Position numbers and translations under genes: made by a program. A stretch of 64,000 nucleotides of DNA from Phaeosaccion multiseriatum (lineage: Eukaryota > Protista > Ochrophyta, other classes): the NCBI GenBank assembly GCA_965112735.1, contig OZ218959.1:496001-560000 (forward strand), read 5' to 3'. Below are positions 1-64,000 of the stretch, in pieces. Every line of letters begins with the position of its first letter. Within the stretch, counting starts at the first letter, position 1. A model generated the notes under the pieces. That model made no database searches and was not told the origin of the DNA. It saw only the letters and a program-made list of their open reading frames with translations.

Positions 1-1387
1 CGCCCTCGTCCATGGAAGGATGAGCCTGAGCTTGCCCTGCTTCCCCCTTCGCCGGAGCCACCGAGGGCGGCGGGTGCCCCTGTCCCTGTCCCTCCTCCTG
101 CCCCTTCCCCTGTCCTTGTCCTTCTGTCCCCACGAGGTTCAATCCCCTGAGCTGCTCCGGCTCGGAGGCCGCGGTGGAGGCGGCGGCGGCCCTTGCCTTC
201 TCCTTCAGTGCCTTCTCCTTCAGTGCCAGCTGCAGCCAAGAGAGAGGGGGGGCATGCAGTCATTCAGGCATTCAGTCCCGGGAAGGGGAGGGAAAAGCGG
301 TCAGTTGGGATGGTAGCTCATAGTTGAGCTTCAGAGCTTCAGCTGTGAGGGGTTGGATGGAGAGATTAGATTGTCTTCTTGCTTTCGGTCAAGTTCACAC
401 CCTCCCTCCCTCTCTCCTTCCTCCCTTCCCCCACTCCCTCCCTCCCTCCCTCCCTCCCCCTCTCCCCCTCTCCCTCACTCCCTCCCTCTCTCCCTCCCCC
501 CCGGCTCCCCACTCACCTCCTTCGCAGCCGCCTTGGCCGCCGCCAACACCCCCCCTCCGTCCCCTGGCACGTGTGGCGCGTGGTCCCTGAACCATCGCTT
601 GCGGGCGGACGAGTTCCAGCGGTTCTTGACGGAATTCTCGGTGCGCCCCTGCAGCAGCTTGGCGATGTCACACCAGCGGTTTCCGAACACTTGTTGCGCC
701 TCGAACACGATCTGCAGACAGATACACACACGACAGGCGCAGAGTAAGGGCAGGGTAAGGGGCCGGGGGGGGGGGGTTGGTGGTACAGGAGGGGGGCAAA
801 GGGTATTTATTACTTGCGCGTAGGAGTCGGTGCGGACACAGTCCACTCACTCCCTCACTACCCCACCCGTTTCCGCGCTGTGTTGTGCACCAAGGAGGAG
901 CTGTGGTTGGCTTGGTTGGATTATCTATTTGCCCTCTTACTTCTTATCCTCCCCTCCCCTCCCCTCCCCTCCCCTCCCCTCCCCTCTCTTCCCCTCCGCA
1001 CCGACCTTGTCCTCCTCCGGCCCCCACTCGCCCCTCTTGATGGCCGGGTCGAGGTGATTAAACCAGCGCTCCCTACATTGCTTGCCGATCCTTCCGGGCA
1101 GCTTTGAGGCTATCTCGCTCCAGCGCACCCCCGCCACCCCCTTGAGGCGCACCTCCTCCCTCACCACCTCGTCCTCGGCACCGGTCCAGGGGCCCTTGTG
1201 TAAGCCGGGCTTGAGAACCTGTGGGGGAGGGGAGAGAGAGAGGTGGGTGGAGGGGTTTAACAGATGTGTGAAGGTTTCTTTAAAGGTTTATATTATACTT
1301 CGATGTAGTATGATGAAAGGTTTGTCTTGCCCGCTTTCTGTTATGGTATGCGATGTGCCAGGGAAAAGTGGAGAAAAGAGAGAGAGA

Positions 1388-1418
<31 letters not shown>

Positions 1419-2352
1419 CTTCTCTTTTCTCCACACCCATTCATTCCTCATCTCAGCGCAGAGCAGAGCAGAGTAGAGAGAATAGAAAGAGGCAGAGAGA
1501 GGGCAGAGCAGAGGGGGACACATAAAGAAGTGCAGAGAGGGGCAGAGAAAGGGCAAAGCAGAGAGGGGCAGACAGAAGAGAAGAGAGAAGAGAGGGACAG
1601 AGGGGCAGACAGAAGAGCAGAGGGGGGGCTGCTCTGGACCTCCCTCCCCCCCTCCCTCCCCACCAACTGACCTACCTTGTTCCATCTGTGCAGACACTGC
1701 ACATCACTGCGCGTGTGTCCCAGCTGCTCCGCGATGCTCTTCCAATTCTTGGGCCCCATCCTTTCGACAATGTCGCGCAGCTGTTGGTCCTCCTCAGGGC
1801 CCCACTTGCCCCCGGTGGGCTGCTTGCGGGGGTTCCGCGGTTTGATGGCTGCGATCATCAAGGCCGCCGCGTCTGCCACTCCCGTTGGTGCTCCCACCGC
1901 CCCCCCCACCCCCCCGTTCGAGCCATCTGTGGTCCTGACACCCCCTCCCTCGCCCGTTCCGTTGCTGGCTGCTTGAGCTTGGGCCTCTGCTGCTCTTAGC
2001 CTCTGGAGGTAGTCGGCCTGCCTTTCCCTCATCAGGCGCTCTTCTTCCGGGTTGATTGAAACCACAGGCGCCGGCGCTGCTGATTTCGCTACTGCTGCTG
2101 CTGGTGCTGCTGTATCACCAGCTGCTGCTACTACTGCTGCTGCTGGTGGTGCTGGTGCTGGTGCTACTACTGCTGCTGCTGGTGGTGCTGGTGCTGGTGC
2201 TGCTGGTGCTGGTGCTGGTGGTGGTGCTACAGGTCCTGAGTTGATGACCAGCTGCTCGGGTACGGGGAGAGGGGAGGGCGCCCATGGAGAAGCGGGAGTG
2301 ACAGTGCCCTCGGCAGAGGGAGCGTGGACCTCGGCCACGGCCTGCTTCTCTC

Positions 2353-2388
<36 letters not shown>

Positions 2389-3259
2389 CCTGCAACTGCT
2401 CATCTCTGGCCTGACCTTCCCCGAGGGGTCCGCCCTCGCTCATGTGCACATCCTCCCCCTGCTTGCAGACGTCCAGGGGGGCAGGATAAGGGGGGCAGGC
2501 CGCCCGTGTATCACTGACTGTTGCTGTTACTGCTGCTACTGCTACCCCCTCCTCTATTGAAGGCCCTTGACGCTGAGCTGCCTCGCGTGCTTCTCTTTCT
2601 GGAGTTGCTGGGACGGTTGGGGATGGGAGTGGGCATGCCGTGGCCATGCCGTGGTGGGCAGGGTGAGGGGGGCAGGCCACCCCTGTTTCAGTAACTGCTG
2701 CTGCTGCTGCTGCTGCTGCTGCCGCTACTGCTACCCCCCCCTCCTCTATTGAAGGCCCTTGATGCGGAGGTGCCGTGCTTGCTTCTCTTTCTGGCGTTGC
2801 TGGGACCGCTGGGGATGGGAGTGGGGATGCCGTAGCCACGCCGCCCTCGTCAATGATCCTGGGTCGAGGCGGCAGTATAATCGCTCCATGCCGACTTCTA
2901 TTCTCCTCCCCTCCTTCCCTTGCCTCACCCACCACCGCGTCCCTGCCACATCCATCGGCCTCTCCCACCGCCGCGTCCGCCACAGGCGCCACAGGCGCAA
3001 TGGATGACTCCGCTCTCCCTCCGCCCCCCCCTGGCATCAAGGCACTGAGGAAGTCTCTCTGCCTGGAAGTCAGCTTCTTCTCCCTCCCCCGCTCTCCGTC
3101 AAAGCCCTGGGCCCTGGCAGTGGCCGGCGACACGCGGTTGTCGCTCTTCTTCATCACGTGAAGCAGGTACGGCGACACCAGCTCCGTCTGGGACGGGGAA
3201 GACGGCATGCCTCTCTTGGGCAGCGGGCGTCTGGGGGGGGGGGTGGGGGATGGATCCAT
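1..3259 (-). CDS. R1R2R3 (3R)-MYB transcription factor, 3' end outside the window; exons 3259-1676, 1218-1006, 711-517, 229-<1
   Basis: Three tandem Myb repeats are joined by GT-AG introns: KWGPEEDQQL..WKSIAEQL..RSDVQCLHRWNK|VLKPGLHKGPWTGAEDEVV..WSEIASKLPGRIGKQCRERWFNHLDPAIKRGEWGPEEDK|IVFEAQQVFGNRWCDIAKLLQGRTENSVKNRWNS. The N-terminus is long and low-complexity; the start codon is uncertain. Confidence 0.9.
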
Positions 3260-3558
3260 ACATCCGGTGAGACGAATCAGCTGCCTCTTTCCTCCTCTCT
3301 CCCTCTTAATGCCTCGAGCCTTGAGTCCCCGCCTTTCTGGTTACTTTCCCTCCTTCCTCTGTACAACTTTTACCTGGGAGAAGGCGTCATAGACGCCCTT
3401 GCCGCCCTAAATGTACCCCTGAGCTCGTAGTAAAGTGGGGGGCGGTTGGCGTCCCCAAGGCACTGAAACTGAAACCGAAAACGGAGGTTGTGGGCCGCCA
3501 CGATCTTCATTTTCCGGGCTACAAGGATGTAGATGGGGCCATTCCCACCTTAAACCAC

Positions 3559-6500
3559 ATGGAGGACCTACAGGACGACGTGCTCCTGCGGCGGGCGGAA
3601 AACTGCAGGTCGGTGGGGGATGGAGTAAGGAGTTCGGGGGAAAAGAAAGATGGCAAGGGGGATTGGGGAGAAAGTTCGAACTCTTGCCCCGCTGCAGCTG
3701 CTGTCGCTGCGTGAGCCAGGGACATGTGGAAAGTAGGAGGTCTTGAGAGTGTGGCCGAGGAAGGAGTGAGCGGGGGCCATTACTCTGTTGGTGTCATTTG
3801 CCTGCATCGTGTTCTCGCCTTCCAGGACCCAACTATTATGTACTGTCTCCTCTTCGGGTCTTTCTTTTCCTATGCTATGGCCTTTCTTGAGCACGCCACC
3901 GCATGGGGAGGTGCTCTCCTTTGGCTTCGTCTGGTTTCGCCCCCCCTGCCCCCCCCCCCTGTGCTGCACGCCAGCCGTCTTCCCGTTTGTTGCTCCTCCT
4001 CCTGCTCCTCCTGCTCGTCACTCCTTTCGGCCCCAAGCCATGCACATCCTGCTCTTCAACTGCTCTGCGCCTGCATCTGAACTTGCACCTGCTGCTGCAT
4101 GTCATGCATGTGGACATCCTCCTTCTCCCCGACAGGTGGCGGTCATGGAGTATAGAGCACAGCTTGAGCGAGTTGGGGGGACACCCCTCCGAACCAAGCG
4201 CCAGCCTCAGTCCGACGGACACTTTGCCAGGCTCCAACAGCACGAGCAGAGGGAATAGCCTCAGCGGGGGGGTCGTGTGGCAGTCCAAAGCGTGGGAGGA
4301 CTTCCATCAGTCCTTCCTGGCCAACCTGCACCAGAATGGATACGTGTTTGATGCTCCTGTGGGAGGAAGCGGAAGCGGAAGCGGAAGCGCCGCTCCTCGG
4401 ATGAGCAGACACTGCAGCGGCGCCGGAAGCAGCATCGGGACTGTGAGTAGTGCCGAAAGCGCGGGTTGGCACTCCGCACCGAACACAACCCCGCGAAGCG
4501 CAGAGAATGGCGGCGCGTTTTTCCCTGTGGAAGACGGCCCAGAGGAGCAGCCGCAGCAGCCGCAGCAGCGGCAGCAGCAGCAGCACGCGCGAGAGCTCGA
4601 GGCGGCAGTAGTCGGAGCCATCCTGACCCCAGCCGAGCAAGCAGGAGCAGAGCGGGCAGGGCGTAGAGAGCGTGCAGATGCAGAACAGCTGGAGATTGAG
4701 AATGCTGCTGCAGAGAGAGCGAAAGAAGAGACAACGAGGAGAAAGTCGTCCGCGGGAGAGAGGAGGACGCAGGGCGGACATGTAGTACGCTCTCCCCCGT
4801 CTCCCAGCACGGTGGCCAAGTTCTTTTCCACAAAGTCTCAGGGGGTGGGGATGGATGTGCTTCTCCGCAAGTTCTTTACAGAGAGTCACAACCGCAAGCA
4901 AACCAAGGTGGACAACACCAGCTCCTTCCTCGGCGAGGAGTTGAGTAACTACAGGGGCAGCGCTTTCAGCTCTCTGCAGCAGGGCACGCCCCCGGGCACC
5001 TCCGTCACAGGGGCGAGCTTTGCCTTTGGCGTCGGTCGGGGAGGTGGAGGGGCGTCTGTGGGGGGGGCTGCCTCTGCTGGGGGGGGGTCAGGGACAGCAG
5101 CAGGGGTGGGATCGGGGACAGGCTCCGTCGTGAGCTTTGCGTCGGCCAAGACTGCGTGGTTGCAGGCGACCCCCCCCCCCATCCGCAGCACCAGCGCCAC
5201 ACACATCCCCAGGACCATACAGGAGGTGCCAGGGACTGGTGAGCTCGACCGGAGCATCACCAGTCGAGAGCAGGGAGGGGAGGAAGGAGCGGGGGCGGGG
5301 GCGGGGGCGGAGGCGCCGAGGGCTCCTGCTAGGAAGCCTGTCGTGTCTGTACGCAGAGGGGGCGAGGCAGCGTTGCTTCCTCTCCGACACGCCAAGACGT
5401 GGGCAGGCACTGATCGGGAATGGATTCTCCCGGCGGTGCTGGCCGGATGCCCCATGAGCGTGGTGACGGCACATGAGGAGATTGGGTCGGCAGCAGCGAA
5501 GAGGCAAAGCACGAGTCAGCGGGAATGCGCATGCCGGCATGGGGGGACGTGCGTGTCGCCGAGGCGGGGAGAGGGACGAGGCGGTGGGCTTGGTTTGGTC
5601 AAGACAGCCTGCAGGGCGGCGCATGACTTGGGAATGTTCCTAGTGCGTAGTGGGGAGCCGCAGGATGCACATGGCCCCTGGGCAGAGCGGCGGCTCGTCC
5701 TCTACCTCAACTACCTGTTGGAGTACACACCCCCTCCCGCTGGAGAAGAGGCAGCGGCAGAGGCAGGAAAAGGGCCGGGGGTTATCGACTCGGACAGCAG
5801 CGAACAGCAGGCAGGCAGGGGAAGCGCACGGGGAAGGAGCAGCAGCACCAACAGCTTCTTCCATGCGACTGCAGGGTTCTCGACCTCCCGCAAGCAGCCG
5901 CCGGAGCTGTCGCCGGCAGCGACCAAGCCAATCGGCTTCGCGAACCTCGACTCGATGCAGGCTTGTGTGATGGAGCGTGCGGCAGACGGCGCTGGCGAAG
6001 AGGGTAGCTGCGTCGTGGTGGAGCTCAGCGTGCTCAAGACCTCGAGGACAAAGGGCCCACGGATGCGGCTGCAGGTGCGTGCGTGGGTGCGTGCGTTGGG
6101 GGTCTGAATCGCTTCGTAGTGTGCGTACGTATCTCCTCCATGCTGCTGAGAGGGAGTGCTGCTCATGTGCTGTCCTTGTATTAATTTGTGTTGTGTTGTT
6201 GTTGTCTTTGTTGTCTCTCTCCGCCTGAACCGGACCTACTAACATTTCCCCTCGGGTTGTTGCACTCCCCCCCTCCCCTCAGCTCCAAAGTCTTCGGAGC
6301 AGCACTGACACCACGGACCCTTCGCAAGACAAAGACCCCTTCAACACCGCGGAAGACCTCGTGCAGCGCCTGCAGGAGGCGGCAGAGCTCTCTATCGCGA
6401 GTTTGTATGACCTTGGGGGGGGGGGAGGCAGTCAAGGGCAGGCGGAGGAGCTGGGAAGGGGGAGGTTCACGAAGGTTAAGAAGGGGAGGAGGAGGACGAG

Positions 6501-8296
6501 GGACGGCGCTCCGGGGCAGCCGTGCGCACTCAAGATTGTGGACAAGAGGCTGTTCTTTCAGAATGTTAAGGACGGGAGGGAGCGGGTGGACAACCTCGTG
6601 AGGGAGGTGCAAGCTCAAGCCATTCTCACTGCGGCAGCTCCGTCGAGTCGTTCGGCTGCGAATCGTCGGCGCTGGCGGAGTGCCGGCAGCAGCGACGTGC
6701 ACAAGAGAAGAAGGGGGGGCACGAGGAGGGGCAGCAGTAGCAACAGCAGCAGCAGCAGAAAGGGCTCCCTGGTGTCGGGCGCGGGTATGGGAGGGGAAGA
6801 CTGCAAGGAAGAGTGGGGTGGGAAGGACGGGGCGGAGGAAGGGGAGGGACAAGATGGAGAGGAGCAGCAGCAGCAGGAGGAGGAGGAGGAGGAGGAGGAG
6901 GAGGAGGAGGAGGAGGGGGAGGACGACTTGACTGTATGCCGTGTGGTGAAGCTGCTTGGAGTGTTCGAGACTACCAACCACCTTGTGCTCGAAATGGAGC
7001 TCATGTCGAGCTCGGATCTTTTCGACAAGCTCTCCACCTTTGGGAGGATCGACGAGACGGCCGCGGCGAGGCTGGTATACAATTTGCTCTTGGTAAGTCA
7101 GTCAGTGAGTGAGTGAGTGAGTGAGTGAGTGAGTGAGTGAGGCGCTCTTCCCCCCACACAGAAGCAAACTCTTTGCCTACTGCTCAGTCAGTGCTGCTGC
7201 CTCACTCCCGCTGACATCTTTTCCCTCTTTTATGTTCTTTGTTCTGGTGGGCCCGTCGTCCTCCATATATACACACACTCACACACTCTCACACACACAC
7301 GCACACACTCACACACTCACACACACACTCACACACACACTCACTCACTCACTCACTGACTCACAGGCCATCGAATATTGCCACAGCAATGGTATCGTGC
7401 ACCGCGACCTCAAGCTCAGTAACATTATTTATCCCGAGGTGCAACCTCGCCAGGGAGGGGGTGGAGCAACAAGTACAAGTAGACAAGCACCGGGGAAGGA
7501 CGGGCTCGGAGGCGGCATCCGAGAGGGGGAGGAGGACGAGTGGCAAGTGGGAGGGGGTGAGAGCGACAGTGATGATAGCGATGACAGCGATCTTGGCTTC
7601 GAGCTGGCTCCTACCGGGACGGGGGCGGTGGGAGGAGGAAGCGAGGGGGGCGGGGGGGAGGGGGAAAGGAGAGGGGGGAGTGGGGCTCCGGAGTGGGATA
7701 TTCGCCTCGCAGACTTTGGGATGGCGGGCTTTATCGACAAGGGCGGCTCGCTGAGGGGGAGGTGCGGGACTCCGGGCTATGTCGCCCCGGAAATCCTTCG
7801 CGGGGCTCGGATGGAGGCGTATGGGTACAATGTCGACACCTTTTCGGTGGGAGTGATTTCCTACACGATTCTGTGCGGCTATGAGCCGTTTTACGGAGCC
7901 GACGAGCAGGAGCTGGTCGCTGCGAATCGAGCTGTGGAGTATGAGTTTCACATGCCCGAGTGGGAAGGAGTGAGCGCGACGGCCAAGGACTTGATTGAGA
8001 AGCTGCTCAGTGCGGACCAGGCCTCCAGACCGACCGCCGCCGAGGCCCGCAAGCACACCTGGCTGGAGAAGCCGCACCAAGACTACCAGGCCGCGCTCAG
8101 AAGACAGGGAAAGGGGAAGGGAGGAGAGGGAGAGAGAGCAGGAGGGGAAAGGGGAGGGGGAGGGGGAGGGGGAGGGGGAGGGGGAGGGAACGGCGCTGAG
8201 TCGACATTGACGGCGGGCAGAGAGGCCCGCCAAGTGGCAGCGAGCGCCGAACGCGCCGAAGAGCAACCTCCGACTGGCACCTGCCTCATTTGCTAA
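3559..8296 (+). CDS. CAMK-group Ser/Thr protein kinase with a large N-terminal region (putative PH-like domain) and C-terminal CaaX; firm exons ~4136-6074, 6283-7092, 7367-8296; 5' exons uncertain
   Basis: Kinase motifs ELGRGRF, CALKIVDK, LVREV, HRDLKLSN, LADFG, GTPGYVAPEIL, DTFSVGVISYTILCGYEPF and RPTA lie across phase-consistent GT-AG introns (6075-6282, 7093-7366). The protein ends TCLIC*. Confidence 0.88.
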
Positions 8297-9032
8297 GGGG
8301 GGGGGGGGGGGTAGAAACAGCAAAGAGAGCGCAGAGCGGGTCGGAGCCTTGCGATGACGTCGGCGGTTACACAAGGAAGGAGGGGGGGGCAGGGGAAGGA
8401 AGAAGGGAAAGGGGACACTTGGGTCCACGAAGGTCGTTACGGAAAATCGTTACTGACGCTTATAATGAGGCTCAGTCATACGCCTGGGACGGACGGGCAC
8501 GGGCAGCCGGGGAAGGCTGATGATGCGGCACGAGGAAGTAACTGCCACTTGCTCGGACGAATCGACGGAAGAACCCTGTATATATAACAGGAGGCGATGG
8601 GCCTACTGCTTTGTTGAAGAGGAGGGGGTGGCTAACGCCTCCTACACACTCTGTTCACTATACGCACAGTACGTCCATGGTAGTTAGTCGACCAACAGGC
8701 CCTTATGTAAAAATTGAGCTCAATTTGAGCTTGATGTGTTTCGTTCTACGCCCACACAAGTTGGTGCTTCACCTGGAGACGCCAGATGTCTTGTGTTTTG
8801 TATGTGTGTCTCTCTCTCTGGGTACCGTGCCGTGCCCCTGTTGCCTGACCCCCCTCAGCAGCTGTCCACCTCGTTCCAAGGTTGTCCTTTCTGCTTCTGC
8901 AACTCCCACTCCCGCTTCTGACCTGGATGGAAACGTACACTCTAGACTTCTTCGACCCCCAATGCCGAACCCATCGACCCATACGCCTACACAGACACAC
9001 GTCCAACGTCGCTGTACATTGTTTTAAATTAA

Positions 9033-9199
9033 TGAGACACTCTCGTACTCGATTTTTTTTTGAGACACTCCCGTACTACATTGTTTTAATGAGACACTCC
9101 CGTACTACATTGTTTTAATGAGACACTCCCGTACTACATTGTTTTAATGAGACACTCCCGTACTACATTGTTTTAATGAGACACTCCTGTACTACATTG
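9033..9199. repeat. 29-bp tandem minisatellite (TGAGACACTCCCGTACTACATTGTTTTAA): 4 full copies, 1 partial and 1 degenerate
   Basis: Units start at 9061, 9090, 9119, 9148 and 9177, with a degenerate unit at 9033. There are no spacers. The array abuts the stop codon of the Angel gene. Confidence 0.95.
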
Positions 9200-9802
9200 C
9201 TACATGAAAGCGAAGCGTCCCGCCAACAGCAAGTGGTCGCTGGGCTCCTTGACGGAGGGAAGCCCCCTATGCCTCGCCAGCTCGTGGAAGAGGGGCATTT
9301 CCACCACTCCCACGCAGCGCAGGGTGGGCTGTTGGGCGGCTTCACTGCCGCTGCTGCCTGCCCCTGTGTCTGTGTCTGTGTCTGTAGCTGTGTGTGAATC
9401 GCGACTTGAGTACCATATGTAGTCCACAGTCCCTCGGAAATGGTCGTGGAAGGTCGTGCAGGCGGGCTCGCCGGTGGTCGAGTGGTCCGGCTGCTGTGAA
9501 TACGCGCTCCTCAGCTGCAGCCCGTGCTGTATCCACTCCAGGGGGGCGGAGCATACCTCCTCAGTGCTCGTCCCACCCACCTTCCGCCACAGCACTGGTG
9601 GGAGCTGCTCTTCTTGGCCCTGCTCTTCTTGTCTTTGGTCTTGGCCCTGCATCACAAATGGCACGGGAGGGGGACTCGCAGTCCGAGGAGGAGTGGGGGG
9701 AAGAGGACAAGAGGAGGGGGGCGAGTACCGAACGTTCCACTTGGAGCAGCGCGGCTCGGGGTCCATCACCACGTGTCCGTTCCCTCCTCCTCCTCCTCCT
9801 CC

Positions 9803-9848
<46 letters not shown>

Positions 9849-11345
9849 GAATGACAATCCGGGCAGGCTTTCCAGAGGTGGTAGGCCTCACTCTCCACTC
9901 GTCCCCGTGCGGCTGTGGGGCTCCTCGCAGGAGCTCCGTCGCCACGAAACACGCCGTTACTCGAGCCGCTGCCCTGATGCCTCTCCAAAGGACTGCGCAC
10001 ATTCCTGCTGGCGCCCCAGGCGGTCCGCACCCGCTGCCCGGTGAGATGAGAGCGATGCAGTCCCGCCCCCCTCGCGCCCGCCCCCACGCGCAGCTCGCCG
10101 GTGCGTAGGAAAGAGTACAGCGCACTGCACGGGGTTAGATTGAAATCCCCGCAGAGAAGCACAGGCACGGGCGCGCCCCCTGCTGCTGCTGCTGCTGTAT
10201 CACCAACTGCTGCTGCTGCTGCTGCTGCTCCGGTCGAGGCCTGGCCCTGCACCTGCTCAATGGCGCTCAGCAGCAGCTGTAGCTGTGCCGTTTTCACGTC
10301 GCCCCTCTTGTTGTTGTACAGCAAGTGCGTGTTGGCCACCACCACCTTCTCTGCCGCCCCGGCCGTGCCCACGCCCACCGTCTCAAGCACACAGACTTGC
10401 CCCACGTTGGGCCGGTCCAAAGTGGCATGCCCCGCCCGAAAGAAAGGCACCTCAACCTCCCGCAGCACTCTAAAAGCTTTCTTCTTTACGAACATGGCGC
10501 ATCCGTCGAGCTTCTCGCCGCTTCTCTGCAGGAAGGTGGCCGTGTAGCCGTTCTGTCTCATACGGGGCTCGAAGAAGGAGTCGAAGTACTGGCGATCCAC
10601 TTCCTGGCAGCACACGACATCTGGGTCATAGCGTAGTAGCATGGCCAGCAGTCGCGCCTTGCGCACGCTCCAGTCGATCACGTCGCGTCGGTTAGCATAC
10701 GGCATGAACGAGAAGTCCAAGTTGCACTCGGCCAGCAAGTTGTAGGTCACTTGTCATAAAAATTTGTAATTGACAGCAACGAGGCAGCACGAAAGCAGCC
10801 GAGTTGAGTATATCGATAGTTAAGAGGCTTCGCAGGTAGAACAGTGCTGGAGGGTGACAAGGAGTTCATGTTTTCCCGGCGAGAAGGTGGGGCGAAGTCA
10901 ATGCACAGAGTTCAGTCAAAGAGGCCAACATGCCCTTACCTACGGTGAAGGTATCACCAGCCTCCCCGTGGTGCTGTGTGTACATGGTCCAAGGTCTATA
11001 ATCAGCAGGAGGGGCTGCCACCGCGGCTGCTTCCCGATCGGTCGCTCGGCGCTTTCTCTGCTGAGGGTTGTGGTGGTGTGCTCGTGCCCTCCCTCCGCCT
11101 TCCCCTCCCCCCCTTGCTCCTGTTCCAAATCCATGTCCTCTCCCGCGTCCTCTTTGTCCCCCTCCTCCGCGTCCTCTCTGTTCCCCTTCTCCACATCCTC
11201 CGCGTCCTCCGCGTCCTCGTCGTCCACCGCCTCCTCCGCCTCTTTGTCCGCCTCCTCCGCCTCTTTGTCCACCTCTCCCGCCCCTTCCTCTGCCTTCAAA
11301 CAAGGAGGTTTGAGCCCACGCGGAGGGGGGGGACTGTCTGGCCAT
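9200..11345 (-). CDS. Angel/CCR4-like EEP (exonuclease-endonuclease-phosphatase) family protein with an RGG-rich N-terminus; exons 11345-10940, 10749-9200
   Basis: Splicing gives DTFTV-V-TYNLLAE. Motifs: DVVCCQEVD, DGCAMF, LDRPNVGQV, VANTHLLYNNKRGDVK (Angel-subfamily-like), LCGDFN, TVDYIWY, PSDH. Confidence 0.9.
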
Positions 11346-11378
11346 TGGGGCCGATGAGCGATGATTCTTGATTTTATG

Positions 11379-11402
11379 TTACACCCTTAAGTGCCATCTA
11401 TG
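11379..11402 (+). repeat. Left arm of a perfect 24-bp inverted repeat (TTACACCCTTAAGTGCCATCTATG) flanking the recombinase gene
   Basis: Exact reverse complement of 14498-14521. Confidence 0.95.
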
Positions 11403-11749
11403 GTCGAGGTTGGGTGGGGGTGTTGGTGATTCGGATCGATATACAGTACTGTCCACGCCACATCCTCTCCTATTTGTTATAGCGCTCGTCTCTCTCTCAC
11501 CCTTTCTAAGGTGATTCGTCTTAAGTCAATATATGGTTTCCCTCCCGATCGTCCATTGTCCAGAGGAGGAAGAAGCAAAAGTGATGTTAATGTGTATCGC
11601 TTCTCCCTCGCGCCGGTGGGAGAGAACAATTGCAATGAAGTCTGTACAAGCACAAGAAAGTATTCTATAGCCTCCCAACTGTTCCCATCGTTGCCAGGGT
11701 CTTCAATCTTCAGGCATGACCAGCTCACTGGTCCTTCCCTCCGAGCTTC

Positions 11750-14063
11750 TCAGCGCGACGGGAGGGTAATGCCAGCATTGACTTGCTCCATCAACGCCAC
11801 GGCAGGCTCCACCTTCTTGGACAGCGTTCTGCGGTCGTAACTGCTCCTCTGCACCTGCACACTGTGCCCCATAAAGAGGGCCAGGGCCTCGAGCTGCTGC
11901 TCCGAGGCGTCGGAAGACTCGCGAATGTGCGTCACAATCATGTCTCGCAGGAGATGCGGGTTGGTCCGCTTTCCGGTGTATTTGTGGCACGTTCTGCCCA
12001 CAGATTGGTACACGGAATCCTGACTGAGGGGCTTCGCCGCGCGAACCTGGTGAGTGAGAGAGTGGGCGAGTGAGTGAGTGAGTGAGGGAGAGAGTGACTT
12101 GAGTGAGTGCGTGAGTGAGTGAGTGAGTGAGTGGGGTAAGTGAGTGCGTGAGTGAGTGAGTGAGTGAGTGAGTGAGGAAGGGTTGGAGTGACTTGACAAG
12201 TGGACGAGTGAGTGAGTGAGGGAGGGAGTGACCTGAGTGAGTGAGGGAGTGGGGTAAATGAGTGCGTGAGTGAGATGCGTGAGTGAGTGAGGGAGGGAGG
12301 TAACGAAGGAGTGACTTGAGTGAGTAAGTGAGTGAGTGGGGTAAGTGAGAGTGCGTCAGTGAGTGAGAGAGAGAGAAATTCAGATGAGTGTCAGCCACTG
12401 AGTGAGTGAGTCAGTGAGTGAGAGGAATTGAGGTGAGCGTCAGTGAGTGACTGAGTGCGTTGGTGAGCAGTAGCAGCCGCCGCCGCTCCCGCAGTGGTAC
12501 CATCACCACTCCCCCCGGGAAAGACCCACCTGTAGAAACAGATGCTTGTACGACCCGCCTCGCAACAAGAAAGGCCGCCATTGCTCAATGAACTCATCAA
12601 TCTCCGCTGTCATCAAAGCCGGCAGCTGCAGAGGAGGGCGTTCTCCGTAAGTCTTTCCAGTCTTGTAATCGTCTGGGGAGTGCTTTATACACCACTGCCC
12701 GTCATTCTTGACGAAAGAGGTGCCGATTTCCAGCTCACGAATGGTCCGTTGTCGATCAGGAACACTGCTAAAGAAGGCCACAATGAGGTACTTTTGAAAC
12801 GCCGTGGCGATGCCTCGTTGCCGGACTTCTTTGCGCTGTCTTTGACTTGCGGTGGTGGCGGGCTCCTCGGCAAGGTCAGCATCAATGAGGGCCCTGACCT
12901 CTTGCCGAGCCCTCTGCACCACGTCGAGATACTCCGGCCAGGACAGCCACTTGAGGGCCTCATCGCTGACTCGGGGTGCCACTGCCTGCCTGCGATTGGC
13001 CTCTCTGTGCAGCTTGCGCAGCTCCCGCAGCACGGGGATGTCGTCAAAGCTCTTGTCGTCTTCCGAGACACTCTCTTTCCGAAAGCGGAACTTGAGCATC
13101 TTGCCCAGGCCCCTCAAGAGATTCGCTTCGTACGACACGGAGATGTTCCGCGTGGATCGGAGCCATATCAAAAAGGCGAAGACGACCTCTGCAGACTGCT
13201 TCTCTTTGCTGGGGAAGATTTCATACAAAGACAGGTCCGCCTCGTCGAAGGGAGCTTGCCGCTCGGGGAGGAAATAGTTCCAGTACCAGCCGAGGAACAA
13301 CTTCGCGTGCCGAATGTAAGTGTTGGCTGTCGCAGCTCGGATGGGCGTTTCGCCTTGTGAGTCTGTCGAAGAGACTGTCATGAAGCGAAAGAAGTCCTGC
13401 AGCTCCCTCCCGATGACGGGGAAAACTTGCTCGTAGTTTCGAGGCAGCCCGTAGTCCAGACCACTCCGCCGTCTTGCCGATTCATCGACAACTACTGACT
13501 TGTACTGCGGTCGGAGCGAGCCATCCTCGTCGTCTACTGCTGCTGGTGGGGTTGGGTGTTGTGCAAAGTCCCTCTCGAGCGTGTGTTGTAGTGCCGCTCT
13601 CGTTTGGTGCGCTGTGAGGGGCGAAACCCCAAAGTCCTGAATCAGAAACGTCGACACCGCGGCACTGTTTTCCTCTGGGAAGTCCTTGGTGACTTGTCTC
13701 AGCGTCAGCGAACTGCTGTTCTCCCACAAGCCAGCATCGCCCAACTGAGAGATGATCTGGTCCTGTTGTGCCGCAGAATATCCCAGTTGCTCCATTGCAC
13801 GCAGGAACGGGTCCTTCGGACCACCCTTGTCTGCTGCAGCATAGGAACGCAATGGCGCTACCGCTGGTTTGAAGCAGTGGACTCCTGGTCCTCCATGACG
13901 AGGACCGCCCTGAAACACCAGAGCGCTGGAGGGTCGCGCCCAAGTGGTGGTGGTGGTGGTTGTGGCAGGGGTGTAGCTTCGCACGCCGAAAGGATTGCAC
14001 CAGGCCACACACCTGCCCACAAGAGAGAGCGTGGAGAAGCACAATTAGACCAACGAGAAGCAT
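11750..14063 (-). CDS. Tyrosine recombinase (phage-integrase fold) of ~575 aa with a putative bipartite plastid-targeting presequence; exons 14063-14013, 13909-12530, 12046-11750
   Basis: Catalytic residues appear in canonical order: R (VPDRQR, 12752-12754), K (DYKTGKTYG, 12662-12664), HxxR (PHLLR, 11956-11945), H (MGHS, 11864-11866), Y (SSYDRR, 11837-11839). Both introns are phase-0 GT-AG (14012-13910, 12529-12047). Exon 1 is less certain than exons 2-3. Confidence 0.85.
12047..12460. repeat. Degenerate (GAGT)n/(ACTC)n tetranucleotide array filling intron 2 of the recombinase gene
   Basis: GTGAGTGAGT is visibly reiterated. Confidence 0.9.
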
Positions 14064-14497
14064 ACTTTACACACCACATCCTTACTCACATTCTCACTCT
14101 CATGATCAAGCCTGTGCACCTGCTCGTCATCAGAGCAGCCCCCCATTCACAACCATGGGAACCGGCTTAAAAGGTGCTTGTCGACTGGAAGGAGGATCAG
14201 CTCGAGAATTGTTTAGATGGCTGGAGGAGGGAGTTGGAGGAGAGGGAGGACTTTACTACTTGGAGGAGAGGGACCAAAGAGGATCGGAGAGCAAGCCATT
14301 TGAGGATCGTATCACCAATGAGGGAAGGCAGGGGGTTACTTTTAGACAATCATGAGCGGGCTGTTTGCGTCATTCGGCGGCGTCTAGCCGTTGCGCTCCA
14401 GCGGGCTCGATATGATAGATCGATTCGCCATAGGATCCTGGCTGGCATAAACTCGGGGACTAAGTCCCGGGGCGGTGAGACATTACTTTTAGACAAT

Positions 14498-14521
14498 CAT
14501 AGATGGCACTTAAGGGTGTAA
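14498..14521 (+). repeat. Right arm of the 24-bp inverted repeat (CATAGATGGCACTTAAGGGTGTAA)
   Basis: Exact reverse complement of 11379-11402. It is surrounded by partial direct repeats (about 14336-14352 and 14529-14548). Confidence 0.95.
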
Positions 14522-14774
14522 TATATAACAATCATAAATGGCATTTAATTACTCAAATGCACCATGTGGCGCCCTTTGAGAGAGAGAGGGCCTATCTAAT
14601 CGCGGCGCTTGGTGGTTGGGTGTTTGGGGTCTCTGCTCGATATCCGATACCACCACGCACGTTTCCAGTCAAGAGCGTGGCCTTATCAAGGGCAATATCT
14701 GGGAGCAAGAGAGGAGGGGCTCTCCTAAGAGAAGCTATGTATATACTTACAGTTGTCATTGGAAGCGGTGCTTC

Positions 14775-15824
14775 TCAGTAAAGGTAGACGGCATACGCTG
14801 TTGCTACTGCAAAGATACTGTCGTTGACGAATGTCTCGGAGGCGTAGTTGTCCGTGTCACTGTCCCAGAAGCAGCGGCACCCCATACGCACACCCTCACC
14901 CCTCTGCTCTCCTACCAACACCTGCACTACATACTTGTACCTCGGGAGGCTCAGACCTGCGCGTGGGGTGCATAGGACGACATGGAGAATGGAGACAAGA
15001 AAGACAAGGCGCCGTTAAGGAAGCCCTTCCTCTCCCAGAAGGCAGCAGAAGGCAACAGAGTGCGAGAGGTATGGTGAGGCGCGCGGTGGGGGGGGGTGGG
15101 CTTTATCGGAGTGACTTCCTGCCTCATCCGAGTCCCCTTCATCCACCACGCGTCCCGTTAACGCAGCAAAGTAAGCGAACATCCCAACTCAATTGAGGTC
15201 CACTGCCTCAGCTCTCGAGGCCGTACACTCTCGCCAGAGCCTGTTTGGCCCCTGGCAGACAAGGCAACCCGCTACCTCTGGCAATGAGGCCTCCTTACAA
15301 TGCAAGCCAAGCTACCTGCATTTGCCACAGAGTAGACCCCAGTTCTGTATTTGTGTGAACAAAAGACACCTTCCAGCACCCGTGGTCTCACCTTTTAGCT
15401 TGTCTTTGATGTCGTCCGCTATCGTCTTGGTAATTTGAACGGCCTGCACGCGGTGAATGTGCGTGAGGATGCAGGGTACAGGCAGCAGGGGATAAATATG
15501 GATGGTGAGGGTAAGGGTGGAGGGTAGCCCGTCGCTGGAAAGGGCAAGGACAGGACCGAGCCGGGCTGGAGCAACGACGGCAGCCCCTTCCCCCCTTCCC
15601 GCGGGTGGGAGTTCGCACACCATGTTGAATGCCTTCTTCACTCCAATACGTGGGGGAAGTGGTGTTTCCATCTCACGTACCTGATCTGCATTGTAGCTTT
15701 GTCCTTGTAACTCCGTCTCCAGCACACCCTTGACGATCTCCCTCATGACATTGACGCTGGCCTTTTGCCGGTAGTTGGGCCGAAGCTGGTAGCTCGCCTC
15801 TCCCTCGAGACCGTCGCTAGTCAT
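14775..15824 (-). CDS. Tctex1-domain dynein light chain (Tctex2b/TCTEX1D2-like), 125 aa; exons 15824-15681, 15443-15392, 14956-14775
   Basis: Spliced product MTSDG..YQLRPNY..ETELQGQSYNADQ|AVQITKTIADDIKDKLK|GLSLPRYKYVVQVLVGEQRGEGVRMGCRCFWDSDTDNYASETFVNDSIFAVATAYAVYLY* has the typical Tctex signature. Exon lengths sum to 378 nt. Confidence 0.93.
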
Positions 15825-16176
15825 GCTATTGTGCTGCTATAGTCTGTTTTTTGCGTGTACGTCTGCTGTCGGTATCCTCCCTCTTTCCCTCTTTCCCCAA
15901 CTTCTTTCAAGTCCTTTTTGACCACCTCCTTGCTCCTGAGCGGTGGATTGTGGCCTCTTCAGGGCTGTGAATCCCTCCTGCACACACACGTAGCAGCAGA
16001 GAACGGAGAGCCTTACCTCTTGTTGCAGGAGATATGGTGGCCCGGTATCGGTGTCCGGTACAGTAAGGCAACGATTCATAACGGATCATGCCCCCAAACT
16101 TTTGAAAAAGTGAGGGGCACCAGTGAGGACGGGAGCATCTCCCACAGAGGCTTTGTGTGTGGTCCGAGTCTGGAAA

Positions 16177-19022
16177 ATGCCTCCACCGCACACGCTCACC
16201 GACCCGGCGAAGCTTCTGCTGCTGGCCTCGCTGCTGGCCAAAGACCGCATCATCACTTTCAATGGCAAGGCGCTGCTAAAGGAGCTCGTGCTGCAGAGTG
16301 ATCCCCGCCTGTTCAAGCTGCTCCAGGCCTTCGAGGAGCAGGACCAGGGGGACTCGGTCTTCCTCGACGGAATACAGAGCCTCATCGGTAAGTCAGCGCC
16401 CCGTTTGGTGCTGGCCTCGCCTCTGGCGCGGAGCTGTTGTCTCAGCAGCGGACATAAATTTCCTCGAGTGGTACCTCCCCTCACTCTCGCTCTCTCCCTC
16501 TGCCCCTCTCTCCCTCTCATCTCCCTCTCCCTCCTTCTTCCTCCCTCTGATCTCGTTCTCTCTCTTTCCTTCTACCTCCGTCTCCTTCTCTCCGTCTCTC
16601 TCTGTCTCTCCCGCCATCCCTCTGCCTCTCCCTCTCCCTCTCTCTCTCCATCCCTCTCTCTGTCTCTCTCCCTCTCCCCCCCCCCCCTCCCCCCTCCCGC
16701 GCCCCCTTACCCACAGAGGAGCAAAGTGGAACCATATACAACTCCATGTTCGAGGAGTGCTCTCTCGAGGTGAGCAAGTCGCTCTCCAAGGCGGAGCGCG
16801 AGGAGAGAGGCCTGACGCTGGAGAAGAGCCTCATATATGGAGAAGTGGACTTTATATCCTTTTCCCGGGTGCTCCGAAGGATTGTTCCTCGGCCGGGGGG
16901 CGTCTTTTACGACTTGGGTAGCGGCACCGGCAAGGCTCTCTTTGTGGTGAGTCAGTCCCTGGCTGAGGGAGGGGGCGAGAGATACCAGCTCTGCAGAACG
17001 GCTCCTCCTCCTCCTCCTCCTCCTCCTCCTCCTCCTCCTCCTCCTCCTCCTCCTCCTCCTCCTCCTCCTCCTCCTCCTCCTCCTCCTCCTCCTTTTCAGA
17101 AGAGACCTCATGCACACCTTCCCTCCCCCTCCCTCCCACGCACACAGGCGCGCTTGACGCAGGACTTTGATCGGTGTGTAGGGATTGAGATTCTGGACTC
17201 TCTGCACAAGGCGGCCGAGCAAGTGGTGGTGGGCTTTGAGCAAAGCTTTAGACACCTCCTCGACAGCACGCAGACACAGCACGTGCAGGTGGTGCATCAC
17301 TCCATTCTGGAGTATGATTGGAGCGACGGGGACCTTGTCTTCGCAAACAGCACGTGCTTCGACGACGGCCTCATGAAGAAGCTGGGAGAGAGGTGAGGAG
17401 CGGAGAGAGTGGGTAGAGGTGAGGGGGGAGGGTTGAGGGTTGTCGCTATGGCCGGTGGGCCTCCTTCAAAACAGTTGAGTCCCCGACCTCGTACCTCTCG
17501 TTCCCCAGGAGGCCCTCCTGCGTGCGCCTCCATTGCCCTCCGCACTTGCCCTCTCTCTGCCCTCCTCTCCTGAATCCTCCCTCTTCGCTTGCTTCTTCCA
17601 TCTTCCCTCTCCTTCCCCCACTCCTGCTTCCCTCACCCCCGTGTCGCGGCTCCATCAGGGCCGAGGCACTGAAGCCTGGCGCGTACTTCATCACCTTCAC
17701 CAAGGGGTTACAGTCTCAGGCCTTTCAAGTCTTGGACAAGAAAAGGTGCGGACACGTGTGTGTGTGTATGTGTGTGTGCGTGTGTGTATGTGTGTGTGTG
17801 TGCGTGCTTGCGTGTGTGTATGAGTATGTGTGTATGAGTGTGTGTGTGTGTGTGCGTGCTTGCGTGTGTGTATGAGTGTGTGCGTACGGTCAAACAACGA
17901 TGTAGCGCCTCGGCGTGCATCAGAGGCCCTCTCCTCGTCCATCCCCCGGGGGGTGTGGCAGCCATCGATAGTACCCTGCCCTGACGGTCTCTCCGTCCGC
18001 CCTCCTCTCCCCTCCTCTCCCCTCCCCTCCCCTCCCCTCTCAGATACAAGATGAGCTGGGGGCCTGCCACGGTGTTTATCCACAGAAGGCTGAAGCACAA
18101 CGGATCGCCGGTGGACGGGAAGCAAGTGTTGGTGGACGAGGGCCTGAGGAAGCGTCGTAAATCACCAACTGCTGAGCGGCTGTCTCCAATTCTGAGCGTC
18201 GGTGGAGATAGCACACAGGGAGAAGAGGATTACGATGAAGAGCAAGGCCAGGCTGACGTCGACGACGACGAGGAGGAGGAGGAGGAGGAGGAGGAGGATG
18301 AGGAGGAGGATGAGGAGGAGGAGGAGGAGGAGGAGGAGGAGGAGAAGGAGGAGGATGAGGAGGAGGAGGAGGAGGAGGAGGAGGAGGAGGAGGAGGAGGA
18401 GGAGGAGGAGGAGGAGGAGGAGGAGGAGGAGGAGGAGGAGGATGGAGACGTGTACGCGTCAGAGGCTGGAGGTGCGTCGCTGGCGGAGAGCTGGGAAGAA
18501 GGCCGCAACGGCTCTTCGTCCTCTTCAACGACCAGCGTCTACGGCAGAAGGGCTTCGGGCTCGCATAAGCGGAGTCGGGATGAGATAGAGGGTGACTCCG
18601 ACGACGATTCCGACTACGACTACGACGGTTACGACGGATACGGCAATGGTGCAGCCGAAGGAGGGGAAGAGGACGTGGACGAGAGCGACGATTCTTCTGT
18701 GGAAGCGGATCTAGGAGACCTCGAGATACGAGAGAGTCAACAGGGGAGCTCTCTCCAGACTGGCGGCCTGGTGCTTCCTCCCTTCGGCGCCAACCAAGCG
18801 TACGAGATGTACAAGCGCGAAGAAAGCAGCCCGTTCGATTCCCCTCAAGGAGCCGCGCTGCTCAAGAGAAAGGCCCTAAGGAGGTCGCAGGACGGAGGCC
18901 TCGCACAACCGCCTGGGCAGTTGGTGGTACAGCAGGGCGAGAGGGAGGGGGGAGAGGACGGAGAGGGCGGGGCGCTGGACCCCGGGGAGGTGGAGCTAGA
19001 GGTGAGCAGCTTCCAAAGATGA
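16177..19022 (+). CDS. DOT1-like class I SAM-dependent methyltransferase with an acidic C-terminal tail; exons 16177-16387, 16717-16946, 17148-17392, 17659-17745, 18044-19022
   Basis: Motifs LIYGEV, FYDLGSGTGK, CVGIEI, LVFANSTCF and LKPGAYFITF match the DOT1-domain pattern. All introns are GT-AG and phase-consistent. Confidence 0.82.
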
Positions 19023-19432
19023 GTGGCAGGAGGAGCAGGATTAGAGCTACACGAGGGAAAGAGAGGAGTCGATTTGATTCATTTCAGCCCTCTCGACGCA
19101 GTAAGCGGGACTCTGCCAATACACGACGTACTTGATCCATGGCCGTGGCTGTGTGCAGCGTGGGTGTCTGTGCCACTTCCGACTCGTAGAAAGTGCGTGC
19201 GACTGACACGTGTCCGCCTTCCCCCCTCGGGTTGTGATTTTGGTCTCTTCCCCTGCCCGCAAGCGTGCGCGCGGTTGTTGTTTCTACCCTGAACGCCTGC
19301 GTGGCTGGGTCCAGGCCCCCCTCTCTCTCTGTGTGCAAGAAAGGGAGGTCTCTGAGCTGACTTGTCTGTGAGTCAAGCAACCCAAAGGCCAAAGGCGTCT
19401 TCCATCCTCGAAGCAAGCAAGAGGGCTGCAAC

Positions 19433-19498
19433 GCCGCCGAATCCCTCCTCCCTGCCACTGTTCCTCCAACCACACCGCACCCCGCACTCCCTCCCTCC
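19433..19498 (+). repeat. 66-bp dispersed repeat, copy 1
   Basis: 62/66 identical to the reverse complement of 43861-43926. Confidence 0.9.
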
Positions 19499-19867
19499 CC
19501 AGGGCGCAAACAGCGTAGTGTACGGCTTCGCCCCTTCCGATGGACCTGCCCCTGCACCACCATCCTCACCCTTGCTCCTACCCAAGCCTCCTCCACCCCC
19601 TAATATCCCACCAGCAACCCTCCAATCGCCCCACTCTCTGGGCACAGCCACTCTTACCTTCCACCCACCACTCCCCCCCTACTACCCTTCGCGCCCGTCC
19701 TTCCTCTCTCCCCCTCACCGCCCTCTCCACCGCTCCACACACCTCTCCTCCATCCACCCCCTCAGCAGCCACTTACTCCACTCCACAAAGCCTTTCACCA
19801 TACGCACTTCACCCCAGTTAGTACTCACCTCAAGCGACCGAACATCCATTCGCTCTACTATAAATGT

Positions 19868-20659
<792 letters not shown>

Positions 20660-21185
20660 AACCACAGAGAGACCGCACGTTTTCCCGCCGCTTTCGGCAA
20701 AATCGTTGAATTAAGTTTCGGATTCATGTTGGTAGATCCATCGTCCCGGGAAAAAGTCGAAAAGAGCCCGCGCTGACGAGCTTCCCCTGAGCCCCCCCTA
20801 CCACAAAAAACCACACACAGGAGGGCCGCAGTCCACACCGCACCCTGCATGCTGACCTTGAGCACAAACGGGATGCGCTGTGTGGTGAAGCTCTGAGCAG
20901 TCAGTTTCAGTTTTCAGTTTCTTTGGCATTAAGTCGATATCGAGAATGCATAAAGCCACCGACGAGAAGTAACGGAAATTGAAATTGAGGAAATCGTTGC
21001 TTGACCTTTTCCTTCTCCCCTCAGCCTTATCTGAGCCACGTGGAGTACTATTATTGCTTTTCCTGGAGCTACTCTCTACATCTCCTACAACTCCACTATT
21101 ACATTTCCAAACCTGACGCCGCACTTAGTCGGACGATTGCCAAAAACACAACCCCCACGCGTTTCTTTCTGGTTTAGTCAACACG

Positions 21186-24100
21186 TCAGCGGCCTTGATC
21201 GTGTGATGGGCTTGTAGGGCTGTACGCAGGGCTCGTTGGGCTGTAGGCAGGGCTCGTTGGGCTGTAAGCAGGGCTCGTTGGGCTGTACGCAGGGCTCGTT
21301 GGGCTGTACGCAGGGCTCGTTGGGCTGTAAGCTGGGCTCGTTGGGCTGTATGCAGGGCTCGTTGGGCTGTACGCAGGGCTCGTTGGGCTGTACGCAGGGC
21401 TCGTTGGGCTGTAAGCAGGGCTCGTTGGGCTGTAAGCAGGGCTCGTTGGGCTGTAAGCAGGGCTCGTTGGGCTGTAGGCAGGGCTCGTTGGGCTGTAGGC
21501 AGGGCTTGATGGAGAATAGGCCGGGCTGGATGGAGAATAGGCCGGGCTAGTAGGTGAATAGAGAGGGCTGCTACCTCCCGCCGGTGATGAGGGTGAATAG
21601 GCCGGACTAGTTGGCGAATAGGCTGGACTGGAGGGAGAGTAGAGGGGGCTTGAGGCTGAGTACATCCCGCTCGGTGACGACGGGCTCATGGCTGGTGAGG
21701 TTGGTGAGTATGCTGGGCTCGTAGGTGAATAGGCGGGGCTGGCTTGTCCTACTCCAGGAGACATGGGAGACTGGCTCGGGCTGAACGCGTTGGCAGGGCT
21801 GGCGAAGGGACTTGCGCCTCCGATGGGAGAGAAGGCGCCGATGGAGCCTCCGAACGGTGTGCTGGTGACGGAGGGTGACATCATACCGGGGCTCCACCCC
21901 GGGGTCGCGTGGGGCGTGTGGGCAGGCGTCTGCGCGACGGCCCCTGTCTCCTTCATGCGGTAGTCCAGACCGGGCATCTCCATTGCGTCCCCCAGCTTGC
22001 CCTCGTCTGGTATTGGAGTATAGTGCAGGGATGGCAGTAGAGGGGAGGGATGGCAGCAGATGGCAGCAGAGGGGTGGATCAGACGAGTGCACGAGAAAGA
22101 GCCATGGATCAAAAGATGGCAGCAGATGCGAATTGTAGATGGACCACAGGAGTGAAATGATTACTTCTTTGACCCATCTCCATTCCTCTGGTCCATCCAT
22201 CCATCTGCTACCCCATCATCTGTCTCTTTTGCCATCTCTGTAAAACGACAATCGACTCACCGAGCAGAAGGTTGAGGCAACCCGACCCCACGTTGGCGAG
22301 CTGCCCGAGCATAATGTTGTCCGTCACTCCCTGACGAGACGAGGGAGACGAGTTGGGATGGTTGGGATGGTACGGGTGCGTAAGTTGAGATCGATCATCC
22401 GTATTTTCATACCACGCTAGGGAAAAGGAAAAAAGGGTGGAGTCTGAAAGGTGGTACACATGTTGGAATCCGTATCGTCGACATTTGAGGGGGTGATCGT
22501 TCAATTGTGTGTCGCTGGGACGCAGAGCAAAGTATGAGAATAGGGCCATAAGGGTAACACGCAACACACGCAACAGGATGAAGACCCCCCTCGTTGTTGG
22601 TTGTCTGGAGAGTGGCAGCTGCCACAATGCGTGATGGTTGCCCACGATTCGGACCTCACAAAAGCCATCTTTTACACTCAGGCAGCCTACGTAGCAGTAC
22701 GTATGTACCGACCGTTACACTAACCTTGAGGTTGTCGCTCTCGGCGTACACAGCGGCCTCCATGAGGATCTCCACCGTCTCTTCGAAACTCGCCCGCAGC
22801 ATGGGCCCGTTGTCCACCCGGTTAATGCCGTGCCGCGTAATGGCCATGAGGTGTCCCTTGGAGGTCATAACGTCCACCAGAGAGCCCAAGTGTCGGTAGT
22901 TGACGTAACCGCCGCCGGAGCCCTCCACGCACGCCCGGAACTCGTTGAGCAGCGAGTTGCGCGCCGCCTCGATGCCCAGCACCTGAGAGGGGTTGGGCAG
23001 GGAGTGAGTGAGCAGGGGAGTGTCAGTCAGCGAGAAAGTGAGCAAGTTGAGTACCAGTTAGACAGTGAGCAAGTTGAGTACCAGTTACACAGTGAGCAAG
23101 TGAGTGAGTGGAGTGAGTGAGTTGCGCGCCCCCCGCACCTCAAAGTTCTCCACCACGTCGTTGGTGATGACCCGCTTGTAGTCGATGATGCTCTTGCCCT
23201 GCTCGTCGAGAAGGTTCATGACCGCCATGAGGTTGGACCCGTCCGTCTCGAGCACCCACTCCGTCTTCTTCTGGAAGCCCCCCGCCGTGGTGTGCTGCTG
23301 CACCTCCTTCTCGTTAAAGTACACCTTGTTGATGCCTGTGAAGGTGAGGGATAGTGAGAGGGGGTAGTCAAGCAAGGAGAGGGAAGGGCGAGGAGGAGGA
23401 GAGAGGGTGAGTGGGTGAGAGGAAGTGAGAGGGCAATGGGAGGTTAAGCGGAAGGGAGTGAGTGAGTGGGTGAGGGGTTGAATGAGAGGGAGGGTGGGAC
23501 TCTTGCCATGGGCAGTGGGCTCTTCCACGGAGCGCAGGCCACACCACCCGCCTCACTCCAGAGCCTCAGGCAGGCAATGATTCGTCGGAGATCCGATCAG
23601 AGCCCGCCAGGGGGAGAACAAGGCATTGGCTCAGCACAACATTCTTGGATACGCGTTAGGGATACCTTTGCTTCATAGCTAAGCCGTTACAAACCGTTAC
23701 ACACTCAGGACTGCGTGTGAGACGGGATTGGGATTGGGCTCAGAGAGATAGAGAGAGTTATGGGGGGAACAATCACAACTCATCGCATGCTATCCATCGC
23801 TGACTCACCCGGCACCCCCTGCAGGTTGAGCTTGAAGAGCTGCTGCTCGAGCTGCTTGAGGAACTTGACGTCCGAGTCCTTCACCGCCCCGTCGGCGTCG
23901 TCCTGCTTGTCGGCCTCGGCGCTCTCGTCGATGATGCGGATGCGCAGCACATGCTTGTCCGCGTTCATGTCGCTCACCACCACCTGACAACGTGGTGCAG
24001 CAGTTGGTCATACATACTTAGAGCGTGAGTAGGCGGTTGGTGGTATGTGACGCACACAAAGCACTTTCCAAAGCGCAAAACTACACCACACGAGCCACAA

Positions 24101-26083
24101 AATAACGAGCCATGCGCACACCCACATACCTGCATGGACGTCCCAAAGTGCTCCGTAATCTTGTGCGAGATGATGTCTCTGAGGTGCAGCTTCTTGCTAT
24201 GCACCACCGAGCGGTTCAGCTCAATGCGCAGCAGCCAGGGGCTCACGAGGCCGGAGTTGGTCTCGTCGGGCACGTCAAAGTATGTCTGCACAAACTCAAA
24301 GTCCTCCGCAATGACCGTGCTCTCCACCTGGTTGGGTAGGGTGGTTGGGTAGGGAGGGATGGGTAATGAGGAGAGAGGGGAATGTTCATGAGGGGAGCGA
24401 GGTAGGGATGAAAGGATGGATGAGCCGCCTCCTGGCGTGCACATGGCGGAGGAGAAAAGAGGGGTGCTGTCGTGCGTGCGTGTGAGGAGATGTCGCAAGA
24501 GAAGGTATAAGACAGAGGAGACAGCCAGCCGCCATACTTCGCTCCAGAGAGTCGTCCTCTCTCTCGGGCGCCGAGAGCGGAAGAGGCAGACGCAGCGACA
24601 GCAAGAGACGGCACAACACAAGTGGTAGCTAGAGCTAGCGCCCCTCCCTCTTCCTCACCTTGGGGTCGTAGTAGATCTGCGTGCTGTTCACAATGTCCCC
24701 CAGGGTGTAGTACTCCAGCAGCCGAGACGCGTTGTTGGCCTGTGAGGCGCCAGCGCAGAGCAAGGCACACAACGGAGGGGGAGAAGGTCCGTGGGGGCTT
24801 GAGCGTGTGCGTGCGCGAGTGCCAGAGCAGAGCAGGGCGGATTCGCACTACGCATGGAAGCACACAAAGACACGCACATAAACACCCAACACACCACGTA
24901 CGCCCACACACACGCACACACACGCCCACACACACACGACGCACCTCTTCCTTCTCCTGCGCCACCTCCGGGGCGAGGTGGAGCGTGAGGCCCGGCGTCT
25001 TGAGCTTCTTGCTCACGTTGATAATCTCCTTCACCCGAGGCACTCCCAGCGTAACGTTCTTGGACGACACACCGGCGTAGTGGAAGGTGTTGAGTGTCAT
25101 CTGCGTGATGGGCTCCCCAATGGACTGCGCAGCAAGCACGCCGCACATCTCGCTGCAAAGGGGGGGCAGTGGGGGAGGAAGGGTCACAGGCAAGGACAGT
25201 AGAGCAATTAGAGCGTGAGGGGAGGCGGCATGGTGACACGCACGCACACACATGACTCTCGGCAGGCGGAGAGGGGAGGAGGGAGGAGGGAGGAGGGAGG
25301 CCACGCACACACACACCCCTCCGTCTCGCCTCTCTCTCTACTCACCCTGGCGCCACCCGTGATGCCATAAACTTGGTCTCCACCTCCCCCACGGCCCAGT
25401 CGAAGGCCGCCTTGCTGAGGCGGTATGTGAGCAGCACGCGCTTCGTGGCCAGCATGGACCGCACCATCACCTGAGACGGAGGAGGGGGAGGGAGTGCACA
25501 TCGATCGCACATGGCGCATCGGAAACCAAAACCATGAGCGTCCTCATTCTCTAGTTTCTCTCCTGAGGAATTGACGCCAGGCCCACTCGCAAAACATCGA
25601 TTTGACTCGCATCGGACGAATTGAGCGAGACAACAGAGACAACAACCACCACCACCACCACCACAACAACAACAATAGCGACAACAACCACCACCACCAC
25701 AACAGCAGCCCCACGTGTGTTTGTACTGACACATTTCCATCAAGCCCTCTGTCCTCGTACACACCTTAAAGAGCATGGTAGCGTTGGCTTGCGCCTCCTG
25801 AGACAGCCGGTCATGCCCTGGCACCACCACCAGCCGTTCGCACAGCGCCTGGGAGGACGAGAAGAAGAAGAAGAAGAAGAAGAAGAAGAAGAAGAAGGAG
25901 GAGGAGGAGGAGGAGGAGGAGGAGGAGGAGGAGGAGTCAGAGCCGAGGCGGTGCCGTCCGCTTGCTTGGCCTCATGTCATGCCTCATCCACACACAGAGC
26001 AGCCCTCCAGGTCTCTCTCGCTTCCTTCCCTCCAGCACGCATGCAGAGAAGGACGGAAGGAGGAGGAGGGCGCAACTATCTCC

Positions 26084-26114
<31 letters not shown>

Positions 26115-29100
26115 CGAGTGTGGAGTGCCATCCTTACCTTGACTGTGTCGTACACATACTCGGGCTCGAGGTCAGTGGGTCTGTTGACGTCGATCTGGAA
26201 CATGCGCTGCGCGTTCCAAATAAGGCGGCGGATGTTGATGGGGATGTTGAACGACGCATCGTCCCAGCTCCCCCTGAACAGAACAAGAGCACAAAAGGGC
26301 ACAGCCACACACACACCAAGTCAGTAGTGCACTTGGAATATTAAAAGCCACACGCGCACACCCCCCGCTGTACTCCTCCACTCACTGCCCCCCTCCCTAA
26401 CCTGGCCTTGTTGGTCAGCAGCAGGGCCTGCTGGTCCTGCACGAGCTGCTCCACCTCCGCCTCGAGCTTGTCGCGCAGGACGTCGTTGTGGCGACACATT
26501 TCCACCACGCGGTCCGTCATGTAGGGCCGGTCCGCCACCAGCTGAGAGGTCACAAGCCACAAGCCACAAGGAGGGCGTCGTCAGCCAGCACGTCAGCACG
26601 TCAGCACGTCAGCTCCCCTCAGCTCTGCTCAGCTCTGCTCAGCTCAACCAGGCGAGAGGCGAGAACCGACCCTCTCCTCTGACCCCAATCTGACCCCCAT
26701 CTGACCCCGATCTGACCCCGATCTGACCCTTGCCCTTGCTCTTGCCCTTGCCCATGCCCATGCCCACCCACCTTGTTCTGCCCCAGTGTGGCAGAGTCCA
26801 CGTCGAGCACGTAAAGCGCCACGAAGTCGCTCCTCTTGAGCGTGAGGAGGTCGAAGCGCTGTGTTTCGATGCGCGTGCCGTCCATGCCGTCCTCCCCGTA
26901 CAGGAATTGCATCACCTGCACACACGCACACACACACGCGCGCACACACACACACGCACACGCACACACGCACACACAGACACACGCACACGCACACACG
27001 TCAATCTTCCTCCCCAGGTAGACACCACTCGCTTCTTCGAGCGATGCGTACGAGATACGATACACCAGGCCGAGCACCTGGCTTAGCCTCCAACCTGCCC
27101 ACCCAGCCTCTAGACCCAGCACCCGTCCCTCCCCCTGAACCCTCTCCTCTGACCCACCCACCCACCCACCCACCTGATTGTTCTGGTTCCTGAGTGTGCC
27201 GTCGTACTTGGCCTGCACGGCCTCCAGCGCCTTGACGAGCCTGCGCTGAATGTAGCCCGTCTCTGCCGTCTTGACCGCCGTATCGATGAGTCCCTCTCGT
27301 CCCGACATGGCGTGGAAGAAGAACTCCTGCGGCCGCAGACCTGTGAGGAGGGGCGGGGCGAAGGGGGAGGAAGAGAAGGGGAGAGAGGAGGAGGAGGAGG
27401 AGGAGGAGGAGGAGGAGGAGGAGGAGGAGGAGGAGGAGGAGAAGGAGGAAAAGGTCAAGGGCATTGGACATTTCCTTTCGCGTTGGTTGGCTTTCTTGCC
27501 AGGCCTTTCTTTGTGTTCAACTCTGCCTCGACCAAACCAAATCACACCGAGAGAGCTCAGGGCACAGACAGCACGCTCCCTTTCCCCCTCCCTCCCCTCT
27601 TTTTAGGGGGCCTTAGAGGGGGCCGTCTCACCTCTGAGGTACGAGTTCTCCACGAAGCCTCGACTCTCCGGGCCCAAATCATCCTTAGCGAAGTGCGGCA
27701 GAGTGCGGCCTTTGAAGCCGTAGCTGATGCGCTTGCCCTCCACGTTCTGTTGCCCTACACAGGCCAGAATCTGAGACACGTTGAGCTCCGAGCCTGTGCA
27801 TGGCATGTCCAGCGAAGGGCATGGGATGACAAAGACGTGTGAGTCGTTGGGGGCGCCAGGCACACACAGGCACACATGGCCGGCGAGAAGCACACTATCC
27901 ACAGATGGATGGAGAGAGACACAACATTCACAGACGGCTGGCGAGAAACACCATATTCACAGATGGCTGGCGAGAGACACAACCTTCACACCACAAGTTC
28001 CGAAAAGGTGCGAAACGCGGCGAGAGGGGCCGGGCCCTCCGAGTGCCCTCCCCCTCTGCCTTCTCTCCTCGCCTTTACTGCCCCTCCCTCTGTCTGCTCT
28101 ACTCGCCTTGACGGGCCTCCCCTCCCCTCCCCTCCCCTCCCCTCCCTCTCCCCTCGCCTCCGCTCTCCTCCGCTCACCTTTACTGCCGCACGTGGCCATG
28201 TGCTTGACGGCGTTCCTCTGTGTAAGCGAGTTCTGCGCCTTCTTGCCCGTCTCCGTTCGAGAGTCGTTCAGCACTGTGCCCGGGTGGGTTGGGTTGTGGT
28301 GGGGAGGAGTGGCCGGGCCGTCGAGTGACAGAAAACACATGACACACACGATAGGAGAGCGATGAGCAAGGCGCGGCGACAGCGACCGTGTGTGAGCAAC
28401 TGGCCTGGGCAGCCTGCAGGAGGAGACGTGAGCCTCACGCTCGCCGAACGGGGCTAGGGAAGCACTCACTCACCGCTGTTGATTCTCGACTCGAGTGTGG
28501 CCATCATGGACATGCCGGGCTGCCTCTCGAGCTGCCCCTTCTGCCCCTGCTCCACAAGAGACCCCACCTGAGAAGCATCGAGAATGGGAATGGAATGGGG
28601 CGGAGCACATTAGATCAGACGAACTCGACTAGTGGAGAAGAGATGGGGTGCTGTCTTCGGCCTCCCTCCCTCCCTCCCTCTCTCCCTCCCTCTTCCTCCT
28701 ACCTGTGACTTGGTGTTGTCGATGATGGTCTCGATGGTGCGAATGGTCTCGGCATCGGCCACAGTGTCCGCCACACCGATACTGAAGGAGTGCGCCAGCA
28801 GCCAGTTGTTGACCACCACCTGAATCTGCCCCATGAAGCGCGCTGTCACGGCCCAGCCCTTCTCCAGCCAGGCAATGTGAATGAGGCCCTGCCCCGAGCT
28901 ACCCACAGTCTTCTTGTCTACGATGCCCATGACGAGCTCCCCTTCGTGCACGAGCACGTTCCTGTCGCTAAAGTTGAGCAAGTTGTCTCCGTCGGGCTCA
29001 CCGCTCGCTCGCCCCGTAAAGTTCACCTGTAGAGGGAGCAGATGGCAGCAGATGGCAGCAGATGGCGGCAGGCGATCGACAGACATGAGCCGGCCGGGGG

Positions 29101-31391
29101 AAGCAAGAAGCAGAAGCCCTGTGACACGAGAACAGTCGTCGTCATCCTCCTCCTCCTCCTCCCCTCCTTCGTCCCCCTCCTCTCCGTTCTCGGCCGTGTA
29201 CCCACCTTCGGACAGATGACTGAGAAGACCTGCTTGCCGGTCCACAGCGGCTTGGGCTTGATGATTGTGGGAGCCGGCACCTGCCCGTCCCAGTCGTCCA
29301 CCCACATGAGCAGGTTCATCATGAGCTCTCTCTCGATGAAGCAGTCCCGACGGGTCAGTAGCGCCACTGCCATCAGCGTGTCCTGCAACAAGGGGGGGGG
29401 GGGGGCAGTGGACAGAGAGGGGGTGAGAGGGTGAGAGCGTGAGAGGGAGGCCGGCCTTCGAGGGGACCGAAGGAGGGAGGGAGGCAGCTGGGACATCGCC
29501 AGCAAGCAGACATGGCAGGCAGGGATGTGTGTGTCCTGCCACCCAAACGAGAGCGACGGACGCACCTGCACGATACCCATGACGGGCTTGTTGGACTGCG
29601 GACTGACAATGTTGCGGGGCACCATCATGAGCTCCTGCGCCTCCGCCTTGGCCACGAGCGACTGCGGCACGTGCAGGTTCATCTCATCCCCATCAAAGTC
29701 GGCGTTGTAAGGCGACGTGACAGACAGGTTCATTCGAAACGTGCTAAAGTCCAGCACCTTGACCCTATGGGCCATGATGCTCATCTTGTGCAGCGAGGGC
29801 TGGCGGTTGAAGATGATGACGTCATCGTCACGGAGGTGCCTCTCAATGACCCAGCCGGACTCCAGGATGAGGTCGTTCTTGTTGCGGATGTAGCGCAGGT
29901 CGATGCGCACACCGTCGTTGCGGATGATGTACTTGGCGCCTGGAGGTGGCAGGAGGAGGAGGGAGGAGGCAAAGCATGGAGCAGAGGCAGCGCAGCACAG
30001 AGGCGTATGGGCACGGCACAGCGAGACAGTGGCAAGTGAGTAAGGGAGGGCGCAGTGCGAGGACTGCGAGGGCTGCAAGGTACTCCGCCCTCAGCCTGGA
30101 GGGAAGCGTACACAATAGTGTGTGGATGGATATTGCAGTGAACTGAAAACTAAGCCAACAGAGATGAGCCAGGCCGCTCCTCCCCCTCCCCTTTCTCCTT
30201 CCTTTCCCCCCTACCCACCGGGGTGCTCCATGGGCCCCTTGGCCACGAGTGCGGAGAGCGTCTCGTGGTTGAAGGGCGTCACCACCTCGGGGCACGTCAG
30301 GTTCAGAGCGATGCTGCGCGGTACGCCAACCTGTGGTAAAGTGGACCACCAATGTGGGTGGTAGCAGGGCGGGGCGGGGCGGCGTGACGCAGGCTGCAGT
30401 AGATTCGACAGGCACTACACAATACTTGTGTGTCTGCAGTGGAGATGTGTGCATGCTTCGACGCATGGCGTCCTGCTGCTGCTCCGCTCCAGTCTACACA
30501 GAACTCTCCTCCCCCCCGGGGTATTCTTGGTTTTTTTCTTTCTTTCCCTCTCCTCTATCCTTCCTGTCCCGCCCACCTGGTCGATGCCCAGGATGGGGTC
30601 TGCGGTGATGACCGTTCGAGCGGAGAAGTCAACGCGCTTGCCCATGAGGTTCCCTCGGATGCGCCCCTCCTTGCCCTTGAGGCGCTGGCGGATGGTCTTC
30701 AGAGGCTTGCCGCTTCGCTGCGTCTCTTGCGGCTGCACCGAGGAAAAGGGGGATGGCAGTGGAGGAGGAGGGGGGAGTGGGTAAATGTGTTGAAAAGTGG
30801 AGCGGGTAAGCGCATGTCTCTGTCCAAAGCCCGCAGGCAATGAAGGACTGAGACCGATCGGTCCTGCTGCCCCCTCCTCCCTCCCCCTTGCCCCCCCCCC
30901 TCTTTCCCTCCCTCTCTATCCCAGCTCTCTCTCTCTCTCCCTTTCCTTCCCTCCCTTCCTTCCTCGCTCCTCTCCCTCCCTCTCTCCCTACCGCACCTGC
31001 CCGGCCTGCTCGTTGTCGAAGAGGGCGCTGATCTTGAACTGCAGCAGCTGTTCATACTCAAGCATGATGTGCGGCGGCTCGCCCATCTCCACAGAGTTCT
31101 TGAGCGTGTTGTTGGCCTTGACGATGTTCACCAGCTGGTGCGTCAGATCGTCTTCGCTCCTCCCCAGACCCCCGTCCAAGGCTACACTCGGTCGTACGTG
31201 TGGGGGGGGCACCTGGAGGGAGCAAAGAGCAACGCGCAAAGAGCAAAGAGCAAAGACCCAGAGAGCGCGTGAGTCACACAAAGAGGGGCATGAAGGTGCC
31301 AAGCCAGGCAGGAGGACAACAAGATTGTATAACTTGGGTATTGTGGAGGCGAGCAAACACATGGTCCTTGGGGGCGAGAGACCAGAGAGAA

Positions 31392-31446
<55 letters not shown>

Positions 31447-32021
31447 CAGAGGGAGAGATGGAGAGATGGAGAAACGGAGAGATAGAGAGAGAGGCGAGTC
31501 TGGGCGATGCGGTGTGGTAGTCAGGAGGGCAGGAGAGATCAGACCAGGGCAGGAGGGCGTGGAATGGTGTGCAGGCATGTCTCACCGGCAGCACGGTTAT
31601 GATGAGCCAGTCTGGGCGGGAATACTTGGGGTCCAGGCCCAAGAAGACGATGTCCTCGTCCGAAATGTTCTTCAGAATCTCGTGCACCTGTGGAATGTAT
31701 GAAGTAGGTGAGAGGACATGGGTCAAGACAATACGACACATCGTCCAACCGTTGACAAACATGACATGTGACAAGTAAAGCGACAGCTCCCTACACCATG
31801 GGGTGGAGTTTCTTGTTATGGAGTTGAAGTGTATTGTATTGTCAGGATACTTGACGGGCTCACCGCCTCGCGCACCGTACAGACTCCACGATTGAGCTAC
31901 GCCGTTTCAGGTTAGGACACCTTCATCAATCGCTCGCCCCCCCGCAATGCATCAGGGAGTACTTCTACGTCCGCTACATGTGGCACTTCCGCTTCCTCGT
32001 TCGCTCACGCACACGCACGGC

Positions 32022-32057
<36 letters not shown>

Positions 32058-32319
32058 TTACTGGCGGGTAGCAGCTGCTTCCTGTCCCCGTTCCCCGGGT
32101 ACTCCCCCCCCTGCTCCGACAGAATGTGAATGCAGCCAAGCCAGCACAGCGCGGGTGACAGGTAACGTACGTAACGTCAGGCGAGTGAGTACAGCAAGTA
32201 CAGAGGTGCAAGCAAAGCAAGGGTCGATAGCCCCGAGAGGCCGAGAGGCAGGGATTCTTTGAACCTGTGCTTCCCTCCTCGCAGAGCACGCTCCTCTCGC
32301 TCTGAAGGGCCCCTTGGGG

Positions 32320-32361
<42 letters not shown>

Positions 32362-34235
32362 CAGAAACCACCAAGAAAACAAACAACAGACGTACATCCC
32401 CGTCCACCCACTCACGCACGCACTCACGCACTCAGGCACTCACGTTCATGTTCTCCGGATACTCCACCTCTACACGCAAGCCCGTCCGCGTGAATTTGGG
32501 GAGCTTCCCTCCGCAACCGCTTGGGCCCATACCCACGTTGGCGGCCTGGACAGGGGACAGGAGCAGCGCGGGGGGGGGGGGTGCGTGAGAACAGCGCAGC
32601 CGCTGCGGCGATAATCATTCCATGGAATTTGCATTGTGATGCAGAAAGGGAGGGGAGGGGAGGGGAGGGGAGGAGGGCGAAGGGTACCGCCCTCGCTACC
32701 CTCCCCAGCCCAACCCAGCCCACGCACTCCTCGGATAGAAGGGGGATTGCCACAGAGACAGAGACAGAGGCCGAGAGAGAGACCGAAACAGAGGCCAAGA
32801 CCAGACATGTGTGTATCGGTCTGTCTATCGCTCACCTCCGGCACGTCATCCCCCATGTCCCCCATGCCAAAGTTGCACTCGCTCTTGCCGCGGCAAGCCC
32901 TGGAGGGGCAGAGAGAGAGAGAGGAGAGAGACAGAGGGGTAGGGGGGCATATCAGAACGAGCACCACCGCATCAGCATCAGCACCACAAACCAACGACAT
33001 ATCTCTCGCCCCTCGCCCTGTGCCCCACCAAGTGAACTAGAGCTCTCTGGCATTGCCTTACCGGTGCAACGACTCCAGCTTCGTCTTGGCGTTTCGGATG
33101 TTGGCTGCTCTTCGGTAGTTGGGGTCGCTCTTGTCGAGGCGGAGGCGGGAGCAGTGGAAGCACACACAGCGCAAGATCTGCTCGGCACCGCGAAGAGAAG
33201 GAGCACATTCGCGGCGGTAGGGACCGGAGCGAGAGGTTTAAAGATGTGTATTCGCCAACAAACGCCTCTTGGGGCCCGGCCATCCTCTGGGTGACTAGGC
33301 TCCCTCTTCTCCCTCTCTCTGGGGCGCCTTCCCCCTTCGCATTCGTCTCTTCTCCACCCATATTTCCGCCTCCCTCTCCATCCCCCCCCGTTCTTGCCCC
33401 CCTCTCCCCTCTCCCCTCTCCCCTCTCCCCCTGCCCCTTCCCCTCCCCAGCCCACCTTGAGCACGTAGTCTATGAAGCCCACGTGATACACGGGCTTTGC
33501 CAGCTCAATGTGGCCGAAGTGCCCGGGGCAGTCGTTAATCTTATTCCCGTTGGCTGCGGTATGCAGGCACGACAGACAGAGAAGGACAAGCGCCACGACG
33601 AGCGTTAACAGCCGCATAGGCACGAGAGCGACAGACACGACAGACAGAGATATCTGCCCCCCCCATTGCCCACCACCGCTCGTCTGTGTGCCTCACCTCC
33701 CTCGTTCTGTGTGCAGTCACAGGTTTTACACCTTGCCCGCTGGTCGAAGGTGCCCATCCTTGGGTCATTGACCCCTCCGTACACGGGCAGGCCGCTCCGG
33801 CTGTACGTCTCGTACTTTGTGATGCCGGAGGGGATGGCCTTGGCATTCTGCTTGAGCTTTTGAGTCACTGACATTTGTTTCTAGTAGCGCACAAGCACGA
33901 ACACGCCATGGACAAGAAGGAGAGAAAGAGGAGGGGGGCGGTGGGTGAGAGAGAGACGAGGCAGAGAGAGAAAGTGAGAGAGGGGGGGGGGGGGAGAGAG
34001 AGAGGAGACAAGACAGAGAGAACGAGAGAGAGAGGAAGAAAGAAGCACGTCACGAGCCAGAGCGTTCCAACCCCACCCATGAGATCCACATGCTCTCCGG
34101 CGCTCTGCCCATCGACATCGATCCATGCTCTCCGCACTTACTCACCACTTCATCTGGGCCCAGCACCCCAAACTGCAGCTTCTTAATATGTCGCAGACGC
34201 ACTGACGAGTGCGTGAACGTTTGGACCCCGCTCAT
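21186..34235 (-). CDS. RPB1: DNA-directed RNA polymerase II largest subunit, about 31 exons
   Basis: N-terminus [30 protein letters not shown]; [16 protein letters not shown]; [24 protein letters not shown]; catalytic [16 protein letters not shown]; [31 protein letters not shown]; [23 protein letters not shown]; [10 protein letters not shown]; heptad CTD. Confidence 0.99.
21204..21560 (-). repeat. RPB1 CTD: 17 contiguous heptads, mostly YSPTSPA, plus about 6 degenerate heptads upstream
   Basis: 21-nt periodicity and the translated ORF 21186..22112. Confidence 0.95.
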
Positions 34236-34590
34236 GGTGCCTCCTCTGTGCGGTAGCTACGAGCGACTCAGGTGCCCAGTCCTCCAAGGCCCTCCTCGCC
34301 CCGTGCGCCCCCCCCAGCCCCCCGCCCTGTCGATTCCCTCTATATCACTCCGCGCAGAGCTTTTACAAGAAAAAAGACTTCACTCGCTCCCACCGATAAC
34401 CCCCTCCCGCACCCCGCTCCTCACGTCTCGTCCGCCCAGACCACCTCAAAAGCTGCTCCACTCCGATCGAAGTCGACCACTCCCTAAAAGCCGTACCCTA
34501 GCCGCCCCGCCCTAGAGGGCTCGTCCCGGATGTCTCGCTGCGGCCTCCATCCCCTCCTGGGCTTGCTATCCACAGGACAGAAGAGACCAC

Positions 34591-34631
<41 letters not shown>

Positions 34632-35733
34632 GAAAAGGAGGAAATGGAGATTATCAGATTAGGAGAGAAAGAATAAAGAGATCCGACCCACGACCCACTT
34701 TCTGATCCACCCTTAAACCCCCCCCGCCCGCACATGTGCTTGTTTGGTGTCTACAAAGACATGTTCCCCACTTCTACGCCAGCGGATCAAGCTGCTTTAC
34801 ATGGTTGTGCCAGAGCTGCCCCTCGCCGCCGCATCCTACGACTCTGTCCTTTGATTGAATACACACTGCAATCCGCGCCACAGCCTTGCTGCTACAGGCC
34901 CAGCTGTGGCACAGCGAAGTCCGTCTTTACCATTGCCTTCCCCTGCCCTTGCTCCCACACCACAATGAACTGCCCCTCAAGACAGGTCCGCCAGCCGGCT
35001 CCATGGCCTTTCCGGCCTCTACACAGCCCTGTAACTCGGCTCGGCCCACCAATTGTACGTGGATCTCTGCACTCCTTTGCAAAGCGTCCGCTTTCTCCAT
35101 CTTCCCCGACGAACAGTCACTATCTTGCTCCCCGTACTATACCCACCAATCCCCTCCGCATGCCGCCCTATCTTACCTTGCTTCCCCGCTGAGTAACACC
35201 ACCAGCAACAGAAGAGCAAGGTGTAGCCACCGCGTTGCGTCTGAACAATAGTTTGCTTTACAGGAGACGCTCTCTCACCCTCTCTACTATCGCTTTGGTC
35301 TGGCGCAAATCCACCTCCCCCGGTGGGATCTTCTGCTCTCGTTTGGGTACCCAACTTTTTACGGCTGAGCTCAGTCGTCCTTCCGGAGAGAGAGAGGGTG
35401 GAGAGCAAAAAAAGGAAAGGCACCAGGGCAAAGAGGGATACAAGAGCCCTCAACTGCTCGAAGCGTCCAGCGGAAGCAGACGGCTCACACACAGCTTGGG
35501 TGAGTGCCATTTTCGGCGGCATGCAAGAGGCCTCCTCTTCACATGAAGGGCGGAGAGGCCCCCCTTCCTTTCTCTGCCTCCTCTCTTCCCCACCTCCCTC
35601 TCCCGCTGCACCCACCCCCCACTCACCTCCGCCCCGCCCACCCCCTCCTGCTTTGTAATGCAGCGCTCTGCGTGAAAGCGACGGCACCTCAACTGCACGT
35701 ACATGTCTAGTACGTAGCCCTGACACACTACTG

Positions 35734-37905
35734 ATGGTGCGCGCGCTGCTGCCTCTGGCGGCCTTCGTCGGGCCAGCGGCCGCCTTCACTACTTTCATCC
35801 CAGGGACTGTGCCCAGAGGAGCAAGAGGAGCAGCTTCCAGTAGTTTGGGGGGGGGGGCTACCGCCGCAACGGGCGGCAGCGGCAGCAGGACTGTTGAGCG
35901 ATGTCTGGCATGCGAGAGTGGCGCCTGGACCGGCGGGATGAGGAGAAGAACACAGGTGAGTCCACCCGATGGGCGGCGTGTAGTCGGAGTGGTTCCACTG
36001 TATGTACGGAGCCACCAAGAAAGGGAAGGAGCTCCTGCATCTGGCCTGTGCTGTGCCAGGAGATCTCTCTCTCTCTCTCTTCCTCTCCGTTCGTACCCAG
36101 CAAAGGGAAGGGAAGGAGGGTAGTTCAGCAGTTGCTCCTCGCCCCTCCCCCCAACTGATGTCGACTCTTGCTGACCCTCCCCTCCCCTCCCCTCCCCTCC
36201 CCGCAATCCTTCCTCCCTCCGCGCCCCATCCAGACGGCTCTGATGATGGCCAAGAAGAAGCTCAAGGGCCCGGCGGCGGCGGCTCTGTCCCAGCTTGAAT
36301 CACTCGAGGCTCTGGAGAATGCGGAGGGTGGGGCGTCGACAGACGCTGTGGCAGCACCGAAGAAGGCGAAGAAGGTGAAAAAGGCCAAGAAGGGAGTGAA
36401 GAAGGCCGGGGGGGCAATGGACCTTGACGCTTTAGAGGCTTTGGAGGCGCAGTTTGATGGCGTGCCGCTGCCTGAGAAGGGAGATGATGGGCTGGGCGCG
36501 GGGAAGCCCAAGAAGGCCAAGAAGGCCAAGAAAGCCAAGAAGGCCAAGGGAGGAGCGGCAGGGGACTTCGACCTTGATGCTCTGGAGGCCTTAGAGGCGC
36601 AATTCGACGGGCTGGAGGCACCCGAGACACCGGAGACGTCCATGCCAGAGGCCACTGCAGTCCAAGAGGCAGAGGAAGAGGAGGAGGACCCGCTGGACTC
36701 GATGGACCTCAAGGGGTGGAAGGGCGCACGCAAGGAGCAGCAAGAGGAAGTCGACCCACTCGACGATATGGACTTGATGATGGGGAAGATGAAGCGCGGT
36801 GGTAGTGGCGACGACGGAGGGGAGGACATGTTGGACGAGGCAGATGCAGAGGCATTTGCAGCCATGTTCGGGGGGGGCGGCGGCTCCTCTTCCAAGAAGG
36901 ATAGCAAGGGCAAGTGGGGCGGCAAGGGCAAGAAGAAGAATAAGGGCAAGTCCTTCGATTTGGATGAGCTCGACGCCATAGACCGGAGGATGGAAAGGGA
37001 GAGGGGACAGGCTATGGAGGAGGCGAAGGAGGAGTTGACTGTGGAGGTGGAGAGGCCGCCAGCAAGGTCCAGGATGGAGGCCAAGATGGAGGAGGAGCAG
37101 CTGGACAGGATGGGGAGTGTGCTCGAGTCAGTGGACACGATAAAGCCTCCACCCAGTTCGGAGGACACCATCAAGCCACTGAGCTTCTTGGACACCCTCG
37201 ATGGCGGTGGCGAGGAGCAGCCCCTCAGCTTTCTGGACTCGCTGGATCTCACTCCCGACAAGGAGCGAGACCAGGATGGGGATGGGGGTGCGAGCGGGTT
37301 GGCCGATCTGGAGAAGGACATGGCGTCGAATGGGCCTCCTCCCGTGCACTACGAGGACGAGAAGGTGAAGGACGCCATGGCGATGGCCCTCGCTATGCTC
37401 GCCTCTGAGGACGACAAGGACTCGGCCAGCAGGGCGCCGGCCAGGAAGTACGGTAGGCCTCAAAAGGCCGCCGTAGTGGGGAAGTACGGAGATGGTGTCT
37501 ACGATAGTGACGCCGACGATGAGGATGGTTACTACGCAGAGGACGAGACCTTTGACAGCAATGAGGAGCGCAATCGCAGGATGAAAGCCCCCCCCGGAGT
37601 GCGAATTTCGGAGGGCTCTCAACCCGGCCACGTGTCCCTGCGCCTCAAGGACGTGGCCGTGACGTTCCGCAATCAGGAGGTGCTGACGGACTGCTCGTGG
37701 CAGGTCAATACGGGGGACAGGGTGGGGTTGGTGGGGCCCAACGGAGGAGGCAAGACCACGCAGATGAAGATCCTGGCCGGGGACTTGGAGCCGACCTCAG
37801 GGGAGGTGATCAAGTCTGCCAAGAACATTCGCGTCGCCTTCCTTCGCCAGGAGTTCGTGGACGAGCTCGTGCTCACGAGGTCCCTCAAGGAGGAGATGTT
37901 GAGGT

Positions 37906-37959
<54 letters not shown>

Positions 37960-39864
37960 TCTGTCTATCTGTCTGTCTGTCTATCTGGTTTTGTGTGTCT
38001 TGGCTTTTCTCCATCTCTCTTGTCTGTCAGTCAGTCGGCCGGTCGGCCGGTCGGTCTGCCTGTCTATCTCTCTCTCTTTCTGTCTGTGTTGTTTTGTCTT
38101 TCTCTTCAACACCGAAGTTGAGCAGCAGGGAGGAAGTGCAGTACGTGCTTCGTAGTCCCTCTCTCACCCCCCCCTTGCCCCATGGTATCGATGGATCGCT
38201 CGCTCGGCCCTGTCCTAACGTCTCGGCTGTCGTGTGTCGCCTGTCGCCTGCTCAGCGTGTTCACCGAAGAGAGCGCCCTCCTTGAGGCGCTGACGGCCTG
38301 CGAAGACGAGCTGAGCGACCCTGAGGTACAGCAAGATGCAGACAAAATGCAGGACGTACTCAACAAGCTCTCAGACCTTCAGAACGAGGCCGAGCGTCAG
38401 CAAGTGTATCAGCTCAGCACCAAGGTAGGCACAGAGGACAGAGAGATTCACTGCAGGCCTTTTTCATGGTCTTGGTTCGACTTTTGTTCACTCGCATTGC
38501 GTGCTGTTTGCTCTGCAAGTCTGTGCTGGCTCTCGGCCTTCCCTTCCCCGCCCCTCTGTCTTTTGTGCTCATTTTACCCCTCTCCGCCCCTCTTTCTCTG
38601 CCTTGCTCTCCTTTTTCACTCACCTGCCCCCTATCACCTGCCCCTTCCGCTCTGCCCTGCTCTCCTGCCCCTCTCTCCTTGTCCCTCTCTCGCTTCTCCT
38701 CTCTCTCCTCTCTCTCTGCCCTTCGCTACTCCCTCCTGCGCATCTCTCTGTCGCCTCGCTCTCTCTCGCTCTCGCCCCCCCCCCCCCCCCCCTTTCTCTC
38801 GCTTCTCGTCTCTTCTTTGCCCCCCTCTCTCTGCCTCTCTCTCCCCCCTCCCGCGCCTCTCTCCTACCCCCTTCTCAGGTGGAGCGTATAATGGACCTCA
38901 TGGGCTTCTCTCCCAAGGACGGAGAGGCGCCCGTGTCCAGCTTCAGCGGGGGTTGGCGGATGCGCATCGGCTTAGGTGAGTGCGTGAGTGAGTGTGTGAG
39001 TGAAGTGGGTTGAGTGGGAGAGTAGAGAAGGAGGAAGAGTGGGGCATATGGGGAGAGTGGGTATTGCTCCTGTATGACACACACACAGAGAGAGAGAGAG
39101 AGAGAAGAAAAGGTATAGCACAGCACTCTTCGCAATGATGTTAAACAATTATCCCTGTCTGAGTCCTCTGACTGAGAAACTAATCGTAACTTTGAAATTA
39201 ACTGAGCACAGTGCTGTGCTGTAAAGTAGAGCTTAGGCCCCTTCCACGGCCCGCAGCGCCCTCCTTCCTCCTTCCGGTGTTGGGTGTGTCCCGACAGAAC
39301 CATCACACCCTCGAATTTTGGGGAGGGGGGAGTACGTGTTCATTCATTCATGCATTCGGTGTCTTTTGTCACCAACATAGTCTCCTGCTGTTGCCTATTG
39401 TGTATCCTCTCCCTCGACGTCCTGACACCCTCTCTCCACCACACCTCTTGTTCTACTATTGTCCCACCCCTGTGCAGGCAAGATCCTCCTACAGGACCCG
39501 AACATCCTCCTCCTCGATGAGCCGACGAACCATCTCGATCTGGAGAGCGTGGAGTGGCTGGAGAGGTTCCTGACCACTCAGAGTCTGCCCATGGTCATTG
39601 TGAGTCACGACAGAGAGTTCCTCGATCGAGTGTGCACCAAGATTGTGGACACGGAGGGTGGCGTGACGAGCACGTACGAGGGTAACTACAGCCGATTCAT
39701 TAAGCTCAAGAAGGAGCGCATGGAGGCCTGGGCCTCGGCCTACAAGACGCAGGAGAAGAAGATCCAGGAGGACAGGGACTGGATCCAGCGCTACAGGCAC
39801 AAGGGGCAACAGATGGCAGCGCAGGTCAAGAGTCGACAGGCTAAAATCCAAAAGCTGCAGGTGA

Positions 39865-39899
<35 letters not shown>

Positions 39900-40907
39900 C
39901 GGGAGGAGGGGAAGCGGCAGACGCGTGACGGTCATCTCCTCTCCCCTTGTTTTCTCTCTCTTGTGTGTGTGCGTGCGTGCGTGCGTCCGTGCGTGCTTGC
40001 TCAGGCCTCGCCCGAATACGTGAAGCGGCCTCCCAACGCGGGCAAGCCGTTTGTGTTCCGCTTCCCCTCCGCGCCTCGCGTCAACGAGGGCCTTTTGCAC
40101 GTACACAAGCTCAAACACGGTTACAACGACAGGGTGCTGTTCGACAATGTGTCCATGGAAGTCATGAAGGGGCAGAGGATCGCCTTTTTGGGAGCCAACG
40201 GGGCGGGCAAGAGCACGCTCATGCGCCTAGTGCTGGGCAAGGAGGAGCCCCTCGCGGGTACGTCGGAGCTTGGGCTCGGGGTACTGGCTAACTACTTTGA
40301 GCAGAACCAAGCAGACGCGCTGGACTTGGACCTGACCGTGCTGGAGACCATCCAGCAAGACGCGGGGCAGATGGCCTACACGGACATTCGCAAGCTCTTG
40401 GCACAGTTCCTGTTCCGTGGCGACTCGGTGGAGAAGAAGGTGGGGCAGCTCAGCGGCGGAGAGAAGGCGCGTGTGTCGCTGTGTACCATGATGCTCAAGC
40501 CCGCCAACCTGCTGGTGCTTGACGAGCCGACCAACCACTTGGACATTCCCGCCAAGGAGATGCTGGAGGAGGCGCTCCAGCACTACGAGGGGGCCGTGCT
40601 GCTGGTCAGTCACGACAGATACTTTGTGAGCCAAGTGGCCAACACCATTTGCCACATCGAGGACCAGGAGGTGCAGATTTATGAAGGAGACTACCGCTAC
40701 TTTATGCAGCAGAATGACGACCTGCAAGAGAAGATCGAGGCGCGCTATGTGGCGGGCGTGGGGGGCATTCGAAGTGCCAAGAAGGTGACCTTGTCCGACA
40801 TTGTGGTCAAGGAGAAGAACAGCTTCGGCGGCAAGAAGGGCGCGCAGGGAGTCAGCGGACGCCTCACGAAGGGTGTCAAGAACGCCAAGCGGAATGGGAT
40901 GAGATAA
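35734..40907 (+). CDS. ABC-F family ATPase (soluble, two ABC domains), plastid-targeted; exons approx. 35734-35955, 36234-37903, 38257-38424, 38879-38975, 39478-39860, 40005-40907
   Basis: Walker A motifs GPNGGGKTT and GANGAGKST; signatures FSGGWRMR and LSGGEKAR; LLLDEPTNHLD twice; VSHDR twice; no TM domains. The N-terminus MVRALLPLAAFVGPAAA-FTTF resembles the ASAF(AP) motif. Confidence 0.93.
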
Positions 40908-41279
40908 CGTGTAGTAGATGGTTAGGTTGTAAGGTATAGAGGTCGGTGGGTGCGTTTTAGGGCTGTAACAGCCTGATATATTATCTTTCATTGTAGGCCT
41001 ACTGCGCAAGAGCCTCGCATGCCCTCGGTTTTTTTGGTAGGGAGGAGAGGACTTTTGCGCGTTAGCGTTGGTACGCTCCCTCCATCCCTCCCCTCACAGA
41101 ATCACACCCAAGGGCATGCCCCGACCTTCCATTGGGTTGGGCCCTGTGCCGCGCGTCGTCTTCGTAGCTCTTTTCAGCCCCCTGCAAGCTGCTGCCCTGG
41201 CCGCCCTCGTCGTGCCCAAGACCTCGAGATGAAAGTCGTCGGCCTCCCTTCCGTTAAGTCGTATCGTGCGGGGTTTACA

Positions 41280-42116
41280 TCAAGCACCGCCACGACTTTC
41301 TCTCCGTCGTATTTCCTCTTGTGCTCTGGCCTGCCTCCCTCCTGCTGCCTCCTTGTCTTCCCGCTGAAGTATGTCTGCGAGCTCGTCCCGCACCCGACGA
41401 ACCTCTGATGCCGTCTCGGCGCTACCACTCCGCATCTCCTCAGCGGGGAAAAAATGCCGTGCAGACCGTTGCCGAGGCATGTGCGGGGGAGGGGCAGCTG
41501 GAGATGAGGCGTAGAACGAAGACGAAGGTGACAAGAACGGTGATGATGGCGACGGCGGTGGCAGTCGTGGCCTCTCCCCACTTGCTCTCCTTGCTGCTGC
41601 ATGTCCCGGTACTGGCGAAGGCAAGGAAGACGAAGATGTTACTACAGGCCGCGTCCGCTGACGACGGCGGAAGGATGTGTGTGCTCGTGCCGGAGGGTTC
41701 TGTTGCTCCAGTGCGACCATCCTCAAGTGCCGCTTGGGAGGCCGTTGCCTAAGAAGCTTGCTGCTGCTGCTACTACTGCTACTGCTACTGCTACTGCTGG
41801 TGGGGCCCCTTGATGGACAAATATCCTCAACGTCAATGTACATCTTCCGGTCACAGTCACAGCCATGCGCTCTGCCTCCGGATGCCCCACTACGGCTGCT
41901 TCTGCCGCCGCCTTTGCCACAACCGCAGTCGTGCTCTGCGTAAGGGTCGAGGATGAGGGGCCGAGTACTGCTCTTCTGGGGAGATAGCGCGGCCAACAGC
42001 ACAAAAAGGAGAGCCCCCGTCCCGAGCAGAAACTGGACGTAAGGGAGGAGAGGAAAGGCCCACCACAAGAAGACATGAGTGAGGTCCGCTGCCAAAGAGC
42101 ACACGCCGCCCGACAT
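41280..42116 (-). CDS. Hypothetical protein with a hydrophobic N-terminus and Cys-containing motifs (HDCGC, GCDCD)
   Basis: Open frame of ~278 aa from ATG 42116, head-to-head with the next gene. No recognisable domain. Confidence 0.35.
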   Translation of the reverse strand: MSGGVCSLAADLTHVFLWWAFPLLPYVQFLLGTGALLFVLLAALSPQKSSTRPLILDPYAEHDCGCGKGGGRSSRSGASGGRAHGCDCDRKMYIDVEDICPSRGPTSSSSSSSSSSSSSKLLRQRPPKRHLRMVALEQQNPPARAHTSFRRRQRTRPVVTSSSSLPSPVPGHAAARRASGERPRLPPPSPSSPFLSPSSSFYASSPAAPPPHMPRQRSARHFFPAEEMRSGSAETASEVRRVRDELADILQREDKEAAGGRQARAQEEIRRRESRGGA

Positions 42117-42324
42117 CCCCCTCTCCCTGATAGCTCCCAGTGGAGGAGCAGGGGGGGGGGGGGGCAAAGGGGAGGAGGAGGAAGAGGAGGAGAAGGAGGA
42201 GAGAATAGAGGAGAAAGAAGTGGAGAAAGGAAAAGGAGGACCAAATTCTGTAACGTTTTGTTTACTTTACTTTTATACTTCCTGCCTTGAAGATCCTTGA
42301 CCCTTCTCCGTAGAGATCTCTACG

Positions 42325-43438
42325 ATGCCGGCTCCATACGTATCAAAGTGCGCTTGCGGGGAAGTGGAGCTGAGGCTGAATGGCGAACCTGCGAATGTCC
42401 TCGACTGTTTCTGCGACTGCTGCACCGCCCACGCTAAGTACGAAGATCGACAACAATTTTTTTTTCTTTTTCCTCTCTCACCTAAGTAACCTTTGCGAGC
42501 CCCATCCACTCGATCCTTGGCTCAGGTATGTGGACGACAAGGCTGCCAGCTCAGGCACCAAGAACATCTCTCTGTTCGAACCGAAAACACATGGGGCATC
42601 AGCTGCAGGTGGGACAACGGGTGGTTTCTGTTGCCACACATATATCGTCTTTCTCGGTTCCTTGCTGCCCTTTCTAATCGCCTCGCTTCGCTTCTCGTCC
42701 CTCTCTGCTCACAACGCTTTCGTGCCCGCCCCCCTGCAGGCTTTTGGGTGAAGGACATTGAGTTCGTCAAGGGGCAGGACAAGATGGCGAGCATCAAGGC
42801 CACCCCCAAGTCCAAAGCGTGCCGGACCTCCTGCACGTGCTGCAACACCACCGTCATAATGCTGGGCGGCAAGGGGTTCCCTATGGCAGTGCGACCCTTG
42901 AACAAGAATACCATCACCAACGAAGATGGATCGGACCCGGGCTTCCCCTTAGGTGGGTTACAAACCCGCAGCTGTACTTGTCTCAGAGCACTTACATCGA
43001 TCGCGATCCAAATATCCTCTCTCTCCCTTCCTTCCTTCCTTCCTTCCTTCCTTCCTTCCTTCCTTCCTTCCTTCCTTCCTTCCTTCCTTCTTTCCTCTCT
43101 CCCTTCCTCCCTTCGTTCTCACAGCTGCTCGTGTCATGGGGTACTGTGGGAACCGTGAGCACTGGGATGCCCTCCCCGACGACGGCGTACCCAAGATGGA
43201 AAGGGTTGACATGGGCTTTGCCCTCAAGAAGTTCATTGGGCCCATGCTCTTCGGGTGGACCGGCCTCTACCCGAAGCCCTCCCCAGAGCAAAAGGCAGAC
43301 ACCACCATCGGTCTTTACAACGAGCTCGGGGAGGACGCGGAGTTGATTCCACTGGAGACGTACCACGCCCTCGGCTTCAAGCTAGACAAGAAGGTCGAGG
43401 CGGAAGGAGGGGGAGAGGGAGAAGGAGGAGGAGGATGA
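42325..43438 (+). CDS. GFA/CENP-V (Mss4-like) Zn-binding domain protein, 4 exons
   Basis: Spliced product MPAPYVSKCACGEVELRLNGEPANVLDCFCDCC..IEFVKGQDKM..RTSCTCCNTTV shows the CxCG..CxCxxC..CxxC pattern of the GFA-like fold. Confidence 0.75.
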
Positions 43439-43860
43439 GAAGAGACGAAGGAGCAGGCTTAGCGTCGTCTGAGAGGGGTGTACAGCAGGAGGAGGAGTAG
43501 CAGCAGCAGAAGGCGAGAATGTGAGACTTAGTTACATGCCAGGACAGTTTCTAGAGCTTCCAAAAGGGGTGGCGCCCAGGTTATCAGCAGCAAGAGCTGC
43601 ACTGCAGTGGTGGCAGCAGCAGTAGTAGTAGTAGTAGTAATAGTAGTAGTAGTAGTAGTAGCAGTAGTGACAGGAGGAGCAGCGGGAGGAGAAGCGGCAG
43701 GAGCAGCAGGAGGAGGACAGGATGCTGACTAGGTCCGGACCTGGAGAGGTGCCGTGCGGTGTGAAGGCTCGAGGCATGCTACACCGACATTCATCGGGCC
43801 GAGGTGGCACGCTATTGGCCGGCGGGAGGAGGGGTATCAAGTATCACGTCAGGGTCCAGA

Positions 43861-43926
43861 GGAGGGAGGGAGTGAGGGGTGGGGTGTGGTTGGAGGAACA
43901 ATGGTAGGGAGGAGGGATTCGGCGGC
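43861..43926 (-). repeat. 66-bp dispersed repeat, copy 2
   Basis: 62/66 identical to 19433-19498, in the opposite orientation. Confidence 0.9.
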
Positions 43927-44341
43927 CGAGGAAGGAATAATCCTCCTCTCCCAGAGAGAAACAGAACAGCGACGGAACAGCCACAAGGCGAGTGGGGAGG
44001 TGGGGAGAGCCCTCGGCTTCAGACGGAGGTGCACGTGTCACACACAAGAGCTTCTGCCCGAGCATGCAGCATGCAGCACCAGCACCGAGATACACAGGGA
44101 CCGCAGCAGTTGGACGCAGCAGTTGGACGCAGCAGCCAGTGCCGGTGCCGGTGCCGCTGCCTCCAGTTGGTACTTAACATTTTTTGTTGTGCGGTAACTC
44201 CGACAAAGAGGTCCGTTCAATGACACTCTTCTGTGCTCCTTCTCTCCGAGGCATCGGCTTCTTCTTCCGTCCTCGACGCATCGTCTACAGAGCGTGATAC
44301 AGAGAGAGACGCCAAGCCTCCCCTCCCTGGCTCCTCCGTCA

Positions 44342-44413
44342 TCACCCCCCTCCAATCTCCCCATCTGCTAATACGTCGGCGTGTGCCTCCCCTGTAGTTG
44401 CATCTGCTACTGC

Positions 44414-44449
<36 letters not shown>

Positions 44450-46874
44450 TGCTGCAAGTGCCTCCCCGTCTGGTGCCTTCTCTTTCCCTGCCCCTGCCCC
44501 TCCCTCCGCCTCTGCCCCGGTCCCTGCCCCTCCCTCCGCCTCTGATTCTGAAGGAGCCCCGTTCACTCTCCTCGCCCACTCGTGCCCCCTGCCCACCGCC
44601 TCGTCTCGCCATGCCTTCAGCGCTGCCGTGCCGTGCTCCGCCAGCCCTGCGAAGGTCTGAGCCGCACTCTGCCGCCCCACTACCACCCCTGCAGCAATTG
44701 AATCCAGCGCCTCTCTGAATCTCAGGCCACTTGCACTCAGAAGCTCGGGCCGAAGCAGCTCCGGCTGGGTGGTGAACAAGGCCCCCAGTCCGCCCAACAC
44801 CAGCACAAGCGCCATCCACAGCAGGGCCATACATCCACAGCCCCGCCGCCCCCCCTTGCCCCTCGCCCCGCCCCGTCTTTGGTCGTCCCAATGCATCTGC
44901 CTGTCTGTGTCGCTCCTCCGCTGGATGGGGCTCACGTTGAGAGGGGTGTACTTGAAAACCTGCCAATGGAGAGGGAGAGGGAGAGGGAGAGGAACGGGGG
45001 TCAACAGGGGGGGTCACAGGGGGCGAACAGATGCGCACATTGTGTGTACGGTGGGTGCGCCCTTGGAGCCTTTTCCTTTCCAGGACGCGCCCAGCTCTTA
45101 TGTCATGACTTAACACCCTGCCTCGGAGACCCTCGCGCCACACCCACCCCCCCATACCCACCCCTCCCTGCCGTGCACTGCCATCCACTGCCATCCCTTC
45201 TACCGTACCTTGGCGTGTCCCCCCGCGTCGTCCATGACCCCCGGAATGTCCTTCTTAATGACGTCATCAAGCGTCCTTAGTACGTCCTTCCTGAGGGGAG
45301 GGAAGGAGGCAAAGTCCAGCCCCTTGAGGGCTTGCGTAAAGGCCTCTCTGTCCGGCATGTCGGCATCATGTAGCCCATAGCGAGCCGCCACCTCCGAGAA
45401 GCACTCGGCCATGTGCTCCGTGAGGCGGGCCTGGCACACATGAGGAGGAAGGGAGGGAGGGACGGAGGGAGGGACGGAAGGACGGAAGGAGGGAGGGAGG
45501 AGGTGAGGGACGGAGGAAGGGACGGGCATAAATGGGCTTCGGGGGGGCTCAGGGGGGCTCAGGGGGGGACAGGGGGGCGATCTTTGCCTTGTGGTGTCCT
45601 ATCAGAGAAGTCGAGTCGATTAAAAAAGCCGAGAGGAGAGGTGCTTGTTGGGGTGGATTAGCGCCAGCTGTGAGTGGTCGAATTTCACGCGTTTCCTCAC
45701 CTGCTGCTCCGCCCCTCCCCAGAGGCGCGGCATTTGCGAGCGTAGAAAGCCGAGCAAGCAAACGTGCGCCTTGACCTGAGGGATATTTGAGCGGGTGGTT
45801 GGTCGGATGGGCGGTCGGTCAGTCGAGTGAGTGAGGCATTGATGGATGGAGGGGTTAACTGATTGGTGGGTTGGTTTGTCAATCGATCGGTCCATTGCGT
45901 GATTGGTTGAAGGATAAAAGAGTGATTGCTTCATGAAGAATTTGTCCCCTCCTTCCTCTCCCACTCACCATCTTGGCACGGGAAATGATCTCGTTCACCT
46001 GCGTGGGGAGAAGGGAGGAGAGGGAGAAGGGGAGGGGAGGGGCAGGGGCGGGACATCGAATTGAGAACGGGACGGGGCGACACGAACCCGCACACGCACG
46101 GGATGGGGTGGGCGCACCTTCTTGACGGCGGAGCGCTTTGGAAGGTCTGTAATCTCCTTGATGAGCTCGGCGTGGTCTCGCACAAAGAGCTTACTGCAAG
46201 ACGCAGGACACGGAGCCAGTCACCACGAGGAGGATATGGTGTGTAGGGTTAAGGTTAAGGGTCAGGCCAAGGGCAAGGGCTGACGCAAGGGCAAGGGCAA
46301 ACATGTTCACTGACAGCTCAAGAGAGAGAGAGGGAGAGATATGGAGAGACGGAGAGAGGAGGAGGAAGAGGAGTAAAGAGGGGTGTCTGTCGGGCTTTGT
46401 CTGGGGTCAGGAGGGGCGGAGGCGATGATAGCTTCGAGGATGAGTTGCGGTGGGAAAGCAGCAAGGCCCATGGCCAATGCCAATGCCATGTTTGTCAATC
46501 GAGGTGTGGTGGGCATGTGGTGCGGTGCGGTGGGCCTTCTTGCAGGTGTTGGGTACCGCACCAGGTGTTGGGTACCGCACCTGTGCTCTGCGTGTTTCAT
46601 AGGCTCGTCCCAGAAGCTCCCCACGTACACCCGTATGACTGCGATGGGAGGAGGAGAGAGGACAGAGAGGCATATGGGCATATGGGCATATGGGCAGGCA
46701 GGCAGGCAGGCAGGCAGGGCGAGGGTGACTGGTTAGCTGACTGACTGACTGACTGGTGGGCTGTCTGAGTGGCTGCGAGGAGAGCAGGCTGCGCATGACA
46801 CGCGGAGGAGACGCGGAGAGAGGGGCGGGGGGAGTACGGTACAGCACAACAGAGACAGAAGGCAGAGGCAGACG

Positions 46875-46909
<35 letters not shown>

Positions 46910-47191
46910 TCTGTCTCTGCTTCTGCCCCTGTCCGCTCCGCTTGCTCCCTCACTCACTCTTTCCCTAATAACTCACTCACTCTCTCTCACCCACCCACCC
47001 ACTCACTCACTGACGCACTCACTCACTCACTCACTCACTCACCCTCGGGGCTGGAGAAGATCTTGCCGAGGCTCCACATTAGCGCGCCGTAGACGCGCAT
47101 GAGCTTGGACTTGTCAATCTGATCGGCCTTGTTCAGCACGATGCGCACCTTCTCGCGATGCGCGTTGGCCGTGAGGGAGCTCATGACCTGA

Positions 47192-47223
<32 letters not shown>

Positions 47224-48724
47224 CGACACACATGCCACGAAAGCGAGTCCACACGAGAAAGACGGGGACCAAGTCGTTAGTCGACGTTTAGACACACTGC
47301 AAGACTTGCCCCCAAGAGCGGCTGAGAATGCGTGTGCGTGCGGTGATGGCCGCTCTCCTCCTCTCTGGCTGCACCCGGCCGTCGTCACTCGTGCCTCCGT
47401 CTCTCGCTTCTCCTCCTCCTCCTCCCCCCCTCCCCTCCCCTCCCCTCCCCTCCCCCTCACCTCATTCAGCTCATCGCTAATGTCCAGCTTGTGCGCATCA
47501 AACAGAAAGAGGATGAGGTCGCTTCTGTCGGCAAACCAACGCGTCACCTCGGCGAAATTGTAGCTCCGCTGCGAAAGACGGCCCACGACAGAGACAGAGA
47601 AAGGCGACAGCAGTCAAACACACATCGAGAGGCGAGAAAGGCAACTTACCGTGTACGTGCACAGAGTAATCCCGCCTTCCCTACCTTGCACTTTTGCATC
47701 TCGCCAGAGGAGAGCACTCCAGGGGTGTCCACCACGGTGATGCCCTCCAAAAAGGGCGAGGTACACACTGTCGTGGAGGGGGGGGGGGGAGGAGCAGAGA
47801 GACTGTGAGGACCGCTCAGCGCAGCTCAGCTCAGCTCAGCAGCAGAACAGTACAGCACAGCACAACACACCACAGCAGAGCAGACGAAGGCCACAACTCT
47901 GCCACCCGACTCTCTTACCCGACGCCTGGAGCTTGTTTAGAAAGCCGGAGCCGTACTGGCCCAGACCAGCGTAGGGGAGGTTCGCGTCCACCGTCAGTGT
48001 GTTACCGTCCACTGGCCCCTCCTCGTCGCCGTGCATAATCACCTGAGTGCCGGGGAGGAGGAGGGAGAGGGAGGAGGGAGAGGGAGGCGAGGGGGCATTG
48101 GGATGAAGAGGGCCTTCCAGAATGTGGTGCCAAGGCAACCTTTTGCCTCACTCACCATGAACTTATCCGAGGTCGGCTCGGGACCAATGTTGATGTTGGG
48201 ATGGTCCCTCTGGAGCAGGTGGCGGATCAGCTGAAGAGGAGGAGCAGAGGTAGGGCAGAGAGAGACTGTCAGAGCCAGCCTTCAACACACCGTTTGTGAT
48301 CTCCACCTGCACATTGAGTGCTCAATGTCCGGGTCGAGATGTCCTGGACCCATTCACGCAGTCTACCCTCAGGCTGCTCACCGTGGTCTTGCCCGTGGAG
48401 TACGCGCCGATGACGAGGATGTGGCTCTTGGAGGAAATCTCGTTGTCGCTCAACACGCCGGAGCCGTAGTGGAAGTCACCGAAGCTAAACGCGTCTTCGA
48501 TTGGCCGGAGCTTGGCACTGGAGGGAGAGTCACAAGCAGCGTCAGCCGGGTCGTTACTCTCATTCTTCCCTCAGGCAATACAAAGATAAGAGAGGGGAGG
48601 GAGAAGAACGAAGGACGGTTTTCCCTTACCTGTACACGTCTTTCAGGCCGTCGATAACGGCGTGAGATGTATGATCTCTTTGATGGACTTGGAAGCGCTC
48701 ATCCTTGCTCTTGCTGCTGTCCAT
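44342..48724 (-). CDS. EHD/RME-1-like dynamin-family ATPase lacking an EH domain, with a C-terminal transmembrane segment; about 13 exons
   Basis: Motifs VIDGLK.VY, P-loop GAYSTGKTT, IGPEPTSDKF, VVDTPGVLS, WFADRSDLILFLFDAHKLDISDE, VLNKAD, RVYGALMWSLGK, RVYVGSFW. The last exon (44959-44342) encodes MALLWMALVLVLGGLGALF. Confidence 0.9.
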
Positions 48725-48982
48725 GGTGCACCTCAACGGAGCTTTGTGTGGGCTAAACACCCCTCTCCCATCGACACATCGTTCAAATCTATCTTCGATT
48801 TTTGAAATCGATAGCTCGATATTTTTGAAACCGTCATTTTTTGTTCCCCCCGCCCCCCCCCCCCCCCTCTCCCTCTCTCTTCTCTCTCCTCCCCTTTCAC
48901 TCTCTCTCTCTCTCTCTCTTTAGGATGAAGCCCTGCACCACCATGTCCGTCCGCTGGTGAAGATCTTGAAGCCATTTAATAC

Positions 48983-51900
48983 ATGGTGTTCGCCCAGCAC
49001 CAGGGTGCGGCAGCGCCCACGCTGATCACGACCCTTCGTGCCGGAAGCTCGTGTCCGAGTGGACCCATAGCCTTGGGGGACGCTGGTGCCGCACGTCGCA
49101 GCCCCCCCAAGAGACAGCGCCAGGGCCATGGGAAGCACCAGAAGCCAGCACTACAGTGCCCTCCGGTCCAGCTCCGCTGGCAAGTCGAGCTGGGAAGCCG
49201 AGACAGATTCGTCTACCCTTCGCTCCATCTGGAGAGGGAATTTGTAGACGAGGAGGAGGAGGACCCTGGCGTTCCAGAGACGACAGTGCTGTCGCGACCC
49301 GGCCTGGGTCCCCGCTTCAGCTCGCGGCGCCTCCTGGCGGCGGACTCGACGGGGCTCGAGGTGATGCTCGAGCAAGTCGAGAGCGCAGGTGGGGGGATTG
49401 CGCTTCAGCAGGAGGGCACCATCGAGGAAGAGGGGGGGGTCGAAGAGGAGGGATCGAGCAGCGCCGATACGAAAAGGCGGGATGCGGGGGAGGGTGGGCG
49501 TGAGGAGGAGGGGCAAGGGCACGGGATACGAGCAGGGATGGAGGAGCTCATCGGCGCCGGTATGCGAGGGGAGGAGGTGGACGTCACTGCCTCTGCGAGG
49601 GGGGTGACCGGCGGTGGGAGTATAAACAGTCACTCGAGTTGCGACGGGTACGTGACGTGGGGAGGGTGCGCGAGACCGAACCCCTGTGTGCGGCTTCTCT
49701 CTCGTTGTCTTTTCATTTCTGTGCCAATCCATGCCTCCTTGGACTGACTGACTGATTCCCTGATTGATTCCCTGATTGATTCCCTGACTCATTCCCTGAC
49801 TCGCTTTGAATTGCACGACCCCGACACCACCCATTGACCCCATTCGCACCCCCTTCATTCACAGGGGTCGGTCGGGGCACAAGGTCGCGGCAGGAGGGGG
49901 GGCAGGGGGGGCTTTCTGGAAGCTGCAAGTGGTGGAAGGCGGCAGACGTTCTCTCGAGTGGGAGGAGTACATGAGCATTGCCGAAGGGGAGCTTGGGGAG
50001 CGCAGCAGACGGAGGGACGGGGCGCGCGGCAGGGGGGGCAGGGGGGGTGGGCAGACCAAGGAACAGCAGCATGGGGAGGGAGCGGGCTCCGGGGGCGGTG
50101 GGCTGAGTCACGCGAGGGACTTGGAGGAGGAAGGTGGGCACACGCGGGGCCTCCCGACTGTCGCACATGCAGCAGGCGGACGTACTTGCTTCCTGGCCTG
50201 TGTGGCGGTTTCCCCTGGAGCACGATGAATGAAAGTCTGTGCTTGAACAACCAACCGTTTGCTCTTTCTCTCCCCTCCTCTCCCTCTACCTCTCTTGCCC
50301 CTTTCTCTCTCTCTCCAGTCGCAGCCACCGAGTTGACCGACGCGCAGGGCAAGGGGGAGCAGCTGCTGAGGAGAAACATGAAGGCCATTGCCAAAGACGG
50401 TTTCGTTCGGTAAGATTGACTAGGCGCCGCAGGGAGGGAGGGAGGGAGGGAGGGAGGGAGCGGCATAGGAAAAGGTCTCCTAGCGGCTGGGTGAGGGGGG
50501 GGGGCAGTCCTACGCGGGGTGCGCCTACATTCTCTTGCCGTGGAAAGGGGAGAAGCAGCTCAACAGTCTCCCACCCCTCTATTTCTCTCTCTCCCTCTGT
50601 TGGTGCGCGTGTTCCTTCCTCCCCCCCTCTCTGCGCCCGTACGTGTGCGTATGTACTTCCCTCCCTCCCTCCCTGTATATGTATACGTGTGTATGTGTGT
50701 GTCCATCCCTCCCTGTCGCTCCCCAGGCCTCTGCTTGGGCACACGTTGTGTGTATCTGACAAAGTCGCAGACGCCCACGCAGCGCGGCAATTCAGAGAAA
50801 TGGTACGGGCGGAAAGCTGACGCTGTATGTCGATGCTGAATGTCGATGCTGATGTCGATGCTGAATGTCGACGATATCAATGTCTTCTCCCGCGCCTCCT
50901 CTCTACGGTCGCCCGTCCCCGTCGATCAACGCTCCCCCTCCTCCTACTCCTCTTTCTCCTCCTCGTTCTGCCTCCTCCCCCTCCTCCTTCTCCTCATGGT
51001 TCTGCCTCCTCCCCCTCATCCTTCTCCTCCTCCTCCTCCTCCTCCTCCTCCTCCTCCTCCTCCTCCTCCTCCTCCTCCTCCTCCTCGTCCTACCTCCTCC
51101 CCCTCCCGTCACGTTTGTTCTCAGGTACGGAGACGGACTACAAGGCCACACACCGCGGGGGGTGCCCTGTCTCTATCTCTGTCTCTGTCTTCGTCTCTGT
51201 CGCTCGGAGAGGGGTCTGACAAACCAGGAGAAGCGGCCACTGAAACTCGCACTGAATTTGGCACAAAGACTGAAACTCGCACTGGCCTTGGCGGAGACGG
51301 ACGCCCCGCCACCACGGGGAGCGCTTTCTCTCTCGGCAGAAGCCATGACGGGGACGGGAGCAGCGGAGAGCCGCCCACTTCGGCAATAGGCGCAGGTGTG
51401 TGCTGTGGTTTGGCGGTGGTCCTGTCTCGCTGTGACTTGCATTGCATCTGCCGGCCGTGGCCAGCAAGGGGAATAGCGCAACGCTATGCCTATATATGCC
51501 TCTCTCTACTCTTGTCTGCCCCAACGCCTCTACTCTACCCATACGCCTCTGTCTGCTCAGCTCTGCACACACTACTCTCCCCTCTGCTGCACTCTGCTGT
51601 ACCCTGCTCTGCTCTGCTCTGCTCTGCTCCTGCAGGCCCAGCAAAGAATCCCCCCCTCCTCTCCAGGGGCCCCTCTCTGGCGGGCACTCTCGCCAATCTC
51701 GGCAGCCATCTGGGGGAGGACCCCTACACGGGAGGTGAGGGGCTGCCAGTTGGGCATGGCGCAGGCGTATGGGCAGGCGCATGGGCAGGCGCATGGGCTG
51801 GGAGGGGGTGCAAAGTTAAGAGTAGAGGCATATGGGCTGGGGGGAGGCATAGTTAGAGTAGAGGTATATGGGCTGGGGGGGGAGGTATATAGTCAGAGTA

Positions 51901-54700
51901 GAGGCATATGGGGGGGGGGGCATAGTTAGAGTAGAGGCATATGGGCTGGGGGGGAGGTATATAGTTAGAGTAGAGGCATATGGGCTGGGGGGAGGCATAG
52001 AGTAGAGGCATATGGGCTGGGGGGAGGCATAGTTAGAGTAGAGGTATATGGGCTGGGGGGGAGGTATATAGTTAGAGTAGAGGCATATGGGGGGGGAGGC
52101 ATAGTTAGAGTAGAGGCATATGGGCTGGGGGGGAGGTATATAGTTAGAGTAGAGGCATGTGGGCTGGGGGGAGGCATAGTTAGAGTAGAGGTATATGGGC
52201 TGGGGGGAGGCATAGTTAAAGTAGAGGCATATGGGCTGGGGGGAGGCATAGTTAAAGTAGAGGCATATGGGCTGGGGGGGAGGCATAGTTAGAGTAGAGG
52301 TATATGGGCTGGGGGGAGGCGTATGGGCAAGGCATACGGGTAGGCATGGGGGGCTGGAGGCAGGAGGCGCTGGGGAAGAACTGCACAATGGTGTTGCTAT
52401 CACTGCGTCGTAAAGCCTTGTCCACCCATCTCCTTCCATTCCCTCCCCTCCCCTCCTAACTTGTGCTGTGTCTTGTGCGGTTGCTGGGCGAGAGCAGTCC
52501 AGCAGGAGGGCACGGGGGAGCAGCCCAGGGGAGGAAGCGGGGCCATTGTGTTTCTGCAAGAAGCGTGGGGGGGGGGCCACCAGCCAGACGCAGCAGCAGC
52601 CGCCGCTAGGGAGGGCCCTCCGAAGGCTGCTGCTGATGATGCTCCTCCTGGGGACGGACAAGAGGGTGAGACTTGTTTGGAAGGGGAGCACGGGCAGGAG
52701 CGGTCTGCAAGAAACTTGTCCAAGGCGCAGAGTAACGCCCCGGGCAAGCAAAGGTACGCGAGGGTCTGACGAGGGGGAGGGAAGAGAAGACGACGTGGCT
52801 CTCTGCTGTTCCGGTCTGCAAGGAAGGCCTTCTCCTGTTCCTTCTCATGGCCGGCGGGGTTTCGCTCTACTGTCTCCCGACGGGTGTGTCTCGTGCCCCT
52901 TGCTCCAGTCTCCCGCTCGTGTCCCCTTGCTCTCATCTCTCCCTCTACTCTCTCACTCTGCTGTCTCGCTTCGCTTGCGCCTTTCCTGCCGTGTGCCCGC
53001 TACCTCTCTACCCTACCCTCTTCTCGTGCCCCTCCTCCTCTGTCCCCCCGTGTGCATCCCCCTCATGCAGGTACAAGGTCTTCCGTTACGGTGACGACAC
53101 CGGAGTGCTCCGAGCCAAGGCAGCACTGCGCTACTTAGAGACGGCATCGCACAAGGTCAAGAGAAGAGCGCACTTCGACAGAGCGCAGAGGCAGCAAAAC
53201 TCAATGAGGCAGCAGCAGCAGCGCCTGCAGGTCCGTGCGGGTGTGGGTGCGTACGTGCGTGCGTGTATGCGTGTATATCGTGTGTGCATGTGTGCGTGCG
53301 TGTATGCTTTTATGTGCGTGTGCGTGTGTGTGTGTGCGTGCGTGCGTGCGTGGCCAAGCCCGATCCCACGTCCAGGACTCGACCGTCACTGCATGACCTC
53401 ACGCCTCGCCTATCCTTGCGCGGGACTTGCCCTCGCAGACCATCGTCTCTGACCTTTGCTTGTCCCCTCTCTCCCTCTCTACCTCCCTACCTCTCCGGCC
53501 CTCCCTCTCTCTGCGCGGTTCAGCTGCAGAGGAAGCGTCACAAAGAAGCCCTGGCTCGAGCCCTTCTCCCCTCCTCCCCGCGCACCGAAGGTAATTCATT
53601 CATTCATGCACTTCTGAGCAAGCTTGGGGGGTTGTGTTGGGCCTCCATCAGGTGACATGCACTGATCCTCGATCGATCCTCGCAATGTTCAATGTTCGGT
53701 TGGCCTCACTTTTGTTGTTCCTCCCTCTTTCTCACTTGTGTAACCGTTGTACCCTCTGCTTGTCCTTGCTCGCTTCTATCACGGACAGCCCGCCGCCTCT
53801 TCAACGAGTGCAAAGAGGGCACGGGGAGAGAGCTTGCACCTGACAGGGATCACAATGCGAACATCTATAAAGGCCTCCTCTGCTCGCAGGGGGGCAGGGG
53901 CAGGGGCAGCGGGGTGGGGGGGCGGCAAGGGGGGGAGGGAGGGAGGGAAGGGGGGAGGGGCGGCAGGGGGGGCAGGGGGGCGGGGGCCATGCTGCGCTTC
54001 AAGAGGGCCAACACCTTCTCACACGTGCACGCACACTCGAGGGGGGGTGCGAGGGGTGCGCTGGGTACTGAGGTGATCGAGGAGGGAAGTGGCAGCGACG
54101 GGGAGGGGGAGGGGGATGGGGAGGGGCGTCTCGCAGAGACGGAGCTGAGAGGCGGAGCAACACTAGCAACGAGACAGGAAGGCACGCACACAGGGAGGGG
54201 GGCGAGGGGAGCAAGGGGAGCGAGGGGAAGGCCACGCACGGCGCCGGGTAGACACACGCGACACACAAGCGCACCTCACTTCGAGGAGGTGCAGCGGTTG
54301 ACATTTGGGAGGGGGGAAGGAGGAGCAGAGGCGGGCCAAAGAGGAGGAGTCCAGTCGGTGAGTGGGAGGAGGGCGGTGGAGGGGGTAGGGTATGGTAGGG
54401 TATAGCTACATACACATGCACACACAGGTAGACACAGTAGTAGACCCACAGACACACACATTTACACACAGACGTACAGAGACACACACAGAAGTGCACG
54501 CACACACGCGTACACACACATACAACACGCACACACACACACGCGCGCGCGTCCACACACATACAACATACACACACACGCGCGCGCACAAGCAGCTTCG
54601 TCGCCTGCCTACCTCGCCAGCCACTCAGCCACTCAGTTCTCTTACTGCTGCCTCGCCTCCCCCCCCTCCCCCGTCCCCTTTTCCTCCTCCTTCCCTACCG

Positions 54701-54735
<35 letters not shown>

Positions 54736-56556
54736 CTGTCGGGGGGTGCCTCAGGCCGAGCACGACGGCCGTTACGCAGGCGAGCACTGCAAGAAGCGCT
54801 TCCTCTCTTTGGTGCGCAACCACGTCGGCCCCGCCCATGACCATGACGAGGAGGCAACAGACAAGTCGCCCGAGGCACATCAGCCTAAGGCACATGAGGC
54901 CAAGACAAGTGAGAAGGCCCCTCCTGCTGTTGGGGGTAAGGCGCGGCCAGCGACGGCCTTCGCCTCTTCATCCTCCTCCTCCTCCTCCTCCTCCTCCTCC
55001 TGCAGAGTAGGCAGAGTGAGCAGGGGGGGCAGAGGCGAGAGTCCTCGGGAGGCGTTTGTGCTGTCGTGCATGGGCCAGCGCTTCGTGCCTGAGCCCATCC
55101 CACTGAAACTTTCAAGGGCCGTGCAGCAGCAGCACCAGCACAAGTACGACAGCAGCAGCAGCAGCAGCAGCCATAGGGGAAGCAGCGGCAGTCAGAATGG
55201 TAGCAGCGACAACAAGAGACTGGCCGTAACAGCCCCACACACACACACACACGCGAGGTACGGTGTCGCTCTGCACCCGAGGGAGGGTCCGGCAAGAGCG
55301 TCGCAGAGGGTGCCGCAGAGGGCAGGTTCGGCGTTGGGCCTTTCTCTCTTTGTCCTGACACCTCTGTCCCCTTCGCTCTATGCCTCTCTGTGTGTGTCTC
55401 TCTCTCTCGCTCTCTCTCTCTCTGTCTCGCACCCTGTGTGCTCCTTTCTCTCTCTATATCTGTCCTGACACCCCTGACAGCAGCAGCGGCCTTGACCCTG
55501 CCTTTGAAGGCCTTGCCCTCGATAAGGCAGGCTTTGGCCTTGGAGACGACCGTGGCCTCTGCCTCGCCCCTGCCCTCCGCACCCTCCCCCGCCTCAAGGC
55601 AGTGGACCTCTCCTGCAATAGGCTGACTGAAAGATCCCTCGTACCGCTCATCAGAGCTCTCGATGCACGCGTGGACCGGCAGGCAAGTGAAGGGAGGGGA
55701 GGGGAGGGGGGGGGGGGGGTCGTGGTTCGACGTTACTTTCGCCTGCTGCTAGACTGTTGGCTGTTGTCCATTGTCCGTTCGTGCGGACGCTGTTTCTGCT
55801 GACGCACTACTCGTTATTGACGCTTGGCACTAAGATATACTAAGTATACCACACCAACATACTCGAACAGGTCGGATTGCTCAAACAACGAAAGCAAGAG
55901 GCCCTGCAGGGAGGGAGCACGGAGGACACCAGCAGGGAGGGTAGCAGCGAAGGTCTCATCATGCCTCTGGAGCTTCTCGTGTTGAGCGGCAATCGCTTGG
56001 GGCTGGGGGGCGCCTCTGCCGTTGCGAAACTCTTGGGCAAGAGCCGTCACCTCAAAGTGCTCAAGCTTGAAGGTCCGTCAAAGCGTCAAGACCCCTCGGG
56101 TCTCCTCCCCTCGGGTTCTCTACCCACCGGGGGCTGCCAATCCGCCTGCTCTCTCCCTCCCTCCCTCTCTGCTTTGCTTGCTCTGAAGCCTCTGAGGCGG
56201 GGGGAGCGTTGCGTCTCGCTCCAGCCGCCCCTTCCTTCGTTCGAGCAGACGATAGATGCCCACTCATGCCCACTCACGCCCATTCTCATCCCCTCAGGCG
56301 TAGGCCTGACCAACAAAGGCCTGCTGAGTTTCCACGCCTGCTCGGAAATCTCGCTGGGTCTGCAATGCCTCTCCCTGGCCCACAACCAAATCACAGGTGG
56401 GCGACTGTCCAGACAGTGTAGTGCATGGTGCACTTGCAATTCCCCGCATCCTCCGTGTCGACACGTCCTTGTCTGACACGATATCGAAACTTCTGTGCCT
56501 ACTGCAAAGGAGCACCCTCTCAAGACTCGAACCCCTTCCCTTCCACTCATCTTCTC

Positions 56557-56597
<41 letters not shown>

Positions 56598-58455
56598 GCA
56601 ACTCTCCCACCCCTCACCCCCCCCCCCCCGGATACCCGTCCACTGCCATCCCGCTCCCATCAGGCGAGGAGGGCGGTTCTTCCCTGGTGCATCTTCTGCT
56701 CGATCTGTCTGCTCTGAAGGAGCTAAGTGTGGCGTGGAACAGTCTCAACAGCCCGGGCCTGCACCTCCTTGCCGACTTCTACAGCCAGCAGAACAAGGAA
56801 TACGGTAAGTAGGTGGTGTCAGGACAGTGGGGGGGGGGGGTGTTAGGACAGTAAGTCGTGGGTGTATGTGTGTAAGGATGATATGACACGTGGGTGGGAG
56901 CGAAATCGCCAGGGAAGGAAGGACAGGGGAGTACGCCGGCAGATGGGCAGGCAGGCAGATAGGCATATCGGCAGGCAGGCAGGAATATGGGCAGATGGGA
57001 AGCTGCGTAGCTCGGCTCGCGCATCTCCAAGCCCAGAGCGAAGGCCGAAGCCGGCTTGCCTTGACCCCGTCATCTCTCTGCCCCCCCCCCTCTGCTCTCT
57101 CTCTCTCTGTACCACCAGTGACTCTGGAGCACATTGACGCGTCCTTCAACCTCAGCGGCGCGGAGCGTCAGCCTGCCTCGATCGGCGCAGGCCCGGGGGG
57201 GGCAGGCCCGGGGGGGACAGGCCCCGGGGGAGGCTCAGCTTCAGCTTCAGCTTCATCAGCCTTAGCCGCACTGGTACTGTCTCTCTCTGCACTTCCCTCC
57301 CTCACGGCGCTCTCCCTCAGGGGCACGAACACGCACACGCACTCGACCCGGGAGGGCTCCCCAGCGGTGCAGCTGCTCGCGGACTGGATCGGCCGCCCCA
57401 CCCGCCTCAGACACTTGGACCTTTCCGGTGCGTGCGTGCGTGCGTGCATGTGTGCGTGCATGTGTGCGTACGTGTTATGTTTGCGTTCGTACGTGCGTGC
57501 GTGCGTGCGTGCGTGCGCCACCCAATGTCCAATACCCAGTGCCCAATACCTGATACCCAATACTCTATGCCCAATAACACCTGATGCGCCGCAGAGAGCG
57601 CTCTGAGTGAGGTCGAGGGCCTCTGCCTGCTGCGCGCTGTCCTCTTGGCAAGTGGCCCGGGAGGGAGTGCCCCTGGGTGGGCGAGCATCCAGAGCCTTGA
57701 CCTAAGCGGCTGCCCCCTGCAAGTTAGCAAAGACAGTAAGTCAACAAAGACCGCCCCGAGGGGCCCCGAGGCGAAGGGGGGAGAGGAAAGAAGACCTCTG
57801 AAGCTTCACCCCTCTCGATGGAGCGCCCAGCCCCCCCCCCCTTTCCTCCCCTGCCTTACCCCCGCCCCCCTCCCCCCCCCAACCCAACCCACCCAGGTCA
57901 AGTCTGCGCGACTCCGGGCCTGAAAGCCACCCAGCCGCCGCTGGAGCAGTCAACAGCGGAGCAAGAGGCTGGCCTCTCTCCGGAGGGAGGCACTACAGCA
58001 GCAGTCGGTGATACGGAGGTCACAGATGCGAACGCAGACAGGCTGTCCATCATGATGCCGTCAGACGAGGCGCTAGAGGTAGGTTCAGCAGACAACAGAG
58101 ATGTGGCAGAGATGTGCCTGTTCAGCAGAGCTTTGTGTCGGTTCAGCAGAGCTTTTGTAACGGTTCTGGTGCTAGGCTGCCGCTGGTATGGCTGCACGGC
58201 CGACCCCAGCTAGCCATGATCTGGCTGACCACCACCCCCCTCCCCTCCACCGCCCCCTCCCCCTCCCCTCCGCTCTGGTGTGATCTGCCTTGCCCGTATG
58301 AGCAGAGGACGCGGAGGGTGGTGCGGAGCGACCACACCGAGCGACTTGTCGATCGTCTCCTCACCATGTGCCTACCTACCCTCTCTCCCAGCCCTGGCTG
58401 CCCCTCCGACCCTCCCCACCCTCCCCTAGCGCCCTACCCAGCCACACACCGGTAG
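48983..58455 (+). CDS. Large multi-exon protein with C-terminal ribonuclease-inhibitor-type leucine-rich repeats; boundaries and 5' exons uncertain (may be more than one gene)
   Basis: LRR units LKAVDLSCNRL, LELLVLSGNRLG, LKVLKLE, LQCLSLAHNQI, LKELSVAWNSL, LEHIDASFN, LTALSLRG, LRHLDLS and IQSLDLSGCPL occur in exons across 55481-57737. Upstream exon-like GT-AG-bounded segments lie on the same strand. Confidence 0.6.
51812..52322. repeat. Intronic minisatellite, about 14 copies of a 35-37 bp unit (GCATAGTTAGAGTAGAGGCATATGGGCTGGGGGGAG)
   Basis: Directly visible tandem array with variable G-run length. Confidence 0.95.
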
Positions 58456-59229
58456 GACTAGCTTGAAGCAGGGGCAGGTTCTTCTCGCTTCTTTTTTATC
58501 TTAGCTTTGCTTCTTTTTCTTTGCTTGAGCGAGGGACAGCTTTGCTTCATTTTTGAGCTTGACTTGCTTAGTACAAAAATGGTCATTGCTAGGGCACTTC
58601 GCTCACAGAGACAGCCATGCAACTCAACTGCAACGAGACTGTGGCACTTCTACTTCTTGTTGTTGCCCCTCTTGCTCGAGGCAGGCCTTTGGTCCTCGCT
58701 CCCCTTTCTTGTCGACCCTTGGCCCTTAGCCACCCCTCCTCCTCGTCGAAGTCCGGGTACGCCTGAGTCAGTAAAAAAAGTCGGTCAGTCACAACATCAA
58801 CCAGTCGAAGTCATGATTGAGGGTCGGAGGGAGGGAGGGAGGGATGCATGTGGATCGAGAAAGGAAAAAGCACGGAAACGAGAAAAATAAATATTTTCCC
58901 AAGTCAATGACGTTACTTTTTGACGAAAAACTCCTCGTGGACAGAGGACTTGGGTTGGCACGCTTTGGCCTAGGAGCCAGTGTATGCGCGTGGTTGTGTA
59001 GGCGCTGAAGGAATTCTGTCGGTGGCAGAGGTTGTAGCTTGTTTCGTGGGGCAACGCGAGCAGTGGCAGTGGCAGAAAAATAAAAAGAAAGAAAGAAAAA
59101 AAGGAAAGAAGAAAAGATACAAAGATACCGTCCCCTGGTGTTCCGACTCGCTGAGCCCTCTCCCCTCCCCCCACACTCCCCCCTAGTTCCCTTCAGTGCT
59201 TGTAGCAAGAAGACAAGTCGGCGCTCATC

Positions 59230-62200
59230 ATGGGGTTGAAGGAATCCCTAGTTGGAGACTACAACTACCAGGCGCTGTGCATGCCGCAGCTGCCTTGGAA
59301 GAAAGAGCGGCCGAACATGACCTTCTACCCAAAGGAAGAGAAGCTTCCCATCTTGCTGTCCATGGTCATGGGCCTGCAGCACGCCTTCGCCATGGTAAGG
59401 AAGGAAGAAACGTGGTGAGGAGGAATCGTGTGTGGGGCGGCCTGGACACAAAAAAAGAAAGACACACCTCCCTTAGCGCTGTGGTCTGCCCGTTCCCCCC
59501 TCTCTCTCTCTTTTTTCGTGTCTTCTGCAGGTCGGTGGGCTCATCACTCCGGTAAGTCGAAGCCGTTTTATTTCCTTGGCTGGTGCTCGCGCCCCTCACC
59601 TGACAGACTGACGTGATCCCCCCCCTCAGCCCTATGTTGTGTTTAGGTTCTCCGTCAATTTCTTGGATACCGACCTGCAGCAGTACGCCATCTCCGCAGC
59701 GCTCATCACTTCCGGTATTTTCACGATCATGAATGTGCTCCAGTTGTCCATTCCCTTCTCGGAGAAGATCTTCGGTAGAGAGGTGAGCAGGACAACCATC
59801 TAAACCATCTTGGGGACATTTACCTTATAGGCATGAGCAACCGCCCCGTCCCGCCTGAGCTCAATCTCGGTGCTCTCCCTGCTGGCAGATCGTGGTTGGA
59901 AGCGGTATCCTGAGCGTCGTGGGCACGTCCTTTACCTTCCTGCCCATCTTTGAAGCCGCTATTGCCCAAATGAGGGCCGACGGAGTGGATGCAGAAGACG
60001 CCTATGGCAAGATGCTCGGTACGTTGGTCGGATGCGTGTGTACGCGTGTCTCCACGGCTCTCGTAGGCGTCATCCCTCACTTCGTCAAATGGAAAAAGAT
60101 CAAGGCGAGGGCGGTCTGTCTCCCCTTTCTTAACTCCTCCTCACGTCCCCGCCCTCGAAACGCCTTAATCCCCCTCCATATTATTGAAGGTACTGTGATG
60201 GTCTGCTCCTTCCTCGAAGTCTTGCTGAGCTTCGTACCCCACAAGCGGCTGCGCCAGACATTCCCCCCCCTCATCAGTGGAATCACCATCATCCTCATCG
60301 GCGTGGCCCTCACGGGTAAGTCCCTGGAAGTCCTTGGAGGTTCGCTGGGTCAGGGGCAGTCGGCGCGCTTGGCTGTTTGCTCGGAGCTGCTCCTGCTCGC
60401 TCCTCCGTGGTGCATCATCGTTGCCCGCGCCTTCATTCTAGCTTGCCCCCGCCCCTAACTCGCAGGTACCGGAATGAAGTACTGGGGCGGAGGAGTGGTG
60501 TGTGCCGAAATGGGGTGGAAGGTGAGAAGAAGACCCAATAAGTGATGCAAGAGAGTACAGTACCCAACTGATGCAAGGGAATACCCAATGTGCCCAAAAG
60601 GGCGCGACGTGAAGGTACAAGTACCGACAAAATAGCCCAACCCTCTCCGACGCGCCCCTCCCCTCCCCTCCGACCGCCGTTTTCGCACGCAGGAGCACTC
60701 CCAAGCAGTTGCAGCCGGTGTGTCCCCCATTCCCGGTCCGACCTGTACTAACGGAGAGGTAAGTAGAGGGCGGGCAGAGAGCTGTGCCTACCGCCCCTTC
60801 CGACCTGCCATTCCCTTGCTTCTCCTCGATCTCAAGTGCGCTGTTTTTAAAATCTTCTCACCCCTGTACGCACACTGAATGGTATTGGCTGGCGTGTTCA
60901 GGTTGCGCTGGGCTACGGATCTCCTGAGTTTATCGGCCTCGGCTTTAGCGTAATGGCTGGCCTCGTGTTCATCGAGTGCTTTGGCTCCACCTTCATGAAG
61001 AACTGCAACGTTGTCATCGCGCTCTGCTTCGGCTGTAAGTACAGTGACTCAACTTGGGCGGGAGACAAGAGGGGGGCTCGTTGAGTTGCTTGCTCGGAAA
61101 TGATCGGGCGTGGCACTGCTTCTGTGCGCGCTATATGGGGGGGGGGGGGGAGGAAGAGGGAAGCCGTCAAGCCTTTCTTAATATTTGCTTACTTACTTTG
61201 TACTGCTGGCGCCGCTCCTTCGCTCCCTGAAGACATGGTTGCCGCTGCCTCCGACAAGGACGGCTCAGACTACGTTACCGACACCAATATCAAGTCCGCC
61301 GACACCATCACCTTCCTGTGGACCCAAACGTTCAAGATTGGTGAGAGGGCAGCAGGAAAGGGGTTGCACATTCATTTCTCATGATGGTCTGCTGCTGTTG
61401 GGTGCCCGCCCCTCTCATCTCATCCTCTGTAGGAATCTATGGGCCGGCCATTCTCCCCCTCCTCGTCGGCTTCCTCGTGTCTTCCGTGGAGTCCATCGGA
61501 GACATTGGCGCGACGTATGAAGCCTCTGAGCTGGACGTGAACGGCCCCGAGTTCCCCAAGAGCGTGCAGGGCGGGCTGCTGGCCGATGGAATAAGCTCCT
61601 TCATGGCCTCACTCTTCACTACGATGCCCAACACCACCTTCAGTCAAAATAACGGAGGTGCGCGAGTCTGGGTGTGTTCGTGTTCCACGTGTCTAAAGGA
61701 AGTGGTGGGTGTGTGCGCGTGGCTACGTGCATACCTAGCTATGTGCGTGGTTTTTGTCTTCGCATTGCATTTCCTCAAGCCTCTTCTCTCCACCCCGCCC
61801 CCGTCTCCCTCCTCCCATCCCCACAGTGATTGCCATGACCAAGTGCGCGAGGTACGAAGCTTGTCGAGATTCCTCCTCTCAGCCGTGCTTCTGAATTTTC
61901 TCGATTTCGATTTCATACACTAGCTCCTCCGTCTCACGCACGGCCGGACCAATGCTAACGAAACCCCCGTCCGTTGACTTTGAGAACCGAGCAGTAGGAG
62001 GGCGGGATACGCATGCGGTGGCTGGCTCATCTTCATGGGAATTGTCGGCAAGGTGGCCGGAATCATCACTTCCATCCCGGACTCCGTGCTGGGAGGCATG
62101 ACCATCTTCCTCTTCTCCAACGTGATGGTGAGCGGCATCAAAATCCTGTCCCAGGTAGACTTGAACTCGCGCCGCGCACGCTTCATCCTGGCCCTCTCTC

Positions 62201-62865
62201 TGGCGCTCGGCGTGGGTGTGACTGTCTGGCCCTTCGCCTTTTTGGACCGCCGGTAAGGAAGGAAGGAAGGAAGTCAAGGAAGGAAGGAAGTAAGGAAGGA
62301 AGGAAGGAACGATGGGGGAGCTCGGCTGAAGCGGGAGCTATCCTCTGTATCTTTTGTTCGATTTCCGTAACGCTCTCGCGTTTGTCTCCCCCTCTACCAC
62401 AGGGCGAGTCCCTACACCGCCAATTTCTGGCCCTGCAATGACTGCGGCGACAACATGAAGGGGCTCAGAAACGGAGTCGTCATTTTCTTGTCCACGGTGA
62501 GAGTTTCAAGTCGGCGGATAGGCACGGAATACTGCTGGGCAGCGCAGCCAGGAGCTGCTTTGGGTATTGTACTTTGGTCGACTCTCTCTTGTCTTTTACA
62601 GGCTCGCCCTTTCACCTCCACCCACGCTTGTCCGCCTTGTCTGTCTTGCAACCCTCTCCTTGTGTGCCTGCGTCCCCCCGCTCCTCAGGGCTACTGCATC
62701 GGCACAGTTACCGCCGTTATCCTCAACTGTATTCTGCCCGCGGACGTGATGGTGGACGGCAGCATGCACGACAAGGTCCTCAGCCCCGTCGTCGTCGCCA
62801 ACCAGGACCCTCCGAAGGAAGCCAATGGCCCCATTACCACCGCTCCAAAGTACAGCGCGGCGTAA
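59230..62865 (+). CDS. Nucleobase-ascorbate transporter (NAT/NCS2), uric acid-xanthine permease (UapA-like), about 14 exons
   Basis: GLQHAFAM (TM1 QH motif), GSGILSVVGTSF, VESIGD, GGLLADG, NAT signature TTFSQNNGV-IAMTK, IPDSVLGG. Confidence 0.95.
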
Positions 62866-63133
62866 GGCGCCGCAGCGAATGAGTAGATGCGCGTATATAC
62901 AAGTCTGCTGACTGTACAGTAACTGTAGCATAGATAGGCTTGGCTGGTGCATGCCCCCATTAGAAGCACATAGGCTTAAGAAAAGTATAGGGGCAGCCAA
63001 GGCTTCCGGGCGAGCATGGTGCGGTCGGTGCGGTGGAGAAAAGAGTCGAGTGACAAGCTCGGTGAAGAATGTAGTGTGTAGAGGAAGGAGGGGAAGGAGA
63101 TGTGTGTGCGTGTGTGTGCGTGAGAGAGAGAGA

Positions 63134-63164
<31 letters not shown>

Positions 63165-64000
63165 TGACACAGATGTTTTCCTCCTTGTGCACGAATGCTT
63201 TCGTTGCTTCAAGTCGCCAGCCATCTTTGAGATGGATTGCGGCGGCGATGAAAGACAGGATTGTTGATTCTGGCCCAGACTCGACGAAGGCCCCCCAAGA
63301 GCCCCAGAACCCGAAAAGTGGACCTGCCTACAGTAATGAAAAGGGCCGCAGGTCTTGGCCTCGGCCTGGGGGTGCGCGGCCCGGGCTGGAGGAGCGGAGC
63401 CCCCCTCGTTGGGTGCACGAGTCAGTTCAACATTTTCTACTTTGTATAGTGTTTATTTTTGTTGTTGTTTTTTTTAATTACCGAACATTTATTTTATTTT
63501 TTAATTATCGAACATTTATTTTTAATTTTTCTTATTATCGAATGATTACGCCCCACCCCTCTACACCTCCACATGTACCCAATACTTCGCAGACAACGCT
63601 CGGGCTGCTCCTGCTGCGCGCCATCCTCCCGTGACCCTGTCCTCTAAATCCAGAGGGACGAACTCAACAGAACGGTTTGGCTAGGCTGGACTGTACCACC
63701 AAGCATGGCCAAGCCTTTGCGGCCCAGTCTCCCCCCGCACCGAGCCCCGCACTAACGCCACCACTCCTCGTTGATACAGACACTCCCTCGTCGTCAACTG
63801 TGAAACGTGGGGCAGCGTGTAAGGAAGAAAGAGGCACTCCTTGACCAACACCAGCTTGCTCCTCCTGCTCCTGCTGTGGAGCACCAACGCGCCCCCTCCG
63901 AACCACCCGTCGCTCTCGCCCCTGGCTGAGCCGCAGCGTTGTGCCTCACAGCACCTCGCCTTCCAATCCCTCACGCCTCACGTCCCTGGCTGCGAAACTC

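Follow-up and report, generated by a model that had tools for sequence, protein, structure and literature searches.

In the window (the whole 64-kb stretch of DNA that was analysed), two complete genes, encoding the CCR4-like protein Angel and Tctex-1, lie on either side of a 3.1-kb segment that is bracketed by two arms of an inverted repeat and contains a single gene, a tyrosine recombinase (YR) on the minus strand (Table 1). The Angel start codon was called from an RPWTMY motif that the Ascophyllum homologue has in common with it at a similar offset. Directly after the Angel stop codon is a 29-bp tandem repeat of 5.9 copies (9029-9199).

Table 1. Genes and repeat elements in and around the 3.1-kb segment (window coordinates)
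Feature	Position	Strand	Description
Angel (CCR4-like)	9200..11345	-	probable ATG at 11345, 33 bp outside left arm
AT-rich outward extension	11372..11378	+	5/7 complementary to 14522-14528
Left arm	11379..11402	+	T, TA (11380-11381), then 21-bp CACCC.. terminal repeat (11382-11402)
Degenerate inner copy of arm	11520..11537	+	134 bp inside left end
YR last exon	11750..12046	-	HLLR, MGH and catalytic Tyr; stop 11750-11752
YR intron	12047..12529	-	phase-0 GT-AG; GTGA/ACTC microsatellite as in other host introns
YR main exon	12530..14011 (5' boundary uncertain)	-	transit-peptide-like stretch, helical N-domain, core-binding domain, catalytic R and K
Signal-peptide-like frame	14004..14063	-	ATG 14063 plus 20 codons, one frame off main ORF
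Inner copy, exact 18-bp direct repeat	14336..14353	+	147 bp from partner
Outer copy, exact 18-bp direct repeat	14483..14500	+	3-nt overlap with right arm
Right arm	14498..14521	-	21-bp repeat (14498-14518), TA (14519-14520), A (14521)
Near-copy outside right arm	14528..14548	+	19/21 direct match to 14493-14513; unexplained
Tctex-1	14775..15824	-	stop ~253 bp outside right arm

The right arm is the exact reverse complement of the 24-mer of the left arm, and no longer exact inverted repeat of complex sequence occurs in the 64-kb window. When up to three mismatches are allowed, the two arms are still the only copies in the window (shuffle expectation, 0.00); they lie 3.1 kb apart and face each other. 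This agrees with the first-pass annotation, made from the sequence alone, which had reported a perfect 24-bp inverted repeat around the recombinase gene alone, not of low complexity and with no third full copy. It had also read the repeat as TA + 21-bp CACCC..GGGTG (CAC..GTG ends) + TA, which is correct, though the 2-bp TA is the only direct repeat flanking the arms, flanks of 3 to 9 nt being different. The similarity that it saw reaching outward is real as well: pairing continues to 29 of 31 positions, and the homology ends symmetrically at one TA-flanked boundary. The outward extension on the left would be consistent with a near-palindromic AT-rich target site, and the right end ranks among the most AT-rich 60-mers of the 64-kb window; in AT-rich DNA, a 2-bp TA match carries little weight. 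Another dispersed complex repeat in the window, 66 bp long and 94% identical, is also inverted (19433-19498 and 43861-43926), its copies 24 kb apart.

The first-pass annotation had overlooked the near-copy outside the right arm, and also further repeats that lie ~135-150 bp inside each end of the segment, those on the left and right not being alike. The degenerate inner copy on the left has a local score of 12, compared with a shuffle mean of 8.1 (p~0.01). On the right is the exact 18-bp direct repeat (14336 and 14483), while the longest such repeat in shuffles is 13. The 129 bp separating its two copies (14354-14482) have no Rfam match and no unusual folding, and may be a separate small insertion with its own long target duplication. 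The right end gave no match in plasmids or phages, no Rfam match and no unusual folding.

In public collections, which probably contain little or none of the host genome, the metagenome scan for the repeat returned one match, which agrees with the left arm at 25/26 positions and lies within a phage ORF of 1420 aa (L006, 2994-3019); being at chance level, it was rejected as a true copy. Viral contigs gave no match at 17 nt and 38 single matches at 15 nt, and prokaryotic genomes gave two single matches; all of these were judged to be chance, as was the one AT-rich giant-virus match to the 18-bp repeat, which had no flanking similarity. No YR gene was found beside any of these public matches.

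The catalytic set of the enclosed gene, R-K-HxxR-H-Y, is intact when read exon by exon. Homology searches and fold prediction used the window exons singly. For the main exon (exon A only), the best fold matches were XerH and Cre (Foldseek probability 0.9-0.98, E 0.07-0.2). Pfam and PDB sequence searches with the window exons found no YR match; four homologues match the XerC HMM weakly (E 7e-4 to 2.5e-6, far below the cut-off), and a cyanobacterial relative matches PF00589. A single-sequence fold of the homologue P0116 reached a pLDDT of 38. The catalytic residues, the predicted fold and the profile matches to relatives identify the gene as a member of the tyrosine recombinase superfamily. It has diverged in the manner of a housekeeping gene under purifying selection.

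The 5' end can be read in more than one way. The frame that opens at ATG 14063 has a hydropathy of 2.75 (family range, 1.2-3.3), and its join to the main ORF is ambiguous: several short introns could link its codons in frame with the signal kept, while a GT-AG intron ending at 14012 is an alternative that gives a YR start without a signal peptide. Positions 14004-14063 are thus possibly a signal-coding exon, or possibly themselves the 3' end of an intron. Across 14004-14130, where the off-by-one signal-like frame overlaps a good intron 3' end, the ambiguity could stem from an error in the reads, from alternative splicing or from lost targeting.

Relatives of the long exon are numerous: with clustering at 50% there are 559 (best 65% identity, E 2e-128), and the 90% collection has 110. 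P0145, P0152, P0151 and P0210 are among the rows that show the spread of the family. Named members come from diatoms (Fragilaria, Thalassionema, Pseudo-nitzschia, a Bacillariaceae MAG, Dactyliosolen and Minutocellus), chrysophytes (Mallomonas, Ochromonadaceae), an oomycete, an amoebozoan and a green alga, and the most distant relatives are cyanobacterial integrases. Family proteins are ~550-750 aa long, with an extra N-terminal helical domain. N-termini were classified by eye from crude hydropathy scores rather than by SignalP; on that basis, all 34 ochrophyte-type members examined start with a hydrophobic stretch resembling a signal, after which F or W often comes, a bipartite plastid-targeting pattern. 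W after the signal stretch is part of this pattern. So is F at +1 (PMC4329603). The oomycete, amoebozoan and green-algal members start instead with basic, non-hydrophobic sequence resembling an organelle presequence. The starts of the ochrophyte YRs are apparently of plastid type, and those of the oomycete and amoebozoan ones apparently mitochondrial-like. Since such N-termini would send the proteins to plastids or mitochondria, the homologues should be kept away from nuclear DNA. We found no paper describing this family in the literature; it appears to be an undescribed group of nucleus-encoded, organelle-targeted YRs with cyanobacterial relatives.

At every homologous locus read, the YR gene is single and lies amid unrelated housekeeping-type neighbors; neither Angel nor Tctex is beside it at any of them. 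Synteny with L004 seemed to be indicated by a kinase, but no meaningful alignment was obtained between the two kinases, and the idea was dropped. Since the longest bracketing exact inverted repeat at 11 homologous loci is 9-11 nt, against 24 here, the repeat is not a trait of the YR family. Three other neighborhoods have features of their own. In L001 (9123-10712), a eukaryotic contig, ATP synthase subunit a and ATPase-gene-1 domains lie close to the YR gene; such domains are normally organellar or bacterial. L009 and L010 differ by ~435 bp and one extra called ORF just downstream of YR in one assembly (L010, 10421-10747). In L016 (1173-8509), two ferredoxin-dependent bilin reductases and a phytoene/squalene synthase flank the YR homologue, a group of genes with likely plastid functions.

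These observations bear on the proposal of the first-pass annotation that the segment is a self-mobilizing or invertible recombinase module. Flp/FRT, Cre/loxP and FimB/FimE are invertible switches in which a YR acts on inverted sites around or near its gene. On such a model, the YR would have lost its signal peptide, would now be nuclear, and would invert or excise its own cassette, possibly flipping the Angel promoter. The catalytic residues are intact, the perfect repeat encloses YR alone, the Angel ATG is 33 bp away from the left arm, and splicing of the intron that ends at 14012 would supply a start without the signal peptide. We consider this distinctly unlikely. YR sites typically consist of two inverted 11-13 bp elements around a 6-8 bp spacer (PMC3212892), and the arms have no such dyad: the best candidates, 6/11 and 8/11, were equalled by 454/500 and 213/500 shuffles, respectively. 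Several splice models retain the signal peptide from ATG 14063, the divergence is housekeeping-like, and scans of viral and prokaryotic contigs confirmed no relatives of the YR. The absence of a dyad is not absolute, as FimS-type sites can be less symmetric. Because the arms lack a dyad, the homologues lack the sites and the family is organelle-bound, the YR is unlikely to act on the arms, and a self-mobilizing recombinase is unlikely; the small probability left to the switch is kept because the 5' end of the gene allows a start without the signal. It is quite improbable that a diatom plastid YR has turned nuclear here, its signal peptide lost or open to removal by splicing, and acts on the 24-bp repeats around its gene, whether as a self-inverting Angel promoter switch or as a minimal YR-plus-TIR mobile element. 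The transposon-end part of the earlier interpretation stands better (TA, CAC..GTG ends, inner repeats) than the link it drew between recombinase and repeat, against which the distant orthologues speak: their loci have no bracketing repeats, an outcome that the first-pass annotation had itself named as refuting.

The comparison with the Flp, Cre and Fim switches accordingly yields a likeness in YR fold (XerH, Cre) and inverted sites, with differences in the missing 11-13 bp dyad and in the homologues without sites. Other YR elements fit no better. In Cryptons, TIRs are absent and the termini are direct repeats of 4-6 bp (PMC3212892). The Cryptons and CryptonS of oomycetes and diatoms resemble the window gene in being intron-containing YR genes of a stramenopile nucleus (PMC3212892), but TIRs are present here and this YR has cyanobacterial relatives and organelle-targeting starts. 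The window YR has no DUF3504 or GCR1_C Pfam match, Cryptons having been compared by description only, and the CryptonS terminus TATGG is found at the left arm only, with no direct-repeat partner. Starships likewise have a YR and occasional TIRs (PMC11162782), but there is no DUF3435 match, the segment is 3.1 kb rather than tens to hundreds of kb, and it has no other cargo. In contrast to Tec-type elements of ciliates, no DDE transposase is encoded alongside the YR. By its ends and content, the segment is not a Crypton, Starship or Tec element. Plastid TyrC/XerC of Heterosigma and some diatoms is similar in being a YR presumed to act on plastid DNA (PMC2410131, PMC2873285, PMC9235467); TyrC is ~300 aa and plastid-encoded, whereas the family described here is nucleus-encoded, with longer proteins and the extra N-terminal domain.

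The YR gene itself appears to have come from a diatom. Three trees place the window exon together with P0116, P0118 and P0003 among the diatoms, and there inside the pennates, in a clade that also holds Pseudo-nitzschia and the Bacillariaceae MAG (SH-aLRT 98/97/99, mixture model). P0116, P0118 and P0003 were called diatoms because of where they fall in the tree and because their loci are intronless, with 45-47% GC; tetranucleotide profiles were dropped for taxon assignment as too noisy. An earlier AU test gave p=0.0016 for a group picked after the tree was seen. Because five long-branch rows shifted between FastTree and IQ-TREE, the nesting test was rerun without them, and a constraint holding the named diatoms together to the exclusion of the window exon was rejected (AU p=0.0014). 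The host was placed with two genes, ABCF and Angel. For an ABCF exon, identity is 65% with brown algae and 54-57% with diatoms, and the exon branches outside both the diatom clade (99) and the diatom-plus-bolidophyte clade (96); the best match of its Angel is a brown alga. Judged by these sequences, and by an RPB1 gene that spans at least 9 kb with many introns, the host is not a diatom.

We infer that the YR gene was transferred from a pennate diatom into another ochrophyte class, although its diatom-like position may be due instead to loss of other copies. Four-fold sites are 24-30% identical to the nearest relative, which is background, at an amino-acid identity of 60-79%. GC3 is 0.69-0.78 in YR, 0.42-0.64 in the diatom homologues and 0.76-0.87 in most host genes. 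The YR intron has no counterpart at the equivalent position in the homologous loci read. Since four-fold sites are saturated, GC3 has drifted toward the host and a host-style intron has been gained, the transfer would be old, or the donor unsampled. An assembly artefact or contaminating diatom sequence, to which the diatom-like gene and a possible 1-nt frame discrepancy near 14006 might point, is very improbable given the host-type microsatellite intron, a GC content of 57-60%, codon use nearer to that of the host than to that of the diatom homologues, and the complete flanking genes.

An old gene with perfect ends implies that the ends are recent or maintained. We put a probability of roughly 0.4 on the segment being a non-autonomous, Pack-type TIR DNA transposon that carries the YR passively. 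The transposase, a DDE enzyme of IS630-Tc1-mariner or CACTA-like type encoded at another locus, would have moved the segment in trans to an AT-rich TA site just upstream of the Angel start codon. The gene would have been acquired from the diatom long before, so that the perfect ends would mark a later move and not necessarily the vehicle of the transfer. The passenger would most likely be imported into the plastid and act on plastid DNA, putatively in XerC/D-like resolution of dimers or repeat isomers. Evidence for a Pack-type element comes from the TA at both sides, the 21-bp CAC..GTG ends, the AT-rich near-palindromic site, the inner repeats at both ends, the lack of a transposase or other domain in the inner flanks, the absence of repeats from homologous loci and the absence of a dyad core in the arms. 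Against it, the 64-kb window shows neither a second copy nor an empty site nor a cognate transposase. The inner repeats are unlike at the two ends, the TA match is only 2 bp, and neither the extra motif copy beyond the right arm nor the weak similarity that continues outward would be expected of a clean insertion. Such elements also carry gene fragments more often than whole genes (PMC11162782).

Among known elements, Pack-MULE, Pack-CACTA and ITm-derived elements share with the segment short TIRs, inner repeats, a host-type gene, no transposase and a length below 10 kb (PMC11162782); the segment differs from Pack elements in its full-length, apparently functional foreign (diatom) recombinase and its target duplication of only 2 bp. 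ITm elements bear TIRs and duplicate TA, and like IS630-Tc1-mariner elements the segment has TA on both sides, an AT-rich site and exact TIRs, whose 21 bp are near the 23-57 bp of most Sailor TIRs (PMC8533490). Unlike in IS630-Tc1-mariner, there is no DDE transposase inside, and the inner repeats differ between the ends. The segment shows CACCC ends and inner repeats, but its ends are not CACTA/CACTG, and a 3-bp duplication is lacking (TTA versus TAA, of which 2 bp agree). CACTA/CMC elements have CAC termini with subterminal repeats.

The position of the motif copies allows another origin, in which the gene stayed in place and the repeat is the scar of an inversion: at a staggered break, or by template switching, 24-31 bp of right-hand sequence would have been copied, inverted, to the left breakpoint. 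The motif seems to belong to the right side, occurring at 14336, 14483/14493 and 14528, the last outside the arm. Un-flipping the segment would put YR and Angel head to head and YR and Tctex tail to tail, and would replace the 33 bp in front of Angel by a normal upstream region. Staggered breaks are a mechanism that produces inverted duplications at breakpoints. Such duplications are on record for Drosophila (PMC1885836). A scar would leave the TA and the CAC..GTG ends unaccounted for, as well as the older degenerate copy inside the left end, and we regard it as tenable though rather unlikely. It is unlikely that two independent short insertions or dispersed-repeat relics, such as solo MITE ends or a regulatory motif, flank the gene by chance. 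The window does contain another complex inverted pair (19433/43861), and the stretch of 129 bp flanked by the 18-bp repeats might have been inserted separately, with a duplication of its own, but chance would not lead one to expect homology ending symmetrically at a TA-flanked boundary, or just two full copies, 3.1 kb apart and facing. Overall, the most likely readings of the segment are a Pack-type TIR element and an inversion scar, the YR inside being diatom-derived and probably plastid-bound.

The YR family and the apparent gene transfer hold whichever reading of the repeat is right. The enzyme for resolution of organelle chromosomes is a question that has been raised for plastid TyrC (PMC2410131), and this widespread nucleus-encoded family would be a direct candidate for resolving or isomerizing such chromosomes. 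The copy in the window looks like a eukaryote-to-eukaryote transfer, from a pennate diatom to another ochrophyte class. If the ends are transposon ends, a short TIR element has moved a whole functional gene in this alga; if nuclear self-action were true, the locus would amount to a phase-variation switch in a eukaryotic chromosome, or to a new class of transposon derived from an organelle housekeeping enzyme. Elsewhere in the window, a Myb ORF contains a 177-bp tandem duplication (80%, 2476-2843), and an array with a unit of ~36 bp occupies 51810-52340.
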